In this document: positions 1-64,000 of the stretch, piece by piece
Numbering within the stretch: position 1 is the first letter of the stretch
Layout: every line of letters starts with the position of its first letter
Source of the DNA: Pseudovirgaria hyperparasitica
Taxonomy: Eukaryota
NCBI GenBank assembly: GCA_010093815.1
Contig: ML996581.1
Direction: 5' to 3' (one strand)
DNA: 64,000 bases
Position numbers and translations under genes: made by a program
Notes under the pieces: generated by a model
Database searches by the model: none
What the model saw: only the letters and a program-made list of their open reading frames with translations
What the model was told of the DNA's origin: nothing

Positions 1-2572
1 TGTGCCGTTTGCGAGGCCGCCTGCTTGCTCTTCCTGCACCAGGACATGCGGGCGCCACTTCTGCAGCACTTTAGCGGCGCGGGCCTTTGCGCCTTCGTAG
101 TTGCGGTATAAGTCCTCGATTGCGTCGATGCAGAGGTCGCGTACGGGCGGTCTGGTGATGATGCAGTATCTGTGATTTTACCAAAAGTCAGTCGCGGAAC
201 GAGGATTTGGTGAAATGTAGGGTAATAAGGAGAGAAAAAGAGAGAGAGAGGAGAGAGGAAAACGTACAGCAGTGAAGTCACAACCATGTCGACGCGCTCG
301 GGATCTCGGGCCAGGTCTTTGACGGCATCGATGACGTCCTTTTCCAGCCCGGGGATCTCGCCCATGAAGCGGATGAGCACGTTCTTGTCCTTTGCATCCA
401 GATACGGCAGGATGCCGTTGAGCAGCTTCATCGTCCAGGCGCGGTAGTTTCTCGACACCACCCTGCCCTCGTGCTTGTTGATCATGAAGTCGCCGTACCA
501 CTCCTCTGTCAGCCAGGCGATGGCGACGTCGATCCGTCGGCGGAAGTCTTCGACAACGTAGTGCCACAGATCGTCGCGGATCGAGTTCGAAATCGCCTCA
601 GGCGTCACGGAGGAGGGCTTCTTTTCTTCGCTTTTCACGGCGTTTGGTGCTGCGCTTATGCCGGCGCTTGCCCTTGTGGCCAGGCGGACGATGATTGTCA
701 CCCATGAATTCCGGTCGTAGCTGCTGGCCGCCAGCCTGTTGAAGCCTGCTTTCGGCGCAGTCTGGCGTGTGCTCGGGCTCGTGGAGCTCATCACGCCAAA
801 CAGGCGCTTCGCCGTTGCCTTGCACGTTTCAGCAAGCTGTAATTCAGAGAAAGGCTCGGGGGGAGGGAGTTTGAAGGTTCCTAGAGATATAGGAGCCTGG
901 TCTATACCTCTTTCTTCTGTAGTGTCAAGTCTGTTTGCAAGCTGCTCGGCATCCTCGGGCGGCTGGAAGTCGGGCTCGTATTCATCGTCATCTTCAGCCA
1001 TGGCCTGTTGTTTCGCCGCTTGGGCGGCCATTGCTTGCTGCCGTGACTTGCCCAGCTCTAGATATTTTGTGCGCACCAGGTTCAGTGCATTCTGAAGCAT
1101 GGTTTCGTCCACTGCTTGTAAGAGCGGAACAGTTATCCGCGCGACGGTGTCTTGAGGGATAGCTGTCACGTCGAAGGATTTGATGATGGGGTCTTTCGTT
1201 ATGCCGAAAAGCTGCGCATACGTCATGGTCGTCGGGATTGGGGTGATCTCAGGGGGTTTCGTATTTTCTGGAGCCAGCTTCTGTCTCTTGGTCTGGTCCA
1301 CACCATTAGTGGGCTCGACTGGCGCTGATCGCTTCCGAGTGCTCTCGAAGTACTCTATTCGTGCACGTTGCATCCGCTCAATGTATTGCTGTATTCGTGG
1401 GTTCATCGGATTCTCAGGGGATCTGAGACTAGTCAGCGGAAACATCCTGAACATGTAATCTTACACAAGTCATACTTCTTCATCGAGTTCACTAGGAGCG
1501 CCCTCGTTGTCTTCTCCACCGATTTGACCACCAGTTTGCTTCTCGACGTCACAGGGCCGCTCACAAGCTTGACCGGATGGAAGTTGAGCACCTGCGTTAT
1601 TATCTTGTTCGCAATCGATGCCCGACTTCGAATGAGGCTTCCTAAGCTATTCAGTGTTGCAGTCACAAGCAGTGGGTCACTACCAGCCGTCAGCGTCCGT
1701 TCTCTCCATGCTATTTGTCCAACAGACCTGATGTCTTCTTGTAGTGTGCCGAGCAACCGGTCAAGGAGACCGGAAGCCTCTGCTTCGAGGTTCGAGGGGA
1801 TCAATATTGGGTGGTCGCGAGGCACGAGCGCAAGGGAGATTTCGTTCAGGTCAGGCCGCTATATCCAAACGTCAGTCACCGTGGACGCTGGCGAGAGCTT
1901 GACTTGATTACGTACCCGGGGATCTTTTATCACGCCAGGCGTCTGTGTCTGAACAACTCGTTGCACGAACTTGATGCAGCATATCCGAACTCCAGGCATC
2001 GCGTTGTCCATCCTACGGAGGATGTTTGACTTGATTGCAGCTATTTTTTGCCATGTCGCTTCGTCCGATGGGTTCTTGATCCTGCATTGCACGCACACAT
2101 ATGAGATTCCATACTAAGAGCAGCGTTTTTTGGGGAGAAGTTTCGCTTGCGACAGGAGAATAGCACATGCAGATATGCAAGAAAGACCAGGTATCTACAT
2201 AAAAAGGAATAATGTTGACAGGACTAGTACTCACGTATGTCTCAAGACGTGCGGATATATGCTGGCCGCAGCCTGAACGGCACCTTTCAGCACATTCGTA
2301 TCCACGCCTGGGGAGTCCAGGAGCTCTTTGAGCCTATCTAAGACCTGAAGACTGAGTTCACGCTTCTGCTCTGCCCCGAGAATGGGCGACGCAAAAGTTT
2401 CCGCAATGAATTCTGCACCCCATCTCTGTAGTTCGATTGCAGCTTGAGGACCGGTGATGGGAATGATGGCAGGGAGGATCTGTGAGTAATAGTTCGGGTC
2501 ATTGAGCGCAATGGCGCGCGCAGAGTTCAGACTGGTGATGGTCTCGCTCGTCGAGCTGCCGGCAGGATTCAT
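1..2572 (-). CDS. PTA1: mRNA cleavage/polyadenylation factor subunit Pta1 (symplekin family); multi-exon, 3' end just beyond the left edge
   Basis: Exons read MNPAGSST...LQRWGAEFIAETFASP, KNPSDEATWQKIAAIKSNILRRMD...RICCIKFVQRVVQTQTPG, RDHPILIPSNLEAEASGLLDRLL and C-terminal IITRPPVRDLCIDAIEDLY...KVLQKW. GT-AG introns, e.g. 2234-2082. Confidence 0.88.
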
Positions 2573-2986
2573 AATGACCAAGTACAGGCGCTAGCCAGTT
2601 AAAACTGAGGTTGAGAGATTGTATCAATGGCCGGGTCGTCACGCGCGTAGCTAGACCACGCAAGATGAAGCTGTTCGTGAAGTTTGTAGATACCGACAAC
2701 ACAACCTCATCCTAATCTAATACAGCAGCGAAGTAAAGGAAGAAGGATTAGAATCGAAGCGTAAAGTAAAGCTATGTGATGACGAATGGGCGTTGCCACG
2801 AAGTAGAGAAGTTAATGATGAAGTTAATTGTAGCCCGATCCTAAGGCCTGGCCGTTCACGATACGCGTTCGCTGCCAAGCCGGGAATTCTTCGGCATATC
2901 ACCACGATCTCGAGGTCGCCGATCAAGGCAATTGATGAATGATTGAAGAATAGTCGATCTCTGGCGTCCGACGACATACCACCAGG

Positions 2987-3388
2987 ATGAGGCCCAGTCT
3001 ACCACTCAGAGTGTCAGTATCCCCTCGCGCTCTTTTCATGTATGACTGACAGCCCTGACCCCCGCTCAAAGGCTTCCCAAATCAAGCTACTATGACAAGC
3101 ACTACCGGCAGTCTCCCGCGATGATACGGGCGCGACAGACTTATCTGGTGCGCAACATCGTCTCTGGAGTCGGCCTGGGTATCTTTGTCATTGCTGTCTG
3201 TATGTGTGCTGACTTGAGCCTCACCGGATGAAGCTGACCAACGGATTATTGCAGATGCGTTCACGATCAAGGCCGTCTCGCAAGATGAATTTAGCGACGT
3301 CGTTGTACCTGAAAAGCCCCGGTCAGCGGCAGCTGCACCGCATTCGGAACCACCAAAGTCGATGGGCACTCAGACGGTCGCAAAATGA
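2987..3388 (+). CDS. COA3: Cytochrome c oxidase assembly factor 3 (Coa3/Cox25), 3 exons
   Basis: Spliced translation MRPSLPLRVLPKSSYYDKHYRQSPAMIRARQTYLVRNIVSGVGLGIFVIAVYAFTIKAVSQDEFSDVVVP...VAK*. Matches the Coa3 pattern (SPA.IRAR, single TM, QD.FSDV). Absent from the ORF track because of introns. Confidence 0.85.
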
Positions 3389-3755
3389 ACAAGAGGAGAT
3401 GCTCGAGGGATGTTAGTGACGGGGTAAATCGGCAACGTGTACATTATCATGAGACTAAGGAGTCGCATCTACCGGCGCATTGGCATAATCAACACCTTAA
3501 CAGTTGATAAGGATCAGAACATCCAGAAGGACATATTGTCAAACACACGTACCGCAGTACTAGGTCTTACAGCAGGACTAGTCTATTAAACTTTTATGTC
3601 TATGGAAGTAGTAGAAAAGAAACAAGAGTCTGCTGTAATCGAATACAGAGATTCAGCGATCTATAGTCATTTTCGTAGCCGATGGCCTTAACATCTGCAA
3701 AGTGTCTTTTTACGTTATGCATTAATAGAACAAGGTTGTGGTGTGAAGCCATGCC

Positions 3756-6703
3756 TCAGAGTCTCCGCATCTCAAAGTCGTTTGTGTCACTGCGGGCAAA
3801 TGAGCCATCTTGAGGACTTTGCTCAACCGACGCTCGGGGAAGGGGACTGTACGCGCCGCGGGTGGCATTGCCACTCGTGCTGTGTACTGCAGTTGGACCC
3901 ACGGTACCAGTCCGCGGATCTAATCGTTCGTGTGGAGGAGAAGCGCCCTCTGGAATGTTCGTCATTCCAGTTTCCTCATCGCGTGCAGCTCTGCTACGAC
4001 CGAAGAACCTGTTACGGTGGCTCAAGCGAGAGTCGTTGTCCGTCGACACACGAGCTAGATTGCCTGGCCTAGCACCATGCGAGACTGAAGAGGAGCGACC
4101 GATATCATGGGAGCCACGCTCATGAGACTCACGAGATGGCGAAAGACTTTGAGGAAGCCTAGATTTCGAGCGATCCTCGTAGACATCGCCGTACATGTCA
4201 CCGGACGAGACATCCTTCATGCCAAGTGAGAAGTCGACGCGTCTGCCCATCGCCGCAAGGGACTCGCCACGAGGGCGACCAGCTTGTCGCAAGACCGATG
4301 CATGGCGATTGAGACCAGCCTGGCCAGTCTGGCTCTGAGTGTCGGAAGGCGGAGCGACAAATGGGGGGTTCTGATCATCAGTGCTGGTATGGTGGTGACC
4401 CTGAGGCATATCTGGATTGCCACCGTGTCCCATGCCGGGCGTCGCCATGTGTGGGACATTTTGCAGATAGACCGGGAAGGATTCCTTTTGACCAGGGAAA
4501 CGCATGCGTGGGCCCTCAATACCACACTCTTGCATGGTGACCATCATCGCACAGATGAACTTGTTGCGGCGCTGAAGACGGAGTAGCTCGTTTTGCCAGT
4601 TCGACTTGTAGAAGAAGACGATGTTGAGAGTGAGCGAATGGGCCTCTTTCACCTCTCTCAATTCCGTCAAAATGTTCGACTGATATTCGCGCTTCTCGTT
4701 TCGAACGAATTCCAACAGGCGATTCCGGAGAGTCTCGATCTGTTCGAGAGTGGTACCGAATTTGATAACCACGGGTATAGCCTCGGCGAGACCGCCGGAA
4801 CGACGCTGATTAAGAATGAACAGAGTGTTGAGGTAACTGTTCGGAGCTTGTACGACATGACCCTCCATTTTTTTAAACTCCGTATAGAGTAGAGCGATTT
4901 CCTTGACGAAGTAGTCATCTCCCAGACCAGTGGCACCGGTATTTCCATAGATGCTGACACGATCGCCAACGTCAAAGGGGTGTTTGACGAAGACGAAGAT
5001 GATGGACTGTAAGAATTCCTGTGCCGTGACCGAGAATAGCCACGACAAGGCCAGTACTGCAGAGCCCGCAGAGGTAAGTACACCTGCGGCGGATGTGGAT
5101 ATCAAGGAGATGAAGACCAGAATAGTGATGACAGCGACGAGGAACATGAAGACGTCGTCGAGTTTACTGACAACCGAGTCGAGGTCCTTCAAAGAAGCGG
5201 TGATGGACTTGCGCTCGCGGCCAATCTCTACGCAAACAGCCTCTAGCTCCTCCATGGAAATGTCACCGTTCATATCCTTGTCGAACATGGAAAAGGCTGC
5301 ATCTGCCTCGTCATCGTTCTCAAAGGCGCCTTTGAGGTCGTCCGAGTAGACCGTCTCAGTCTCAGGGCGTGCGAATGTCCGGTAAAGTCGTCTTGCCAAG
5401 ACTTGACTTCCTCCTGTTGTGCTGAGGAGTGCAAGAACGACCTGATGAGGGTGCGTACTCTTGACCACTTGTTTGCCCGTGAAGTCGCCAGCGATTTTGC
5501 CAGCAACATCACCGAATTTTCCTATGGCCTGTTTGGTGGTTTTCTTGGCATCATCAACCAGGCGCCCAGGAGTACGGGCACCGGAAGGAGCATGATTTTC
5601 TTCGAATTCCGAATCTTCCATTGCAATCTTCTCCTTGGAGAACTTGTAGAGTTTTGCCAGGCTGCCAATCTGGAACTTGTTGATCTCGATTCTGTCGGCA
5701 TATGTCCGCAAGTGGAAGCTAATGGCAATCAATTGAATAATGATCTTCTCCACGAAGTTGAGAATGACGCCCACGAATATGGAGACGATGACCTTGTTCA
5801 TTGTTTTGCGCCAATTGCCGCGTGGCGTGCACCGCGAGTGGCTATCCATGGTCGGCAGAAACGAGACTTCGATGGCAAGCCACCAGAAGAACAAAGTTGC
5901 AGGGAGCTCCAATTGCTTTCCCATGTCTCTCCACTTCTTGCCATTGTTGGTGAAAAGGCTGGAGATTAATCCAATGGGCCAGGGCAAGCATTTTGCCACA
6001 ATCTGTTGTGATGATTAGTTTGTGGGTGTTGGAGGTCGAGTGGTACACTTACTCGTCCTGCCCAGAGGGTAAGCCAAACTATTTCCAACCAAATGCCGAA
6101 CCACTTGAGTTCGACGCAGCCAACGGTTGCATCGGGAAATAGATAGAAGCCAAACAGGACGGGGATGAGAAGAAGGGCAGCTAAAGGAAGGATGTAGAAG
6201 AAGTAGCGAACGATGAAGACTGAGCTATGAATTTTCTTGAAGAGCTTTGAAAGATTCGTGGATGGGTTCTCTGGTGGTTTGTATATGGCAGTGCGTTCGT
6301 GTAGTGGGTTGGTGGCAGCATCGAACTCGTCAATTGGATCTTCGCGACGTGAACGAGTCCTACGCACGGATTTTGAATGCTCCCGATCGAGGTCGTTGTC
6401 TGCTCTTGAGATCTGCCTTTCGATCTCAAGCATGGCCAGATCATCGCCCAGCCGTTTCTCTTGCTCCCGGTTCTGTGATGGGGAAGCCATGGATGTGAAA
6501 TCGCCTTCGTAATCGTGCTCGGTTTGTACGGTGAGATGGCTGGCGGCTCTAGCTCGAGCATGGTGAGCAGGGGCAGGATCTAGGTTCGGTCGTGAAGACT
6601 CTTCAGTGCCAACGAAGGTTCCGTCATCATCGTCGGACGAGCGACGGCCAGTCAAGTTTTGGTTGTATTGTGGCTCACCACGCTCGTTTATGGGGGTGCT
6701 CAT
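3756..6703 (-). CDS. MscS-like mechanosensitive ion channel with EF-hand (Msy1/Msy2 type), 2 exons
   Basis: ORFs 5966-6703 and 3756-5999 joined by intron 6052-6003. EF-hand [13 protein letters not shown], MscS core [12 protein letters not shown]...VQAPNSYL, several TM segments. Confidence 0.92.
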
Positions 6704-7175
6704 GGTGATGAATGACGTCGACGAGGCTTAGTGACAGACGCGAGATTTCGGAGTAAAGCAGGTGCGGCAGTTCGGAGAGAACAGGAGGTATGCCGGCACA
6801 AGATTGATGCAGGCGAAGTATGAAGGCAAACAAGCGAAGGGCAGCGTCACGTACGTATGAATGGACGAGACAGAGGAGAAGAATGGAGACGGGCGACGAG
6901 AATTAAGGAAACGAAAAGTACAACATGGCAGAGTGCGTGGGGCAAAGACTGATGCTTTTGAATGCTGCGGCACCGTCAATGAATGGAAGAAGAAGATGGA
7001 GACACGTCGGACGAAAGAGTAGCACTGAAGCTGCATGGGAGGTGGGTCAACAAGTAACAAGTGAAGCCATGATGGAAGGTCAGTGGCCAATTATAGCGAC
7101 GGGATTTGCTGGTTCGGGGATTGCGAGCCAATCAGAGACAGGCATCGGCACGAATTCGCCAGAATTCGAGACGAG

Positions 7176-7210
7176 TAGGGATGATTAGGGGCGATTAGGG
7201 GCGATTAGGG
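7176..7210 (+). repeat. 10-bp tandem repeat with TTAGGG core
   Basis: TAGGG ATGATTAGGG GCGATTAGGG GCGATTAGGG. Confidence 0.8.
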
Positions 7211-8996
7211 AAGATACGCATTGACTGTAATAGCCACAAGGCATCGGCAGTGTGAATATGATACTGACGAGACTGTATTGGCTGGGATCGCACTGCAGCA
7301 GACATGGATATTGAAATGCGGTGCCTGCATATAATTAGTGGTGAGAGAGTGCATCATCGCTTGTTGGCAGCAGCCCTGCGCAGACGAGGAGTGAGTGAGG
7401 ATTGAGGATTGAAAATTGAGGATCGAGGATCGAGGATTGAATGGTGGTGGGCGACGTCGGTGGCGTCTGACGATCGCGCGCAGTCTTCTTCCTCCCTACG
7501 TAGCGAATTCCCTAATTAGTATGGTTGGGTAGACTGAGACTGAGATAGCTGCGGCAAAAAGGCCAAGAGCCAAGAGCCAACCTGAGCAAACAGTGAAAAG
7601 TCCCACATTCCAATATTTCCTAGATACAGGAATTAATTAGAGCCTTTTGCTGCATTGCTTGACGCGTCAGATCGCAAACGACATTGACGTAATATACAGT
7701 ATCACTCACTGCTGAACATACGCTTTACATCCGTCCGTCATCTACAACAACCTCAGGCAAATTACAGCGCTTCCGTTGTGGCGTAGATAATCATCCTCAC
7801 ATCGACTACCAGGAATTGACACTCACGTATCGAGTGACGTTATCCACCATACATTCGACTGACTCGTCACTTTTGTCTTCTGAGCGATTGAAATGTCCAT
7901 TCGGAGAGATCACTGACAAAGGCTCGTCCGTCTGATGCGTCCGTCCTTTGGCGGCTTCGGCTTCGGCTTCACCTCATACAGCCATACTGATCACGTGTAC
8001 GGTCCCACACAGTTACTTCTAGGAAGTGCTCGAAAAAATGATGGAAAACCACCGAAACACTATTTTTTGGTCATCTTCTGATCTGACGACACTCTCGATT
8101 CCTAGCTTGGTGAACAAAGAGAATAGACGAGACCTGCAGCAAAAGGAACATCGACTGATCTACACACCTGCAGCTGTCTCCATGACTATGGACGAGAGAG
8201 TATCCACAACACCACCACACATTATCCTTGCTGCATATAAGGCTGCTCGAGCCGCTTAATACTGCATGATGCTGTTGACCCCGGCCATCACATGATGCGA
8301 CCAACCCGAATCGGAGACGCGTGTACCATGACCACAATGTCTCTATCACGACCATTACGTCGCCGCCTACGGCTTTTGTAAACTGGTAGGATACCCACTT
8401 GGCCTTGTATTTCAAAGAGGGGGTTCTCCACTATGCAGCCGCCAGCGCGCCGCTCAGTACCAGACATCGTGCTTGACGGGGTGTCGAACAACACGGTGAT
8501 GGCTTCGTACCCTATTCACATGCGTATTGATTTTTCGGAGAATATGTCATGGTCAGACTCAGTGGGCAAACCAACTTTCCCTGGTGTCTGCTTCAAACCT
8601 TCAACACAAGAATTGTGATTGGCGTATCGGAGCGCTTCCAGCTATGAGCAGTTGACGGTGCCGGAGAGATAGAGAAGCTCTTGCTTTTCATGCCAAGGAA
8701 GAGCGTCTAGAGTGAGGACGGGCTTGACCTCGCATTAGATATCGCGCCATCAATCTATCTACATCTGACAGCTGTCGTGGCTATAGGCTCGAACAGATCG
8801 TGGGACCTGGTCGGAACTTGAAAGAGGGGAACAACGGATGCAGTCGATTCCGCCAACTTTGGATCGTTGTACTAGGTCTTTGACTCTTTGTCTACATCGG
8901 ACCGTATGCTGGGACGTTGTCCTACCTTTCTTCTGCAAGACTCTGACTCCCTTCGCTACACGTCCCGAAAAAAAACTTCAGATCATCACTTCCACC

Positions 8997-9380
8997 ATGG
9001 TCTGCAAGGTACGCGAATCCTCGCTTGCAGTTCCATCTGCAGCCTTACTCATATTAATTATCCTTGGGCAGCTTAATTAAACAAAGAACCAGTCAACCAA
9101 CCCTGTGGAGATCTGTTGATCCTACGCGAAAGGGTGGTCAACGAACGGCAAAGTCTAGATCGAAGAGGCTCTGATAGGTGAGGGTCCGGCCGACGCCCAG
9201 ACAGCCACTGTGGCTTGCCCCTCATGCAGCACTCAACACCATTGGTCTCTCACGCCCTTTACAGCGCCCACGATACCTCATGCAGATTGTGCCTCGGACA
9301 AGCCGGCCGCCCGTGGCTTTGGTGACACGGCATTCGTAAACTGGGATTACCAGCCCTGTGGCTGCGTGGCTAGAGAGTAG
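8997..9380 (+). pseudogene. Possible decayed gene or micro-ORF (MVCK|LN*), frame continues through further stops
   Basis: CACCATGG start context, candidate intron 9009-9071, in-frame stops at 9078, 9117 and 9156, then 73 open codons to TAG 9378-9380. Confidence 0.25.
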
Positions 9381-10133
9381 CGGTGCCGTTTTCGTGTCAC
9401 TGATTCGATGTCAGGGCCGAGATGGGATGGCTCGAGACATCTGGCGCTGCTGTGCGCGTGCGATAGGGTCGAGGGAAAGCCACGAGGCCAGACGTCCTTG
9501 TTAAGCTGCAGGAGTCTGGAGGGTTTGACTGTCTGTTTGCGCGCTCATCTAGATGGTGTCCGCCTCGGAGGATCAATACAGCAGGTCCAATGTCGGATTG
9601 TGCGCCGAGCTGAAGTCTTTAGCTCCAACATCTCCGCTTCTGGACCATGGTTGCGACAAATTAGACACCTATATAGGGCAGAGCTCGTCCACGGCCGGAA
9701 AGGGTGGAGGCAAGTGTACCAGCAATCGCAAACCACACCATTGCAGGCTATCGCAGGCTATCACTCTTCTTATCAGAACCACTGATCTGCTTTGGTACAT
9801 AAAGTCGTGCATCCGTCGGATATTAATGAGAGGCGGATTTCGATTCGTGCACTCATAACACAGCAACGAAGAGTTGCCCTGGTTGCCAACTTCAAAGTCC
9901 CGGGCCGTGGGCTTCGACAACCATTAATATCACTCTTACGTCCGCGTCAAAGACTACTCCTTAGTACCGTCAAAGTCACCTGCGAGGACTCCATCAGCAG
10001 GTCGACCACGAGTCAAGACGCGAAACTTTAGCAGACCGTCAACACCAACGCACTCGGAGCATATCTCCTCAGGACATTCCCAAAAGTAAACACTACCTCG
10101 CAAACGCACAACACTATCAACATCATCATCACC

Positions 10134-10844
10134 ATGAACTCCGCACACTACACCGGGCCCGCCCACCACACATACATCAGCAACCGCTTCCGCCGCTTCA
10201 ACAACGCCATGTTCGTCCAACAAGCCGCCTCGCCCCCGGACACCCGTCCTCCATCCCGCGACTCCTCTGCCCGCGCCGAATCCGACGACGCCGTCGCCGC
10301 CCTCCACCGGTTCTCAACCGTCTCCTCCTCCTCCCGCCTCTCCAGACGCTCCTCCATCCGCGCCTCCTGGTCCTCCTTCCGCAGCTCCCTCAAACCCACC
10401 CCTTCATCCCCACGCGTCCCCAAACAAACACACATCGTCGAGCCCCGGCCCGCACCCCAACGGCCCCGCCGCGCCCCCTCGCCCTCCTCCGTCTACTCGC
10501 GCGCCAGCACAAACTCCTCGGTCAAATTCCTCGCCGTGCCCGTCTCTCCCACCACGCCCTTGCCGCTGCAGCGCACCAGCGTGCCCAGCACCGCCTACGT
10601 CGAGCTGCCGACTGATGACCCAGACGCCGACCTTCCTCGCGTCGTAAGGAGCAGTGCGGGCCCCCGCGCTCGCAGCGACGTCATGAGCATGTACGAGGTT
10701 GCTGAGGCCGGGTACTGGGCGCGCAAGGACGAGGTGACGGCGTTGCAGCGGAGGCGGCGCGGCGTGAGCAGCGTGGGCAGTCTGGGCAGTCTGGGCTCGC
10801 GCGGGAGTAGTGCGTATTCGTCTGCGCCGCCGAGTCCGACGTGA
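10134..10844 (+). CDS. Hypothetical Ser/Pro/Arg-rich, likely disordered protein (236 aa)
   Basis: ATG in strong CATCACCATG context, strong C-ending codon bias, intact ORF. No family recognised. Confidence 0.65.
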   Translation: MNSAHYTGPAHHTYISNRFRRFNNAMFVQQAASPPDTRPPSRDSSARAESDDAVAALHRFSTVSSSSRLSRRSSIRASWSSFRSSLKPTPSSPRVPKQTHIVEPRPAPQRPRRAPSPSSVYSRASTNSSVKFLAVPVSPTTPLPLQRTSVPSTAYVELPTDDPDADLPRVVRSSAGPRARSDVMSMYEVAEAGYWARKDEVTALQRRRRGVSSVGSLGSLGSRGSSAYSSAPPSPT

Positions 10845-11702
10845 GTTGTTGTTTTCGTTGTGGGATGCGACTTTTTGGGATGGTCACCTTGGGGGGGAAG
10901 GCCACCTCGGTCGACTGGACTAAAGCTACAGGCTCGGAGGAAAAAGGCCAAATGGGGTGGAGGATGTGCGGGATACCCAGACAGACGGACGGATGGACAG
11001 ATGGACAGACATTCATTTTAGCCATTTATTCACTTTACTTATTTACTGATCAACCCATCTGCTCATTTATTCACATATGTATGTACGTATTCCACGCATC
11101 CCATGTATACTCATGTATTTATATAGTCACAACGACATATATCAAACGCCATAAACAGCGTTCATCCTCTCTTTTGTCATTTTCGCTAGCATTTTTTCTT
11201 AACAAAAATTTTGGGTGTTTCGCTTGAGTGTGTTGGATATAATGGGATATGGACACGGATTATGAATGCTCGGCATGGGTTTTGAGTGGTCCGTAGGTCG
11301 GCCAGTCGGTCGGTCCGCAGGTCAGTTATGTCATGATTGATAAAATTATTATTTGTTTATCATAAATTTCTGGGAATGCCGGGGGTTAGTACTTACTATA
11401 TTATTGTATGGACTTGGATGTTACGAGGACTGTTCTTCTCCTTCTTTACTTACTCTTTTTTACTATCTTAAAAATAATATATCTTCTATATCTTCTATAA
11501 TCTCCTATGACAAAAGAAATTACCCGTACGAGTCGCTCGCTGAAGGGTGTGTGGAATGGGATATTTATATATATATATATATAGAGGAGACGTAGAAGAG
11601 AAACGTAGCGCGGGATAGAAAGTTAAAAGAGACGTGGTTACTATACTTGCAGGGAGTGGTGGACTAGACTAGACGGACTGGGTGTGCTGGACTAGACTGG
11701 GT

Positions 11703-11900
11703 GTATGTATGTATGTATGTATGTATGTATGTATGTATGTATGTATGTATGTATGTATGTATGTATGTATGTATGTATGTATGTATGTATGTATGTNNNN
11801 NNNNNNTGTATGTATGTATGTATGTATGTATGTATGTATGTATGTATGTATGTATGTATGTATGTATGTATGTATGTATGTATGTATGTATGTATGTATG
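11703..11900. repeat. (GTAT)n microsatellite containing a 10-N gap (11797-11806)
   Basis: Direct tetranucleotide repeat. Confidence 0.98.
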
Positions 11901-12204
11901 TCTGTCTGTTTGTATACAAGTTCGCACGAGAGCAGTCCAGTGAAGCCTACTCCACATATAACGTCTGCATGCGTATATACATGTATATAAAGCAATACAA
12001 ATACATGAGTATACATATCAAACTAAGGTAAGTCCCAAGTCCCAAGTCCCAGCCCCTGATCCCAACCATAAACACAACATAAACACAACATAAACACAAC
12101 ATATTATAAATACAAGAAACCAAAGGTTAAGACGAAGGAACCAAAGCATAGCTATATAACAAACCAAAGCATAAAAAGCCAAGCATAAGAAACCAAGCAC
12201 AAGC

Positions 12205-12260
12205 AGAAGAAGAAGAAGAAGAAGAAGAAGAAGAAGAAGAAGAAGAAGAAGAAGAAGAAG
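12205..12260. repeat. (GAA)n microsatellite
   Basis: Direct trinucleotide repeat. Confidence 0.97.
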
Positions 12261-12390
12261 AGAGGTAACGCCAATCGTCCGTCATCGTGTGAACTTGTCT
12301 TTCTTTTCTTCTTTCTGCAACCATTAAAAAACACGTAAACTGTACGTGAGGTAGTATATGTATTTAGATGTGTATAGTGGTATAGTAGAA

Positions 12391-12538
12391 TAGTAGGATA
12401 GTAGGATAGTAGGATAGTAGGATAGTAGGATAGTAGGATAGTAGGATAGTAGGATAGTANNNNNNNNNNATAGTAGGATAGTAGGATAGTAGGATAGTAG
12501 GATAGTAGGATAGTAGGATAGTAGGATAGTAGGATAGT
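12391..12538. repeat. (TAGTAGGA)n 8-bp tandem repeat containing a 10-N gap (12460-12469)
   Basis: Direct octamer repeat. Confidence 0.97.
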
Positions 12539-13048
12539 ATGGAGAACTAAGGGAGGGTTTTGGGAGGGGAGATAGAATGATAATCTAATAGATAGAAGAG
12601 GAAGGAAGGAAGGAAGGAGGTAACGTTTAAGGAAGGAAGGAAGGAAGGAAGGAATCCATATCAAACCATGGCATAGCGCTATACTATATATATACACACG
12701 TACAAGTATGCATAAAACACACACACACACGCATACATCATGGTACAGAGTATACAAGCACGCACATAGCAACAACGCACAAGCAGCGTACAGCAGAACG
12801 CATTCCCACGCTCACTCTCATGCTCATTCAATTCATTACTCACACCCCTCCCTCCTTTTCACATTTAATTCCCCTTGTTGGAACAGCCAAGAAGTCTCTC
12901 CTCTCCCTTTTTTTTATACAGGTATAGACAAGTCACTCAGTCAGTTCGTCATTGAAAAGCCCCTCCCGCACCTTCCCCGTTTTTATTCACCTCTACACAT
13001 CCATCACAACCCCCGCCCCCCAACCCATTACGATCACGGCTTGGTATA

Positions 13049-15298
13049 TCAGGGCGACGTAGGCGGATGCAGGCCCAGCCCACCGCGCGCCAGCGTAGAG
13101 CGCGGATCCCAATTAGTACTGTTTACACGATTATGTTGTTGTTGGTGTTGTTGGTATTGTTGTTGTTGTTGTTGATTTTGGTGTTGTTGTTGTTGTTGAT
13201 GGTAGGTAGTAGTGATAGAAGGTCTGGGTTTCGAAAAGTTATGTAACTGCGGCTGTGCTTGCCGTAGTGGTGGTGATGATGATGATGATGATAACGATGG
13301 TTGTTGTTGTTGTAAGGATGGTCGTAAGGATGGCGACGAAGGTGATTGCGGCAGCGATGGCGAAAGAGGTGGAGAGGATGGAGATGATGATAGCGGGCTG
13401 TGGTACGTATGCGCTGGCACAGCTACAGCCACAGCCACATCCACAGCATCTTCATCCGCATCCATTGGCGATCTGGTATGTGCCGTGCTTACATCATCAT
13501 CGTCGTGTATATATATGTCGTCGTTCGAGCTGTACTTTGCATCCCCATCAACCCCCGAAAACCACTCCCTCGTCGCCACCTTATTACTGCTCATCACCGC
13601 TGCATTAGGCCCGGGGTGGTGGGCGACCTTGAGCAGTTCAAAGGCGTGCGGGTTGTTATGTGATGCTGTGGATTTGTACATGGATGCGGAGGTAGAGCGG
13701 TGGCGGGCGGCGTCGAGAGAGACGAATTCGCGCTTTGCGGCGGAGGTGGTGTGGCGGCGGAAGAATGCCAGCCAGGCGGAGAACATGGAGGCGCGGGCGA
13801 GGAGGAGGAAGCATTGCAGGCCGACGAGCTGGTTGATGTTAGTAGGTGTGTAAATAAAAAGGGGTAAAAAGGGGTATATATAAAAAAGGGGGTAAGAAAC
13901 AGGGGGCCACTCACAGAAAGAAGGAGAAGCAGCGCAATGACAGTGGGCAAGTCGATAAACAGCGACTGGCCGAGCGCGAAGCAGCGCTCGCGATTATCCG
14001 GATTCTGCGTCAGACACGACACCCACGGGATCAGGGCCTCGAGGTCGCTGAGCAGGGTCCGCTCGGCGGTGTCGATGAAGACGAAGACGGTGGCGAAGAA
14101 GATGACGTCGACGAGGACGAAGACGACGATGAGGATGCCGCGCCACTGCAGCAGGACGACCTTGCTGACGCGGCGGTAGACGGCGCGGGCGGAGCGGGTG
14201 CGCACGCTGGTTGTGTAGGAGGGCAGACCGCTGGCGCTGCTCTGCGTGCCGGCCTTGTCGTCGTCGTCGTCGCTCCACATGTTTCTCAGGTAGACGTTGA
14301 TGCAGTATATGAATCTGGGGGAATTGTTAGATGTTAACATAATGTTACTACTACCTGACGACGACTTACGTGGCGGTCTGGGTGAGCATGGACAAGCCTG
14401 CGATGCCCAGCAGTGGGCCCCAGAAGTCTGCCATGGAGTGGATGGAGTTGACATGGCACACCTCGCCGAAGCGGAAAGACACGCCGGTTATTGTGATTGT
14501 GACGGTGAAGATGACGGCAATGAGGCCCCATCCCAATGCCTGCGCGGCGTAGAAGAACTTCCTGCCGGGCATGACGTCCCAGCAGATCTGCAGATGCATC
14601 GACAGCGCTCGAATGAAGACTTGGGGGTTTTAGTTAGCACTCTCCACGTCAAGACAGGACAGCAGTCTTACTCCACACTGTAATGGCAACGCCTCCAGAC
14701 ACGACAAACGCGCCCGAAAAGGCACATGTCAGACTGCTATACATGTCGTTTGGCGTGATCTCGTCGAAGCATTGCTCCGGCCGATGTCCCAGGGGGATGA
14801 CGAACCCGAGCTACACGGCGTCAGAATCTTGTACACGTAACGTGAACACCAAGGAGATCAGCTACTCACGGATAGTAGTAGCACACCGATAACCAGCCCA
14901 TAGCTAAGATAGTGCCGGCGAGTCTTCTCCGCCGGAAGCACGATGAACGAGGCCAGCAGAAAGACGCAAAAGACCACACCGGCAACACTGAGCGCCTCGG
15001 CAACCTTGTGCGCAATTGAAAATGCTACAACAAGTCAGTCAGTGCCGGGGATTGGTATGGAGGAGTATTTGTACGCACTTTCTGGGTACAGATAGTCTGT
15101 AGCCGGGCAGGGCAGGCAGCATTGTATGGTGCCTGCGTCGTCTAGAGAAGCACAGAACCTCCCGTCAACGTCTACGAGTGATGAGCAAATGGCCACAGGT
15201 CACGAACAGAAAGCATACGTACATCCACCACTGTTAAAATTGATCGACTGCATAAACGGAGCAGGACATAGTCCCTGGAGTGCGGTGTTGTTTGCCAT
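13049..15298 (-). CDS. 7-TM G-protein-coupled receptor, GprM-like fungal class; about 7 exons, low-complexity polyQ C-tail
   Basis: Spliced translation MANNTALQGLCPAPF...GGY|VDGRFC...CCLPCPATDYLYP|...VLPAEKTRRHYLS...|LGFVIPLGHRPEQCFDEITPNDMYSSLTCAFSGA...|FIRALSMHLQICW...GVSFRFGEVCHVN...ADFWGPLL|...VVLLQWRGI...NWDPRST. These motifs are typical of the family. Confidence 0.85.
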
Positions 15299-18200
15299 TT
15301 GATCATGCAAGAGCCAACGGGCGATCTTGATATCTCTCTATCCTCCCTCACAGCGCGGACGACATGGGGGGTCTCGTATTTCTAGCACGCTTCCAGAAGA
15401 CCGAGTTGTATGTTTATGTTGCCAGAATGTATACTAGATGGGCAAGACGGTGAGAGCATGGAGCTGGGGCGTTGATGTTCTTCGTATATTGCTTAAGAAT
15501 AGAACGAGCGTGGGTCGGCAGTTTTGAAGGACTCGTTACAGGCAGGGGGTTATTGCATGTTGGGGGAGATGAAACCGGCTTGTGATAATGGTTCACGGAA
15601 GAGACAGAGAGCGGCTGGGCCGTGTTGATATAGCGAGAGAATGTGTGTATGATGTATCAGGTAAAGGAGGGAAGACTGATATGGACAAAGGTAGAATGGA
15701 CAGGAGGCAGGGATAGTCCAGGCAGACAGGCAGACAGTACGAGGTAGCGAGGGACAGAGAGCAAAGCACAAAAGCAGACGAACAGCAGTTGACAGAGCGG
15801 GAGGGTGCAGATGAAGTAATAATATGATATGCTTACAGACAGGTACCGACCGGGAGGCCATGTGCGGCATGAGGAGTGACTGACAGGCCTTTGGGACTAG
15901 GTATGGGCAAAGGAATATCGTATTGCACACGACAGTGGAGCCAGAAGAGGTGGGGACCCCATGAGGAAGTGAATCCATAGGCTTGGGACGAGCAGCACAC
16001 GGCGTATGTAAAGGCCAATGAGCAGCAAGCATCTGTGTTACGGTGTGTACGGTGTGCGATGGTAAGTGAATCGGCATGAGGAAGCGTCAACAAGAGAGTT
16101 TAGAGGAAGTAGTGCTGAAATGGTAGAGCTTGAGCTCCACCAGCGAAAAAAGGCAGCGAGATTTGCAAGTAGAGGCAGCGTTGGCGGCCGGCGGGGTGGC
16201 TAGATCGCCGCCCAGACCCCAGCTTTACCCAATCAGTCAATAACGTTTCTAGGCGGGCACAGCGCTGTCCTGGCGCTGCCCCAAGCCCCAAAAGCCCCCT
16301 CCCAAATGGCGGCCCCTCCCCCTCCCACTTTACGCGAGTGCTCAGCCTGTCCCAAGTCCCCCAGGTGCCTAGAAATTAGTGGGAGCAGCAGCCCCCAAGA
16401 GCCCTGAGAGCCCCAAGAATTAGTGACCGACCCAGTAAAATTAGTGACGGCCCCAGTCGTCGTAGTGCCCGTTGCAGCTCAGCGTCCACTACCTTTTAGC
16501 CTCCCTCCCCCCTGAGCCACCGCTTAGCCCAGCCGCTACGCCTCCCCAACACTCGGGCTACCCTGGCGCGTCTCCCAGGCTAAACTTTAAGCTTAGCCGC
16601 AGCCTTCTCCAGACTTCACCAGACTTCAGGCCGATGAATGGATGTGTTTTGTTGATAGTTGGGAATTGATAATACATATACATATACACACATCCATATA
16701 GTACCAATCCCATACCCCAGTCCGGCATGCTCATTCGGTAATGCCCAAAGACGTATATTCACTCCGGCCGCTTGCTCCAGTCATGTTGCCCTGCAGTGAG
16801 ATGCTGCCCATGGGCCCCAGAACGCGCCCAGTTACAAATACCTATTGCATCCACAATTGAATGCACTGCTCGATTCCTACGCAGGAACAGAATAACATGG
16901 CTCATCCATCATGAAAGCATGCTACTTACCTATCACGCTGGTGTCCAATATAAATGTCATCGATAGTTCTTCCTACGAATGTCACTTTGCCACCAGTCTT
17001 ACTACCTAATTACTGCCAATCTATCATCTAACTATCTACAGCCGGCAGCTTGTCGATGGCCGCCGTACCGCAGCCCGTCCGGCGGCGACAAGGGTGGTTG
17101 ATGACGATAACCATTAGCATAAGCAGCATCCGGGTGTGGCGTCTGCAGGCAAGAAGAAAAGAAAAAGGTACAGTACCAGGTACCAGCAAGCACACAGCCA
17201 AGCAGAAGTAAAGAACAATTATCGTCAACGGACCCCTGCGACTGGGTACTACTGGCTGGCTGGCTGACTGGACAGAGCGTTCCCGAGCAATCGATAAAAA
17301 GAGATCCATCCCCAAAAAGTGTAAATGCCAACCCTGCGACAAGCGACCGACGACGACGACGCGTCAGACGGGGCGTGGAAAGGAAGACCTTGCCATGCCA
17401 TGGTGGCTTTCTCGTGATTGATGCACATCCAGTACACAATTCGCACACTGGCACACTGGACATCCCATACGATATACAAGCTGAGCTCATGGATTGGCGA
17501 TGCTCGTGTCACGTCGTGTGCGCAACCGACCTGTCAACTTGTCAATCGACCCCCCTCCCAGCTCGAGTCAATCCCGACTCGACTCCGGGCACAGCTGGAT
17601 AGGCTGTGCACGAATGGCGAGTGCTGAATGGCGAATACTGAATGCTGAATGCTGAGTGGTAGACGAGCGAGGTGATGCAGCAATAATCCAGTCCACAATG
17701 CTCGACGTCGGCGCCTAGCAGCGATCCATCGCATCGCAGGCATGGATGGTACAGCAGCAGCAGCAGCATTAAAAGGCATTAAAAAGTATCCAAATCCCGA
17801 CCAACCGTCGCCATCTGTTCGTCTAAATCTCTCGGCTGTATGGATCCACTGCGGTGGGATTCGCGAGGCGCTCCAATTGCGACGCCGCGCACGCCAAACC
17901 CGTTGATGGCCACGCGAATTGGTCCGAAGCGATATGCAAATGCCACTTGGCACCTTGCAATCGACAAAGAATGATGAGCCTCTCAATCCTGGCCTTCTAA
18001 CAGGGTGGTAGTGGCAGTGGCAGTGACAGTGACATAGAAAGGCCATGGATGGACATCGCCGACCGACGCGGCCTTGTTCGTTACGTACCGTGCCTTACCT
18101 TAACCGCCTTCCCTCAACACCCTCGTTCCTCCGAGTCTATCACCCACCCCTGGAAATCTCGTAAGCATTTCGTATTCATCCATCCCCGTCCTCCGCCCCC

Positions 18201-19249
18201 TGTCTGTCTGTCTCTCTGTCTGTCTATCCATCTGTCTTGTCGTCTATCCTTGGCGTTTCCCCCCAGCGGGGAACTTGGTCTTGGTCTTGGACTTCTTGGT
18301 CTTGGAAAAGGACAGACTTTTGTTATGCGTCGATTCCATTGTTTCCAGACGCGTCACACATTCGTTACTTAGTCAGTCAGTCATTCACACATCACGCTTT
18401 TATCTGTGTATGTGTGTATGTGTCGTGATTGACTTTTGCTTGCCGAATCTTTGCATGACTACTATGCTTGGGATCGGCGGTGGAGTCCGATGGATCTGTG
18501 GTCGAGCGAGTCAGTGTGACTGGCTGGTAGGACAATGGCACACACATCGACGACGCACGCTGTCTTGTAGATTGTACAGTGGTATTGTTGTTGTTGTTGT
18601 TGTATCTGGGCCGCGGCTGCTACAAGGCATAACATAACACCTAACCGCGCTTCTGCAACGAACAACCGGCATCCATGGCATAATGGCCATTGTCAAAGAA
18701 CGCAGAACACTATCTGGCTCTGCCGCTCCCCACTCTACTCCATCCCGGTCGACGGACGACCAGAGACCAGGTTGTGGTGTTGTCCGAGCGGATGGCGGGT
18801 CGGCGATCACACGTTGTTGGCTTCGTCTGCCGTTTGAGACGCCGATGTGACACTTGACGCTTAACACTTGGACATTTGACACACGTCTCGAGATTGTGAT
18901 TGAGACTTGGAGATGTTTTGCGTGTGTGATGACCGAGTAGTGTTCATTTCTACCAAGCGCTCTGTCGTGCCTGGACTAGACTATTACCACATAACAACTA
19001 TAATCAATTGATAAGTATGGCTATTATATTATTCACTGACCGTATACATGCATGCATGCATGCATCCATCTGTCCATTCCATTAGCTACGCTCCTTAATC
19101 ACTGATATTACCTGTTATAATATCACACTATATAGGGATGCATGTATGTTGATGCTCATGCTAGATGTCCCCACTTGCTGCTTCTAGGCTCTAGGTCCGG
19201 GTGTTTATCTAGTGTTATATGTCTATTCATATTCATGTCTGTTGATGTA

Positions 19250-19380
19250 TCCATATACGCATTAACATATCCATTGATATATCGATTAACGTATCCATTA
19301 ACATATCCATTGACATGTCCATTGACATATCCTTTGACATATCCATTGACATATCCATTGACATGTCAATTGACATGTCT
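19250..19380. repeat. Imperfect 12-bp minisatellite (CCATTGACATAT consensus)
   Basis: About 10 degenerate copies: ccattgatatat, cgattaacgtat, ccattaacatat, ccattgacatgt, ccattgacatat... Confidence 0.85.
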
Positions 19381-19758
19381 GTCTATCATCAACGCATATA
19401 TATCCACCCATCCATCCACGCATTCACCCAGCAAGCTAGCATTCAATCCTAATCCCCCCGCTATACTTCTCTACCTCCTCTCTTATAATATGTAAGACGT
19501 TGCGGCGTATGTTATACATGACTATAATTTTAATCATTACCTACCATGGTCTTATATCTATCATCGTAGACATTACATCTAACATCGCACGTGTACTATG
19601 TATAGTAGATAGGGTAGGAGAGGAATAGGATACTTATGTGTATAGCGACTACTTGTGTGCACGAATGTATGAACCCAGATATGGCACGAAAGTATAGAAG
19701 CGCGGGTATTTATATATGTGTGTCTAGATATACAGTAGATGGATTGACGGATGAGTTA

Positions 19759-19762
<4 letters not shown>

Positions 19763-19857
<95 letters not shown>

Positions 19858-19917
19858 NNNNNNNNNNNNNNNNNNNNNNNNNNNNNNNNNNNNNNNNNNN
19901 NNNNNNNNNNNNNNNNN

Positions 19918-20011
<94 letters not shown>
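19763..20011. repeat. (AGAC)n microsatellite containing a 60-N gap (19858-19917)
   Basis: Direct tetranucleotide repeat. Confidence 0.98.
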
Positions 20012-20012
<1 letters not shown>

Positions 20013-22246
20013 CATAGACACAGACACATAGAGAGAGAAAAATAGATAGAAGCTTATAGCAGCAGTACCATCTCCCTAAGAAGTCCGCTCGAGAGGTACC
20101 GTACATATTATACTTCATTCGCATTTACTATACTATGGACACAAATAGCTATAGCTATATCCATTACTCCAACCTGTAGAAATAAGACATAGCGTATAAT
20201 TCTACAGTATATATATATAAATGTATATCTCCGTATAAGTAAAACGATGTATAGAGTAGAATAGACGTAGTCGTAGACTATACAACTTCTACTTCATACA
20301 CTTAGATACGTAGCTATAATTTCACATAGACTCAAAGAAGAGAACAAGATATTTGGAGACGGACAGAAGTTACTAGAGCATGCGTGTATATAGTTGTAGA
20401 TAGAAGTAGAGTAGAGTGAAGAGTGAAGAGAGAAGAAGGGCAACCGACGGAGATATATAGAGCAGTCCGACGAATACACATGTCGTATACACGCACTCTA
20501 CCTTACTTATCCTTACTCATCGCCATGTATACATCATATCCACCCATGCACGTCAAACAGTGAATCGATCAGACGAGTTCCAGCCTCGATGGCCTAGTAG
20601 TAGTTGATGAACGGAGAGTATAGTACTACGAGACTGCTAGGTACGGGCTAAGTGCACAAGTATGTGTATGTATGGGACGATCGGGGATTATTCAACCAAA
20701 ACGTCCGACACCCGGACACCCCCTATCGTGACCTCGGAGTCTTTGGAATCCGGATATATATCTATGTACTGTAGATGGATGATTCGGCCGGTGTAATCAG
20801 GGGCTGAACAGCAGAAGTACTAGCTGAGCCACTGAGCGAGGCTGCTGCATACAAAGGCGGTTAGCGTTGTTAGTCCAGCCTTACCGTCCCTGAGACACCC
20901 AAAGGAGGAGGTACGTAAGCGGGTGCAGGTGACGTGACCTGGGGTATAATTAAACACCGTATTCCACCATCTAAGTAATAAGATCTCACGAATCTAGTGT
21001 ATTACGACAAGCTGCCAGTAATATACTATAGTACTCACACCACGACCCCGCACGCGCGCGCGCAAGATCCGGATCGCGATTCCAATAATCGCAAGCCCCT
21101 ATCGATCAGATCGGATTAGCAGGAAGAGGAGGGAAATTGCGCCCTATCGCCGCGTCGCAGCCCGTCGCTTTCTCCTTTCACCCTTTCCCTCCGCGCCCGA
21201 GTGGGAACTAGGGCAGACCTCGATCCGTCATAGCTGCGCTGGGAGGTGACCAGCGAGGGATGGTAATTATGGTAAATTGCACTTTGCCGCGCGCGCGCCG
21301 GCTGGGCAGAGAGCGAAAGCATAAGAGGCCAACGAGCAGAACGACCGCGAGCGACAAGACTTATCACTGCCCGTCCGAGACTGGCGGCGCGAGTCGTGGG
21401 GAGTCACGCAGCAGGACTGTAGCAGCTATGGCTTATATAGGAATTAGCTGGGACAGGGTCGCGAGCTATTGGCATCACCGCAATTTCGATGCCGAGCCGG
21501 TGAGGATGTGCCAGGACATGGCATAGCACAGCACAGTACTATGCAAGGCTGTGCTGAGATCAGGTGTTCAGTCCTCGGCTGTTTGACTAAAAGGATGGGA
21601 TGAATGAATGAATGAATGAATGAAGATGAAGCATTCCGAGTGGAAATGGCGAGTCCGAGAGATGGCAGCGGTGGCCACACAGAGCGCGCGAGGATGAAGC
21701 AAAGTGTAGAAAGGTGCAAGGGACGAAAAGGGACGAAAGGAGCAAAAGTGACTAAAAGTGACTTTATTGTTTTGCACATGGAGTCGTCAACGGCAGCTAA
21801 GCCGGATTGGGCTGTGTAATCTCCCCACGCACAGGGCAGGCGCAGGTACCAGCCACGCGATACCGGATGCGGGTGGTGATCGTCAGGTCCCCCAAGGCAG
21901 AACCCGCGCTATTTTGCTGTTTTCACTCCAAACTCACCAAATTCACTCCAAACCCTCCTCAACTACACCCCTGGCTTTGGTCCAATTGAGTCTCTTGGCC
22001 GCTCGTGGCTCGTGGCTCGCACGCCCTCATAACATGCTTCCATCCCGCCGCCGCTCATCACACTCTCCTCCTCCTCCTCCTACTCTTCTCTCGCCTCAAG
22101 GACTCTTGACAATCGCCAGCGACGGCTCCTCTGCTTCATCCACCGCTTCACTCGTTCAGCGGGCATTCATTACGGCCAGAAATATACACGTACACACGAT
22201 ACGACGCCCAATAATATCGCCATATCCGTCACCGTAATCACTCAAC

Positions 22247-23493
22247 ATGAAGGGTCTTCTCATTGCTGCTGGCCTCTCGGCTTCTGCTCTCGCCCACGCC
22301 GGCCACGAGCGTCACATGGAGTTCCACCACCGTAGGAACGACGAGCCAGAGCAGTGCGGCTGCACCACCTACGTGTCGACCATCCTCCACGAATACACCA
22401 GTATGTGGATACTTATACATCGCGTGACTTGAGCCAGCTCGCATACTGACCCGTGTCAAACAGCAACCACATGGATGTCTGCCGCCACCCCAGCACCGTC
22501 GCCGTCGTCCTCGCCAGCTGAGAACGGTGGACACGATTCCAACAACGGTGGACACGATTCCAACAACGGTGGCTACAGCGGTGGCTTCGCGCCCATCACC
22601 AACGGCGACAAGTGGGCCGTCACATACAGTATGTCATGAGCCATTGTCACTGTCTCACCCAGGGGGCAATTGAAACACATTCGACACCATATTCTAACCC
22701 CCCTTTTCCAGCCCCCTACCAGCCCAAGCCTGAAGGTGGCTGCAAGACCCTCGACGAAGTCCGCAATGATGTCGGCACCATTGCCTCCATGGGCTTCAGC
22801 ACACTGCGCACCTACTCGACCGACTGCCGTGGTCTTGAATTCATCGGCCAGGCCGCAGAGGAGCACAATGTTAAGATGATCATCGGCATCTTCATCAACG
22901 GTGGCGGTATCGACGCCTCGCGCCAGCAACTCAAGGACATCGTCTCCTGGGGCAAAATGTCTCTCGTCGAGATGGTCGTAGTCGGCAACGAGGCCATCTT
23001 CAACGGCTTCGTCACCGACTACGCTGCCCTCGCATCCTACATCACTGAAGTCAGGTCCACACTCGCTGGCATCGGCTACACCGGCCCCGTCACCACCACC
23101 GAGACCCTCAACATCTGGCAGAAGAAGGACGTCGCGGCTGCCCTGTGCTCTGCTGTCGACGTCGTCGGTGCCAACATCCAGCCCTTCTTCAACCCGGAAC
23201 ACACCGCCGCCGAGGCTGGCGACTTTGTCGCTTCCCAGATCGAGGCCGCAAGCTCCATCTGCCCCGGCAAGCAGGGCTACAACCTCGAGTGCGGCTGGCC
23301 AAGCCAGGGCACCGGAAGCAACGGTGCCGCCGTGCCTGGTGAGTCCGAGCAGCGCGACGCCATCTCCAGCATCCTCGCCAAGGCCGGTGGTAAGAGTGTC
23401 ATCTTCAGCTTCGAGAACGACGTCTGGAAACACCCCGGTCCCATGGGCGTGGAACAGCACTTCGGCGTCTCAGCGAAGAACCTGTTCGGCTAA
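22247..23493 (+). CDS. btgE: Secreted GH17 cell-wall glucanase/glucanosyltransferase, BtgE/Scw11-like, 3 exons
   Basis: Signal peptide MKGLLIAAGLSASALA. Introns 22401-22463 and 22630-22711. WAVTYTPY...GGCK, LRTYSTDC, VVVGNEAIFNG, VVGANIQPFF, LECGWPS, WKHPG...VEQHFG. Confidence 0.88.
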
Positions 23494-24029
23494 GCTGATG
23501 CTGATGAGGCTGGATGACTGGGTAGGGTTCAAGGCAGGGAGGTTTTTTGTATGTGTCTGTGCGTGCGTTTAGTGTTGAAATCCTTCTTTTGCTGTGAAAG
23601 GGGCGAGGAGAGACACACCTATTGCGTCTGCTAGGATACCATACCCGTACCGTACCATACCATGCTTAGCTGATCGCTGGCTGTGGCTGTCTTTATCGTA
23701 ATGTATATTTCACATTCTTGTGTGCGTGTGCGTGTGTGTGCCTCCTATGTTGCCCTATTCTTGCCTGCCTGCCTGCCTGCCTACTTCGCTGTTATGATGA
23801 CGACAACGATGATGGTGAAAGCAGACGAACGATTATCACGTTTCATCGTCTCTATATGAATATGAAATGATGTACTGATATAATATTCTGCCTTGCATGT
23901 GCATGCGCATGGTATAAACATGAACATGGCATGAACATGGCACTCACACGAGTCTATCCTGGTATCGTTGGAGATCTATAGGTTAGGTAGGTTACCAACA
24001 AAAAACAAAGAAAATACTATTGCTTCTGC

Positions 24030-25896
24030 TCACTTTGCTCCTCCCCCTGCTGCTGCTGCCTCGCCACCCGCGCGACTCTTCAACTTCATCCAGCCGTTTA
24101 CTCCTCTCCTCTCCTTTTCTTTTTCTTTTTCTCTCGCTGTCTCCTTCGTACTCTCCCCTTCCCCTCCATCATCAACCCCGCTCACCACCCCAGCACCACC
24201 CTCCCCAACCGTCATCGCCGTCGTCGCCGTAGCCGTCGTCAACACACTCCCACCCCCCCTCCCTAACCGCCGCAGTACACCATCCTCACCTTTCCGCGCC
24301 AACGACGACGCGCCAACAACAACAGGCTCCTCCTCCACCTCCACACGCATCTCCTCCTCACGCATCTCCATCTCCCTCTTCATCTCAGCCCACTCGTCCT
24401 CTCTCAGCACCTCCCACTCCGCGCCCTGCATCTCAGCCAGCAGGGCGCTCTTGACGCCGTCGACGAGTCTGGGCGCCGGGGCAAGACGCCAGGATTTCGA
24501 TGTGCCGGCGACGGGGAGGAAGGAGTGTGCTGTGCCGTGGGAGAGGTGGCCTAGGGAGGAAGAGGAGGATTTGAGCGTGGATGTGGTAGTGGGTGTGGTT
24601 GTGGTTGTGGAGGTGGAGGTTGGCGAGCGGGATAGGGGGTGCGGTTGGGCTGGTTTGCCGACTATGCGTGCGATGTCTCTGTTGAGAGGTATGGTGCTGC
24701 TAGTGGGTTGGGTGATGAGGAGGGCATACAGATTGCGGCCGAGGGGGCACATTTCCTCCCAGTTTGAGAAGTCGGCTGTTGTCAGGCCCTGCGTCTTGCA
24801 TAGCCAGGCAATGTCCCAGGCGAGCAGGCAGACGGCCTCGAGGAACTTGTGGTATGCGGTCGGGTCTTCCTTGATGAGCTGGGGGAGCGGGCGGTCGACG
24901 TAGAGGGCGCGCGGTCGGGGCAGGTGTTGGTCGTGTTCGGGGAGGGAGCGCGAGGCTTCGGGGCTGTTGGATGTGGACTGGGAGGGCGTGGTACCGGGGA
25001 AGGGCACGTTGTGGCCTAGGTAGGAGTTGCTGTGGCTGAAGATGGTTGGCCGTGGGTAGTCGCGGTGTGGGACGGTGATCTCGTTGGGGAGGCGGACGGC
25101 GAGATAGTGGGAGATGCGGACGAGGAGCATGGAGATGTTGCTGAGGGAGCTGCAGAGCGGGTCGGGTTGGGCCACTGGGGAGTTGTTAGCAGTGTACATG
25201 CCTACGCAGTGTTGAACGCCTACAATGCAGGTCTCGAAGGTCGAATATCTTGTTCTGCCCAAGGTAGTACACATCTTTGACGCTGCCGTCTCTCGATCTT
25301 CGTTTGGCGTGCTTCAAGCCCATGAGCAAGGCGGCTTCTCGACACAGGTATGCTCTCGCAGCAGCAGTCCCCTCATGCTTAACGTCCCACGCACGGTTGA
25401 TGCTGCTGATCTTCCTGCGCACATGCTCCATCTCCTTCTCTCGCCGCTCCGCAAGGCCATGTGTAGCTGACGCTATCTCAGATTTCTTCTTCGCTATGGC
25501 AGCCTGCTTACTGGCGCGCTGCTTCTTGAGCATCTCAATCTCTCGTCGGAGTTCCTCTGCCTTGTCAGTGATCATCTGCACACGCTCTCTTCCCTCCTCC
25601 GTCTCCGCCAGAACGCGGTCCATGTCGATTTTCTTAGCACACTCATGTCTGTCAATAATTGTTCCTCCCGTCGACGTTCCAAGCGATATCGTAGGTTCGA
25701 CGGAGCTGTCCGAGCCTCGCAGTGCTGAGCCTGTAGTGCCCTTCAGCACCGCTTCGACCTGCCTTGCAAGCTTCTCTTTCTCTATCAGCACGGTTGCCTG
25801 CTCGATGCGAAGCGGATATATCGAGTTTCGCGCGCACACCACACAGGTGCAGTCGCTTGAAGTGGTAAGGGCTTTGGTGCAGATATCGCAGTCCAT
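24030..25896 (-). CDS. Atg14/Vps38 (UVRAG)-family PI3K complex subunit, 2 exons
   Basis: N-terminal CDIC...CVVC zinc motif, long coiled coil, then HYLAVRLPNEITVPHRDYPRPTIF, PRPRALYVDRPLPQL, FLEAVCLLAWDIAWLC, LGHLSHGTAHSFL. Intron about 25223-25175. Confidence 0.85.
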
Positions 25897-26365
25897 GTTT
25901 TGAATTAATTTCTGTCTATGCTGCTGCTGGTGCAATATCGGAGGCTCGTCCCGGTGCGTGTGAGTACGAGCGACTAGGGCCCGGTATCATGGTGGCTACG
26001 GAATAGTGAAAGGCTGGGAATTGCTACAGGCCGTGAACCACATTTAACTAATGCGCAAAGACATGTGTTAGACTTTCTGACGGTGATAGAGGGCACAAAA
26101 GGTGGCTTTTGGATGTTATACGCAGTTATTGAAAGGATGTGAGGCCTGAGGTTCTGAGGTGACGCATGACCTTGGCCGTGCTAAAAAGTGGGCCTGACTT
26201 TGCTGTCGGCGCTAACGTTATCCCCGAGCGGCTCGTGAGCAAGCTTCCGCCAGGAACGTGCTGATGAGCCAAACATTAGACATCGACTTGCACTAGATCG
26301 AAATATAGGAACCATTGGGTGCTCACACCCACAATACAATATTAGATAGCACGGCATCTGTGAAA

Positions 26366-27193
26366 ATGGACAGCTCTGAGATTGAGAAGACCTCCCGAGC
26401 AGCCTCACCTGCTCCCACAATCCCAGCTCAGACACAACGCGAAGATGAAGACGTGATATCGACGCGTCCAAAGCGCAAGCTTGACGACATGGCAGGCTCA
26501 CACGATGCCAATAGTCAACAGAACACACTTACCTTGGCTGTAAACGTCACCAAGAAACCATTGGCCCAAGCAAGCACACCATCAGCCACGCCCACGCCAG
26601 GTCAGAAACCAATACTTGAGAATCCCTTGACACCAGTCAAGACTCCATCGCACAAGCCTGCACGCTCAGTCGAGCAAGATGCTGCCGAAGACCAGGAACC
26701 GGAGGAACTTGAAGATGACTCAGATCAGTCTGACCCGGGCGAACCGATTGAACGTCTCGACTGGGCGGATCTGGAAGATCGCTTCATGACCGAGATGAGT
26801 GCCCAGCAGCAGAAAGAAGCAGATTCCCTTCGAGAGTGGAACGACCTGATGGAGGTAACATCAGATGCATACTCGAACATCGTCTCCGGGCTCACAAACG
26901 TACAGTTCTTCTCGATATGGTCTGCGGTACCGGGGACCCATGAGCTGGATCGCTGTAAGAAGCGGTACGACGAGTAGATTTGTTCATGGCATACTGTATG
27001 CTGACTTCTTACACAGACTTCGCACACGCATGTCACATGTTCAGAATTCAGAACGGCTACTTGAAGATAAGCGGGAACGCTGTAGGCTTTGATTCACTTT
27101 CCCCCATGCTCATGCTCTCTTTTGCTAATCATGGATACAGATCTGACCGTTGTGAATGCATTCCAGAAAGCGCTTGCACTCTTCAATGAATAA
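26366..27193 (+). CDS. Conserved fungal hypothetical protein with C-terminal coiled coil, 4 exons
   Basis: Spliced C-terminus DWADLEDRF...|FFSIWS...HELDRCKKR|LRTRMSHVQNSERLLEDKRER|YLTVVNAFQKALALFNE*; three short GT-AG introns. Confidence 0.75.
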
Positions 27194-27818
27194 GCCCGTC
27201 CCGTGTAGCTTAGCTGTTTCCATCCCGGAACCCCCCTCGAACCATGCATGGACTTATCTATATGTCTTGTCCATATCACAGCAATATCCTAGGCGTGCAT
27301 GTGCTACTCGTATCGCCATGCGACCTCCCAGTCGGGGATACGATAGAACCGTCACTCTTGCGCGAAACAGGATTCGCTTCCATGCTCTGAAAAACCAGCT
27401 TTGCGATAGCTGAACAGAGCAAGACTACAAAGTCTCAACCCTTGGTTGAGCGGTTGCAAGGGGCCAGAGACGAAAGTCCTTGTCAGGATCCTCTTCCGAT
27501 GCCTTGATGTGTACGTTGAGGATTATATACCCATATTAGCAGCTCTATGTATGTGATTTGAGACTATGTATCAGACCACACCATGAAAGTCACATGTATC
27601 TTATTTTGTGATCGATGACCGTTATGCCTCAACATCAGTATGAACAATGCATCACAATTATCTCTCCAATCTATCTATCTTCTTCTTCTTCGAATTCTCA
27701 CTTCTGCAACTGGAATTTCATAGAACAGACTACCTCTCCATGCATAGCGCGCTGATATGTGGGGTTCTATATCCAGATGAAATTTTGGGGAAACAGTTCT
27801 CCCGTGCCAAGTCTAGCT

Positions 27819-29167
27819 CTATAGTAGCGGGTTGGACCGATACTCGGGCACAACATTGTTCTTGGACGACTTTTCAGCCTGGTTCTCCTTCTCCATATCG
27901 GTGTTTGCTCCAGTGCCGTTAGCCGTAGGTTCCTCTGCTTGCTCTTGCTCCGCAAGCCACTTCTCCGCCTCTAGTGCCGCAATGCAACCAGATCCCGCCG
28001 ACGTGACAGCCTGTCTGTACTTCTTATCCTGCACATCTCCAGCCGCAAACACGCCCTCGACACTGGTCAGCCCGGTACCAGGAGTGGTGACCAAATACCC
28101 GTCCTCGTCCATCTCGAGCTGGCCCTTGAACAGAGCAGTCGCCGGGTCGTGTCCCACGGCGTAAAACAGTCCGTTCGCCTGAATCTCCTCCTCCTTGTTC
28201 GTCTTGTTGTTGACGACTACCAGCGAGCCCATCGTCTTGCCGCCCTTGATCACCTTCGCCTGCGTGTTGTACTTGATCTCCACCTTCGGATGCGTGCTCA
28301 GCCTCCGCGCGTTCGCCTTGCTCGCACGCAGCTGGTCCCTGCGCACCAGTACGGTGACCTTGCTTGCGCGCTTGGTCAGGTAGATTGACTCCTCGACGGC
28401 ACTGTCACCGCCGCCGATCACGACCAGCGGCTTGTTTCTGAATAGCGGGAGGGAGCCGTCGCAGACGGCACATGCGCTGACGCCCGCGTTCCAGAATGTC
28501 TCCTCGCCTTCGAGGTTCAGGCGCCGTGCTTTGGCGCCTGTGGCGATGATTATGGCGTCTGCTGTGTGCTCCTCCTCTTCTAGGGCCTCGTTCTCGCCCA
28601 TGGGGTGTAGCCAGTAGCGGAATGGGCGCTGGGAGAGGTCGACTTTGCCGACAGTGAGGGACTCGATTTTGGTGCCGCAGGCTTCGGACTGTTTTCGCAT
28701 TTCGTCCTATTCGAACATGTCGTTAGCATGGTATGGTGAGTGGGAGCGGATCTGATCTGGTGTGTGTACGTACCATGAGCTTGCCTCCTTGTATGTTCAT
28801 GAAGCCTGGGAAGTTCTCGACCTCATCGGTGGTCGTCAATTGACCTCCGGCAGCGATGTCGTTGGCCATGAAACCTTCGTACATGACAGCTGTGCATAGG
28901 TCAGTCTTTGTGCATTTTCCTGTCTCTGGGTAGACCTACGGTTCAGATCAGCGCGAGCAGCATAGATGGCGGCTGTATGGCCAGCCGGGCCAGACCTATG
29001 GTATGTTAGTACCAGCATCACAAGCCATTCGTTCTTCCCATTCATTCTCTGCACATCGTATGGCGGGGCACGCGACGAACTTACCCGATGACTGCGAACA
29101 ATGTTAGTATCATTCCATGTATTTTCACCTAGCGGGGCATCAACTCACTGACGAGTTTTGAGTGCAT
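27819..29167 (-). CDS. TRR1: Thioredoxin reductase (low-MW type), 5 exons including a 7-nt microexon
   Basis: [20 protein letters not shown]...[18 protein letters not shown], redox motif [38 protein letters not shown]-terminus EYRSNPLL. Confidence 0.96.
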
Positions 29168-29924
29168 ATTGCGCTTTTGTGTGACCCTGGAGGCGAAGGA
29201 AGAAGTTACAGTAGCTGATTTCTTCTGCGGAAATGAAGCTACAGCTGCGAACGGAATGCTTATGGATGCGCGGAGAGGGGTTGCAGCCCTTCGAAAGGCC
29301 GAGGAGAACAGTTTGGCGGTTTAGTGAGTAGTCTTTGGCGCGGTTAGGAAAAAAGTTGTGGATGTTGATTTTTTTCTAGACCCAAAACGATGCGAATGCG
29401 GGATGCTGGTCGGTAGCCGAGCGCAGACAGAAAAGCCCAACGTGAGATGACGTACTTTTGGATGAGGGGTTTCATGCACGATGCGAGTGTTCGTTGAGCA
29501 GAAAGCAAAAGAAGACTGCACAGGGATGGACCTGGGGTTTTGAGGACGTGGCGAGACTACGGATCAGCAACTCTGAGCTGGAAGCATCGGTAACAGTCAC
29601 GCAAGCACAATTGTTGACGATAGATTGACATGTGGTTTTCGCGATGGATGATTTCTAAGGGTTTCCAGCCTGGCGGCACGGGGCGACCTAGACTCTGGCG
29701 ATTCCTGCAGTCTTCGGCGGCGCTCACGGCCGATCCGAAATTAATCCAGCCATTGATTATAAGCAGACCCAGCCCAGATCCCAGGGTGCGTTTCTATCCT
29801 AGGCACAACCTCGAATCGTTCAACTCTCGTGCAGTGCCTATGATGGCATGCTGGCCTTGTGATCGTTACCGTCGGTCCCTACCAGGATGAGACAATGCTT
29901 TCACCCCTGTAGATTGATGTCCTT

Positions 29925-31613
29925 TCACAGTTGCGATTCTTCCCCATACCCACCCCGTTTCCTTAAACTTCGAATGCTATAGACGGTCTCATTGACTTGC
30001 GCGCGGCTTGCCTCTAGAGAACTGTGTCCGTTCGTTTCGGAGAGAGTAGCTCCTATAGCTGGATCTATCTGCCACATCTCACCCAGATCCCGCGACGACT
30101 TTCCAGTAACTATGAAATTTGAGTCCAAAGTGTATGCGCTTAGACGCTCTTTGTGGCTCGTCTCCTGCATTCCCTTGTTAGACGGTATCGGAAAGGGTGA
30201 CCGAGAGACATACTTTGTCCTGTTTGAGACTGTCTGATGACACAACTATCGACTTGTCCATAACGATGAGACAGATGAGATTTCCAGGCAATGATGTAAC
30301 TGCACGCCCGGACACAGTCACAATATCATTGTCGACGCTCATGATGAATGTAAGGAGTGTCGGTACGCCCTCGAGCGCAACTAGGACAAGGTACTATCAT
30401 GACTATCAGTCCATCGACAGCTTCCTTCATATCCTTGAGTGATTGACTTACACGTTGCCGAGGCTCATCATATATCGACCACAAGCCAGATACAGCTATG
30501 TCCACCTCGCCATCTAATCCAGCTTCAACTACAAGGTCTCTCAGATCAAGCTGAGCCAACTTCCTTCCTGCTTTCCAGTCCCAGGCTATGAGGTGATCAT
30601 CACCACCTCCAGATATCAAAACATCAGGAGTAACAAGCAAAAGCTTGCTTACAAACTCGGCATGGCCTAGGCAATAATTTTCGATTATATGAGCCTGAGG
30701 TGGGCCCCGTGAGACCCTTATATGCTCATCTCGGTCCGAAGTAAGAATGTAGTGGCGAAAGTCTCCGGTGTTGCTACTGCCCGTAGTCACAGAGAGAAGG
30801 TCTGTAAGTAGCGAAACGTGACCAAGCAATAATTGATGCTCGAACTTCAATGGCTCTTTGGCATTGGCTACTAGTGCTTGTTTGCGCTGATCCTCAAGAG
30901 CTCTGCGATTCCTGGCAGAATGGACTGTCTTCTCGGATGCAGAAGGCACAAAGGTCTTCTTGGGTTCTTCCGTGATGTTGGAGACAGAGTCGGTCACGAT
31001 TCGTTCTTCGTACTGCAAAGGTATCGCGTAGACGTCGCCAAATTTGTCCCCGCATATGATAGTTCTATTATCGGGAGTCAAGCCGATTGCACACGGTCGT
31101 TTGGGCATGGAACTACCGTAAAATCAGCACGCCGAGGGACAGCTCATGATAGGGATTCAGACCGTTCGCTTAATTCAGATAATCGTCCTTCTGCATCGAC
31201 TCCAAAAACGCGAATGCATTTATCCTCGCCAGTGACAGCAATCAAGTGGGCGCCATCATTCACAGCAACGAGATTAATGATTTTTGGCCGAGCGGCCAGA
31301 TTCATCCCCTTTTCATCTTTTGAGCCAGGCTGCTCGTCTTCCTGTCAAAATTTAGCCCGCCATCACCTATACCTCGCTTCTTAGCAACTGTGCAGGAGGA
31401 CAATGCAGATCATCTCCAAAGATTAGACTGGCTTACAGGTTCTTTTGTGTCCTCTAGTGGCCAAGTTGAAACAATGTGGCCAGTTTTGATATTCACTGTA
31501 AGTATCTGCGGACCACTAGCGGCAAACAGAATGTTACGACGAAACAAACCCCCCTCATCACTACTGGGTTGCGTGACGCCAAAGGTAGCGAGACATTGGA
31601 ATGGATGGTGCAT
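29925..31613 (-). CDS. TRM82: tRNA m7G46 methyltransferase non-catalytic WD40 subunit, multi-exon
   Basis: MHHPFQCL start; MPKRPCAI...CGDKFGDVY, LLGHVSLLTD, ILTSDRDEHIRVSRGPPQAHIIENYCLGH; C-terminal YSIRSLRKR. Confidence 0.9.
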
Positions 31614-31849
31614 ATTGCCACCAGACACAAATATTTTACTCGCAACGGAGTCGTATTTGAAAGCGTGAATGGAGGCACGTTTGAGGACGCAGGAGAATTG
31701 AGCTAGTCCTGGAACGGCTAGTGACTCGCTTGGGCGGTTCCCACATTCATATTCTTTTCGCAACTCAACGCCGAGCTTCTTGATAGAACAATCAAATTAC
31801 CTCACACAACAACGAAAGACCTTAAACATCCTATAATCTCACAGAAGTT

Positions 31850-32908
31850 ATGGGGGGCAAATCTGCAACCAAGGCTGGCTACTTTGACAAGCTCAAGGCC
31901 TTGCTCGAAGAGTACAAGAGTATCTTCATCGTCACCGTCGGTAAGTTGCAATGCGCAGACCAGCAATGCTTTACACATACTGAGCCAATGCAGACAATGT
32001 CTCATCCCAACAGATGCACGAGATCCGTCACTCCCTTCGTGGCAAGGGTGTCGTTTTGATGGGCAAGAACACCATGGTATGGTTCTTATGGACAAGACCC
32101 AACACATCAAGAGAGGTCTAATTCGATATGTGTGCAGGTCCGCCGTGCGCTCAAGGGCTTCATCGGCGATAACCCGGAGTACGAGCGTCTGTTGCCGTTC
32201 GTCAAGGGCAACGTTGGCTTCATTTTCACCAACGGAGACCTCAAGGAGACCCGTGAGCAGATTCTCGCCAACCGTGTTGCCGCCCCTGCTCGTGCTGGTG
32301 CCGTTGCTCCTGCTGATGTCTTCGTGCCCGCCGGTAACACTGGTATGGAACCCGGAAAGACCTCCTTCTTCCAAGCTCTCGGTGTTCCAACCAAGATTGC
32401 TCGTGGTACCATTGAAATTACCTCGGACTTGAAGCTCGTTGAGGCTGGTAACAAGGTCGGAGCCTCCGAGGCCACCCTTCTCAACATGTTGAACATCTCT
32501 CCGTTCACGTACGGTATGGGTATCTCCCAAATTTACGACGACGGACAGACTTTCGACTCAAGCGTGCTCGACATTGAGGAGTCCCAACTTCTCAAGACTT
32601 TCACCTCTGCGATCGCCACCATTGCCACCATCTCCCTTGCCCTCAACTACCCAACACTTCCTTCAGTTATGCACTCCGTTGTAAACTCTTACAAGAACGT
32701 TTTGGCTATTGCCGTTGGAACCGACTACTCATGGGAAGGCATTGAGGAGCTCAAGGACCGCATCGCCAACCCCGACGCATACGCATCCTCAGCTCCCGCT
32801 GCCGGTGGTGCTGCCGCTGCCGCAGACGATGCCCCGGCTGCTGAGGCCGCCAAAGAAGAGGAGGCTGAAGAGTCTGATGACGACATGGGCTTCGGTCTGT
32901 TCGACTAA
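31850..32908 (+). CDS. RPP0: 60S acidic ribosomal protein P0 (uL10), 3 exons
   Basis: [16 protein letters not shown]..., [15 protein letters not shown]-terminal [13 protein letters not shown]. Confidence 0.98.
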
Positions 32909-33332
32909 ACAACACTGGGAGCATCAAGATATCATCATATGTCCACGGTAATGAAGCTCTGAAGACTATGAAGAACATTGAAAATATGACAACACCAGAC
33001 CTTGGAACGGTTGATACATTGACGTGACGTGAATATACTCGGTGATGACGCATTGCGCATCATTATGCTTGTCTGAGGTACGTTTACATCTCTATTCACA
33101 CTTGCTCTCTTCCTCGGATGATTAATAAAACGCTTTTTAACTCTGAGTACCTCAATGAGGATCAAAAACAACAACAACACTCTAATTTTTTCATGACACC
33201 TGCCAAAATCGAAACACTGTTTATTTGCACCATCAGGGCGAATTTTGACTAATGGCAATACAGATTCCACAGTAAGATCATTGTGGCAGGCTAGATCAGG
33301 CTTCACGCTACTTTCGACTCGTACATTCTTCT

Positions 33333-34559
33333 CTATGTGTCTATGGTTTTTACCGTATCCATATTTACCCTTAACCACCACACCCAAGCTTTACTTACTC
33401 CTCCAATGCCCTCACACACAGCCTCGCTCTCGCGATTACCGACCCCAACATAAGCCAATGCCCAGCCATCTTCTTCGGGATATTCTCTAAAGAGCTTGGC
33501 TGCCAATGTCTTCGCAATTCCCTTGCCCCGATACTCCGGTTCAACGTGCATGCTTGACAATGATCCATCATACCCCAAGAACGCCCATGCAACAGCCTCA
33601 GAACTGTGTTCTTGCCCTGACTCCTTGGTACCGTCCGTAGTTGAATATACACTCATGCTATTCCAAATCTTCAATGTCCTATGCGTCTTCGGTATGGGAC
33701 TCCGTATCCTCACAAGATCCAAGTCCTGTTCACGTACCTTCCCCCACCTCAATCCCCTCCCGAGCTCTCTCCCGTGCGGTAACCCATCGGGTACGCGAAA
33801 CACGTACATATGATGCGCAAGATCACGTATCGGCGGCATAACAAGCAGCCCATACAGATGCAGAATCGTAGACGGCAGCGCAGCCACAGCGCCAAGCTTC
33901 ATCACCCCCGGATTATGCACGTCGCGCAAGAAGAACGCATGCTCAGGATAATGCGACTTCATCGCCTCCGGATGCTGCTCATCCGCCGCCTTCTTCATCG
34001 CGTCGACAAGCCGCGCTGCACGCTCCACGTCTTCCAGCCGCTCGGCCGTGTGCGGGCGCCACTCGACGTTCGTCCCAACGAACTTCATCAGCGAGAGCAG
34101 CGCAGATGCGCAGGGCGTCAGCAGCGGTTCCCGCGACTCCAGCGCAGCTCTATCTAGATCTGAAACATGGGTATGACCGAGCTGTGCATCCTCCTGACCT
34201 TCCGAGACAATATCACCCGTAGGCCTGACGCCCAGCTCTCGCGCACACGCACAGCGGCCGTCAACTTCGCCGCTCAGAAACAGCCACATCTCCGTCGCGG
34301 GGCGGTGGGAGCGGTCGACGAAGGCGGCGGCGAAACATTGTGGGAGAAGGTGAGGGCGGGGAAGCTCTGCGGGTGTTGCGTGACTCGCTGCGTTCGGATC
34401 GGGTGGTGGGAACGTGGATAAGATAAGTGCATCTTCAGTCTTGAAGGAGTGGTTTAGTCTTCTGTATAGCGGGAGACTGTGAGGGAGGAATTGACGGAGG
34501 TGCGGGACGAGAGTTGCGCCGGAGGAAGGGTGGATGTAGGTTTTGGAGTGGGGCGGCAT
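33333..34559 (-). CDS. GNAT-family acetyltransferase (FR47-like C-terminal domain)
   Basis: LPHSLPLYRRL at N-terminus; VAWAFLGYDGSLSSMHVEPEYRGKGIAK acetyl-CoA motif A. Confidence 0.85.
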   Translation of the reverse strand: MPPHSKTYIHPSSGATLVPHLRQFLPHSLPLYRRLNHSFKTEDALILSTFPPPDPNAASHATPAELPRPHLLPQCFAAAFVDRSHRPATEMWLFLSGEVDGRCACARELGVRPTGDIVSEGQEDAQLGHTHVSDLDRAALESREPLLTPCASALLSLMKFVGTNVEWRPHTAERLEDVERAARLVDAMKKAADEQHPEAMKSHYPEHAFFLRDVHNPGVMKLGAVAALPSTILHLYGLLVMPPIRDLAHHMYVFRVPDGLPHGRELGRGLRWGKVREQDLDLVRIRSPIPKTHRTLKIWNSMSVYSTTDGTKESGQEHSSEAVAWAFLGYDGSLSSMHVEPEYRGKGIAKTLAAKLFREYPEEDGWALAYVGVGNRESEAVCEGIGGVSKAWVWWLRVNMDTVKTIDT

Positions 34560-35186
34560 GAGGGGCAGGCAGTATGGGAGGGGAATTCTGGAAATGTATG
34601 CATGTCAACGCCGATGAATCGTGAGAAATGTACCTTGCTATATATAGGCAAAATACTAATAATTCGGAAACCTGATGACGAGGTGCATGCGAGGAAGTTT
34701 TGACCAGGGTTCAGCGGGTCGAATCTGAGTCACATATACATAGCGTCAGCCCATGGTAGAAGCGATGAGGTATTAGCACAAGTAGTCTATATTTGATAAG
34801 CAGCGCGCAGACAGCGCCTCACAAAGGGACGTGTCTCTAAAGATACTATAGAGCTCCAGCACTGCCCAGCCATGTTTTAACCATGCAGCAACGTCGAACG
34901 CCGAAGGTTGAGGAAATCGTAGCAGCCCGGATGAATAAGAAATGCTAGGCCTACAACAAGCGGATACACAAAAGTAGAGGAAGGGAATGGTATGACCCCG
35001 AAAGGAAGATGCCCCGTCTATCGCACGCGGAATGTAGCAAGAACAGAAATTCCGAGATTCTTGGAGCCTTTTGCCGTCTTGTCGCTCATATGGTCATCCT
35101 TAAGCACATATCGCGTGTTTTGTCGAGCTTGTCTAGGGAAACGTTCGATTCGTCACCTCATTCAGCCATGAATAGAAATCGTGAAT

Positions 35187-36619
35187 CTACTGTGACGCGC
35201 ACTGTACGCGTTCGCCTCCACCATGCATATCATCATCATCTTCGTCGGTCATACCACGTGAACGAGAATCCTCACGGGTCGGATCCACATCTTCCAAAGT
35301 GAAATCCTCTGTCATCGCATCGGCTGGAGGCTTGTTATCTGACTTCCTCGGGGGCAAGACGCTCTCCAAAGCTGCAATCTGTTCGCTTGACAACGGCGCG
35401 CCATCAGGACCACCTAGACGCTCAGGGAATCGAACATCGAATTGGATATAAAGGTTGCCAAAGTCATGGTGTCTGTAGGACGGCATGCCCTGGCCTGGAA
35501 TCTTTTTGACGGTGCCTGAATCAGATTAGCATACCAAGTCTACTCGGTTTGACACATTTCAGCTTACCAGGTGATATGATCTCGCCAGGGATGATTTCGA
35601 CCGTTAACCATCGCTCGTCGAGGTGTTCGATGTGAATGTACCCACCTGCCAAAGCAGTAAGAAGGTCTACCTCGGCATGATAGAAAAGGTCGTCCTCTTT
35701 CCTTTGGAATCTTGAGTGGGGCTTTTGCTCAATCTCGAAAACGACGTCGCCAGGTTCGACGCCGGGCATCTGATCTCCTTCGCCGCGGAACTCAATCTTC
35801 GTTCCACTGCGGACACCCTTATCAACGTGCACGTGAAGAACCTTTCTTTCAATGATCGTCTTCTTCCCGTTGCATTGCTTGCATCGGTCACGGTCACGCA
35901 TCGTTTCACCTTCACCTTGGCAGTCATTGCAGACGGTCTGAAATCGTTGAACCATGGGACCCATCTGGCGCATCATGGTCTTCATACCACGGCCATCACA
36001 ACCCGCACATTTCTTGACGGCTCCCTCCTTTCCACCACGACCGTCGCATTTAGGGCAAATGACTGACTTCTGAAGCGCAAGTTTCGAGACTTTCCCTTTG
36101 TAGACGTCCTCAAGGGAGACCTTATGAACGTGCGCAATCGTACGTGCCTTTTTAGGCCCTTGTTCACGCATCCCGCCTCCGAACATGTTTCCGAAGGGGC
36201 CACCACCTCCACCGCCGCCACCAAAGAAGTGTGCGAAGAGGTCTTCAGCAGCCATACCACCGCCGGGACCACCGGCGCCTCCTTCTAACCCTTCTTCACC
36301 ATATTGATCGTATATTTCGCGCTTCTGTGGGTCTGAAAGAATCTCGTAAGCGTGGGATAGCTCTTTGAATTTCTCGGCAGCATCTGGGTTATCCTTGTTC
36401 TTGTCTGTACTATTGTCAATCTATGATCCTCAGGTATGAACCGTGCAACGAACCTGGGTGGTACCTCAAGGCGCCCTTCTTGTACGCCGACTTCATCTCT
36501 TGCTCTGTCGCATTTGGGCTCACCTGCGTAGAATGTAAGTTCGTTATGTCTGTCAAGATGGAGCCAGCTGTGGTAGCACTTACACCCAGAGTGGTGTAGA
36601 ATTTGGTGTCTTTCACCAT
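35187..36619 (-). CDS. YDJ1: Type I DnaJ/Hsp40 co-chaperone Ydj1/Mas5, 4 exons
   Basis: MVKDTKFY, J-domain HPD split by an intron, G/F region, CxxCxGxG repeats, C-terminal CaaX CASQ. Confidence 0.96.
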
Positions 36620-37415
36620 CTTGTCTTATGATAGACTGTTCGTTTACGTGGCGTTTGTGGAATCCAGATATGGTCGAGTTTTGGTATCCTAAGGAAGAGA
36701 TGGGTCGGATATCTTATTACGAGTGTTAGCGTCCTATTCCTTATAGGCAAATGCAGATATTTGGAGCCTGTGGTAGAGACAGGTGGCAGGGAAGGTTGGT
36801 GATAGTAGTACATGCAGGCGAGGCTGAACGAAATGTAATAGTGGATCGAACTCACCGAGACGTCTCGTCGCAAACGCAGTCAGACACAAAGATATGAGCG
36901 ACTGCTGCTGAACTGATCTGTGGAATGTATGGGCGAGTTGGCTTCTAAGTGGAAGACGAATGATTTAATGTATGGGTGAGGATGTCGAAGGGTCAACAGC
37001 CTGCAGGCGGCTGGCAGGGCAGAAAATTAGCGAAGAATTCCAAAGGCTTCGATGCACTTCGCCGCGGGACGGATCGCCTTGAATTTGCCGCGACAACGCA
37101 AATACGTGTGTCAAAGATGCCCCGTGAGTTTAGTAAATAGAAAACAATAACAAAAGAACACCCGAGATCATTCGAAACGGAAATGCGCACCGCTTTGACC
37201 TTGTACGCGGACTGGATGTTATCATGTTGCGCGTTTCAGGAGCAATAGTGGTGGCTAGGTAGGCTGTCCTGTTTCGGCAAGGCTAGACTCGGACTGTGGC
37301 TGCGACCTCCCGTTGATTGGTCAAATCTGGCTGCCAGTCGAATGTGGATTGTCCCGCATCTCTTTCACAGCTGGCGGCGCAAAGTTACAGTTGGCACGGT
37401 TCATCAGATATCAAG

Positions 37416-38069
37416 ATGTCGTACGACAACGAGGAATCAAGCCCCGGCTTCATTGCAGCGCTCGTGGAGGCCAGGCAGGGTGCAGCTGAGGGCGGAGTGC
37501 CCATCGGAGCCTGCTTAGTGGCTCAAGACGGCAAGATATTGGGACGAGGACACAACATGAGGATCCAAAAGGGGAGTGCTACGCTACATGTCAGTTTCTA
37601 CACTGCCAGTGCCAAAACCAAACAAAGAAGCTGACCGCTGATATCATGCAAAGGCGGAAATATCGGCCTTGGAAAATGCCGGTCGGCTACCGGGTATCGC
37701 ATATAAGAATGCGACTATGTACACGACATTATCTCCATGTGACATGTGTACAGGTGCATGTATTATGTATGGCGTGAAACGAGTAGTGATAGGTGAATGC
37801 TTGCCGAATGGATTATCTTTTACGATCTAATATCGACCTGTTACCAGGTGAGAACAAAACTTTCGTTGGCGGCGAGCAATACCTCCATGCCAGAAACCGC
37901 GAAGTAGTCGTTCTACAGAATTCGGAGTGTCAAGACTTGATGACTAGATTCATCAAAGAGCACCCTGAGGAGTGGTAAGAAACCTGCTCCACACGTCTCA
38001 TATGTCTTGGAACTTACAACTGGTAGGAACGAAGACATTGGCAAAGAGGGGTCTGTCGAGAGCCCTTAA
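37416..38069 (+). CDS. FCY1: Cytosine deaminase, 4 exons
   Basis: EGGVPIGA...GRGHNMRIQKGSATLH|AEISALENAGRL...YTTLSPCDMCTGAC...|GENKTF...PEEW|NEDIG. Zinc motifs HxE and PCxxC. Confidence 0.95.
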
Positions 38070-38078
38070 CAATCAAGG

Positions 38079-39371
38079 CTAACCAGATAACCTATGTATC
38101 TCTTGAAAATAATGTAGCAGATCATCGGGCTTGACGAAGGGTGTGATTCCTATGCCGGGTTAGTGCGTTACATGTAGGTATGGGAACCACATACCATGCC
38201 CCAAATTTGCTATCCAGCCTTGTTTGCCGCCCTCGAAGCCATGCACCATTTCTTCCACTGCCGCGGTGATAGCAGCTTTGCCACCGTAGAGGACACCTGG
38301 GTCTGCATTACCTTGAAGAACCTTATTGTACTTCTTAGCGACCTGGTAGGCCTCTGCAGGAGCATGAAGCCAGTCGAGACCAATCGTGTTGTAATTTGTC
38401 TTGCACAGATCCTCTAACGCATACCATGCGCCTTTTGCAAAAACAGTCATGGGTACGACCGGTTGACCAAGTTCAATCAAACGAGGTGGCAAATTATCGG
38501 CGATGTACGTAAGATACGGCATCGAGAAAGTCTTGAACGCCGATGGTGAAAGCTCGCCAGCCCAAGAGTCAAATACTTGGATCATCTGTGCATCTCGTGT
38601 TAGTGTTAAATATGCCCTTGATTGTTGATCACGCACCTGAGCGCCTGCAATGACTTGCTCGGCCAAGTACTCTACGCACAGTCGTGCAATCTTGTCCAAG
38701 AGCCTCTTGCTTTCTTCCGGGTACTTGTATATCCAGGTCTTCACCTGAATGAACATCTTGCTCCCGCCTCCTTCAATCATGTAGCTCATGAGCGTCCAAG
38801 GTGCACCACAAAACCCTATCAATGGCACCCTACCTTGGAGCTTCTGTCTTGTCAGGGTGATCGCCTTATACACATAATCCAGCTCTTTCTTCACATCAAC
38901 GTCGCGGTCCATGACTTCGCCGTACTGTCCATCTTCCGGGCTCTTCAATGGATTAGGAAAGTGAGGTCCTTTCTTATCTACCATGACGACCTCCATTCCC
39001 ATAGCCTGCGGTATAACGAGGATATCCGAGAAGATGATTGCAGCATCTACCAAGCCTGCATAACGCTCGATAGGTTGTAGAGTCAAGGTTGACGCAATCT
39101 CTGGGGACCGACAGCACTCAAAGAAGTCACGGTTGCCTTTTGCCTCATGGTATTCAGGAAGATACCGACCGGCTATAGACAGTCAGCGATATTGTTCAAA
39201 AAACCAATTTGAATTTTTCGTACCTTGTCTCATCACCCACATGGGAGGCCGCTCCACGCGCTCGCCTATACCGCATTAAACTTGTGGCGCAACGTATCGT
39301 GTTTTGCCTACAATACCTTTCGCGGTCCTGAGTATCAAGTCATTCTTCAAGGGCTCGAACTGAACTGCCAT
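38079..39371 (-). CDS. HEM12: Uroporphyrinogen decarboxylase, 5 exons
   Basis: [40 protein letters not shown]..., [33 protein letters not shown]...RLSG*. Confidence 0.96.
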
Positions 39372-39582
39372 CGTTGTGAAAGTCAATGACTGATGTGTGC
39401 GAGGGCAACCGTGGCAGTTTTCTACCCATCATGGTCTTCATCCAGCATGGGCTTAAGTTCCCCGCGGTCCCGCATCCATTTAGCCACTCCCGCTCCGACT
39501 GAGCCACCGTGGCTGAGACACATCTTGTACTAAATCAGAATAGGTAGGGCTTGACCTATGCAAACAACAGCTTCGCGTCTTG

Positions 39583-42500
39583 ATGCGTCGCGTCCGTCAC
39601 TTGATACCCGAACATACAAACCTGGAGATGCTCTCAGTATCTACCGGACGTGCTGGATGCTATAATGGGCTAATCCAAGTATCGAAGAAGTCGTGTCCAC
39701 GCCCGAAAAGGTTCTTGCATTTGAGACAACATGAAAATGGCCAGCGCGGCCGCTTGAGATCACCTAGAGGATCACTCCAAGCATGCTCAGGTGTTATAAC
39801 CACCCGAGGGGTCAAAACCCATTCTGTTCTGAACTTGGATCTACTAGCTCGCGATGACAATGCTTCTCCTGATCAAGTTCCTACAGAAGTTGAAAAGGCA
39901 TATCCTGCTGTGGTCCAGCAAGCCTCGGACAACATGCAAAAGCATCCCCAATGCGTGTTGCTGACCCGGGTCGGTGGATTCTATGAGGTTGGTTCTTCCG
40001 ATGGTCTGTCTGTGGTGAAATTCCTTCTCACGTTCGAAGCTTTACTTTGACCATGCAGATACATACGGGCCTCTTTTGAATCTCAAAGTCGCACAAAAGA
40101 AGACAAAGGAGGGTCCCGTTTCCATGGTGAGCTACTTCGACTATGCTTTCATATCGATATGCTCATCACGATAGGGTAGTCAGGGTTCCCATACTATCAG
40201 CTTGAGCGCTTTTTGAAGATCCTCGTCCAAGACATGGGTAAGCATGTCGCCATCGCAGATGAATTCCCAAACGATGCAGCAAAGATGATCAAGTCTGGCG
40301 GAAATCTCTTTGATCGAAAGATCTCCCGCATCATTACCCCGGGTACTCTTATAGACGAACATTTTATGGACCCATTCCAGAGTAATTATCTTCTAAGTGT
40401 TCACGTCGACGCGGATTCCATTCATATTCAAAGTACCCCAGAAGGACTGGTAATACAAAGTTCTCTGCCGGATCGTCCTGATACTGAGTCAGCAATAGCT
40501 GGATTAGCTTGGCTAGACCTATCCAGTGGTGACTTCTTCACTCAGATGACACCGGTAACACTTCTGTCGTCGGCAATCGCCAGGATACGGCCCCGGGAGA
40601 TCCTACTGGACGCTTTTCTAGAAGATCCTCGATACTCTAAGCTTGTACAACCACTCAAGGCAGAGGGCCACGTCCTTACTTTCCAAGAATCACCAACAAT
40701 TGTGAAGAAGTCTGATTGGCAGAAGATGTTTAAAGAAGCTGTCGGGTCTTCGAGCTCGACCAAATTCTCCCAGCACGAAGTGGCTGCAGGTGCATCTCTC
40801 TTAGCTTATGTAAAGACTCAGTTGCAAGGTAGTCAGACACATCTCCAAGCTCCTGTACAGCACCAACTTGCCGACTTCATGAGCATAGATCGTAATAGCT
40901 TTCGGGCGTTGGAAATTAGATCAACTCAACATGATGGTACTGCTAAGGGCAGCTTATTACATGCTGTCAAAAGAACGGTAACACCTGATGGCACTCGACT
41001 CCTTGCTAGTCGTTTGAGTAAGTCCTTCGTAGATCAATCATCCATTTGCTAATTCGAGACAAAGCTGAGCCCTCCTTATCTCTTAGCGTCATCAATGAGA
41101 GACTTGATCTTGTGTCACTTCTGAAGGATCACGCCTCCATTCGAGAGACAATTACTGGATACTTGCGACTTACTTCGGACAGTCCACGACTCGCATCCAA
41201 ATTCGCTTTAGGTCGTGGAGACGCCGATGATCTCATTTCATTAGCCAAGACTATTGATATTACAATAGATCTAGCGAAGTCAATTAAGGCATTTCTGGGC
41301 TCAAACGCAGTGCAAACATCGTCGTGTTCCAATGGAAATGGCTCGACACTGTCTTCTTGGAGAGATTCTCTACAAAACTTACTAAAAAGACTCTCTCTTG
41401 ATGGCCCACGTGCACTTGCCACACGTATCAAAGACTCTATAGATGAGGACGGTCTCTCAAGACAACATCAGATGGAAGATGAAACGACGGAAGTGCTTGA
41501 AGCTATGGCCCAGGATGTCGTCGGAGCGCAGGCGAACGAGCTGGAGATCAAACAGCTCCCCAAAAGACTGCAGCCGAAGAAACAACAGCGAATAATCAGC
41601 AGTAGCACTTTATCCGGTAGTAGTCAAGAGCCTTTCATTATGCGTCCGGAGTAAGTTCGCATACATCTCAACATTCTAAATATTTTTCACGTCTAACGTA
41701 AACAGCTCAAGCGACGCCCTGAAGGAATTGCATGAACATCTAGATGACTTAGAGGAGCAACAAGATGATCTTCAGAATGAACTCCGTCAAACCCACGGTG
41801 AGCATAGCTGTCCTCGTACTTCATGCAGGTCTAATTATATACCAAGTCGCCTCCAGTCTCACTCTGAGATGGACACCTGGGCTGGGACACATTGCTCATG
41901 TGAAAGGGAAAGATCGGGACAAGCTCAAAGCCTTGGATAACAGACAGCCCGTCAGCACATCCAAGTCGACCAAATCTTTCTATATCACTGCTTGGACAGA
42001 GTTGGGCAAGGATATGGATGAGACGAGGTTCCGCATTAGAACGGAAGAGCAACGTGTCCTGTCAAGCCTGCGACAAGAAGTTGTGCAGAATCTTGTGAAG
42101 CTTAGAAGAAACGCTTCTGTTCTGGCTGAGCTCGATGTTTCATCCGGATTTGCGGAACTTGCTGCCGAGAAAGAATGGATAAGACCGATACTGAATGAAG
42201 GCGTATCCCACAATATCAGCGCCGGAAGACATCCCGTCGTTGAAACAGGCTTATCACGTCAAGGAAGAACCTTCACCAGCAACGACTGCACTGTCGGTGA
42301 AGACGAAAGGATATGGCTTATCACTGGACCAAACATGGCCGGCAAAAGTACTTTCCTGCGACAAAATGCACTGATCAGCATCCTTGCTCAAACTGGATCT
42401 TTTGTACCTGCCGGGAGAGCTGAAATTGGTCTTGTAGACAAGATCTTTACCCGCGTAGGCTCTGCTGATAATCTCTACCAAGATCAATCAACCTTTATGG

Positions 42501-42907
42501 TGGAAATGGCTGAGACAGCGGAGATCTTGAAAGAAGCCACGCCTCGATCCTTTGTCATCATGGATGAAGTCGGCCGAGGTACCACCCCTGAAGATGGTGT
42601 TGCAGTTGGGTACGCGTGCCTCGATCATCTCTACCGTATCAACCGTTGCCGAACCATCTTCGCTACCCACTTTCACACCCTGGCGGACATGACGAAAGGC
42701 TTTGACAAGCTGGGCTGTTATTGCTCAGATGTCTCAGAGCAGGAGGATGGCAGCTTTTCCTACGTCCATCGGTTGCGAGCCGGGGTGAATAGGCAGTCTC
42801 ATGCTCTCAAAGTTGCGCGAGTCGCCGGAATGCCAGAAGAGGCGATCAAGACAGCAGCAAAAGTTCTTGCAGACCTGAAAGTCCCGACCACCAGCTTGTC
42901 CACCTAA
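39583..42907 (+). CDS. MSH1: Mitochondrial MutS homolog, about 6 exons; start may be ATG 39583 or 39628
   Basis: LTRVGGFYE, RIITPGTLIDE, LAWLDLSSGDF, Walker A ITGPNMAGKSTFLRQ, STFMVEM, IMDEVGRGT, FATHFH; basic N-terminus. Confidence 0.93.
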
Positions 42908-44338
42908 ATGTCGACAACTTCCTCCCCTCATTCTGTTTTGATTAGCCAGGTGTGAACATGCTGCCACTAAACCGTACAGGCAAGGACACTAGCTATATGT
43001 AGAAGCATTGTAAGATACTTGTCTTTGGATATCGACGCAACTGTAGTAATACTACTTTGCCAACCAAGAGATTATACCCCCAAAACTTGTATAGATACCA
43101 ATAATTAACGCCAATGAAATGTTAATCTCTGTACTAAATAGAGCCCACCTTTCTTAACAGACTCTAAGCACAGATGAACTATAGAGACTGACTGAGTGTT
43201 ATTTCACATCAGAGTATGATATAGGAGTACAGATGCTATGAGATGTGTCATCGAAGACCGAATCCAACTACATGTTCTCAAGATTGCTCCACGTATACAA
43301 CTGGTTGCACAGCGCTCGCGTGCTGATCATAGAAATAACATAGAGGCTTCATAATCTTGCGTTATCTGCGCCAGGTGGTATCGGCCCCATTCCTGACGAA
43401 AAGGGAGTCATTTAGTCCATCCTTAGATTAGAGACACTCAGCATCATATCACATCCTTGCGAGGTATCGCCCTCGCTCTTCTTTGACGCAATACATAAGC
43501 ATAAGAGACCTCTTCGAATTTGATTCCTACTGGTGGTCGATCGGGAAGTCCGAAATATGTTGGCGATCGAATTTGACTTGGGGCTGAATTCTCTCGGCTT
43601 GAGATCCTTTGCATTAGTATGGTTGGTCATACTCTGTCTAGCACTACAAATTGAGAGGCTACTGACCCATAGCTATTGGAATCAATCGAACTGAATGGTT
43701 TCTCTGCTGTCCGGATTGTGAGGTGGGCCTGTCCAACCGGTGCGGCTGCCTCCTATCTACGCAAGGTAGACATCTACAACGATTCGTAGCATTAACGCAA
43801 ACTTCAACGACCGAAGCATCCGAACAACCCATGCTATAAATTCCAGGCCTGAACTGGACGCGGCGAGACGAGGCTGGCGTACAGGGTGAATCATGGTAGA
43901 TAGATGCTTTGACGACTTCCGTTCTTGTGTGATGGACGGGCGAGATAAGCCGAGAAACGGCCAGTGCTGCATTGACTGAGATAAGAGATACAAAGTGGAG
44001 GAAGACGACAGGAGGAAAATAACAATTAGTGTATCTATGGTGACGATCGAGAGTAGTGTATTCATGTTCAGCGAGAATCGGTGGTACGTGGCTTCTTAAC
44101 CTGACAAGCCTGTTCAGCAACTCGCTGTGAGCACCATCTACTCCAATTCCCATCTCCAAAACGTCATCGACCCATCCTTTCGGGTATTCAACGACAAGAT
44201 CAAAATGCAAAACTGCGAACCCTGGGTGATAGCCCAGAGCACCCACAGGAAACCCCCGCCGCGATGCTGACAAGCCAAGCTAAGCGGGGATTTTGAAATT
44301 TGGGTGAGGTTGGTTGCGATCAGTAAACTGAAAATTGC

Positions 44339-44421
44339 CACGCCTCGCCGGGAATTGAACCCAGCATATTACATAGAGACAGCCAGTGAATCCCACAGAG
44401 TTACCACTAGACCATACAAGT
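44339..44421 (-). pseudogene. Degenerate tRNA-like element (pseudo-tRNA or tRNA-derived Pol III promoter)
   Basis: A box TGGTCTAGTGG (44414-44404), intact T-arm/B box CTGGGTTCAATTCCCGG, followed by TTTT. Acceptor, D and anticodon stems pair poorly. Confidence 0.65.
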
Positions 44422-44993
44422 GAAGGCGAAAGATACTCTGCCGAACCACTATTTGTAGGCGTAGAAGAGAGGAACCCATAGACTGGGTTGAAGGTGGGTT
44501 CGCTCTAGACAGGTCGCGCTGCTGTCGAGAATTGGGGGTGGTATTGTGCTTGAAAGTTGACTAGAGGATTTTGTCTTTGAACATAATTTCACCGATGAGA
44601 CACCAAACCAAACACAATTCTCCTTGCTCTTGTGCACACAGATAGCCATAGATAGCAAATTATTCAGTAGCCACTTGGCTGCAAGATCAAAAAGAAAATC
44701 GTGCCAGTCCTGGCTATTAACGAATATATCCCGCTGTTGGGATTCAGGCTGAGATTTGACACGAAGAAAATGAGATGATAGTTTTTAAGATATTTAAAAG
44801 GGAGTTGTAAGAACAATGGAGACATGAGAACATAGCCTTACGACGTTCAGATTACGATCTTATGAAGTTCCCAGGAGGATTTTATGGGATGAGAATTATT
44901 CGCAACACGCTCTTTTCTGATCGCTTTTGTTCACATCATTTCATTGTGCCCAATAATCTCGAAACATACGCCTCAAATACAGTCGATGGCTTG

Positions 44994-45291
44994 TCATGAA
45001 TTTTCCTTGATCTCATTGAATGCTTGCTTCTTTTTGTCGTTGATGATCTTAGCCTTCTCCCGGTTGAGTCTTTGTCTTTCCAATCTTTCTCCGCGTAGAC
45101 ATTTATTCACGGCTATCTTTGCGTCCGTACATGCACCTGTACATCGATAGAGGAAGCCTCGTGCATGGCACTCCTCGAGGGCGTTCATGACATCTGCGCA
45201 ATCTGATTATGACGGGTCAGGTCCATGTAGTCATAAGTAATGAACGTAGTTTCGTACTTGTATTATCTTTGGTATGCAGATGGGGATGCAT
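44994..45291 (-). CDS. CMC2: COX assembly twin-CX9C protein Cmc2, 2 exons
   Basis: MHPHLHTKDN...|CADVMNALEEC...CTDAKIAVNKC LRGERLER: twin CX9C. Confidence 0.9.
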
Positions 45292-45634
45292 CTTGACTCG
45301 ACATGTGGTGGTGCTTCTCCAGACGTCAATGCGATTGGGACGAAGGAAGTCCTGCTGTTCTTGATGTCAGAACCCTCGCAAGCTAGGGACGACAAGCACT
45401 AACCGTTCTAGTACTAGCCTTCTAATATCTCAACGGCCAGAGTTTTGGGAGATATTCTTGTTGCCTCTAAGAGCTGCTCAATACAGCTTTCAAAGCTACA
45501 CAAAGCATATAGAATCATAAACTTCGAACGTTCTCCAATTCGGTAAGCCGTATTGATTACAACCACCTGGCTCAAGCGGAGAAGGCCTGCATCCGTATCA
45601 CGAGCACATAGAGAGTTTACGTCGAATCATTCAA

Positions 45635-46301
45635 ATGTCACAACCACAGCAGCAGCAACTGTCGACAAGACGGCAGCAAGGTATGTTCTGATACTCGTCG
45701 AAAAACATGGCTGACAGCAACAGAGCTGCAAACCCAGTACACGAATTACAAAAACACTCTTCAGCAGATAGCCCAGAAAATTGGCGACGTCGAACAAGAA
45801 ACAGACGAGCACAAGTAAGTCAACTCACCTTCCCCACCTTGTATTCTACATTGTGTTCCACTTGACCTTTTCGTGGTAATGCCGCACCCCTGTCGTTTAC
45901 CTTTCGATGTGTTCTCTTCGTCACTTCATTTAGCCTCTCGCCCTTATCAGTCACCTTCACGGAACAAATTGTCCAGACTGAATATCGCATGCTAGCTCTT
46001 TGACATGCTGATATAGTACATCAGACTCGTCCTGGAAACTCTGCAACCCTTGGATGGTAGCAGGAAATGCTTCCGAATGATGAATGGCGTCCTGGTAGAG
46101 CGCACTGTAGAAGAAGTGGTACCGGCTCTAAAGACCAATTCCGAAGGTCTAAAGAAGGTACTGGACGATCTCGTGAAGCAGTATTCAACGAAGCAAGAAG
46201 AGCTTGAGAAGTGGAAGGTATGTGTGCTCTCTATGAAGAATAACGAATAAATCCTCATCCCAGTACAGAAAAAGAACAATATACAGGTTGTCCAGCAGTG
46301 A
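45635..46301 (+). CDS. GIM4: Prefoldin subunit 2, 4 exons
   Basis: ELQTQYTNYKNTLQQIAQKIGDVEQETDEHK|LVLETLQPLDGSRKCFRMMNGVLVERTVEEVVPAL...WK|KKNNIQVVQQ*. Confidence 0.93.
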
Positions 46302-48980
46302 TTCGATCGAGAGTGTGCGCAAAAACGAACACGAAAAAAATCGTCCAGATGAGTCTCTAGACGACGCCCTGTTACTGGCCTATCTCACGACTGCGATCAC
46401 ATCATTTGTCTAAACTTCCTCGTCAAGCGGAAGCTCAATTTCGCCTAGCATTTCGGGCACACATAATCGACGACACGCCACCGTCATTCTGAGAACTCAA
46501 CGTGGCATTAGTGGACACAATTTACAGCTTTGAGATGACGCAGGCAGCAATAGCATACACTTTGTGGTGCCCTCGCTTCGCCTTGATTGAGTCATCTTAG
46601 TGTATCATGGCGTTGGTCCCGTTGGAGATAATGACAACTCACTCCACACCCTTGATTTCTCAATCGTCCCGTTCTTCCTAGCTCGTGCACACCTCATACT
46701 CTACAACTTGTGTCAACCAGCATCCATATGTCGATGTGTGACAAATGGTCACCTATGGATCATCCTGCTACGTCATCTGCAGACAATCACGGTTAATCCT
46801 TGATACATATGAGCTTGATACTCATTCATCTACCGGAGTGCCCACCAAGAGATGCCGCAAATTGTAAATAGCAACGAATAGGACAGAATCCCGTCCCAAT
46901 GGATTTTGACAAGGCTGCATGATGGCATTAAGTAGCGGGGGTGGGGGTGGAGCTCATGCACCTCTGCGCTGGCCAACGATGTTGGCAGCTTTCGACCAAG
47001 ATCATCCTGGACCACCGCTGACGTGCTCGTATGACCCGGGCTTTCTGCAAGAAAAAAAACATGTCCCCCTTGGCATGAACTTGGGATTGGTGGTGTTGCC
47101 TCAGCTAGGAGAGTCAGCCAGTAGACTCCTCCATAGTCGCTTTCAAAAAGAGCCTTTCTAGCATGTGCATCATGTAGAGATCTTAGTGCACTAGTCATTG
47201 AATGCAGGGAACATATAAACAGATCAGCACCGGTCACTGAAGTTGGAGTGCGATTGTCTACTCCAATGTTGCAATACCGTTCTCGACTGATGACGATTGG
47301 TCGAACCCTGTAATTACCATGCAGGCTTTCTAAACCTCTATTGGCTTTTCATTTCGGGTGGAAGAAGGTGAGGCGTTGGGCATGAATGCTTTCTATTGCA
47401 TTGATGACTAGGCTGGCCATAACAGCTGCATATATTCTCAAAACACAAAACATGCTGCGAACTACCTAGATAATAAATGATTGGCTTGTGGTCGTAAACA
47501 GAAACACGTATGCCCCCATAACCGCCTCGTGTATATCACCAATGAACGAACAGACGACGTTCAGCCGCATAGTTCGCAGAGCACAGCAGATGCGGATTGG
47601 ATACAGTCGCGCTCCAACGGCTGGAAGATATATTGGAGTAACATGAAGAACGGGAGCAACACAACCCCTGTTGCTTGGTGACCCTAGGCAAGACAACCGC
47701 GAGGACACAGGTCATGTCTGAGGTGTCTCAGTCTCCCGCGTTCTCTCAGCCGCCCGGCAAGTGATTTGACTGGCTTACATTGTCGACTCCGTTGGATGAG
47801 CATGAAAACGAGAAGCGGGTGGCACATCCATAGTATTAGTAGCGCATGCAGTGTCCGTGTCGGCAATGTTGGCTATTGCCAGAAGCACTTCCAAGTAGGC
47901 AACCATGATACTATGAATGATGCTTGAGAATGATCAAGTATCACGCAGCCGTGGACGTGTAGACCATGATGTGACGTGTGCCAGCAGAACAAAGCATTAT
48001 CAATTAGAAGCGATCCTTGGATAGAGGTTGGCGATCGTAGCCTTGTTGCAGCCTCAGGCTCAAGCCAACATCCCGTCTAACCCCCACCGGCCGCAAAAGC
48101 TCCCCTCCTTCTTCCGCCTTGCAGCTCCAGCCTTCAGCTCCGACCAACCCGTCGCGGTTCGTCGTTCATCCCATTGATTGTCTTCATCTTCTCACTATAA
48201 TACCATCATTCGACCTAATTGCCGCCCTCTCTCACAGGCGCACAAAACATTCCGACAGGCGGAGCGCACAGTAAGTGCTTCAGTGCGCGCGCAAGACTAC
48301 AGACACAACAGTCTCTCTGTGGCGCGTGTCGCCTCTTAAGCTCGTCCCAGCTATACTCCAATCTAACTCATGTCAGAAACGCGACCAACACACGCACACC
48401 TGCAGCTACACCATCTCCTTCGGCCACGTCTACTCGCAGATAGGCTATACTCATCCTCGACCAGCTCTCTGCCTCTGCTGTAAACTACTAGACCGCCTCG
48501 TAACGGATCGCAAGAGCTGTTTAGTCGTACAATCATCAATCCTTACTGCCCGCGCCGCCGTTCTGTCTGCCCTTGCACCACCTTGGCTCCATCCACATCC
48601 CTCGCGAGAGACGAATAGTCCCACTTAGGTCTCTGCATCCCTCCGCTCAGCCATCTGGGTCCTGCAGCTGCTCAATTGCAATTACATCTTAGCCTGTTTA
48701 AACATCCAGTAATACTCTCAAATCTGATTCCACGACCCACCGACTGGCCCTGTCTAATACCACACCTGCGTTACCGCGCGTCATACCCCGGTTGCCCTAA
48801 CCGTCCCCAAGTCGAGGTCGCATACTCGGCCGCGGCCAAATTTCTATCTGCCTTCTGCGCGTCAGAAGAAGGAACGTCTAGAAGCAAACAGTGACGTGTT
48901 TGCCAGCGAATAGTTGACCAATTCGCCAGCTCACCGCAAGCGCACGTAGGCTTTGGTTGCCTGTAGGAGACCGAATAAAC

Positions 48981-50129
48981 ATGTCGGCTTCCCCTCCAAA
49001 AAATAAGGATGTGGAACAAGGAGCATCGCCTGACGGTTCCGAGCCGCCCATGGACAGAGACGGTCAGGACGCACAAGCACTCGGCCTTGATTTTGAAGTT
49101 AAGGAGCAGGACCGATGGCTACCAATAGCAAATGGTTTGTCTCTACTTGTGTTCCCTTGAGCAGATTCTGTGCAACTGTCCCTTTTTTCACTGCATGTCG
49201 ACCGATCAATCGCCGCGCATGGTTTCAGCAAACCTATCACGGACATGTCGATGTCTGCCTGATTCTGTTTGTCTCCTGTCGAATCGGTTTCTTTCCTGCC
49301 CAGTCGATCACAGAAACGCCTCTCGTTGACTGTCGTGTCTCTATGAACGGCTGACTTGCAGGCTGTTATCATGTCATCTGCTTCTCCTTCCTCTCCTGCA
49401 TCTTCCTCAAAACGCGCGTCCAAAGCAGCAGATGCAGCAGCTTCAGATGCTAACATCCGTAACTTTGCTCCAGTTGCTCGGATTATGAAATTGGCACTCC
49501 CAGACAATGCAAAAATCGCAAAGGAAGCCAAGGAGTGCATGCAAGAATGCGTGAGCGAGTTCATCTCGTTCATAACGAGCGAAGGTCGGTTCTGTTCCGT
49601 ACTCCATTGACTGTAACCTGCTCATCTTTATGCAGCTTCCGAAAAGTGCCAACAAGAGAAGCGGAAAACTGTCAATGGCGAGGACATCCTCTTCGCCATG
49701 ACTTCTCTTGGATTCGAGAACTATGCCGAAGCATTGAAGATCTACCTCTCTCGGTATCGCGAAGTAAGCTGCCCAAAGCCCCTCTAGTCACACTACCAGC
49801 ACAATCACCGCTTCCCGTACCCAAACTCCTGCATCCCCTTGCCATCTCCTATGTCACTACCCTACAAAGACAATATCTGAACTCTTCGTATTGATTGGTG
49901 GCACGAGACCCTCCTCGCAAATCAGAACAAACCTGCCGCTCAGTTCGTCAATTCCAGTGGGCCTGCCGGGAGTGTCACTGGGTCGAGCTCTGCCAATGCC
50001 GCCTCCGCCTATGCCGCAGAACAGACTGCCGCAAGCAACAACGGCAACATACTAGGCGAGGGCCTCGAAGAAGGGCAGGATGCCAGCGCCTTCGGATACC
50101 CCGTCCAGAACGGGGGAGACGGGTTCTAA
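48981..50129 (+). CDS. HAP3: CCAAT-binding complex subunit HapC/Hap3 (NF-YB), 4 coding exons
   Basis: [93 protein letters not shown]. Last acceptor ambiguous (two in-frame options). Confidence 0.95.
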
Positions 50130-50439
50130 GCGCCGCGTCGGGCGCCGGTGCCGAGAATCAGGAGCCTTACGGATTTGTGGCGAAGAGTCCCGATAAGAGA
50201 AGGAATCTTACGTATGTGAAACATCCTGGGCACCGGAAATGGGGAAGGAGGATAGACATGAGGAATGAGGAAGTCGGAATCACGTGAATGGGAGGAATAT
50301 CGAGGTAAACTGTCACCAACCGCAAGACGAGTCTATTGTATGATTGGGATTTCTTGTCTTGGCTCTCCTTACAATCACTGGAATGTATAGTATATGTCGG
50401 ACACGCTCACAGCTGTCCGCAATAAATTTTTGCCCAAAG

Positions 50440-51391
50440 CTAAATCCCTTTACGTGCAACTCCTCTCAGTCGCACATACCCTATCCACCAGCTCTCATCC
50501 TCTCGCTTCATCACCGGCTCCAGTACCTCCATCATCCATTGCACCACATCTGCCCTCTTCGTCTCGTCCACGACAGCAATGTAGTCGGCGCACATGAGCT
50601 TAATCCACCCTTCCAGCCCTCCCGACCCCTCATCATTCATCTGCGTCAACTGCGTCGGTCGGCACTCGGTCTCAACCTTCTCGACCACAAACCCAGCCTC
50701 CGCCAACGCGTTCCGCATCCACACATCCGACGGGAAGAACCACGGCGACGCCGCCCGCGCATCCGCCAGCCCCACGCCATGCGCTCGCAGCGCAGCCATC
50801 GCTGTCGCATGCACCTCGGCCACATTCCCTGCGCCCCCCATCTCGAACACGAACTTGCCCCCCGGCGCAAGTAGAGCGTGGACGTTGCTGAAGAAGGCCG
50901 CGCGCGTGTCTGGGGCCGCGAGGATCCAGTGCATGGCGGCGTTGGAGAAGACTTTCGTGTATGCGCCGCGGGTGGTGGTGGTGGTGGGGTGGGCGGATAT
51001 GTAGTCTGCGAGGTTGGTGCAGTCTTGGACAAGGAAGGGGATGGATGGGTACGATTTGCGGGCGGATGTGATCATGGAGGGAGAGGCGTCGAGGCCGGTG
51101 ATGCGGGATGGGCTGGCGAGGGAGTGGTGGATGATGTGGGTGAGGTGGCCGTCGCCGCAGCCGATGTCGAGGATTGTGTCGTCCGGGTTTGCGTTGAGGT
51201 AGGAGAGGACTTTGGTCGTTAGTTTGGGGACAAAGGAGGCGGCTGCCGAGTAGACCTGAGTTAGGTTAGTTTGTGTTTGTTTGGTTGTTGGGATGGGGAT
51301 GGAGTTGAAACAATACATCTGATGACCAGTTGTCTCTGCCGGCCTCCTCGTCAGGCTGTACATTTTGACGCTGCTTGAATGCTTCGAGCAT
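50440..51391 (-). CDS. Class I SAM-dependent methyltransferase (trans-aconitate methyltransferase-like), 2 exons
   Basis: Spliced N-terminus ...DNWSSD|VYSAAASFVPKL; ILDIGCGDG, GLDASPSMI, VFSNAAMHWI, FVFEMGGAGN, YVRLR. Confidence 0.88.
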
Positions 51392-51587
51392 TATGTTGAT
51401 GGTTTCATAAAATTCTGACTGTCATCAAATGATTCCTTTCAAGGTATGTGTATATTGAGCCGATAGCCGATGTCGGAGGGGTAGCTGTGATGATGTAGGT
51501 AGCTACCTGCGTGTAAGGTTATCGTCTGATTATTCGGCCATGAATGCAATGCCAGATTGAACCGTAAATACTTCCTCTATCAAAGCG

Positions 51588-53002
51588 CTATGCCGCTCTT
51601 CGGCGTTTCATGAGTACACTCAGGGGCAAATCATCCTCATCGTAGAACTCGACGTCTTCGTCGACGCCGAAGTCGCGAAGTCGCTCACCCTCAGAATTCT
51701 TCCAGCCTTCTTCCCCACTTGCACTTCCAGCATCGCTGAGCCCATCATCTTCGCTCTGTTCCGTGTCGATCTGCTTTTCAATGCGCTGTCGGAAAGGTCG
51801 CCTGCGGCGCATATCTTCTTCTTGGCGTTGTCGAAAAGCTTGGATCCTCATTTCCTCTGGTTCTTCGTCGTGGTCTCGTATCTCTCCTATGCTAGGGGCT
51901 GGCATGGACCGAAGTACACGATCTGGGTCTGGAGGAGGCCAGCTTTTGGCAGCGTCTTCGAAGCCATTCTCCTCGAACGAAACACCATCCTTGGCCTTTG
52001 GCGTCGCAGAGAAGGGCCAGAACCAGGCAATGATCTATATCTCAGTAGTCAGTACCTTCGCTATCAAATATTGGATGATGGCACACACATTCCATGTATT
52101 CATGCCTTGAGCAATGTTCTTGAAGATGCCGATATCGTACGGAAACTCTTGTCTCACGATCCTCACTTTTGACCCATCCGGTGCTGTAAGATAGCCACCA
52201 AGGTATCTTGCTCGTCTGAGAAGGGTCTCGTGGCGCTCTATCTCCCAGCCTTCAATGGTGGTAGTGTTGATAGCAAGTGACCATACCACCCGAATAAGCA
52301 AAATGGACAAAGCGAAAAGAGTGAACGTATTGACCACGACCAAAACAAAAAGATGTGCCAGTTTGAGTGGTGATGGTCCGTAGTACTGGCATTATTAGCA
52401 CTACTGCGCTGTCTGTAGGCGTCTTTGTTTCACATACACTGGGGAGGTGGCGATTTTCCCATAGAATTGCTCCCCGCTGCCATATGAAGGTCATGAGATA
52501 AGACATTGCTGCTACAGCATATACCAAGAAACGCATGAAGTGCGGAAATGTTGTAAAAGATACGCAATTCGCCGTCCACGGACAGTGGTGATCCATCTTA
52601 GGTATACATCTGAACACGTGAGCACTCTCATCTGGATTCATGGTAATGGAACGAACGCATTATATACCTTCCACATGTCTTGCAGTGGTGAGCTCGTGGG
52701 GGCTTGAAAGCTTCACACCTGCGACACCAGCGCCCTCGCAATTTTCCAGAATGCGCTTCGAGCGATGCGATATCTGAAGGTTTGGTGTCCCAGTCTTTAG
52801 GTATGCCGCCAGGGTCTGTCGCGCATGCTCGAGCGTAGGATATCAATAGACATATCAAAAGACCATTGAATATCAGTAGCTCTTCAGTATTTAGTGGACG
52901 TGGTTCCAGATATAAGAACAGTATTTGGGATGTGTACGCTAAGAAGAAGATGAGAACGAGCACGGCAGGAATCGCAAACGATCCGAGCTCAATCGCGGCC
53001 AT
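51588..53002 (-). CDS. PFA4: DHHC palmitoyltransferase Pfa4, multi-exon
   Basis: WCRRCEAFKPPRAHHCKTC|RCIPKMDHHCPWTANCV, NTTTIEGWEIERH, EFPYDIG, WKNSEGERLRDFGVDED. Confidence 0.92.
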
Positions 53003-53298
53003 CACAATCGCTCAGCTGTCACTCGAGACACCCAACATGTTTCATCGTTACGTGGGTTTGCGGAGTGAGAATCAAAGCTGCTTTAATTCTGCGAGCACGC
53101 AACTGCAAGAGTAAGGGATAGCAGTCAAGGTTGTCATGGATATAAGCTACGTTGCCGAAACTGGTCCAAGCGTCATCATCCATAGAAATTGGAAGGATCT
53201 TTGGACTGCAACTTCACCAGCTTCAATTTGCACTTTCATCGAAAGAATTCCAACTTTTGGTCATTCGAACTTTGGACACATGCTGTGAGACAGTCAAG

Positions 53299-55072
53299 AT
53301 GACCAATGTGAAGGAGACACTCCTAGCAGTCGGCATTGTTGTTCCAGTAATCTTCCTTCACCTGTTGCTCGCACCATACACCAAGGTTGAAGAATCATTC
53401 AATACCCAAGCTATTCACGACATCATATATCATGGCATTCCATATTCGGATGCTTCAGGATTTTTCGAACTTAAATACGATCACACATCTTACCCTGGCT
53501 CTGTTCCACGGACTTTTGTAGGCGCATTAGTGACCGCTGGCATCACGAGACCTTGGGTTTCGTTCGTCAAAACATCGGCAGATGTTCAGACGTTAGGTCA
53601 GTCTATTTCAGGGGACAAAATTGCAAACTTTGACAAGATCAAACAGCAAGAGCTGCTATTGGATTATACAACGGTTTAGCCATTGTCGCCTTCAAGGCCG
53701 CTGTGGACGCATCGTTTGGACGACTTGCTGGGATATGGTATTTGCTACTACAAGCTAGTCAGTTTCATGTGGTGTACTATGCCTCGAGACCTTTGCCAAA
53801 TATGTTTGCGTTCGGAATGAGTAAGTTCTCATAATAGTGTAGATGCTGTTGCCGTAACGGACCATAGGCACTATCGCCCTTCGCTCCCTACTTCTTGGGT
53901 ACTCAACCCTAGATCGATCGGCTGCTTCCAAACAGTACAGGCTTTGTTTGTATCTGTTGACCGTTGCTGGAATTATCTTCAGAGCCGAACTTGCAGTTCT
54001 CCTCACGACTGTCACCTTATATCTAATTACTCGGAAATCGATCTCCATAAAGGATGTCATCCTGCCAGCAGGTATTGCAGGAGTAACGATGGGTCTCTTG
54101 GTGACGGTAGCTGTAGACTCATTCTTTTGGCAGCAAAGTCCGATTTGGCCCGAGCTAGCGGGATTCATCTTCAACACCATTCAAGGGCATTCCTCTGAAT
54201 GGGGCGTCTCGCCTTGGTGGTTCTACTTTGGCAATTCCCTTCCCAAGATTTTACTGAATCCATTCACTTTCTTGGTTCTGATTCCTTTGGCATTGCTGAA
54301 CCCGGCTCTGAGGCCACGAAGTCTCGACATCTTGCTTCCTCCGACGGCTTTCGTTGCCATTTACAGCGTGTTACCCCATAAGGAGTGGCGATTCATCATA
54401 TACATCGTCCCTCTGCTGACGACTATTGCATCAGCTGGAGCCTCCTGGATTTGGATACGGCGCTCAAAGACACTTATCAATCGACTTCTTGCTCTTGCCA
54501 TGATCAGCAGCGTCGTTTTGTCTTTTGTAGGCTCGACTGCAATGTTAACGATCTCGAGCTGGAACTACCCAGGAGCAATAGCTATCACCAGACTCCATGG
54601 ATTGGTAGGGAGTGAGAACGCCATTATTCGAGTCCACCTGGACAATCTTTCGTGTCAGACTGGCGTTTCTCGTTTTCTCCAGAAGCGTACTGGGATCGAA
54701 AATCGTGCGATTGAATCGTCCCTCTCCAAAATCCAGAGCCAAACTGTGTGGGTGTACGATAAAACTGGTGATGAAGCTACACTTCTAAATCCTTCATTTT
54801 GGAACCAATTTGATTATGCTCTAGTCGAACGTCCAGAGAAAACTATTGGGAAGTGGGAAGTTTTAGATACCATAGATGGGTTTTCCGGTGTTCGGATTGT
54901 GAAGCCGGGGGCTCACCTATTGCGGAGAGAATGTGCACCATCCAGTCTCCTCTGTCAACCTTTACGGTCTGCTGAGAGTTTTGTTAGGGAAAAAATTACC
55001 AAGGGATGGTGGATGGATTTCAGCATGGAGCCGAAAATCCATATACTTAAGAAGCAAATAGACCAGAGCTAA
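53299..55072 (+). CDS. ALG12: Dol-P-Man alpha-1,6-mannosyltransferase (GT22), 3 exons
   Basis: [20 protein letters not shown]...[57 protein letters not shown]. Confidence 0.94.
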
Positions 55073-55324
55073 CTCAGTGAATAATCTGTTATTGCCTCTT
55101 CTGCATCTACATGAAGCTTACTTAACAGCGATATACGACGTGAAACAAACGCGACATCACGTGAATATAAAATGTTGTGCACGGACCTCACTGATTTCTG
55201 ATTAACAGCTACCTACTACCTACTTAGTAAAGAGGCAACAGCCCACATCTCTCCCCACTACCTTATACCACCTTTCCTTCGCCTTGTCCCGCGATCATAT
55301 CGATCGCAATCGGTAATCTTCAAG

Positions 55325-58300
55325 ATGGCGAACAAAGGGCAAAATGATCTGTCCCAATTCAAGTATGCGGCCATGTCCAATTTGGTCCTCCAAGCGGACC
55401 GTCGATTCGTGTCGCGCCGGGGTGACGAAAACACTGGTGATCCGGAATCACTTGCCGGACGCATAACGATACATGACATGGGACAGCGTGGAGCGCGTGA
55501 AGATGCGCCGAAGCAAAAGGTTGACCGTGCGAACATACAAGAAGACGAAAGCATATTGCGACAGCAGAAGAAGCGAAAACGCGGTGAAGCTGAAGACCTC
55601 CGTGGTCAGCCTGTGCTGGGCCAGTCGGACTTCTTAGTTGAAGGTCTGAAATATAAACCTAGGACGCCCGCCACGCGATCTACATATGCCTTGATTACAA
55701 CTATAGTGGGAAGAGCTTTGGGTGATGTACCAAACACCATGGTCATGAGCGCTGCAGACTTCGTGTTGGAAACTTTGAAAAATGAAGACATGAAAGATTT
55801 CGACAAGAAGAAAGAGGTGGATGAGGTTCTGGGTACATCACTGACCTCAAAAGAGTTCAACGAGCTCGTGAACTTAGGAAAGAAGATTACAGACTATGAT
55901 GCGCAAGACGATGATGATGAAGATGCTGTAGGAGAGGCTCCAACAGCTGGCCCTGGTGCGGATGGGACAGACACAAAGGCCCAGGACGCTCAAGACGAGG
56001 ACATCAAATTTGACCAAAGGAATGGTGTCGCAGTCGTCTTTGGTGACGAGGACGACGAAGATGGACAGACATTCGAGGTCAGGGATGGTGATAGCTCAGA
56101 TGAGGATGCAGAAGAGGACGAAGCTACCGGACAAGATATACAGGCTGATGGCCTCCACGCGGACGAGGATGGTGATATTGTGTTCAATGTCAAAGCTAGC
56201 GACGATGACACAACGACGAAGCTGGGTAAAGGTCTCATACCCGCACATGAGATCGATGCGTACTGGCTACAACGTCAGATCGGTCAAATATATCAGGACG
56301 CCCATGAACAGCAGGAGAAGACTCGAGAAGCACTTCAGATTATGTCTGGCGATGCCGACGAGGAAGAGGGAGAGAAGTCATTAAGAGAAATTGAAAATGA
56401 TCTTATGGAATTGTTTGACTATGAGCATGACGACTTTGTCGGCAAACTCGTTCTGAACAGAGACAGGATTGTTTGGATCACACGATGGCAACGAGCCGCT
56501 GGAGATGGCGATTCCCGGACGGCAGTTGAACGAGAGATGGTCGCGGCAGGGCATCGCGCCATCTTGAACGAGCTCAGAAGTAGAGACGAACAGGCGGTGG
56601 CAAAAAGTACTGCAGCGCCGAAGGGTCTGAAATTAGACCTCATGGATATCGATGTTCCATCACAAGATACCAAGATGGACGATGACCCAGCGCCACAAGT
56701 CTCGATAGACGACCTCCAGCCCCAAAAACTGATCGATCTGCAAAATCTGGTCTTCGAACAGGGTAACCATCTCAACACGAACCCAAGAATCACCCTACCT
56801 CAAGGCTCAGTGGAGCGCAAACACAAAGGTTACAGCGAGTACATTGTCCCGCCGCCTAAGCGTAAACGCGATGCAAATGAAGTGAGAAACATCCCGACAT
56901 CTGACCTCCCTGATTGGGCGAGAGTGGGCTTCGGCTCTTCAAAAGAACTCAATCGCATCCAGACACGTTGCTATCCCACGGCTTTCAACGACGACGGAAA
57001 CATGCTGATTTGTGCACCAACTGGGTCCGGCAAAACTAATGTCGCCATGCTGACCATGCTAAGGGAGATTGGAAAGAATCGTAACCCTGAAACTGGCGAA
57101 ATAGCCTTGGATAATTTCAAGATTGTATATATCGCTCCTCTGAAAGCTCTTGTGCAGGAGCAAGTAGGGAACTTTGGCAAGCGTCTGGAACCTTACGGCA
57201 TAAGGGTATCTGAACTCACTGGAGATCGGCAATTGACCAAAGCCCAAATCGCAGAGACACAGGTCATTGTAACGACGCCTGAGAAGTGGGACGTCATCAC
57301 CCGCAAAGCAACTGACACGAGCTACACCAATCTGGTCCGCCTCATATGTATCGATGAAATCCATCTTCTCCATGACGACCGTGGACCCGTGCTCGAAAGT
57401 ATCGTTAGCCGTACCATTCGCCGGATGGAGCAAACAGGGCACCCAGTTCGCCTCGTCGGTCTCAGTGCTACTCTTCCGAATTACAAAGATGTTGCGAACT
57501 TTCTCCGAGTCGACCCAAACAAAGGCATGTTTCATTTCGACGGTACTTTCAGACCTTGTCCCTTGGGTCAAGAGTTTGTTGGTGTAGCAGACAGAAGTCC
57601 GATCAAGCAGCTGCGGACGATGAATGAAGTGTGCTACAACAAGATTCTAGATCAGACCGCTCAGAATTACCAGACTCTCGTCTTTGTTCATTCACGAAAA
57701 GAGACAGCCAAAACAGCCAAGTATATTCGTGATAAGGCCTTGGAAATGGAGACGATAGGTCAAATCATGCGTACAGACGCGGGGAGCTCGGAGATACTTA
57801 GGTCGGAGTCGGAATCAGTCCAGAACCCAGATCTGAAAGACGTCATGCAATATGGTTTCGGTATCCATCATGCTGGAATGAGCAGATCCGACCGAAATAA
57901 GGTCGAAGAGCTTTTCGCAGATGGACATCTTCAAGTGCTGGTTTGTACAGCGACCCTGGCTTGGGGTGTCAATTTACCGGCGCATACAGTCATCATCAAG
58001 GGGACCACAATTTATTCACCCGAGAAAGGATCATGGGTGGAGCTTAGCCCGCAAGACGTTCTTCAGATGCTCGGGCGAGCTGGGCGGCCTCAGTACGACA
58101 GCTTCGGTCTTGGTATCATTATCACCACGCAGGGCGAAATCCAGTACTATATCTCGCTCATGAACCAGCAGCTTCCGATCGAGTCTCAATTCATGAGCAA
58201 GCTGGCTGATAACCTTAACGCTGAGATCGTTCTAGGCAGTATTCGCAATAGAAAAGAAGCTGTGGAATGGCTAGGCTATACATACCTGTTTGTTCGTATG

Positions 58301-61300
58301 CTCCGGTCGCCTGGTCTCTATGGTGTTGGTGCCGACTACGAGAATGACGACTTCTTGCTCCAAATCCGAGTCGATCTTGTTCACTCAGCAGCTACAGTTC
58401 TTGAGAAATGTGGTCTCGTCAAGTACGAGAAAAAGTCCGGAAAGCTGACACCAACTGAACTCGGACGAATCGCTTCCCACTACTACATCACTCATAACTC
58501 TATGCATACTTATAACCAACACATCCAACCATCCATCTCGACTATCGAGCTATTCCGCGTATTCGCTCTTAGCGAAGAATTCAAGTACATTCCAGTCCGC
58601 CAGGAGGAGAAATTGGAGCTTGCGCAACTTCTTAGCAAAGTGCCAATTCCGATCAAAGAGGGTATAGAAGAACCTCAAGCCAAGATCAATGTGCTTTTAC
58701 AAGCCTATATTTCGAGGCTGAAGTTTGAAGGTCTGGCGCTCATGGCAGATCTTGTCTATGTGACTCAGTCCGCTGGTCGTATTCTTCGAGCGATCTTCGA
58801 AATCTCGCTAAAGAAAGGCTGGTCTTCCGTCACGAAGCTTACTCTCGACCTTTGTAAAATGGCTGAAAAGAGGATGTGGCCGACTATGTCTCCACTCAGA
58901 CAATTCCCAAATGCACCACGGGACATTGTTAGCAAAGCCGAACGTCTCGAAGTTCCCTTTAGTGCATTCTTTGACCTTGACCCACCACGTATGGGAGAGC
59001 TTCTTGGAATGCCGAGACATGGAAAGGTTGCCTGTGACCTAATGGCCAAGTTTCCCAGGTTATCCATTACTGCACAAGCCCAGCCGATGACAAGATCGAT
59101 GTTACGAGTCGACTTGACGCTAACGCCAAACTTTATTTGGGACAATGAGGTTCATGGAGCTGCTGAAGGGTTCTGGATCCTCGTGGAGGACGTCGACGGC
59201 GAGGAGATTTTATTCCACGACCAGTTTCTGCTGCGGCGAGAGTTCTCAGGCCCGGAAGATGAGCACCTAGTGGAATTCACCGTTCCGGTTACGGAGCCCA
59301 TGCAACCACATATCTTCATCACTGTCTTATCGGATCGATGGATGAATTCTGAATCTAAGATTGCTGTCTCGTTTCAAAAGCTTATCTTGCCAGGAAAGTT
59401 TCCTGCTCCCACGCCCCTCCTGGATCTACAGCCTCTGACCCTTTCGGCGTTCAAGGACCCAGAGTACCAGTCTCTCTTCGAAGGTTTTAATAAGTTTAAC
59501 AAAGTACAAACGCAGACCTTCAATTCTTTATTCAATACAGATGACAGTGTCTTCATTGGTGCTGCTACAGGTATTGGCAAGACTGTATGTGCGGAGTTCG
59601 CGATCTTGCGGCACTGGTCACGTAAAAGTGATCGTCGTGCAGTCTATATCGCCCCTAATCAAGAGCAAATCGACTCGCGTTTCCAGGACTGGAAGAAACG
59701 TTTGTCTGGCATTAAGGGTGGGAAAGAGATCGTAAAGCTCTCTGGCGACATGAATACCGACTTGAAAATACTCGAAAGAGGGAATCTCGTCCTTGCCACA
59801 CCTCTCCAATGGGACTCTATCTCAAGGCAATGGCAGCGCCGAAAGAATGTGCAAAATGTCGGACTCTTCATCGCTGACGATGTGCACATGATTGGAGGCC
59901 ATGGAGGCTTCATCTACGAGATGATTGTCTCGCGTATGCATGCGATGTCGTTGCAACTCGAGTCCGAACTCAGAATCATCGGCTTAAGCGTCTCCCTCTC
60001 AGACGCACGGGATATCGGAGAGTGGATTGGTGCCAGCAAACATACAATCTTCAACTTCAGCCCACACGTTCGGGCAGTGCCGTTGGAGCTACACATACAA
60101 AGCTTCACGATACCACATTTCCCTTCTTTGATGCTGGCAATGGCAAGGCCCGTATACCAATCAATCCTGCAGCTTTCACCGGATAAGCCAGCTATCGTCT
60201 TCGTTCCGAACCGAAAGCAGGCGCGCAATAGCTCATTAGACCTTCTTGCGCAATGTGTCGCAGACGATAATGTGGGAGATGACCCCTTCTTACATACAAC
60301 CATCGAAGAACTCAATCCATTACTTGCTAAGATTAGTGAGCGAGCATTGGCCGAGTCGCTAACGCATGGCATCGGTTACTACCACGAAGCCTTGAGTTCA
60401 TTTGATAAGAGAGCAGTCGAGCATCTCTTTAAAATTGGCGCCATCCAAGTCATGGTCGTGTCAAGAGACTCTTGCTGGGAGATTAATTCTACTGCTCATT
60501 TGGTGATCATCCAAGGCACTCAGTACTACGAAGGCCGTGAGCACCGTTACATCGACTATCGCATCAGCGATGTGCTCCAGATGTTTGGTAAGGCCGGAAA
60601 CCCAGGCAATGTTAAAGCAGCCAAGGGTGTCCTAATGGTGCCGGCCGTAAAGCGCGACTACTACAAGAAGTTTTTGAACGAGGCTTTACCAATCGAGTCG
60701 CATCTCCCTGACAATCTTCATGACGCTTTCGTTTCTGAGATCAGCACAAACATTATATCCTCTACACAAGATGCGCTCGACTGGGCAACGTACACATTCT
60801 TCTACCGTCGCCTTCTAGCTAATCCCAGCTTTTATGGCCTCCAGGATCCCTCTAGCAACGGGCTGAGTGGTTTCCTTTCTGATATCGTGGAGTTGACGCT
60901 CAAGCAATTGGCCGAAGCAAAGATCATAGAACACGATGAAGATGAAGACACTGTGGCCCCACTCAACGCTGCTATGATTGCAGCCTACTACAACATCTCC
61001 TTCGTTACCATGCAGACCTTTCTCCTTTCCCTCACTAGCCGCACTAAGCTCAAGGGCATCCTCGAGATCATCTCGTCGGCTGTTGAGTTCGAGAACATCC
61101 AGATCCGTCGCCACGAGGACCGCATCCTTCGCCGAATATACGATCGCGTTCCAGTCAAGATGGCAGACGGAGACTTTAATACACCGCACTTCAAGGCGTT
61201 CATCTTGCTTCAAGCACACTTCTCCCGTATGCAACTCCCCGTCGACCTCGCCAAGGACCAAGAAGAAATCCTCAAGAAGGCACTCCCGCTATTGTCCGCC

Positions 61301-61993
61301 TGTGTCGATGTACTCTCTTCCGAAGGTCATCTGAATGCCATGAATGCCATGGAAATGTCGCAGATGACCGTACAAGCCATGTGGGACCGCGACTCTCCGC
61401 TCAAACAAATCCCCCATTTCGATGATGAAGTAATCGACGCCTGCAAAAAGTTTGGCATAAACGACATCTTCGAGTTCATGGATGCCATGGATCCAAGCGA
61501 GAACAAGGACTACGAGAAGCTTATCAAGGCCATGGGTCTAGACAAGGAGCAGCTGAGCCGCGCAGCCAACTTCACAAACGAGTACTATCCAAACGTCGAG
61601 CTCGAGTTTGAGGTTCTCGAGCCGGAGAGCATCACATCGGGCGCACCGTCCCATCTCGGCATCAAAGTCACGCGTGAGATCGAAGAGGACGAGGAACCGA
61701 AGACGGAAGTCAGCGCACCCTTCTTCCCCGTGCCGAAGACGGAGAACTGGTGGATCCTAGTAGGCGAAGAGAAGACGAAGAACCTGCTTGCGGTCAAGAG
61801 GATCACGTTTGGGCGCGAGTACAAGGGGAAGTTGGAGTATACGGTGCCGACGGCTGGCAAGCATGAGCTGACGCTGTATCTCATGAGCGACTGCTATGTC
61901 GGCATCGATCAGGCACCGACGTTTGAGGTCGACGTTGCCGAGGGAGAAGACGAGGACGAGGACGACGAGGATGAAGACGAGATGGAGGAATGA
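55325..61993 (+). CDS. BRR2: U5 snRNP Ski2-like RNA helicase Brr2 (2222 aa, intronless)
   Basis: YAAMSNLVLQADRRF, APTGSGKT, DEIH, second helicase cassette, two Sec63 domains. Confidence 0.98.
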   Translation: MANKGQNDLSQFKYAAMSNLVLQADRRFVSRRGDENTGDPESLAGRITIHDMGQRGAREDAPKQKVDRANIQEDESILRQQKKRKRGEAEDLRGQPVLGQSDFLVEGLKYKPRTPATRSTYALITTIVGRALGDVPNTMVMSAADFVLETLKNEDMKDFDKKKEVDEVLGTSLTSKEFNELVNLGKKITDYDAQDDDDEDAVGEAPTAGPGADGTDTKAQDAQDEDIKFDQRNGVAVVFGDEDDEDGQTFEVRDGDSSDEDAEEDEATGQDIQADGLHADEDGDIVFNVKASDDDTTTKLGKGLIPAHEIDAYWLQRQIGQIYQDAHEQQEKTREALQIMSGDADEEEGEKSLREIENDLMELFDYEHDDFVGKLVLNRDRIVWITRWQRAAGDGDSRTAVEREMVAAGHRAILNELRSRDEQAVAKSTAAPKGLKLDLMDIDVPSQDTKMDDDPAPQVSIDDLQPQKLIDLQNLVFEQGNHLNTNPRITLPQGSVERKHKGYSEYIVPPPKRKRDANEVRNIPTSDLPDWARVGFGSSKELNRIQTRCYPTAFNDDGNMLICAPTGSGKTNVAMLTMLREIGKNRNPETGEIALDNFKIVYIAPLKALVQEQVGNFGKRLEPYGIRVSELTGDRQLTKAQIAETQVIVTTPEKWDVITRKATDTSYTNLVRLICIDEIHLLHDDRGPVLESIVSRTIRRMEQTGHPVRLVGLSATLPNYKDVANFLRVDPNKGMFHFDGTFRPCPLGQEFVGVADRSPIKQLRTMNEVCYNKILDQTAQNYQTLVFVHSRKETAKTAKYIRDKALEMETIGQIMRTDAGSSEILRSESESVQNPDLKDVMQYGFGIHHAGMSRSDRNKVEELFADGHLQVLVCTATLAWGVNLPAHTVIIKGTTIYSPEKGSWVELSPQDVLQMLGRAGRPQYDSFGLGIIITTQGEIQYYISLMNQQLPIESQFMSKLADNLNAEIVLGSIRNRKEAVEWLGYTYLFVRMLRSPGLYGVGADYENDDFLLQIRVDLVHSAATVLEKCGLVKYEKKSGKLTPTELGRIASHYYITHNSMHTYNQHIQPSISTIELFRVFALSEEFKYIPVRQEEKLELAQLLSKVPIPIKEGIEEPQAKINVLLQAYISRLKFEGLALMADLVYVTQSAGRILRAIFEISLKKGWSSVTKLTLDLCKMAEKRMWPTMSPLRQFPNAPRDIVSKAERLEVPFSAFFDLDPPRMGELLGMPRHGKVACDLMAKFPRLSITAQAQPMTRSMLRVDLTLTPNFIWDNEVHGAAEGFWILVEDVDGEEILFHDQFLLRREFSGPEDEHLVEFTVPVTEPMQPHIFITVLSDRWMNSESKIAVSFQKLILPGKFPAPTPLLDLQPLTLSAFKDPEYQSLFEGFNKFNKVQTQTFNSLFNTDDSVFIGAATGIGKTVCAEFAILRHWSRKSDRRAVYIAPNQEQIDSRFQDWKKRLSGIKGGKEIVKLSGDMNTDLKILERGNLVLATPLQWDSISRQWQRRKNVQNVGLFIADDVHMIGGHGGFIYEMIVSRMHAMSLQLESELRIIGLSVSLSDARDIGEWIGASKHTIFNFSPHVRAVPLELHIQSFTIPHFPSLMLAMARPVYQSILQLSPDKPAIVFVPNRKQARNSSLDLLAQCVADDNVGDDPFLHTTIEELNPLLAKISERALAESLTHGIGYYHEALSSFDKRAVEHLFKIGAIQVMVVSRDSCWEINSTAHLVIIQGTQYYEGREHRYIDYRISDVLQMFGKAGNPGNVKAAKGVLMVPAVKRDYYKKFLNEALPIESHLPDNLHDAFVSEISTNIISSTQDALDWATYTFFYRRLLANPSFYGLQDPSSNGLSGFLSDIVELTLKQLAEAKIIEHDEDEDTVAPLNAAMIAAYYNISFVTMQTFLLSLTSRTKLKGILEIISSAVEFENIQIRRHEDRILRRIYDRVPVKMADGDFNTPHFKAFILLQAHFSRMQLPVDLAKDQEEILKKALPLLSACVDVLSSEGHLNAMNAMEMSQMTVQAMWDRDSPLKQIPHFDDEVIDACKKFGINDIFEFMDAMDPSENKDYEKLIKAMGLDKEQLSRAANFTNEYYPNVELEFEVLEPESITSGAPSHLGIKVTREIEEDEEPKTEVSAPFFPVPKTENWWILVGEEKTKNLLAVKRITFGREYKGKLEYTVPTAGKHELTLYLMSDCYVGIDQAPTFEVDVAEGEDEDEDDEDEDEMEE

Positions 61994-63262
61994 AAACCGC
62001 CACATTTTGGCATTTCGTGGGGATATTTACACGTTGGGGTCGGGTGGTGTGGTGGATGTATGAGTAATAATTAGTTGACATGTCGCGGCGCAAGATAAAA
62101 GGGCGCGCTGGCATGAAAGTAAGAAATGTTTACATAGACAATACACAGAATTGCTTTTCTGTCGACCCCTCTCTTATCTACCCTACCTCCCTTCTCGCGT
62201 TTCCACGATCACGAACAAGCCCATCTTTCTGCATCGGCGCTGAATGGACCCTTGGTCCATTCATCCGTCCGGATGGGAAGGTGCTGGCGAAACCTCCTCA
62301 GGTTCAAGAATCAGTATCCGTTTGTTTTTAAAGCTAGATATTACAATTAGTACAAAAGTGACTTTGAAAGGAAGCGTGGCAGTGTGATGGATCAGAACCT
62401 CGCCCGAGGGTGAATCTAACTGTACTGTACACGTTACCAACCCAAACATCGTTGAATATGATCGTTTGGCCAACACAGCCACGTCGCTTTGCATCGCATC
62501 GCATCGCAACATAGTTCCAAATGTGGTGCTTGATTGACCTGATGATTCTCACAATCTCCCGCTAGAAAGGAGGCAAGAAAGTGAGTAGGAATGCAAAGCA
62601 AAGCAAGGGACAGACAGATAAACAAGGAAAAGATAATAGCACCCCCGGGACCCGCACCCGATGCCCTTCAGACTATATCTATACGCGTATATGCATACGT
62701 GCATATATTACACATGTGTGTGTAACAACGCATACGGGTTCCAGATTCATCAGGCGAGTTCTGGGCCTGGTCCTTGGTTCTAATGATGTTGCGTCATGGA
62801 GTGAGTATATTGGAACGATATAGTCTAGAGGAATGGCAAATTCTGCGTGCCTTTGGTTTTGCGATAAGGATTGAGGGTTGAGAGGAGTGGTGAGTTTCTC
62901 TTCTAGTCAAAAGATGTGTAGGCTGTTAGGTGTGGGTGCGCTTTTGTCAAGGCTATAGCTATGTATGTATTAATATATGAGGTTATGCATAGTTTCACAG
63001 GGTGAGTCAGAGTAATCATCTAAGGAATTCTTGGACGTTTGGATGAGACAGTACAGGGGAAATGATTGATCATTTGTTAGTGCTATTCATTCTAGATGAC
63101 GACACACTTGGATGGTAGGCCACAGGGACCGCCTTTGTCATGCTCTTTGCGCTCTTGCGGGCTAGATCCATTCTCCTGGTTGTTCGTCGCTGCTGGCGTG
63201 GAAGTGGCCCTGTCGTTACCACTGGCTGGTGGTGGTACGGGCTGCTTCTTCTGGCCATCTAG

Positions 63263-64000
63263 TCACGCGAAGTTAACCTTGGACACAGCCTCGTAGAAGG
63301 CCTTGCCCTGTCTCTCGGCGATCTCGAGCTCCTTGGGAGAAGGCTGGCGCTGGCCCTGAGAGCCCTGTGACGCATCGTCAGTCAATCAACGCACAAAATC
63401 TCTAGTTTCTGCGGAGGGACGAACAGCGAATGTGCCTGCTCCCCATGGAGAGCCTCCATGAAGCTCGCTCACATCACTGAGCAGATCACCAGCCACCTTG
63501 TATCCGAGCGGGACGTAGATGAGACCGTGGTGAGCCAGCGTGCTCATCGCCGCAATGGCGGTGGATTCTTGACCTCCGCCCGGGGTGCCGGAACTGACGA
63601 AGAGACCGGCGTATTTACCCCATAGAGCACCTGTGAGAATGGGATGATGGATCAGCGAATGCTAGATACATTGCCATGGCTCATGATCAGGCGTACCTTG
63701 GCTCCATAGACCGCCTGTCTTGTCCCAGAGGACCTTCCACTGGGCAGGAAAGTTTCCGTATCGTGTGGGGATGCCGAAGAGGAAGGCATCGTATTCTTTC
63801 AGGGTGTTGACGTCGGTGAGGACTGGCACATCGGAGGACTTTGCTGGGGCGTGCATCTTGCCGAGGACCTCGTCGCTGAGGGTCTCTGGGACTCTTCATG
63901 GCAGTTAGCAGTGAGTCGTTCGTGAGCTTATGAGACTCACTGGTAGACCGTTACACTGCCACCAGCAGCCTCAATACCCTTCTTCTCAGCATCAGCTAGC
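63263..64000 (-). CDS. PST2: Flavodoxin-like NAD(P)H:quinone oxidoreductase (WrbA/Pst2/Ycp4/Alt a 7 family); 5' end beyond the right edge
   Basis: [87 protein letters not shown]...RQPS..ELEIA..QGKAFY..VSKVNFA*. Three introns visible. Confidence 0.93.

Follow-up and report, generated by a model that had tools for sequence, protein, structure and literature searches.

Filamentous fungi are described as having one, cytosolic thioredoxin reductase (TrxR), and the TrxR gene of Pseudovirgaria hyperparasitica raises the question of whether a single gene of this kind could serve the mitochondria as well. We analyzed a window of 64,000 nucleotides from contig ML996581.1 (assembly GCA_010093815.1), where a preliminary description had proposed, from the letters of the DNA, that translation beginning at a CTG codon upstream of the usual start adds a mitochondrial presequence to the enzyme. 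The features on which the argument depends are listed in Table 1.

Table 1. Features of the TrxR locus and its 5′ leader (positions are those of the window)
Feature	Position	Strand	Details
TrxR coding sequence	27819..29167	-	361 aa, five exons, splicing seen in contigs
TrxR coding introns, four GT-AG	29148-29092, 29084-28996, 28939-28890, 28773-28707	-	spliced translation and contigs
Main ATG	29165..29167	-	A at -3; begins the cytosolic form
48-codon N-terminal extension	29168..29311	-	predicted to be a cleavable mitochondrial presequence, with a basic helix at the N-terminus, an Ala-rich middle and Arg at -2
CTG near-cognate start codon	29309..29311	-	context ACC GCC AAA CTG T, A at -3
In-frame TAA	29321..29323	-	exonic once the leader is spliced; blocks in-frame starts further upstream
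Leader intron, GT-AG	29455-29333	-	123 nt; joint 29332/29456 in contigs of both runs
Upstream AUG and uORF	29260..29475	-	weak AUG (U at -3); out-of-frame 30-codon uORF after splicing; overlaps the CTG

We assigned the protein to the low-molecular-weight thioredoxin reductases on a score of 371.2 bits against TIGR01292 (thioredoxin-disulfide reductase; model positions 2-300), above the curated cut-off of 343.45, and its spliced translation contains CAVC (the CxxC active site), GSGPAG, GGGDSA and FAAGDV, with the FAD/NADPH-binding and CxxC motif definitions taken from PMC6416177. Over the 293 aa searched, the enzyme matches a protein labelled Pseudovirgaria hyperparasitica (P0001) at 100% identity, and the next best matches are Dothideomycete enzymes, at about 65-75%. 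A protein search of the genome (3 of 3 candidate loci scored) returned a single TrxR, and a TIGR01292 profile search (14 of 17 candidate loci scored) returned one strong locus, with a glutathione reductase-like gene as the runner-up at 2e-19; neither search found a second TrxR gene, and the one studied here is the only canonical thioredoxin reductase of this genome.

Our recheck of the region upstream of the main ATG reproduced what the preliminary description had reported, i.e., 51 open codons back to the TAA with no ATG among them, the CTG in its context 48 codons ahead of the main ATG, an extension with 5 Arg, 3 Lys, 9 Ser, 9 Ala, 4 Thr and no Asp or Glu, and an Arg at -2 relative to the main Met. 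An open frame of such length is by itself weak evidence, because 31 of 126 control 48-codon stretches in related leader DNA are likewise open. At least 40 codons are open upstream of the ATG in 101 of 104 eukaryote-like loci among the matches listed, and on this comparison the open frame is therefore non-random. The extension also shows the pattern expected of near-cognate dual targeting, with a good start context and no in-frame AUG or stop before the main AUG.

Whether the CTG is transcribed was read from the contigs of two public runs (X1 and X2, at most one sample), compared with positions 27300-31400. The record does not give the RNA status of these runs, which was judged from the joints: all four TrxR coding introns are skipped, and we therefore take the contigs as spliced RNA. 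The same joints revealed the leader intron, which is absent from the preliminary description. One X1 contig, with a depth of 1557, is unbroken from the coding exons to 29332, beyond the CTG; the joint of the leader intron has a depth of 958 in X1, a crude measure. Spliced contigs cover 29149-29332, thus spanning the CTG, which is therefore present on mature RNA, and an X2 contig extends to 29593, so that the transcript reaches well past 29311, as the proposal required. Contigs of this kind cannot show where transcription begins and may miss rare splice forms, and one X1 contig (29456-30164) runs into the upstream gene.

We considered whether an upstream AUG could be spliced into the frame of the extension. 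The donor at 29455 is used, yet its acceptor at 29333 lies upstream of the in-frame TAA, and therefore this joint cannot bring an upstream AUG into frame. The in-frame AUG at 29587 of the spliced leader meets a stop after 7 codons, and after splicing no AUG stands in frame with the extension. A motif scan for the leader intron in orthologues missed even the branch point of P. hyperparasitica itself and is therefore uninformative on whether that intron is conserved. The AUG at 29475 lies 41 nt upstream of the CTG in the spliced leader and opens a uORF that ends 93 nt ahead of the main AUG; it would divert some ribosomes beyond the CUG, and the uORF may hold down the mitochondrial form in P. hyperparasitica. 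A conserved overlapping uORF is unsupported by the orthologues: among the matches listed, 3 of 44 representatives with enough DNA have an overlapping upstream ATG, at a distance of 138-173 nt measured without splicing, and in none of the 44 does an upstream ATG lie within 88 nt of the start. At 31341 the contigs of both runs depart from the sequence, leaving a loose end whose match lies further upstream, which is probably one more intron of the neighboring gene.

A search of metagenomes with an N-terminal motif pattern, which finds only transcripts or genes without an intron in the motif, identified at least 117 loci, and 90 of 117 carry a homologous extension, among the matches listed, whose consensus opens with K-L-F-S-S-A-F-R-R and closes with R-x-M. 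The 27 loci outside the codon counts comprise 13 that appear prokaryote-like from their sequence, three that reach a contig end (L024, L094 and L096), one that is mis-anchored (L052), and 10 that are divergent. The 90 loci and P. hyperparasitica were clustered at 70% identity into 52 representatives, which are related and do not count as independent events. For the start residue the anchor pattern accepted L, V, T, I or M, with the codon left free.

This analysis demonstrated that the aligned start codon is CTG in 42 of the 52 representatives among the matches listed, GTG in five, ACG in two, and ATG, ATT and ATC in one each. Every Leu at this site is CTG (42/42), every Val is GTG (5/5) and every Thr is ACG (2/2), so that in all 49 of these representatives, among the matches listed, the codon is one base from ATG; elsewhere in the same extensions CTG accounts for 7% of the Leu codons (n=233), GTG for 12% of the Val codons (n=81) and ACG for 9% of the Thr codons (n=254). 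The position at -3 is A in all 51 non-AUG representatives, and the main AUG has a purine at -3 in 52 of 52, again among the matches listed. In the AUG-type cluster there is a U at -3, i.e., a leaky context; this lineage (L002, L054, L056 and L059) has exchanged the near-cognate codon for a true AUG, whereas its close relatives (L004, L017 and L095) retain CTG. The ATC case (L074) is probably mis-anchored; four codons before it stands an in-frame CTG that has A at -3. Given the relatedness of the loci, we regard the changes to GTG, ACG, ATT and ATG as more telling than the raw counts. A leave-one-out nucleotide profile run in all frames, a less circular test than the anchored codon count, gave its highest-scoring site in the frame of TrxR for 51 of 52 representatives, and at the same place for 49, among the matches listed. 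The conservation that the preliminary description had named as a check is thus seen in the orthologues, which keep the frame open and hold a near-cognate codon in an A(-3) context at the aligned site (among the matches listed).

Changes within the extension are of the kind expected of coding DNA. Across 21 close pairs, which share reference sequences, and with multi-base changes treated as non-synonymous, there are 183 synonymous and 148 non-synonymous differences (pS 0.20, pN 0.066, ratio 0.32), and third codon positions hold 215 of the 331 differences. All 10 indels in the extension are multiples of three, compared with 15 of 68 in the 120 nt upstream, a comparison in which the way the loci were anchored constrains the net frame. 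Conservation of the nucleotides dies away over about ten bases upstream of the start site, and an in-frame stop follows within the next 48 upstream codons in 36 of 42 representatives, among the matches listed. By these comparisons the extension is under purifying selection, and the coding signal stops at the start site.

The composition of the extension speaks to its destination. A basic, acid-free N-terminus, an amphipathic helix and an Arg at -2 are marks of matrix presequences cut by the processing peptidase. Among the matches listed, extensions are 41-69 residues long, apart from one mis-anchored case of 28, and 52 of 52 representatives have a net charge of +4 to +8 with 0-1 acidic residues; the P. 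hyperparasitica extension has a net charge of +8 and no Asp or Glu. An Arg lies two residues ahead of the main Met in 44 of 52 representatives among the matches listed, and basic residues make up 18% of the first 18 positions, 34% of the last five and 6% of those between. The N-terminal hydrophobic moment exceeds that of shuffled sequences at p<0.05 in 26 of 52 representatives among the matches listed, and in P. hyperparasitica it is 0.70 (p=0.095), not significant alone. Around residues 13-30 the representatives share an Ala-rich, mildly hydrophobic segment, with a median of 1.49 for the best 13-residue Kyte-Doolittle mean; the best 17-residue mean is 1.21 in P. hyperparasitica and has a median of 1.06. 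An ER signal peptide or transmembrane anchor was considered and rejected, as only 2 of 52 representatives, among the matches listed, reach at least 1.6 over 17 residues. Taken on these features, the extension looks like a predicted mitochondrial matrix presequence.

The near-cognate dual-targeting reading of TrxR is therefore backed by comparison, as distinct from experiment, and on that footing is strongly supported: one gene probably supplies TrxR to both the cytosol and the mitochondria. In the form we favor, with a probability of about 0.86, leaky scanning of one mRNA yields a mitochondrial matrix precursor from the CUG and the cytosolic enzyme from the AUG. Because the codon and its context are conserved, we infer that a minority of scanning ribosomes begin at the strong-context CUG, which would give a 409-residue precursor whose first 48 residues would act as the matrix presequence. 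The matrix peptidase would most likely cut after the conserved Arg-X and leave an N-terminus that coincides with the normal Met or adjoins it. The majority of ribosomes would bypass the CUG and begin at the AUG to make the 361-residue cytosolic enzyme, and the inefficient start codon would hold the mitochondrial share small. In Fusarium graminearum, a TrxR-GFP fusion under its native promoter looked uniformly cytoplasmic (PMC6416177), which limits any mitochondrial form there to a minor share. Non-AUG extended mitochondrial forms are usually scarce (PMC6582344), and the Fusarium pattern fits a small mitochondrial share without showing one.

The same extension could instead sort TrxR, partly or wholly, to the intermembrane space, with the Ala-rich middle acting as a weak stop-transfer signal after a CUG start. 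The segment at about residues 13-30 is moderately hydrophobic and conserved, and yeast Trr1 has been reported from the intermembrane space (review, PMC8069373); however, a 17-residue mean of 1.6 is as rare as given above (2 of 52 among the matches listed), a proline interrupts the hydrophobic segment in 33 of 52 representatives (among the matches listed), and the conserved Arg at -2, at the far end of the extension, fits matrix processing, so that we consider this destination improbable. We give still less room to alternative transcription starts, by which long transcripts would make the long form and short ones starting below the CUG the cytosolic form. Contigs cannot reveal such starts, and some dual-localized Cryptococcus genes combine transcription starts with leaky scanning (PMC7049704), but in P. 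hyperparasitica the contig is unbroken from the coding exons past the CTG, with a joint depth in the leader of 958 against 1557 in X1 (crude). A dedicated long transcript would have no need of an inefficient start codon, the AUG-type lineage keeps its poor context, and even under this explanation the CUG would still be the start.

That the conserved stretch is an untranslated RNA element, an open frame arising by chance, or the trace of an unseen splice from an upstream AUG is an explanation we regard as already largely refuted and scarcely credible. It can draw on the chance-open stretches among the leader controls (31/126) and on the rare splice forms that contigs drop. Against it stand the bias toward synonymous change and the frame-keeping indels, together with the Phe codon after the start, which is divided about evenly between TTC and TTT (26 C and 25 T at +6). 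RNA structure downstream of the CUG, which we also considered and rejected as an aid to CUG initiation, is ordinary (z=0.27, nothing beyond shuffles); the sole leader splice seen has its acceptor upstream of the in-frame TAA; and a model with an upstream exon leaves unexplained why near-cognate codons alone should occupy one aligned site. Leaky scanning from the CUG to the AUG remains the reading that we carry forward.

Near-cognate starts for dual targeting are known from yeast ALA1 and GRS1. For the TrxR family the idea is not new in yeast, as Trr1 has been published as a candidate: Monteuuis et al. (2019) selected it as one of 18 proteins for which a non-AUG mitochondrial extension is predicted, and reported it in the mitochondrial fraction (PMC6582344). 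The preliminary description had contrasted the P. hyperparasitica gene with the TRR1/TRR2 pair of Saccharomyces cerevisiae, one for each compartment; the separate genes stand, but the division is incomplete, with Trr1 itself a non-AUG candidate found in the mitochondrial fraction (PMC6582344). Yeast Trr1 and P. hyperparasitica TrxR thus share an enzyme family and a predicted non-AUG extension with a mitochondrial signal (PMC6582344), whereas yeast also has the dedicated mitochondrial TRR2. In the available text of PMC6582344, no start codon of Trr1 is mapped or mutated and no fungal conservation is shown; the P. hyperparasitica gene, in contrast, is single-copy, with a start site fixed across many filamentous fungi.

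A parallel in design comes from Wallace et al. (2020; PMC7049704), whose DualNCC and DualAUG fungal aminoacyl-tRNA synthetases are single-copy housekeeping genes that combine a near-cognate codon or weak AUG, a presequence and a strong downstream AUG. Exchange between near-cognate codon and weak AUG among lineages is common to TrxR and these synthetases (PMC7049704), but TrxR is a redox enzyme, and the words "Thioredoxin" and "TRR1" are absent from the main text of PMC7049704, as is "thioredoxin reductase" from one supplementary file. Neurospora cpc-1 (Ivanov et al., 2017; PMC5487733) likewise has deeply conserved near-cognate starts in good context, under purifying selection in Pezizomycotina, although its extension is much longer, holds several near-cognate starts and is linked to control by uORFs; the main text of that paper contains neither "mitochondri" nor "thioredoxin". 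Yeast Gpx3/Hyr1 is another antioxidant enzyme that reaches mitochondria through a non-AUG extension, but this is of 18 residues, stress-induced and directed to the intermembrane space (review, PMC8069373), compared with 41-69 residues (among the matches listed) and an Arg at -2 for TrxR. In the literature searched, mostly papers available without subscription, we found no report of a near-cognate TrxR start in filamentous fungi. Conserved near-cognate extensions in Neurospora were reportedly described by Wei et al. in 2013, in work that could already name TrxR. Near-cognate dual targeting is an established mechanism, to which TrxR would add a conserved, mostly unannotated case in filamentous fungi.

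Such a case would bear on an acknowledged gap. A 2025 Neurospora preprint describes a TrxR without an N-terminal signal and a system that "seems to lack a mitochondrial TR", and notes that the predicted localizations would separate TR from mitochondrial TRX3, a discrepancy to be resolved (10.1101/2025.04.24.650474). Relatives of Neurospora, i.e., Immersiella, Akanthomyces and Claviceps, carry the extension motif, and if our reading is true, a conserved CUG-started TrxR would resolve the missing mitochondrial TR. Complementation constructs with a swapped promoter or an AUG start may then have silently lost the mitochondrial form.

Two further genes of this genome (G000) touch the same subject. 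A WCGPC thioredoxin (L129:1089-1286; G000:C16 about 589.5-589.7 kb, +) carries two AUGs in one frame, at a distance of 65 codons and separated by a presequence-like segment; A stands at -3 of each AUG, and therefore alternative transcription starts may outweigh leaky scanning there. A thioredoxin with such a segment would need a mitochondrial reductase, and a mitochondrial thioredoxin partner for TrxR is therefore plausible in this genome. The glutathione reductase-like gene (G000:C5 about 822.7 kb, -; L134 reverse strand about 1665-1810) is without an in-frame upstream AUG and has a CTG (TTC AAA CTG) 35 codons ahead of its AUG, with a basic, acid-free stretch between, and is a candidate, from this one genome, for a second CUG-started presequence. 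It is a speculative and on balance doubtful possibility that the mitochondrial disulfide-reducing supply of filamentous fungi comes entirely from leaky upstream starts in genes whose products are otherwise cytosolic, i.e., the CUGs of TrxR and glutathione reductase and the two AUGs of thioredoxin, the CUG of TrxR being fixed in much of Pezizomycotina and perhaps more widely. If true, start-codon stringency would jointly set thiol-redox capacity, which could be tuned under stress without new transcription.

The taxonomic breadth of the extension can be gauged in part from public gene models. Models that read through the region share the motif in the Dothideomycetes (Stagonosporopsis, Friedmanniomyces and Aureobasidium) and in the Sordariomycetes (the three relatives of Neurospora above); metagenome loci carry no taxon names, and a distribution outside these two classes is presumed from their sequences. 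Long presequence-like frames with a candidate CTG, ACG or upstream ATG are present in divergent eukaryotic loci that fall outside the main motif group (L074, L110, L041, L057, L093, L052, L069 and L092). Among the mis-anchored and divergent loci left out of the codon counts, L039, L052, L069, L092 and L110 carry CTG or ACG in frame, with A at -3, followed by a presequence-like stretch, and L041, L057 and L093 have an in-frame ATG upstream; L085 and L101 have short open frames, and L100 is open to the edge of its sequence. The long presequence-like frames of the divergent loci, which are without taxon names, hint that the dual design predates Pezizomycotina.

The majority of public gene models begin at the downstream Met, and if the CUG-started form is real, most annotations miss a mitochondrial TrxR isoform. 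Two models (P0124 and P0130) fuse TrxR with a neighboring gene through the AUG-less extension, and these fusions are probably annotation errors arising from the open leader frame. Exon 2 of the P. hyperparasitica gene is just 7 nt (29091-29085) and is retained in the spliced contigs, and the public models of four orthologues (P0026, P0027, P0072 and P0088) seem to be mis-spliced around this tiny exon.

Follow-up and report, generated by a model that had tools for sequence, protein, structure and literature searches.

In excerpts of the published reports drawn on here, UGA followed by CU(A)(G) is a readthrough-promoting context both in Ustilago and in human cells (PMC4207609), which bears out the premise of an earlier note on this DNA that UGA-CUA(G) is a readthrough motif of fungi and animals. 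Readthrough exposes PTS1 signals on glycolytic enzymes of Ustilago and other fungi and on animal MDH1 and LDHB (PMC4207609, PMC4359377), and ribosome profiling in Neurospora found UGA-C to be the leakiest four-letter stop (PMC12790415). The gene described here, located in a 64,000-nucleotide stretch of Pseudovirgaria hyperparasitica DNA (the window), resembles these systems in that its stop codon and the letters after it match theirs and are followed by a short in-frame extension ending in a sorting signal, and in that one gene is proposed to supply two compartments. It differs from them in the signal, a CaaX box with an upstream cysteine, which would direct the enzyme to the surface of a membrane instead of into the peroxisome lumen, and in the context, which is conserved to about +11 (CTAGATGG); its readthrough is a predicted one. 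Some fungal lineages reportedly (Freitag and coworkers, 2012) reach the same peroxisomal outcome by splicing instead. As cellular readthrough in fungi and animals is mainly known for peroxisomal signals, a conserved lipid-anchor case would widen its uses.

The enzyme itself has a counterpart in Ycp4 of budding yeasts and Candida. According to the excerpts, Candida albicans Ycp4 bears an extension of ∼90 amino acids ending in a CAAX box and Candida FLPs are located at the plasma membrane (PMC4556627); for yeast, palmitoylation of Ycp4 is reported, and the protein appears in a list of Erf2 substrates (PMC5364179, table 4; bioRxiv 10.1101/2023.04.27.538084); the lipidated CaaX-type extension that the earlier note had ascribed to Ycp4 is thus documented. 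Shared with the window gene are the enzyme family, a hydrophilic C-terminal extension closed by a CaaX box, another cysteine close to that of the box, and the association with plasma membrane or eisosomes, which for the window gene is predicted for the long isoform. However, although its long product would work like Ycp4, the window gene is not built like it: the tail of Ycp4 lies within the ordinary reading frame of a separate paralog (for example at locus L065, where the frame ends in NCCSIM), whereas in the window the tail is cut off from the core by a TGA. The GPCGLPxK motif of the window tail was not seen in L065.

A CaaX tail gained by stop bypass is known from hepatitis delta virus, in which a UAG stop is edited away and the resulting large antigen carries a short tail with a prenylated CaaX box and has an altered function. 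There, RNA editing rather than the ribosome bypasses the stop, and the protein concerned is viral, whereas the window gene encodes a cellular enzyme. In H-Ras and N-Ras, a flexible region likewise ends in a farnesylated CaaX cysteine that is preceded at a short distance by a palmitoylatable one, but their anchors are constitutively encoded and the protein family is unrelated. Among Drosophila readthrough extensions, one carries a predicted prenylation signal (PMC3840789); it is alike in that a CaaX-type signal is predicted in a readthrough extension, but it is a single prediction from a screen, for which the excerpt describes neither conservation nor follow-up. For the enzyme family at hand, a search of full-text literature (subscription journals and bioRxiv supplements being outside its scope) returned no report of readthrough or of a stop-separated CaaX tail, in line with the earlier note, which was aware of no description of a readthrough-generated CaaX box for the WrbA/Pst2 family.

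A quinone reductase gene with a stop-separated tail

The coding sequence on the minus strand of the window is 100% identical to an annotated 205–amino acid protein of P. hyperparasitica, “flavoprotein WrbA” (P0002), which ends at the same TGA; the Pst2-like coding sequence upstream of the tail is therefore real, as previously assumed. Judged by the curated cut-offs of flavodoxin-like domain models, P0002 scored 42.5 bits for Flavodoxin_1 (cut-off 25), 38.8 for FMN_red (24), and 27 for Flavodoxin_2 (27). The 119 others among the best 120 listed database proteins were 64–78% identical to the query over 96–100% of its length and go by the names Alt a 7, Cla h 7, Pst2, benzoquinone reductase, and WrbA; most of the orthologs among these 120 are 201–208 amino acids long. 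By homology, the gene product is a WrbA-type flavodoxin-like NAD(P)H:quinone oxidoreductase of the Pst2/Ycp4/“Alt a 7” group. The gene extends beyond the end of the window, with ∼18 N-terminal codons lying outside (Table 1). A protein of Aspergillus fumigatus (P0112) likewise ends in KVNFA.

Direct reading of the minus strand confirmed the TGA-CTAG and the 56-codon open frame ending in CVVI from which the earlier note had started. The coding sequence ends ...AAG GTT AAC TTC GCG TGA (63265–63263) and is followed by CTAG (63262–63259); the extension reads LDGQKK...GGPCGLPSKCVVI, then TAG. Its linker is predicted to be hydrophilic and disordered; 45 of the 56 residues of the extension are P, S, T, A, G, Q, N, K, E, or D. 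A second cysteine sits six residues upstream of that of the CaaX box.

Table 1. Features of the gene and of its proposed extension, in window coordinates.
Feature	Position	Strand	Evidence
First coding exon (part)	63941..64000	-	Spliced contig pieces and P0002 match
Intron, 47 nt, GT..AG	63894..63940	-	Joint 63893/63941 in contigs of runs X1, X2
Coding exon	63695..63893	-	Contig pieces, P0002
Intron, 66 nt	63629..63694	-	Joint 63628/63695 in contigs
Coding exon	63424..63628	-	Contig pieces, P0002
Intron, 60 nt	63364..63423	-	Joint 63363/63424 in contigs
Final stretch of annotated CDS (GSQGQRQ...AVSKVNFA)	63266..63363	-	Sequence, P0002
TGA, annotated stop and proposed leaky stop	63263..63265	-	Sequence; orthologs; RNA-like contigs
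Conserved context CTAG ATGG, immediately 3′ of the stop	63255..63262	-	39-sequence base counts
56-codon in-frame extension, linker and terminal motif	63095..63262	-	Sequence; open frame in relatives
Terminal motif GPCGLPSKCVVI	63095..63130	-	Conserved in relatives
Upstream Cys, candidate palmitoylation site (putative function)	63122..63124	-	40/40 aligned tails
CaaX box CVVI	63095..63106	-	Sequence; Cys invariant
TAG, second and terminal stop	63092..63094	-	Sequence

Contigs of the sequencing runs X1 and X2 join across the three GT..AG introns and carry the TGA unchanged. Both runs are from one sample of unknown library type, and the contigs were judged RNA-like from the joined introns. Over the range that they cover, down to 63079 and 63103, the contigs contain neither a joint across the TGA nor another letter at the stop; they drop rare variants, so that minor spliced or edited isoforms could be hidden. 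That the TGA is an assembly error, one of the outcomes considered in the earlier note, is contradicted by these two spliced contigs (of one sample) and by the in-frame tail-bearing orthologs, all of which carry TGA. Truncation of the message before 63092 was not seen either: one RNA-like contig passes the second stop and reaches 63079, the contig ends (63079 and 63103) and the uncovered region (62162–63078) as such carrying no information on the poly(A) site. Among the environmental relatives introduced below, 21 of 38 lie on contigs of ≤1.81 kb in which a match of 189–205 codons is uninterrupted and the TGA and tail are contiguous with it.

Selenocysteine insertion at the UGA was dropped as an explanation, as fungi lack the machinery according to the excerpt of PMC4207609. 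Reinitiation at the AUG four bases past the stop was dropped as well, because this AUG is in the +1 frame and the tail is in frame 0.

Conservation of the stop, its context, and the tail

Stop and tail were compared in 39 distinct tail-bearing in-frame sequences, selected for ending in Cxxx and consisting of the window and 38 relatives on environmental contigs, the taxonomic spread of which is anchored only in part; the named proteins nearest to sequences with the stop-tail arrangement are Dothideomycete and Eurotiomycete. The TGA-CTA expected in orthologs if the earlier note is right was found, the stop being TGA in 39/39 sequences, followed by CT in 38/39 and by the complete CTAG in 27/39 (+4 C 38, +5 T 38, +6 A 34, and +7 G 27). 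Conservation continues into the next bases (A 36, T 35, G 37, and G 32), with AUG occupying +8 to +10 in 33/39 and the T of the 11-base element UGA CUA GAU GG held at a synonymous site. As seven-letter contexts, TGACTAG (27), TGACTGC (4), TGACTAT (3), TGACTAC (3), TGACTAA (1), and TGATCGC (1) occurred, the last of them in L003, which is the one tail-bearing sequence without CT. The 24 tail-less homologous loci use TAA (12), TAG (3), or TGA (9), and TGA-CT was present in none of the 24. Other exceptions are L006 and L007, which are close relatives inside the tail-bearing group yet lack a tail, and L013, where TGA-CTAG is present but the frame closes after 15 codons. Identity of the core across the readthrough-type sequences is only 57–76%. 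On these counts, the layout recurs beyond chance, the stop, its context, the open frame, and the end motif all being shared by 38 other distinct sequences. A stable RNA structure 3′ of the stop was sought in the same 39 sequences, and none of note was found (mean z −0.44, 4/39 below −2, window −0.77), which implies that readthrough efficiency may be low.

The same letters bear on A-to-I editing, which could convert the UGA to UGG (Trp) at a developmental stage. In Sordariomycetes, stop-loss editing occurs commonly during sexual development and makes C-terminal extensions, but it favors UAG, as described in the excerpt of PMC13123824, whereas the stop considered here is never TAG. Moreover, it is the readthrough motif that the conserved letters spell, the contigs show no alternative letter at the stop (though contigs hide rare variants), and the arrangement sits nearest to Dothideomycete and Eurotiomycete proteins, whereas the editing is documented in Sordariomycetes (PMC13123824). 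Editing is, therefore, considered highly improbable.

Over the 2,253 extension codons of the 39 sequences, no stop occurs in frame 0, and the other two frames contain 36 and 135 stops. The frame is thus preserved, as had been anticipated, despite many length changes (44–91 codons). The extension ends in GPCG(L/M)PxxCaaX in 36/39 sequences. In the last 12 codons of these 36 canonical sequences, entropy summed to 7.11 bits at first, 5.15 at second, and 18.49 at third codon positions, and for the invariant Gly and Pro residues of the motif all four Gly and all four Pro codons are in use; variation in the terminal motif is overwhelmingly at third positions, that is, biased toward synonymous substitution. 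The 12 triplets 3′ of the second stop gave 22.5, 22.4, and 21.7 bits by position. The second stop is TAG in 18, TGA in 11, and TAA in 10 of the 39 sequences. The upstream cysteine of the motif is invariant in 40/40 aligned tails, as is the CaaX cysteine, and all 36 canonical tails end in Cys-x-(I/V)-x (a2 I in 22 and V in 14), so that the terminal CaaX box, too, is conserved. The X residue is L in 13 and M in 12; A, S, Q, and V are also among the six most frequent, and I occurs. In the linker, dN/dS was 0.36 (pooled over 15 disjoint pairs) versus 0.25 in the final 30 codons of the core, a value that is moderately low and, coming from protein-guided alignments of low-complexity sequence, weakly informative. 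By its open frame and the codon-position pattern of its motif, the tail is under protein-level selection.

This pattern is hard to reconcile with an untranslated relic, left from an ancestral long gene after a nonsense mutation, or with chance or assembly error. It is true that the annotation terminates the protein at the TGA and that most listed database orthologs have the short length, but a decaying relic is ruled out by motif variation confined to third positions and by a frame that is intact at this level of core divergence, and separate spliced contigs confirm the TGA. Next to no probability is, thus, assigned to this explanation.

Prenyl-transferases accept an aliphatic a2 residue and X residues such as L, M, A, S, Q, V, and I, the type of prenyl group being ambiguous when X is Ile. 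Whether the tail could be translated but serve another purpose, with the cysteine pair binding metal or forming a disulfide, or with the tail acting as a degradation or interaction signal, has to be weighed against the composition of the box: its cysteine occupies the fourth position from the end in every case, a2 never departs from I or V in the 36 canonical tails, X varies among the types usual for prenyl-transferase substrates, and the tail of the yeast relative Ycp4 is palmitoylated and ends in CAAX. Such a purpose would fit with GPCGLPxK being conserved beyond what a bare CaaX box needs, and with fungal readthrough and editing tails being destabilizing elements in some cases (PMC13123824, excerpt); it is nonetheless rated as very unlikely.

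Relatives with the stop inside an intron

In 12 relatives (L014, L032, L036, L041, L043, L044, L046, L048, L049, L050, L051, and L062), the stop separating core and tail lies exactly within an intron. At these loci, TAA or TGA is part of G|GTGCGT(A/G)A, a CTRAY branch site is found 13–23 nt before the AG, and an intron of 60–133 nt lies between the core and the same GPCGLPxKCaaX tail. They have core, tail, and intervening stop in common with the window gene but differ in that the stop is inside a canonical GTGCGT intron and the frame after it is often shifted or closed; L036, L041, and L043 are in frame and have TGA as the stop. Together with three public gene models in which core and tail are fused and the stop is omitted (P0042, P0093, and P0098), these loci give substance to the idea that alternative splicing operates in the window, where removal of a small TGA-containing intron would yield the tail and the unspliced mRNA the short form. 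However, no GT(A/G)NGT was found at or before the window stop, and a GTGACT donor is not conserved, because the base preceding TGA is G in only 21/39 sequences. The sole in-frame GT..AG pair found by eye in the window would span 102 nt, starts with GTTAAC, and is without branch consensus. The stretch from stop to CaaX box is fully open in 39/39, whereas at the intron-type loci with a TAA stop the intron either contains stops or causes a frame shift; the X1 and X2 contigs are without a joint across the stop, and splicing out the stop would remove any need for conserving TGA. Splicing in the window is, thus, improbable, and readthrough of the UGA is preferred.

Among the named proteins compared, those of Hypocreales are nearest to the 12 intron-type loci (65–80% identity). 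In a quick tree of 71 core sequences and 204 columns (12/68 branches starred, root not inferred), all 10 distinct intron-type rows and four readthrough-type rows form one starred clade of 14, which is nested in the 44-row tail-bearing group. This suggests that the readthrough route is older than the intron route, a mere suggestion because tree resolution is low and the root was not inferred. Relatives of both types, side by side, amount to a natural experiment on the evolution of dual-isoform genes.

Proposed isoforms and where they would act

The reading of the earlier note, that readthrough of UGA-CUAG appends a CaaX tail, is strongly supported by the comparison of stop, context, frame, and motif among orthologs; orthologs without context and CaaX box, which would have spoken against it, are not what was found, both being conserved. 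It is, therefore, likely that such readthrough adds a lipid-anchor tail to the quinone reductase, and one gene probably yields a soluble form of the enzyme along with a membrane-tethered one. In this scheme, the readthrough event, the prenylation and palmitoylation, the localization, and tethering through mixed oligomers are inferred steps, as follows. The majority of ribosomes would terminate at the UGA and release the soluble 205–amino acid enzyme. A minority would pass the stop because of the leaky UGA-CUA-G context, here extended to UGA CUA GAU GG, insert a near-cognate amino acid, and go on for 56 codons to the UAG. The added segment would be a hydrophilic disordered linker ending in GPCGLPSKCVVI, in which the cysteine of CVVI would be prenylated, the final three residues cut off, and the new end methylated; the invariant cysteine six residues upstream may be palmitoylated, as in yeast Ycp4. 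Thus modified, the long isoform would become anchored to a membrane, probably the plasma membrane or eisosomes, where enzymes of this kind maintain ubiquinone in its reduced form and curb lipid peroxidation. As WrbA-type enzymes are oligomeric, a small number of subunits with the tail could suffice to tether mixed complexes.

Such a tail would offer a simple recruitment mechanism for flavodoxin-like proteins at the plasma membrane and eisosomes, a mechanism described as unknown in the excerpt of bioRxiv 10.1101/2023.04.27.538084. Flavodoxin-like enzymes guard membranes from lipid peroxidation and aid Candida virulence (PMC4556627, excerpt), and orthologs of the window gene are the mold allergens Alt a 7 and Cla h 7. 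More speculative, and rather doubtful, is the idea that readthrough is a regulated dial, the 11-base element setting the anchored share, and that the same need was solved in three ways in ascomycetes: by a duplicated gene in yeasts, by readthrough in most filamentous lineages, and by a stop-containing intron in one derived clade. The share might be tuned by oxygen or redox state; oxygen-dependent ribosome hydroxylation has been speculated to modulate termination at UGA-C (PMC4207609, excerpt). If so, antioxidant capacity of the plasma membrane would be coupled to translation fidelity.

In protein databases, a search with the last exon plus tail, restricted to longer proteins, returned the window's own protein as the sole match. 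An alignment of the 42-residue tail had no match at E ≤ 10 among 7,989 candidates, a weak null, as long proteins crowd out relatives. A search of a representative protein library gave 16 matches, and four of the seven inspected read W at the position of the stop; this is probably due to the gene caller translating TGA, and these four were not counted as evidence for a sense codon. Three of the best 120 database relatives carry the tail, and only via gene models that skip the stop (named proteins from Teratosphaeria, Phyllosticta, and Penicillium), which implies that the long isoform is largely missing from fungal proteomes as currently annotated.

The stop, the tail, and their spliced contigs

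The ORF upstream of the stop corresponds, with 100% identity, to a protein of 205 aa annotated as "flavoprotein WrbA" in the Dothideomycete Pseudovirgaria hyperparasitica, whose C-terminus is KVNFA, at the TGA. The gene is truncated by the window end (∼18 N-terminal codons lie outside). Its core was above the Pfam cut-offs for Flavodoxin_1, FMN_red, and Flavodoxin_2, and comparison of the tail with Pfam matched no family. What the earlier note had described here, TGA-CTAG, a frame open for 56 codons, a terminal CaaX box, and a second Cys six residues upstream of it, could all be read on the minus strand.

Features of the gene and its tail in the window
Feature	Position	Strand	Details
Core end and stop	63265-63263 (TGA)	minus	...AAG GTT AAC TTC GCG TGA, then CTAG ATGG
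In-frame extension	TAG at 63094-63092	minus	56 open codons, end GGPCGLPSKCVVI, then TAG (sequence reading)
ATGG, +8 to +11	63255-63258	minus	
+1-frame ORF from this AUG	63258-63070	minus	62 aa
Intron	63894-63940		GT..AG
Intron	63629-63694		GT..AG
Intron	63364-63423		GT..AG

Contigs from two sequencing runs of one sample (X1 and X2; library type unknown) were mapped on 62000-64000. One high-depth contig per run (962 and 834 nt) was spliced at all three introns and covered the extension up to 63079 (beyond the TAG) and 63103; contig ends are not equivalent to poly(A) sites. Because both spliced contigs keep the TGA, and without a joint, it is not the assembly error that the earlier note had considered, and the main form of the mRNA probably carries stop and tail unspliced. 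Splicing or editing of the stop, likewise considered there, is apparently absent from the main form, as neither contig showed variant letters or a joint across the TGA, although rare isoforms may escape contigs. A separate contig of ∼6.8–6.9 kb from the same runs ends within the window, at 62161 (X1) or 62147 (X2), and therefore represents a long neighboring transcript or locus downstream of the gene.

Conservation of the stop context and coding signature of the tail

Metagenome contigs were scanned with an alignment of 20 orthologues, yielding 353 confirmed stretches; in each of the best 80, reading was continued past the first stop that follows the core in frame. Among these best 80 of 353, 42 loci (38 distinct) had TGA followed by an open in-frame extension ending in Cxxx (readthrough type), 12 had the same tail behind a stop-containing intron (intron type), 24 had no tail, and two had TGA-CTAG and then LDG, cut short (L021, by the contig end, and L013). 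In L013 (685-1150), a stop after 15 codons is followed by an unrelated translation-GTPase-like ORF in the same frame; this locus either reflects chimeric assembly or has genuinely lost the tail. Of the 38 distinct sequences of the readthrough type, 21 are on short contigs (≤1.81 kb) and match over 189-205 codons without interruption, where the window gene has three introns; they look like spliced transcripts, yet TGA and tail are contiguous.

With the window gene, the context set comprised 39 distinct readthrough-type sequences. The first stop was TGA in 39/39, followed by C (38), T (38), A (34), and G (27), and then by A (36), T (35), G (37), and G (32), so that the conserved TGA-CTA expected from the earlier note is largely present (A at +6). 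The seven-base contexts were TGACTAG (27), TGACTGC (4), TGACTAT (3), TGACTAC (3), TGACTAA (1), and TGATCGC (1). For the second codon after the stop, GAT (24) was used versus GAC (1), and CAT (7) versus CAC (0); the T at +9, a synonymous position, is thus constrained, suggesting that selection acts on the nucleotides themselves. The +1-frame ORF starting within ATGG (ATG in 33/39) is not conserved (36 stops in that frame over the 39 sequences), and the conserved ATGG may be an extension of the readthrough or termination context. No stable RNA structure was found 3′ of the stop. The 24 tail-less homologues (best 80 of 353) ended in TAA (12), TAG (3), or TGA (9), and none had TGA-CT.

The extensions comprised 44 to 91 codons, without a single in-frame stop in 2253 codons (39 sequences, first three codons excluded); the other two frames contained 36 and 135. 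The terminal motif GPCG[LM]P..C... was present in 36/39. Over its 12 codons, summed entropy was 7.11, 5.15, and 18.49 bits at codon positions 1, 2, and 3, and 22.5, 22.4, and 21.7 bits over the control, the 12 triplets beyond the second stop (TAG 18, TGA 11, TAA 10). All Gly codons and all Pro codons were in use for the invariant Gly and Pro residues, the a2 position was I (22) or V (14), and 21 different CaaX boxes occurred; the frame-preserving, synonymously biased extension envisaged in the earlier note was therefore recovered, variation falling mainly on the third position. Its linker is as hydrophilic as had been claimed (92% P/S/T/A/G/Q/N/K/E/D, 5.9% hydrophobic), with E and K abundant in the 12 residues preceding the motif. 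Pooled dN/dS (15 disjoint closest pairs) was 0.36 for the linker and 0.25 for the final 30 codons of the core; as the alignments were guided by protein sequence, the linker value is soft. In combination, these data show a tail that is apparently translated and selected as protein, despite the conserved TGA ahead of it.

Variant tails occurred in L020, L058, L054, and L055, all of which keep two Cys and the CaaX end; two lack GP and LP and end in ...DKFCG(L/V)xC(I/V)(V/I)(A/V), and the other two end in ...GSCLPKGCTVI.

Splicing, editing, and decay as alternatives

Removal of the TGA by alternative splicing is the most serious rival explanation because relatives use this very route: 12 related loci (L014, L032, L036, L041, L043, L044, L046, L048, L049, L050, L051, and L062; best 80 of 353) reach the tail via an intron. 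Their first stop, either TAA or TGA, is contained in G|GTGCGT(A/G)A; a branch site matching CTRAY is found 13-23 nt ahead of the AG, and excision of the 60-133-nt intron brings the core in frame with GPCGLPxKCaaX. Stop and 5′ splice site (GTGCGT) overlap, so that intron retention would give the short form. In the TAA-stop loci and L051 (TGA), the tail is either out of frame or behind intervening stops; of the TGA type, four loci (L036, L041, L043, and its duplicate L048) also have an open frame and could be intermediates between the layouts. At the window stop, however, neither a donor nor any other intron-type feature was found, the frame is open throughout and the TGA invariant in 39/39, and the contigs are unspliced over the stop. 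Moreover, with G directly ahead of TGA in only 21/39, there is no conserved GTGACT splice donor.

Among the named proteins compared, intron-type loci were nearest to those of Hypocreales (65-80% identity). In a quick, unrooted tree of 71 core sequences, 10/10 distinct intron-type rows fell into one starred clade of 14 within the 44-row tail-bearing group, and readthrough-type rows were scattered; this placement weakly suggests that the readthrough layout may be the older.

A-to-I stop-loss editing would also bypass the stop but is described as targeting UAG (PMC13123824), which is never the first stop in readthrough-type sequences. The codon-position pattern of the tail is incompatible with a decaying relic.

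A putative second form, and named relatives

We favor readthrough yielding two forms because, in line with the earlier note, leakiness of UGA CU(A)(G) has been demonstrated in Ustilago and human cells (PMC4207609), and because, among four-letter stops, UGA-C leaks most in footprint data from Neurospora (PMC12790415). Termination at UGA would mostly produce a major soluble form of 205 aa, and minority readthrough a minor form of 262 aa ending in the CaaX box. The latter may be prenylated and palmitoylated, targeted to membranes, and able to tether mixed oligomers; less probably, the two Cys serve something other than lipid attachment. Such a form would resemble Ycp4 of yeast and Candida, also a flavodoxin-like enzyme with a CaaX-ending extension, but here the extension lies behind a TGA. 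The lipidated extension previously attributed to Ycp4 agrees with the literature: that of Candida albicans (roughly 90 aa) has a CAAX end, all four flavodoxin-like proteins of this species locate to the plasma membrane (PMC4556627), and yeast Ycp4 is palmitoylated and a listed substrate of the Ras palmitoyl-transferase Erf2 (PMC5364179; bioRxiv 10.1101/2023.04.27.538084).

In line with the earlier note, a full-text search (subscription-only papers and preprint supplements lay outside it) found no published readthrough or stop-separated CaaX tail in the WrbA/Pst2 family. Nearest are screens of readthrough extensions in Drosophila, with one prenylation signal predicted (PMC3840789), and in humans, for prenylation signals (PMC4359377). 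Readthrough motif and lipid signal are already known; what appears new is that the two are combined, with deep conservation, and that splicing offers a parallel route.

The 205-aa query matched 4541 proteins at E ≤ 1e-40. Names among the best 120 of these included Alt a 7, Cla h 7, Pst2, benzoquinone reductase, and WrbA, and 113/120 were 201-208 aa long. When the tails of the seven longer proteins and one of 208 aa were inspected, three had the same terminal motif, from Teratosphaeria destructans (261 aa; GPCGLPVKCTVS), Phyllosticta capitalensis (258 aa; GPCGLPVKCEVM), and Penicillium waksmanii (256 aa; GPCGLPKKCTIQ); conservation of the tail therefore spans two or more classes of Pezizomycotina, and it usually goes unannotated. 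These three (P0042, P0093, and P0098) are public gene models that fuse core and tail, skipping the stop. Annotation of the locus is inconsistent among public models, most of which end at the TGA, and several metagenome gene calls (the group of P0122, P0123, P0126, and P0127) show W at the stop, the TGA presumably having been translated.
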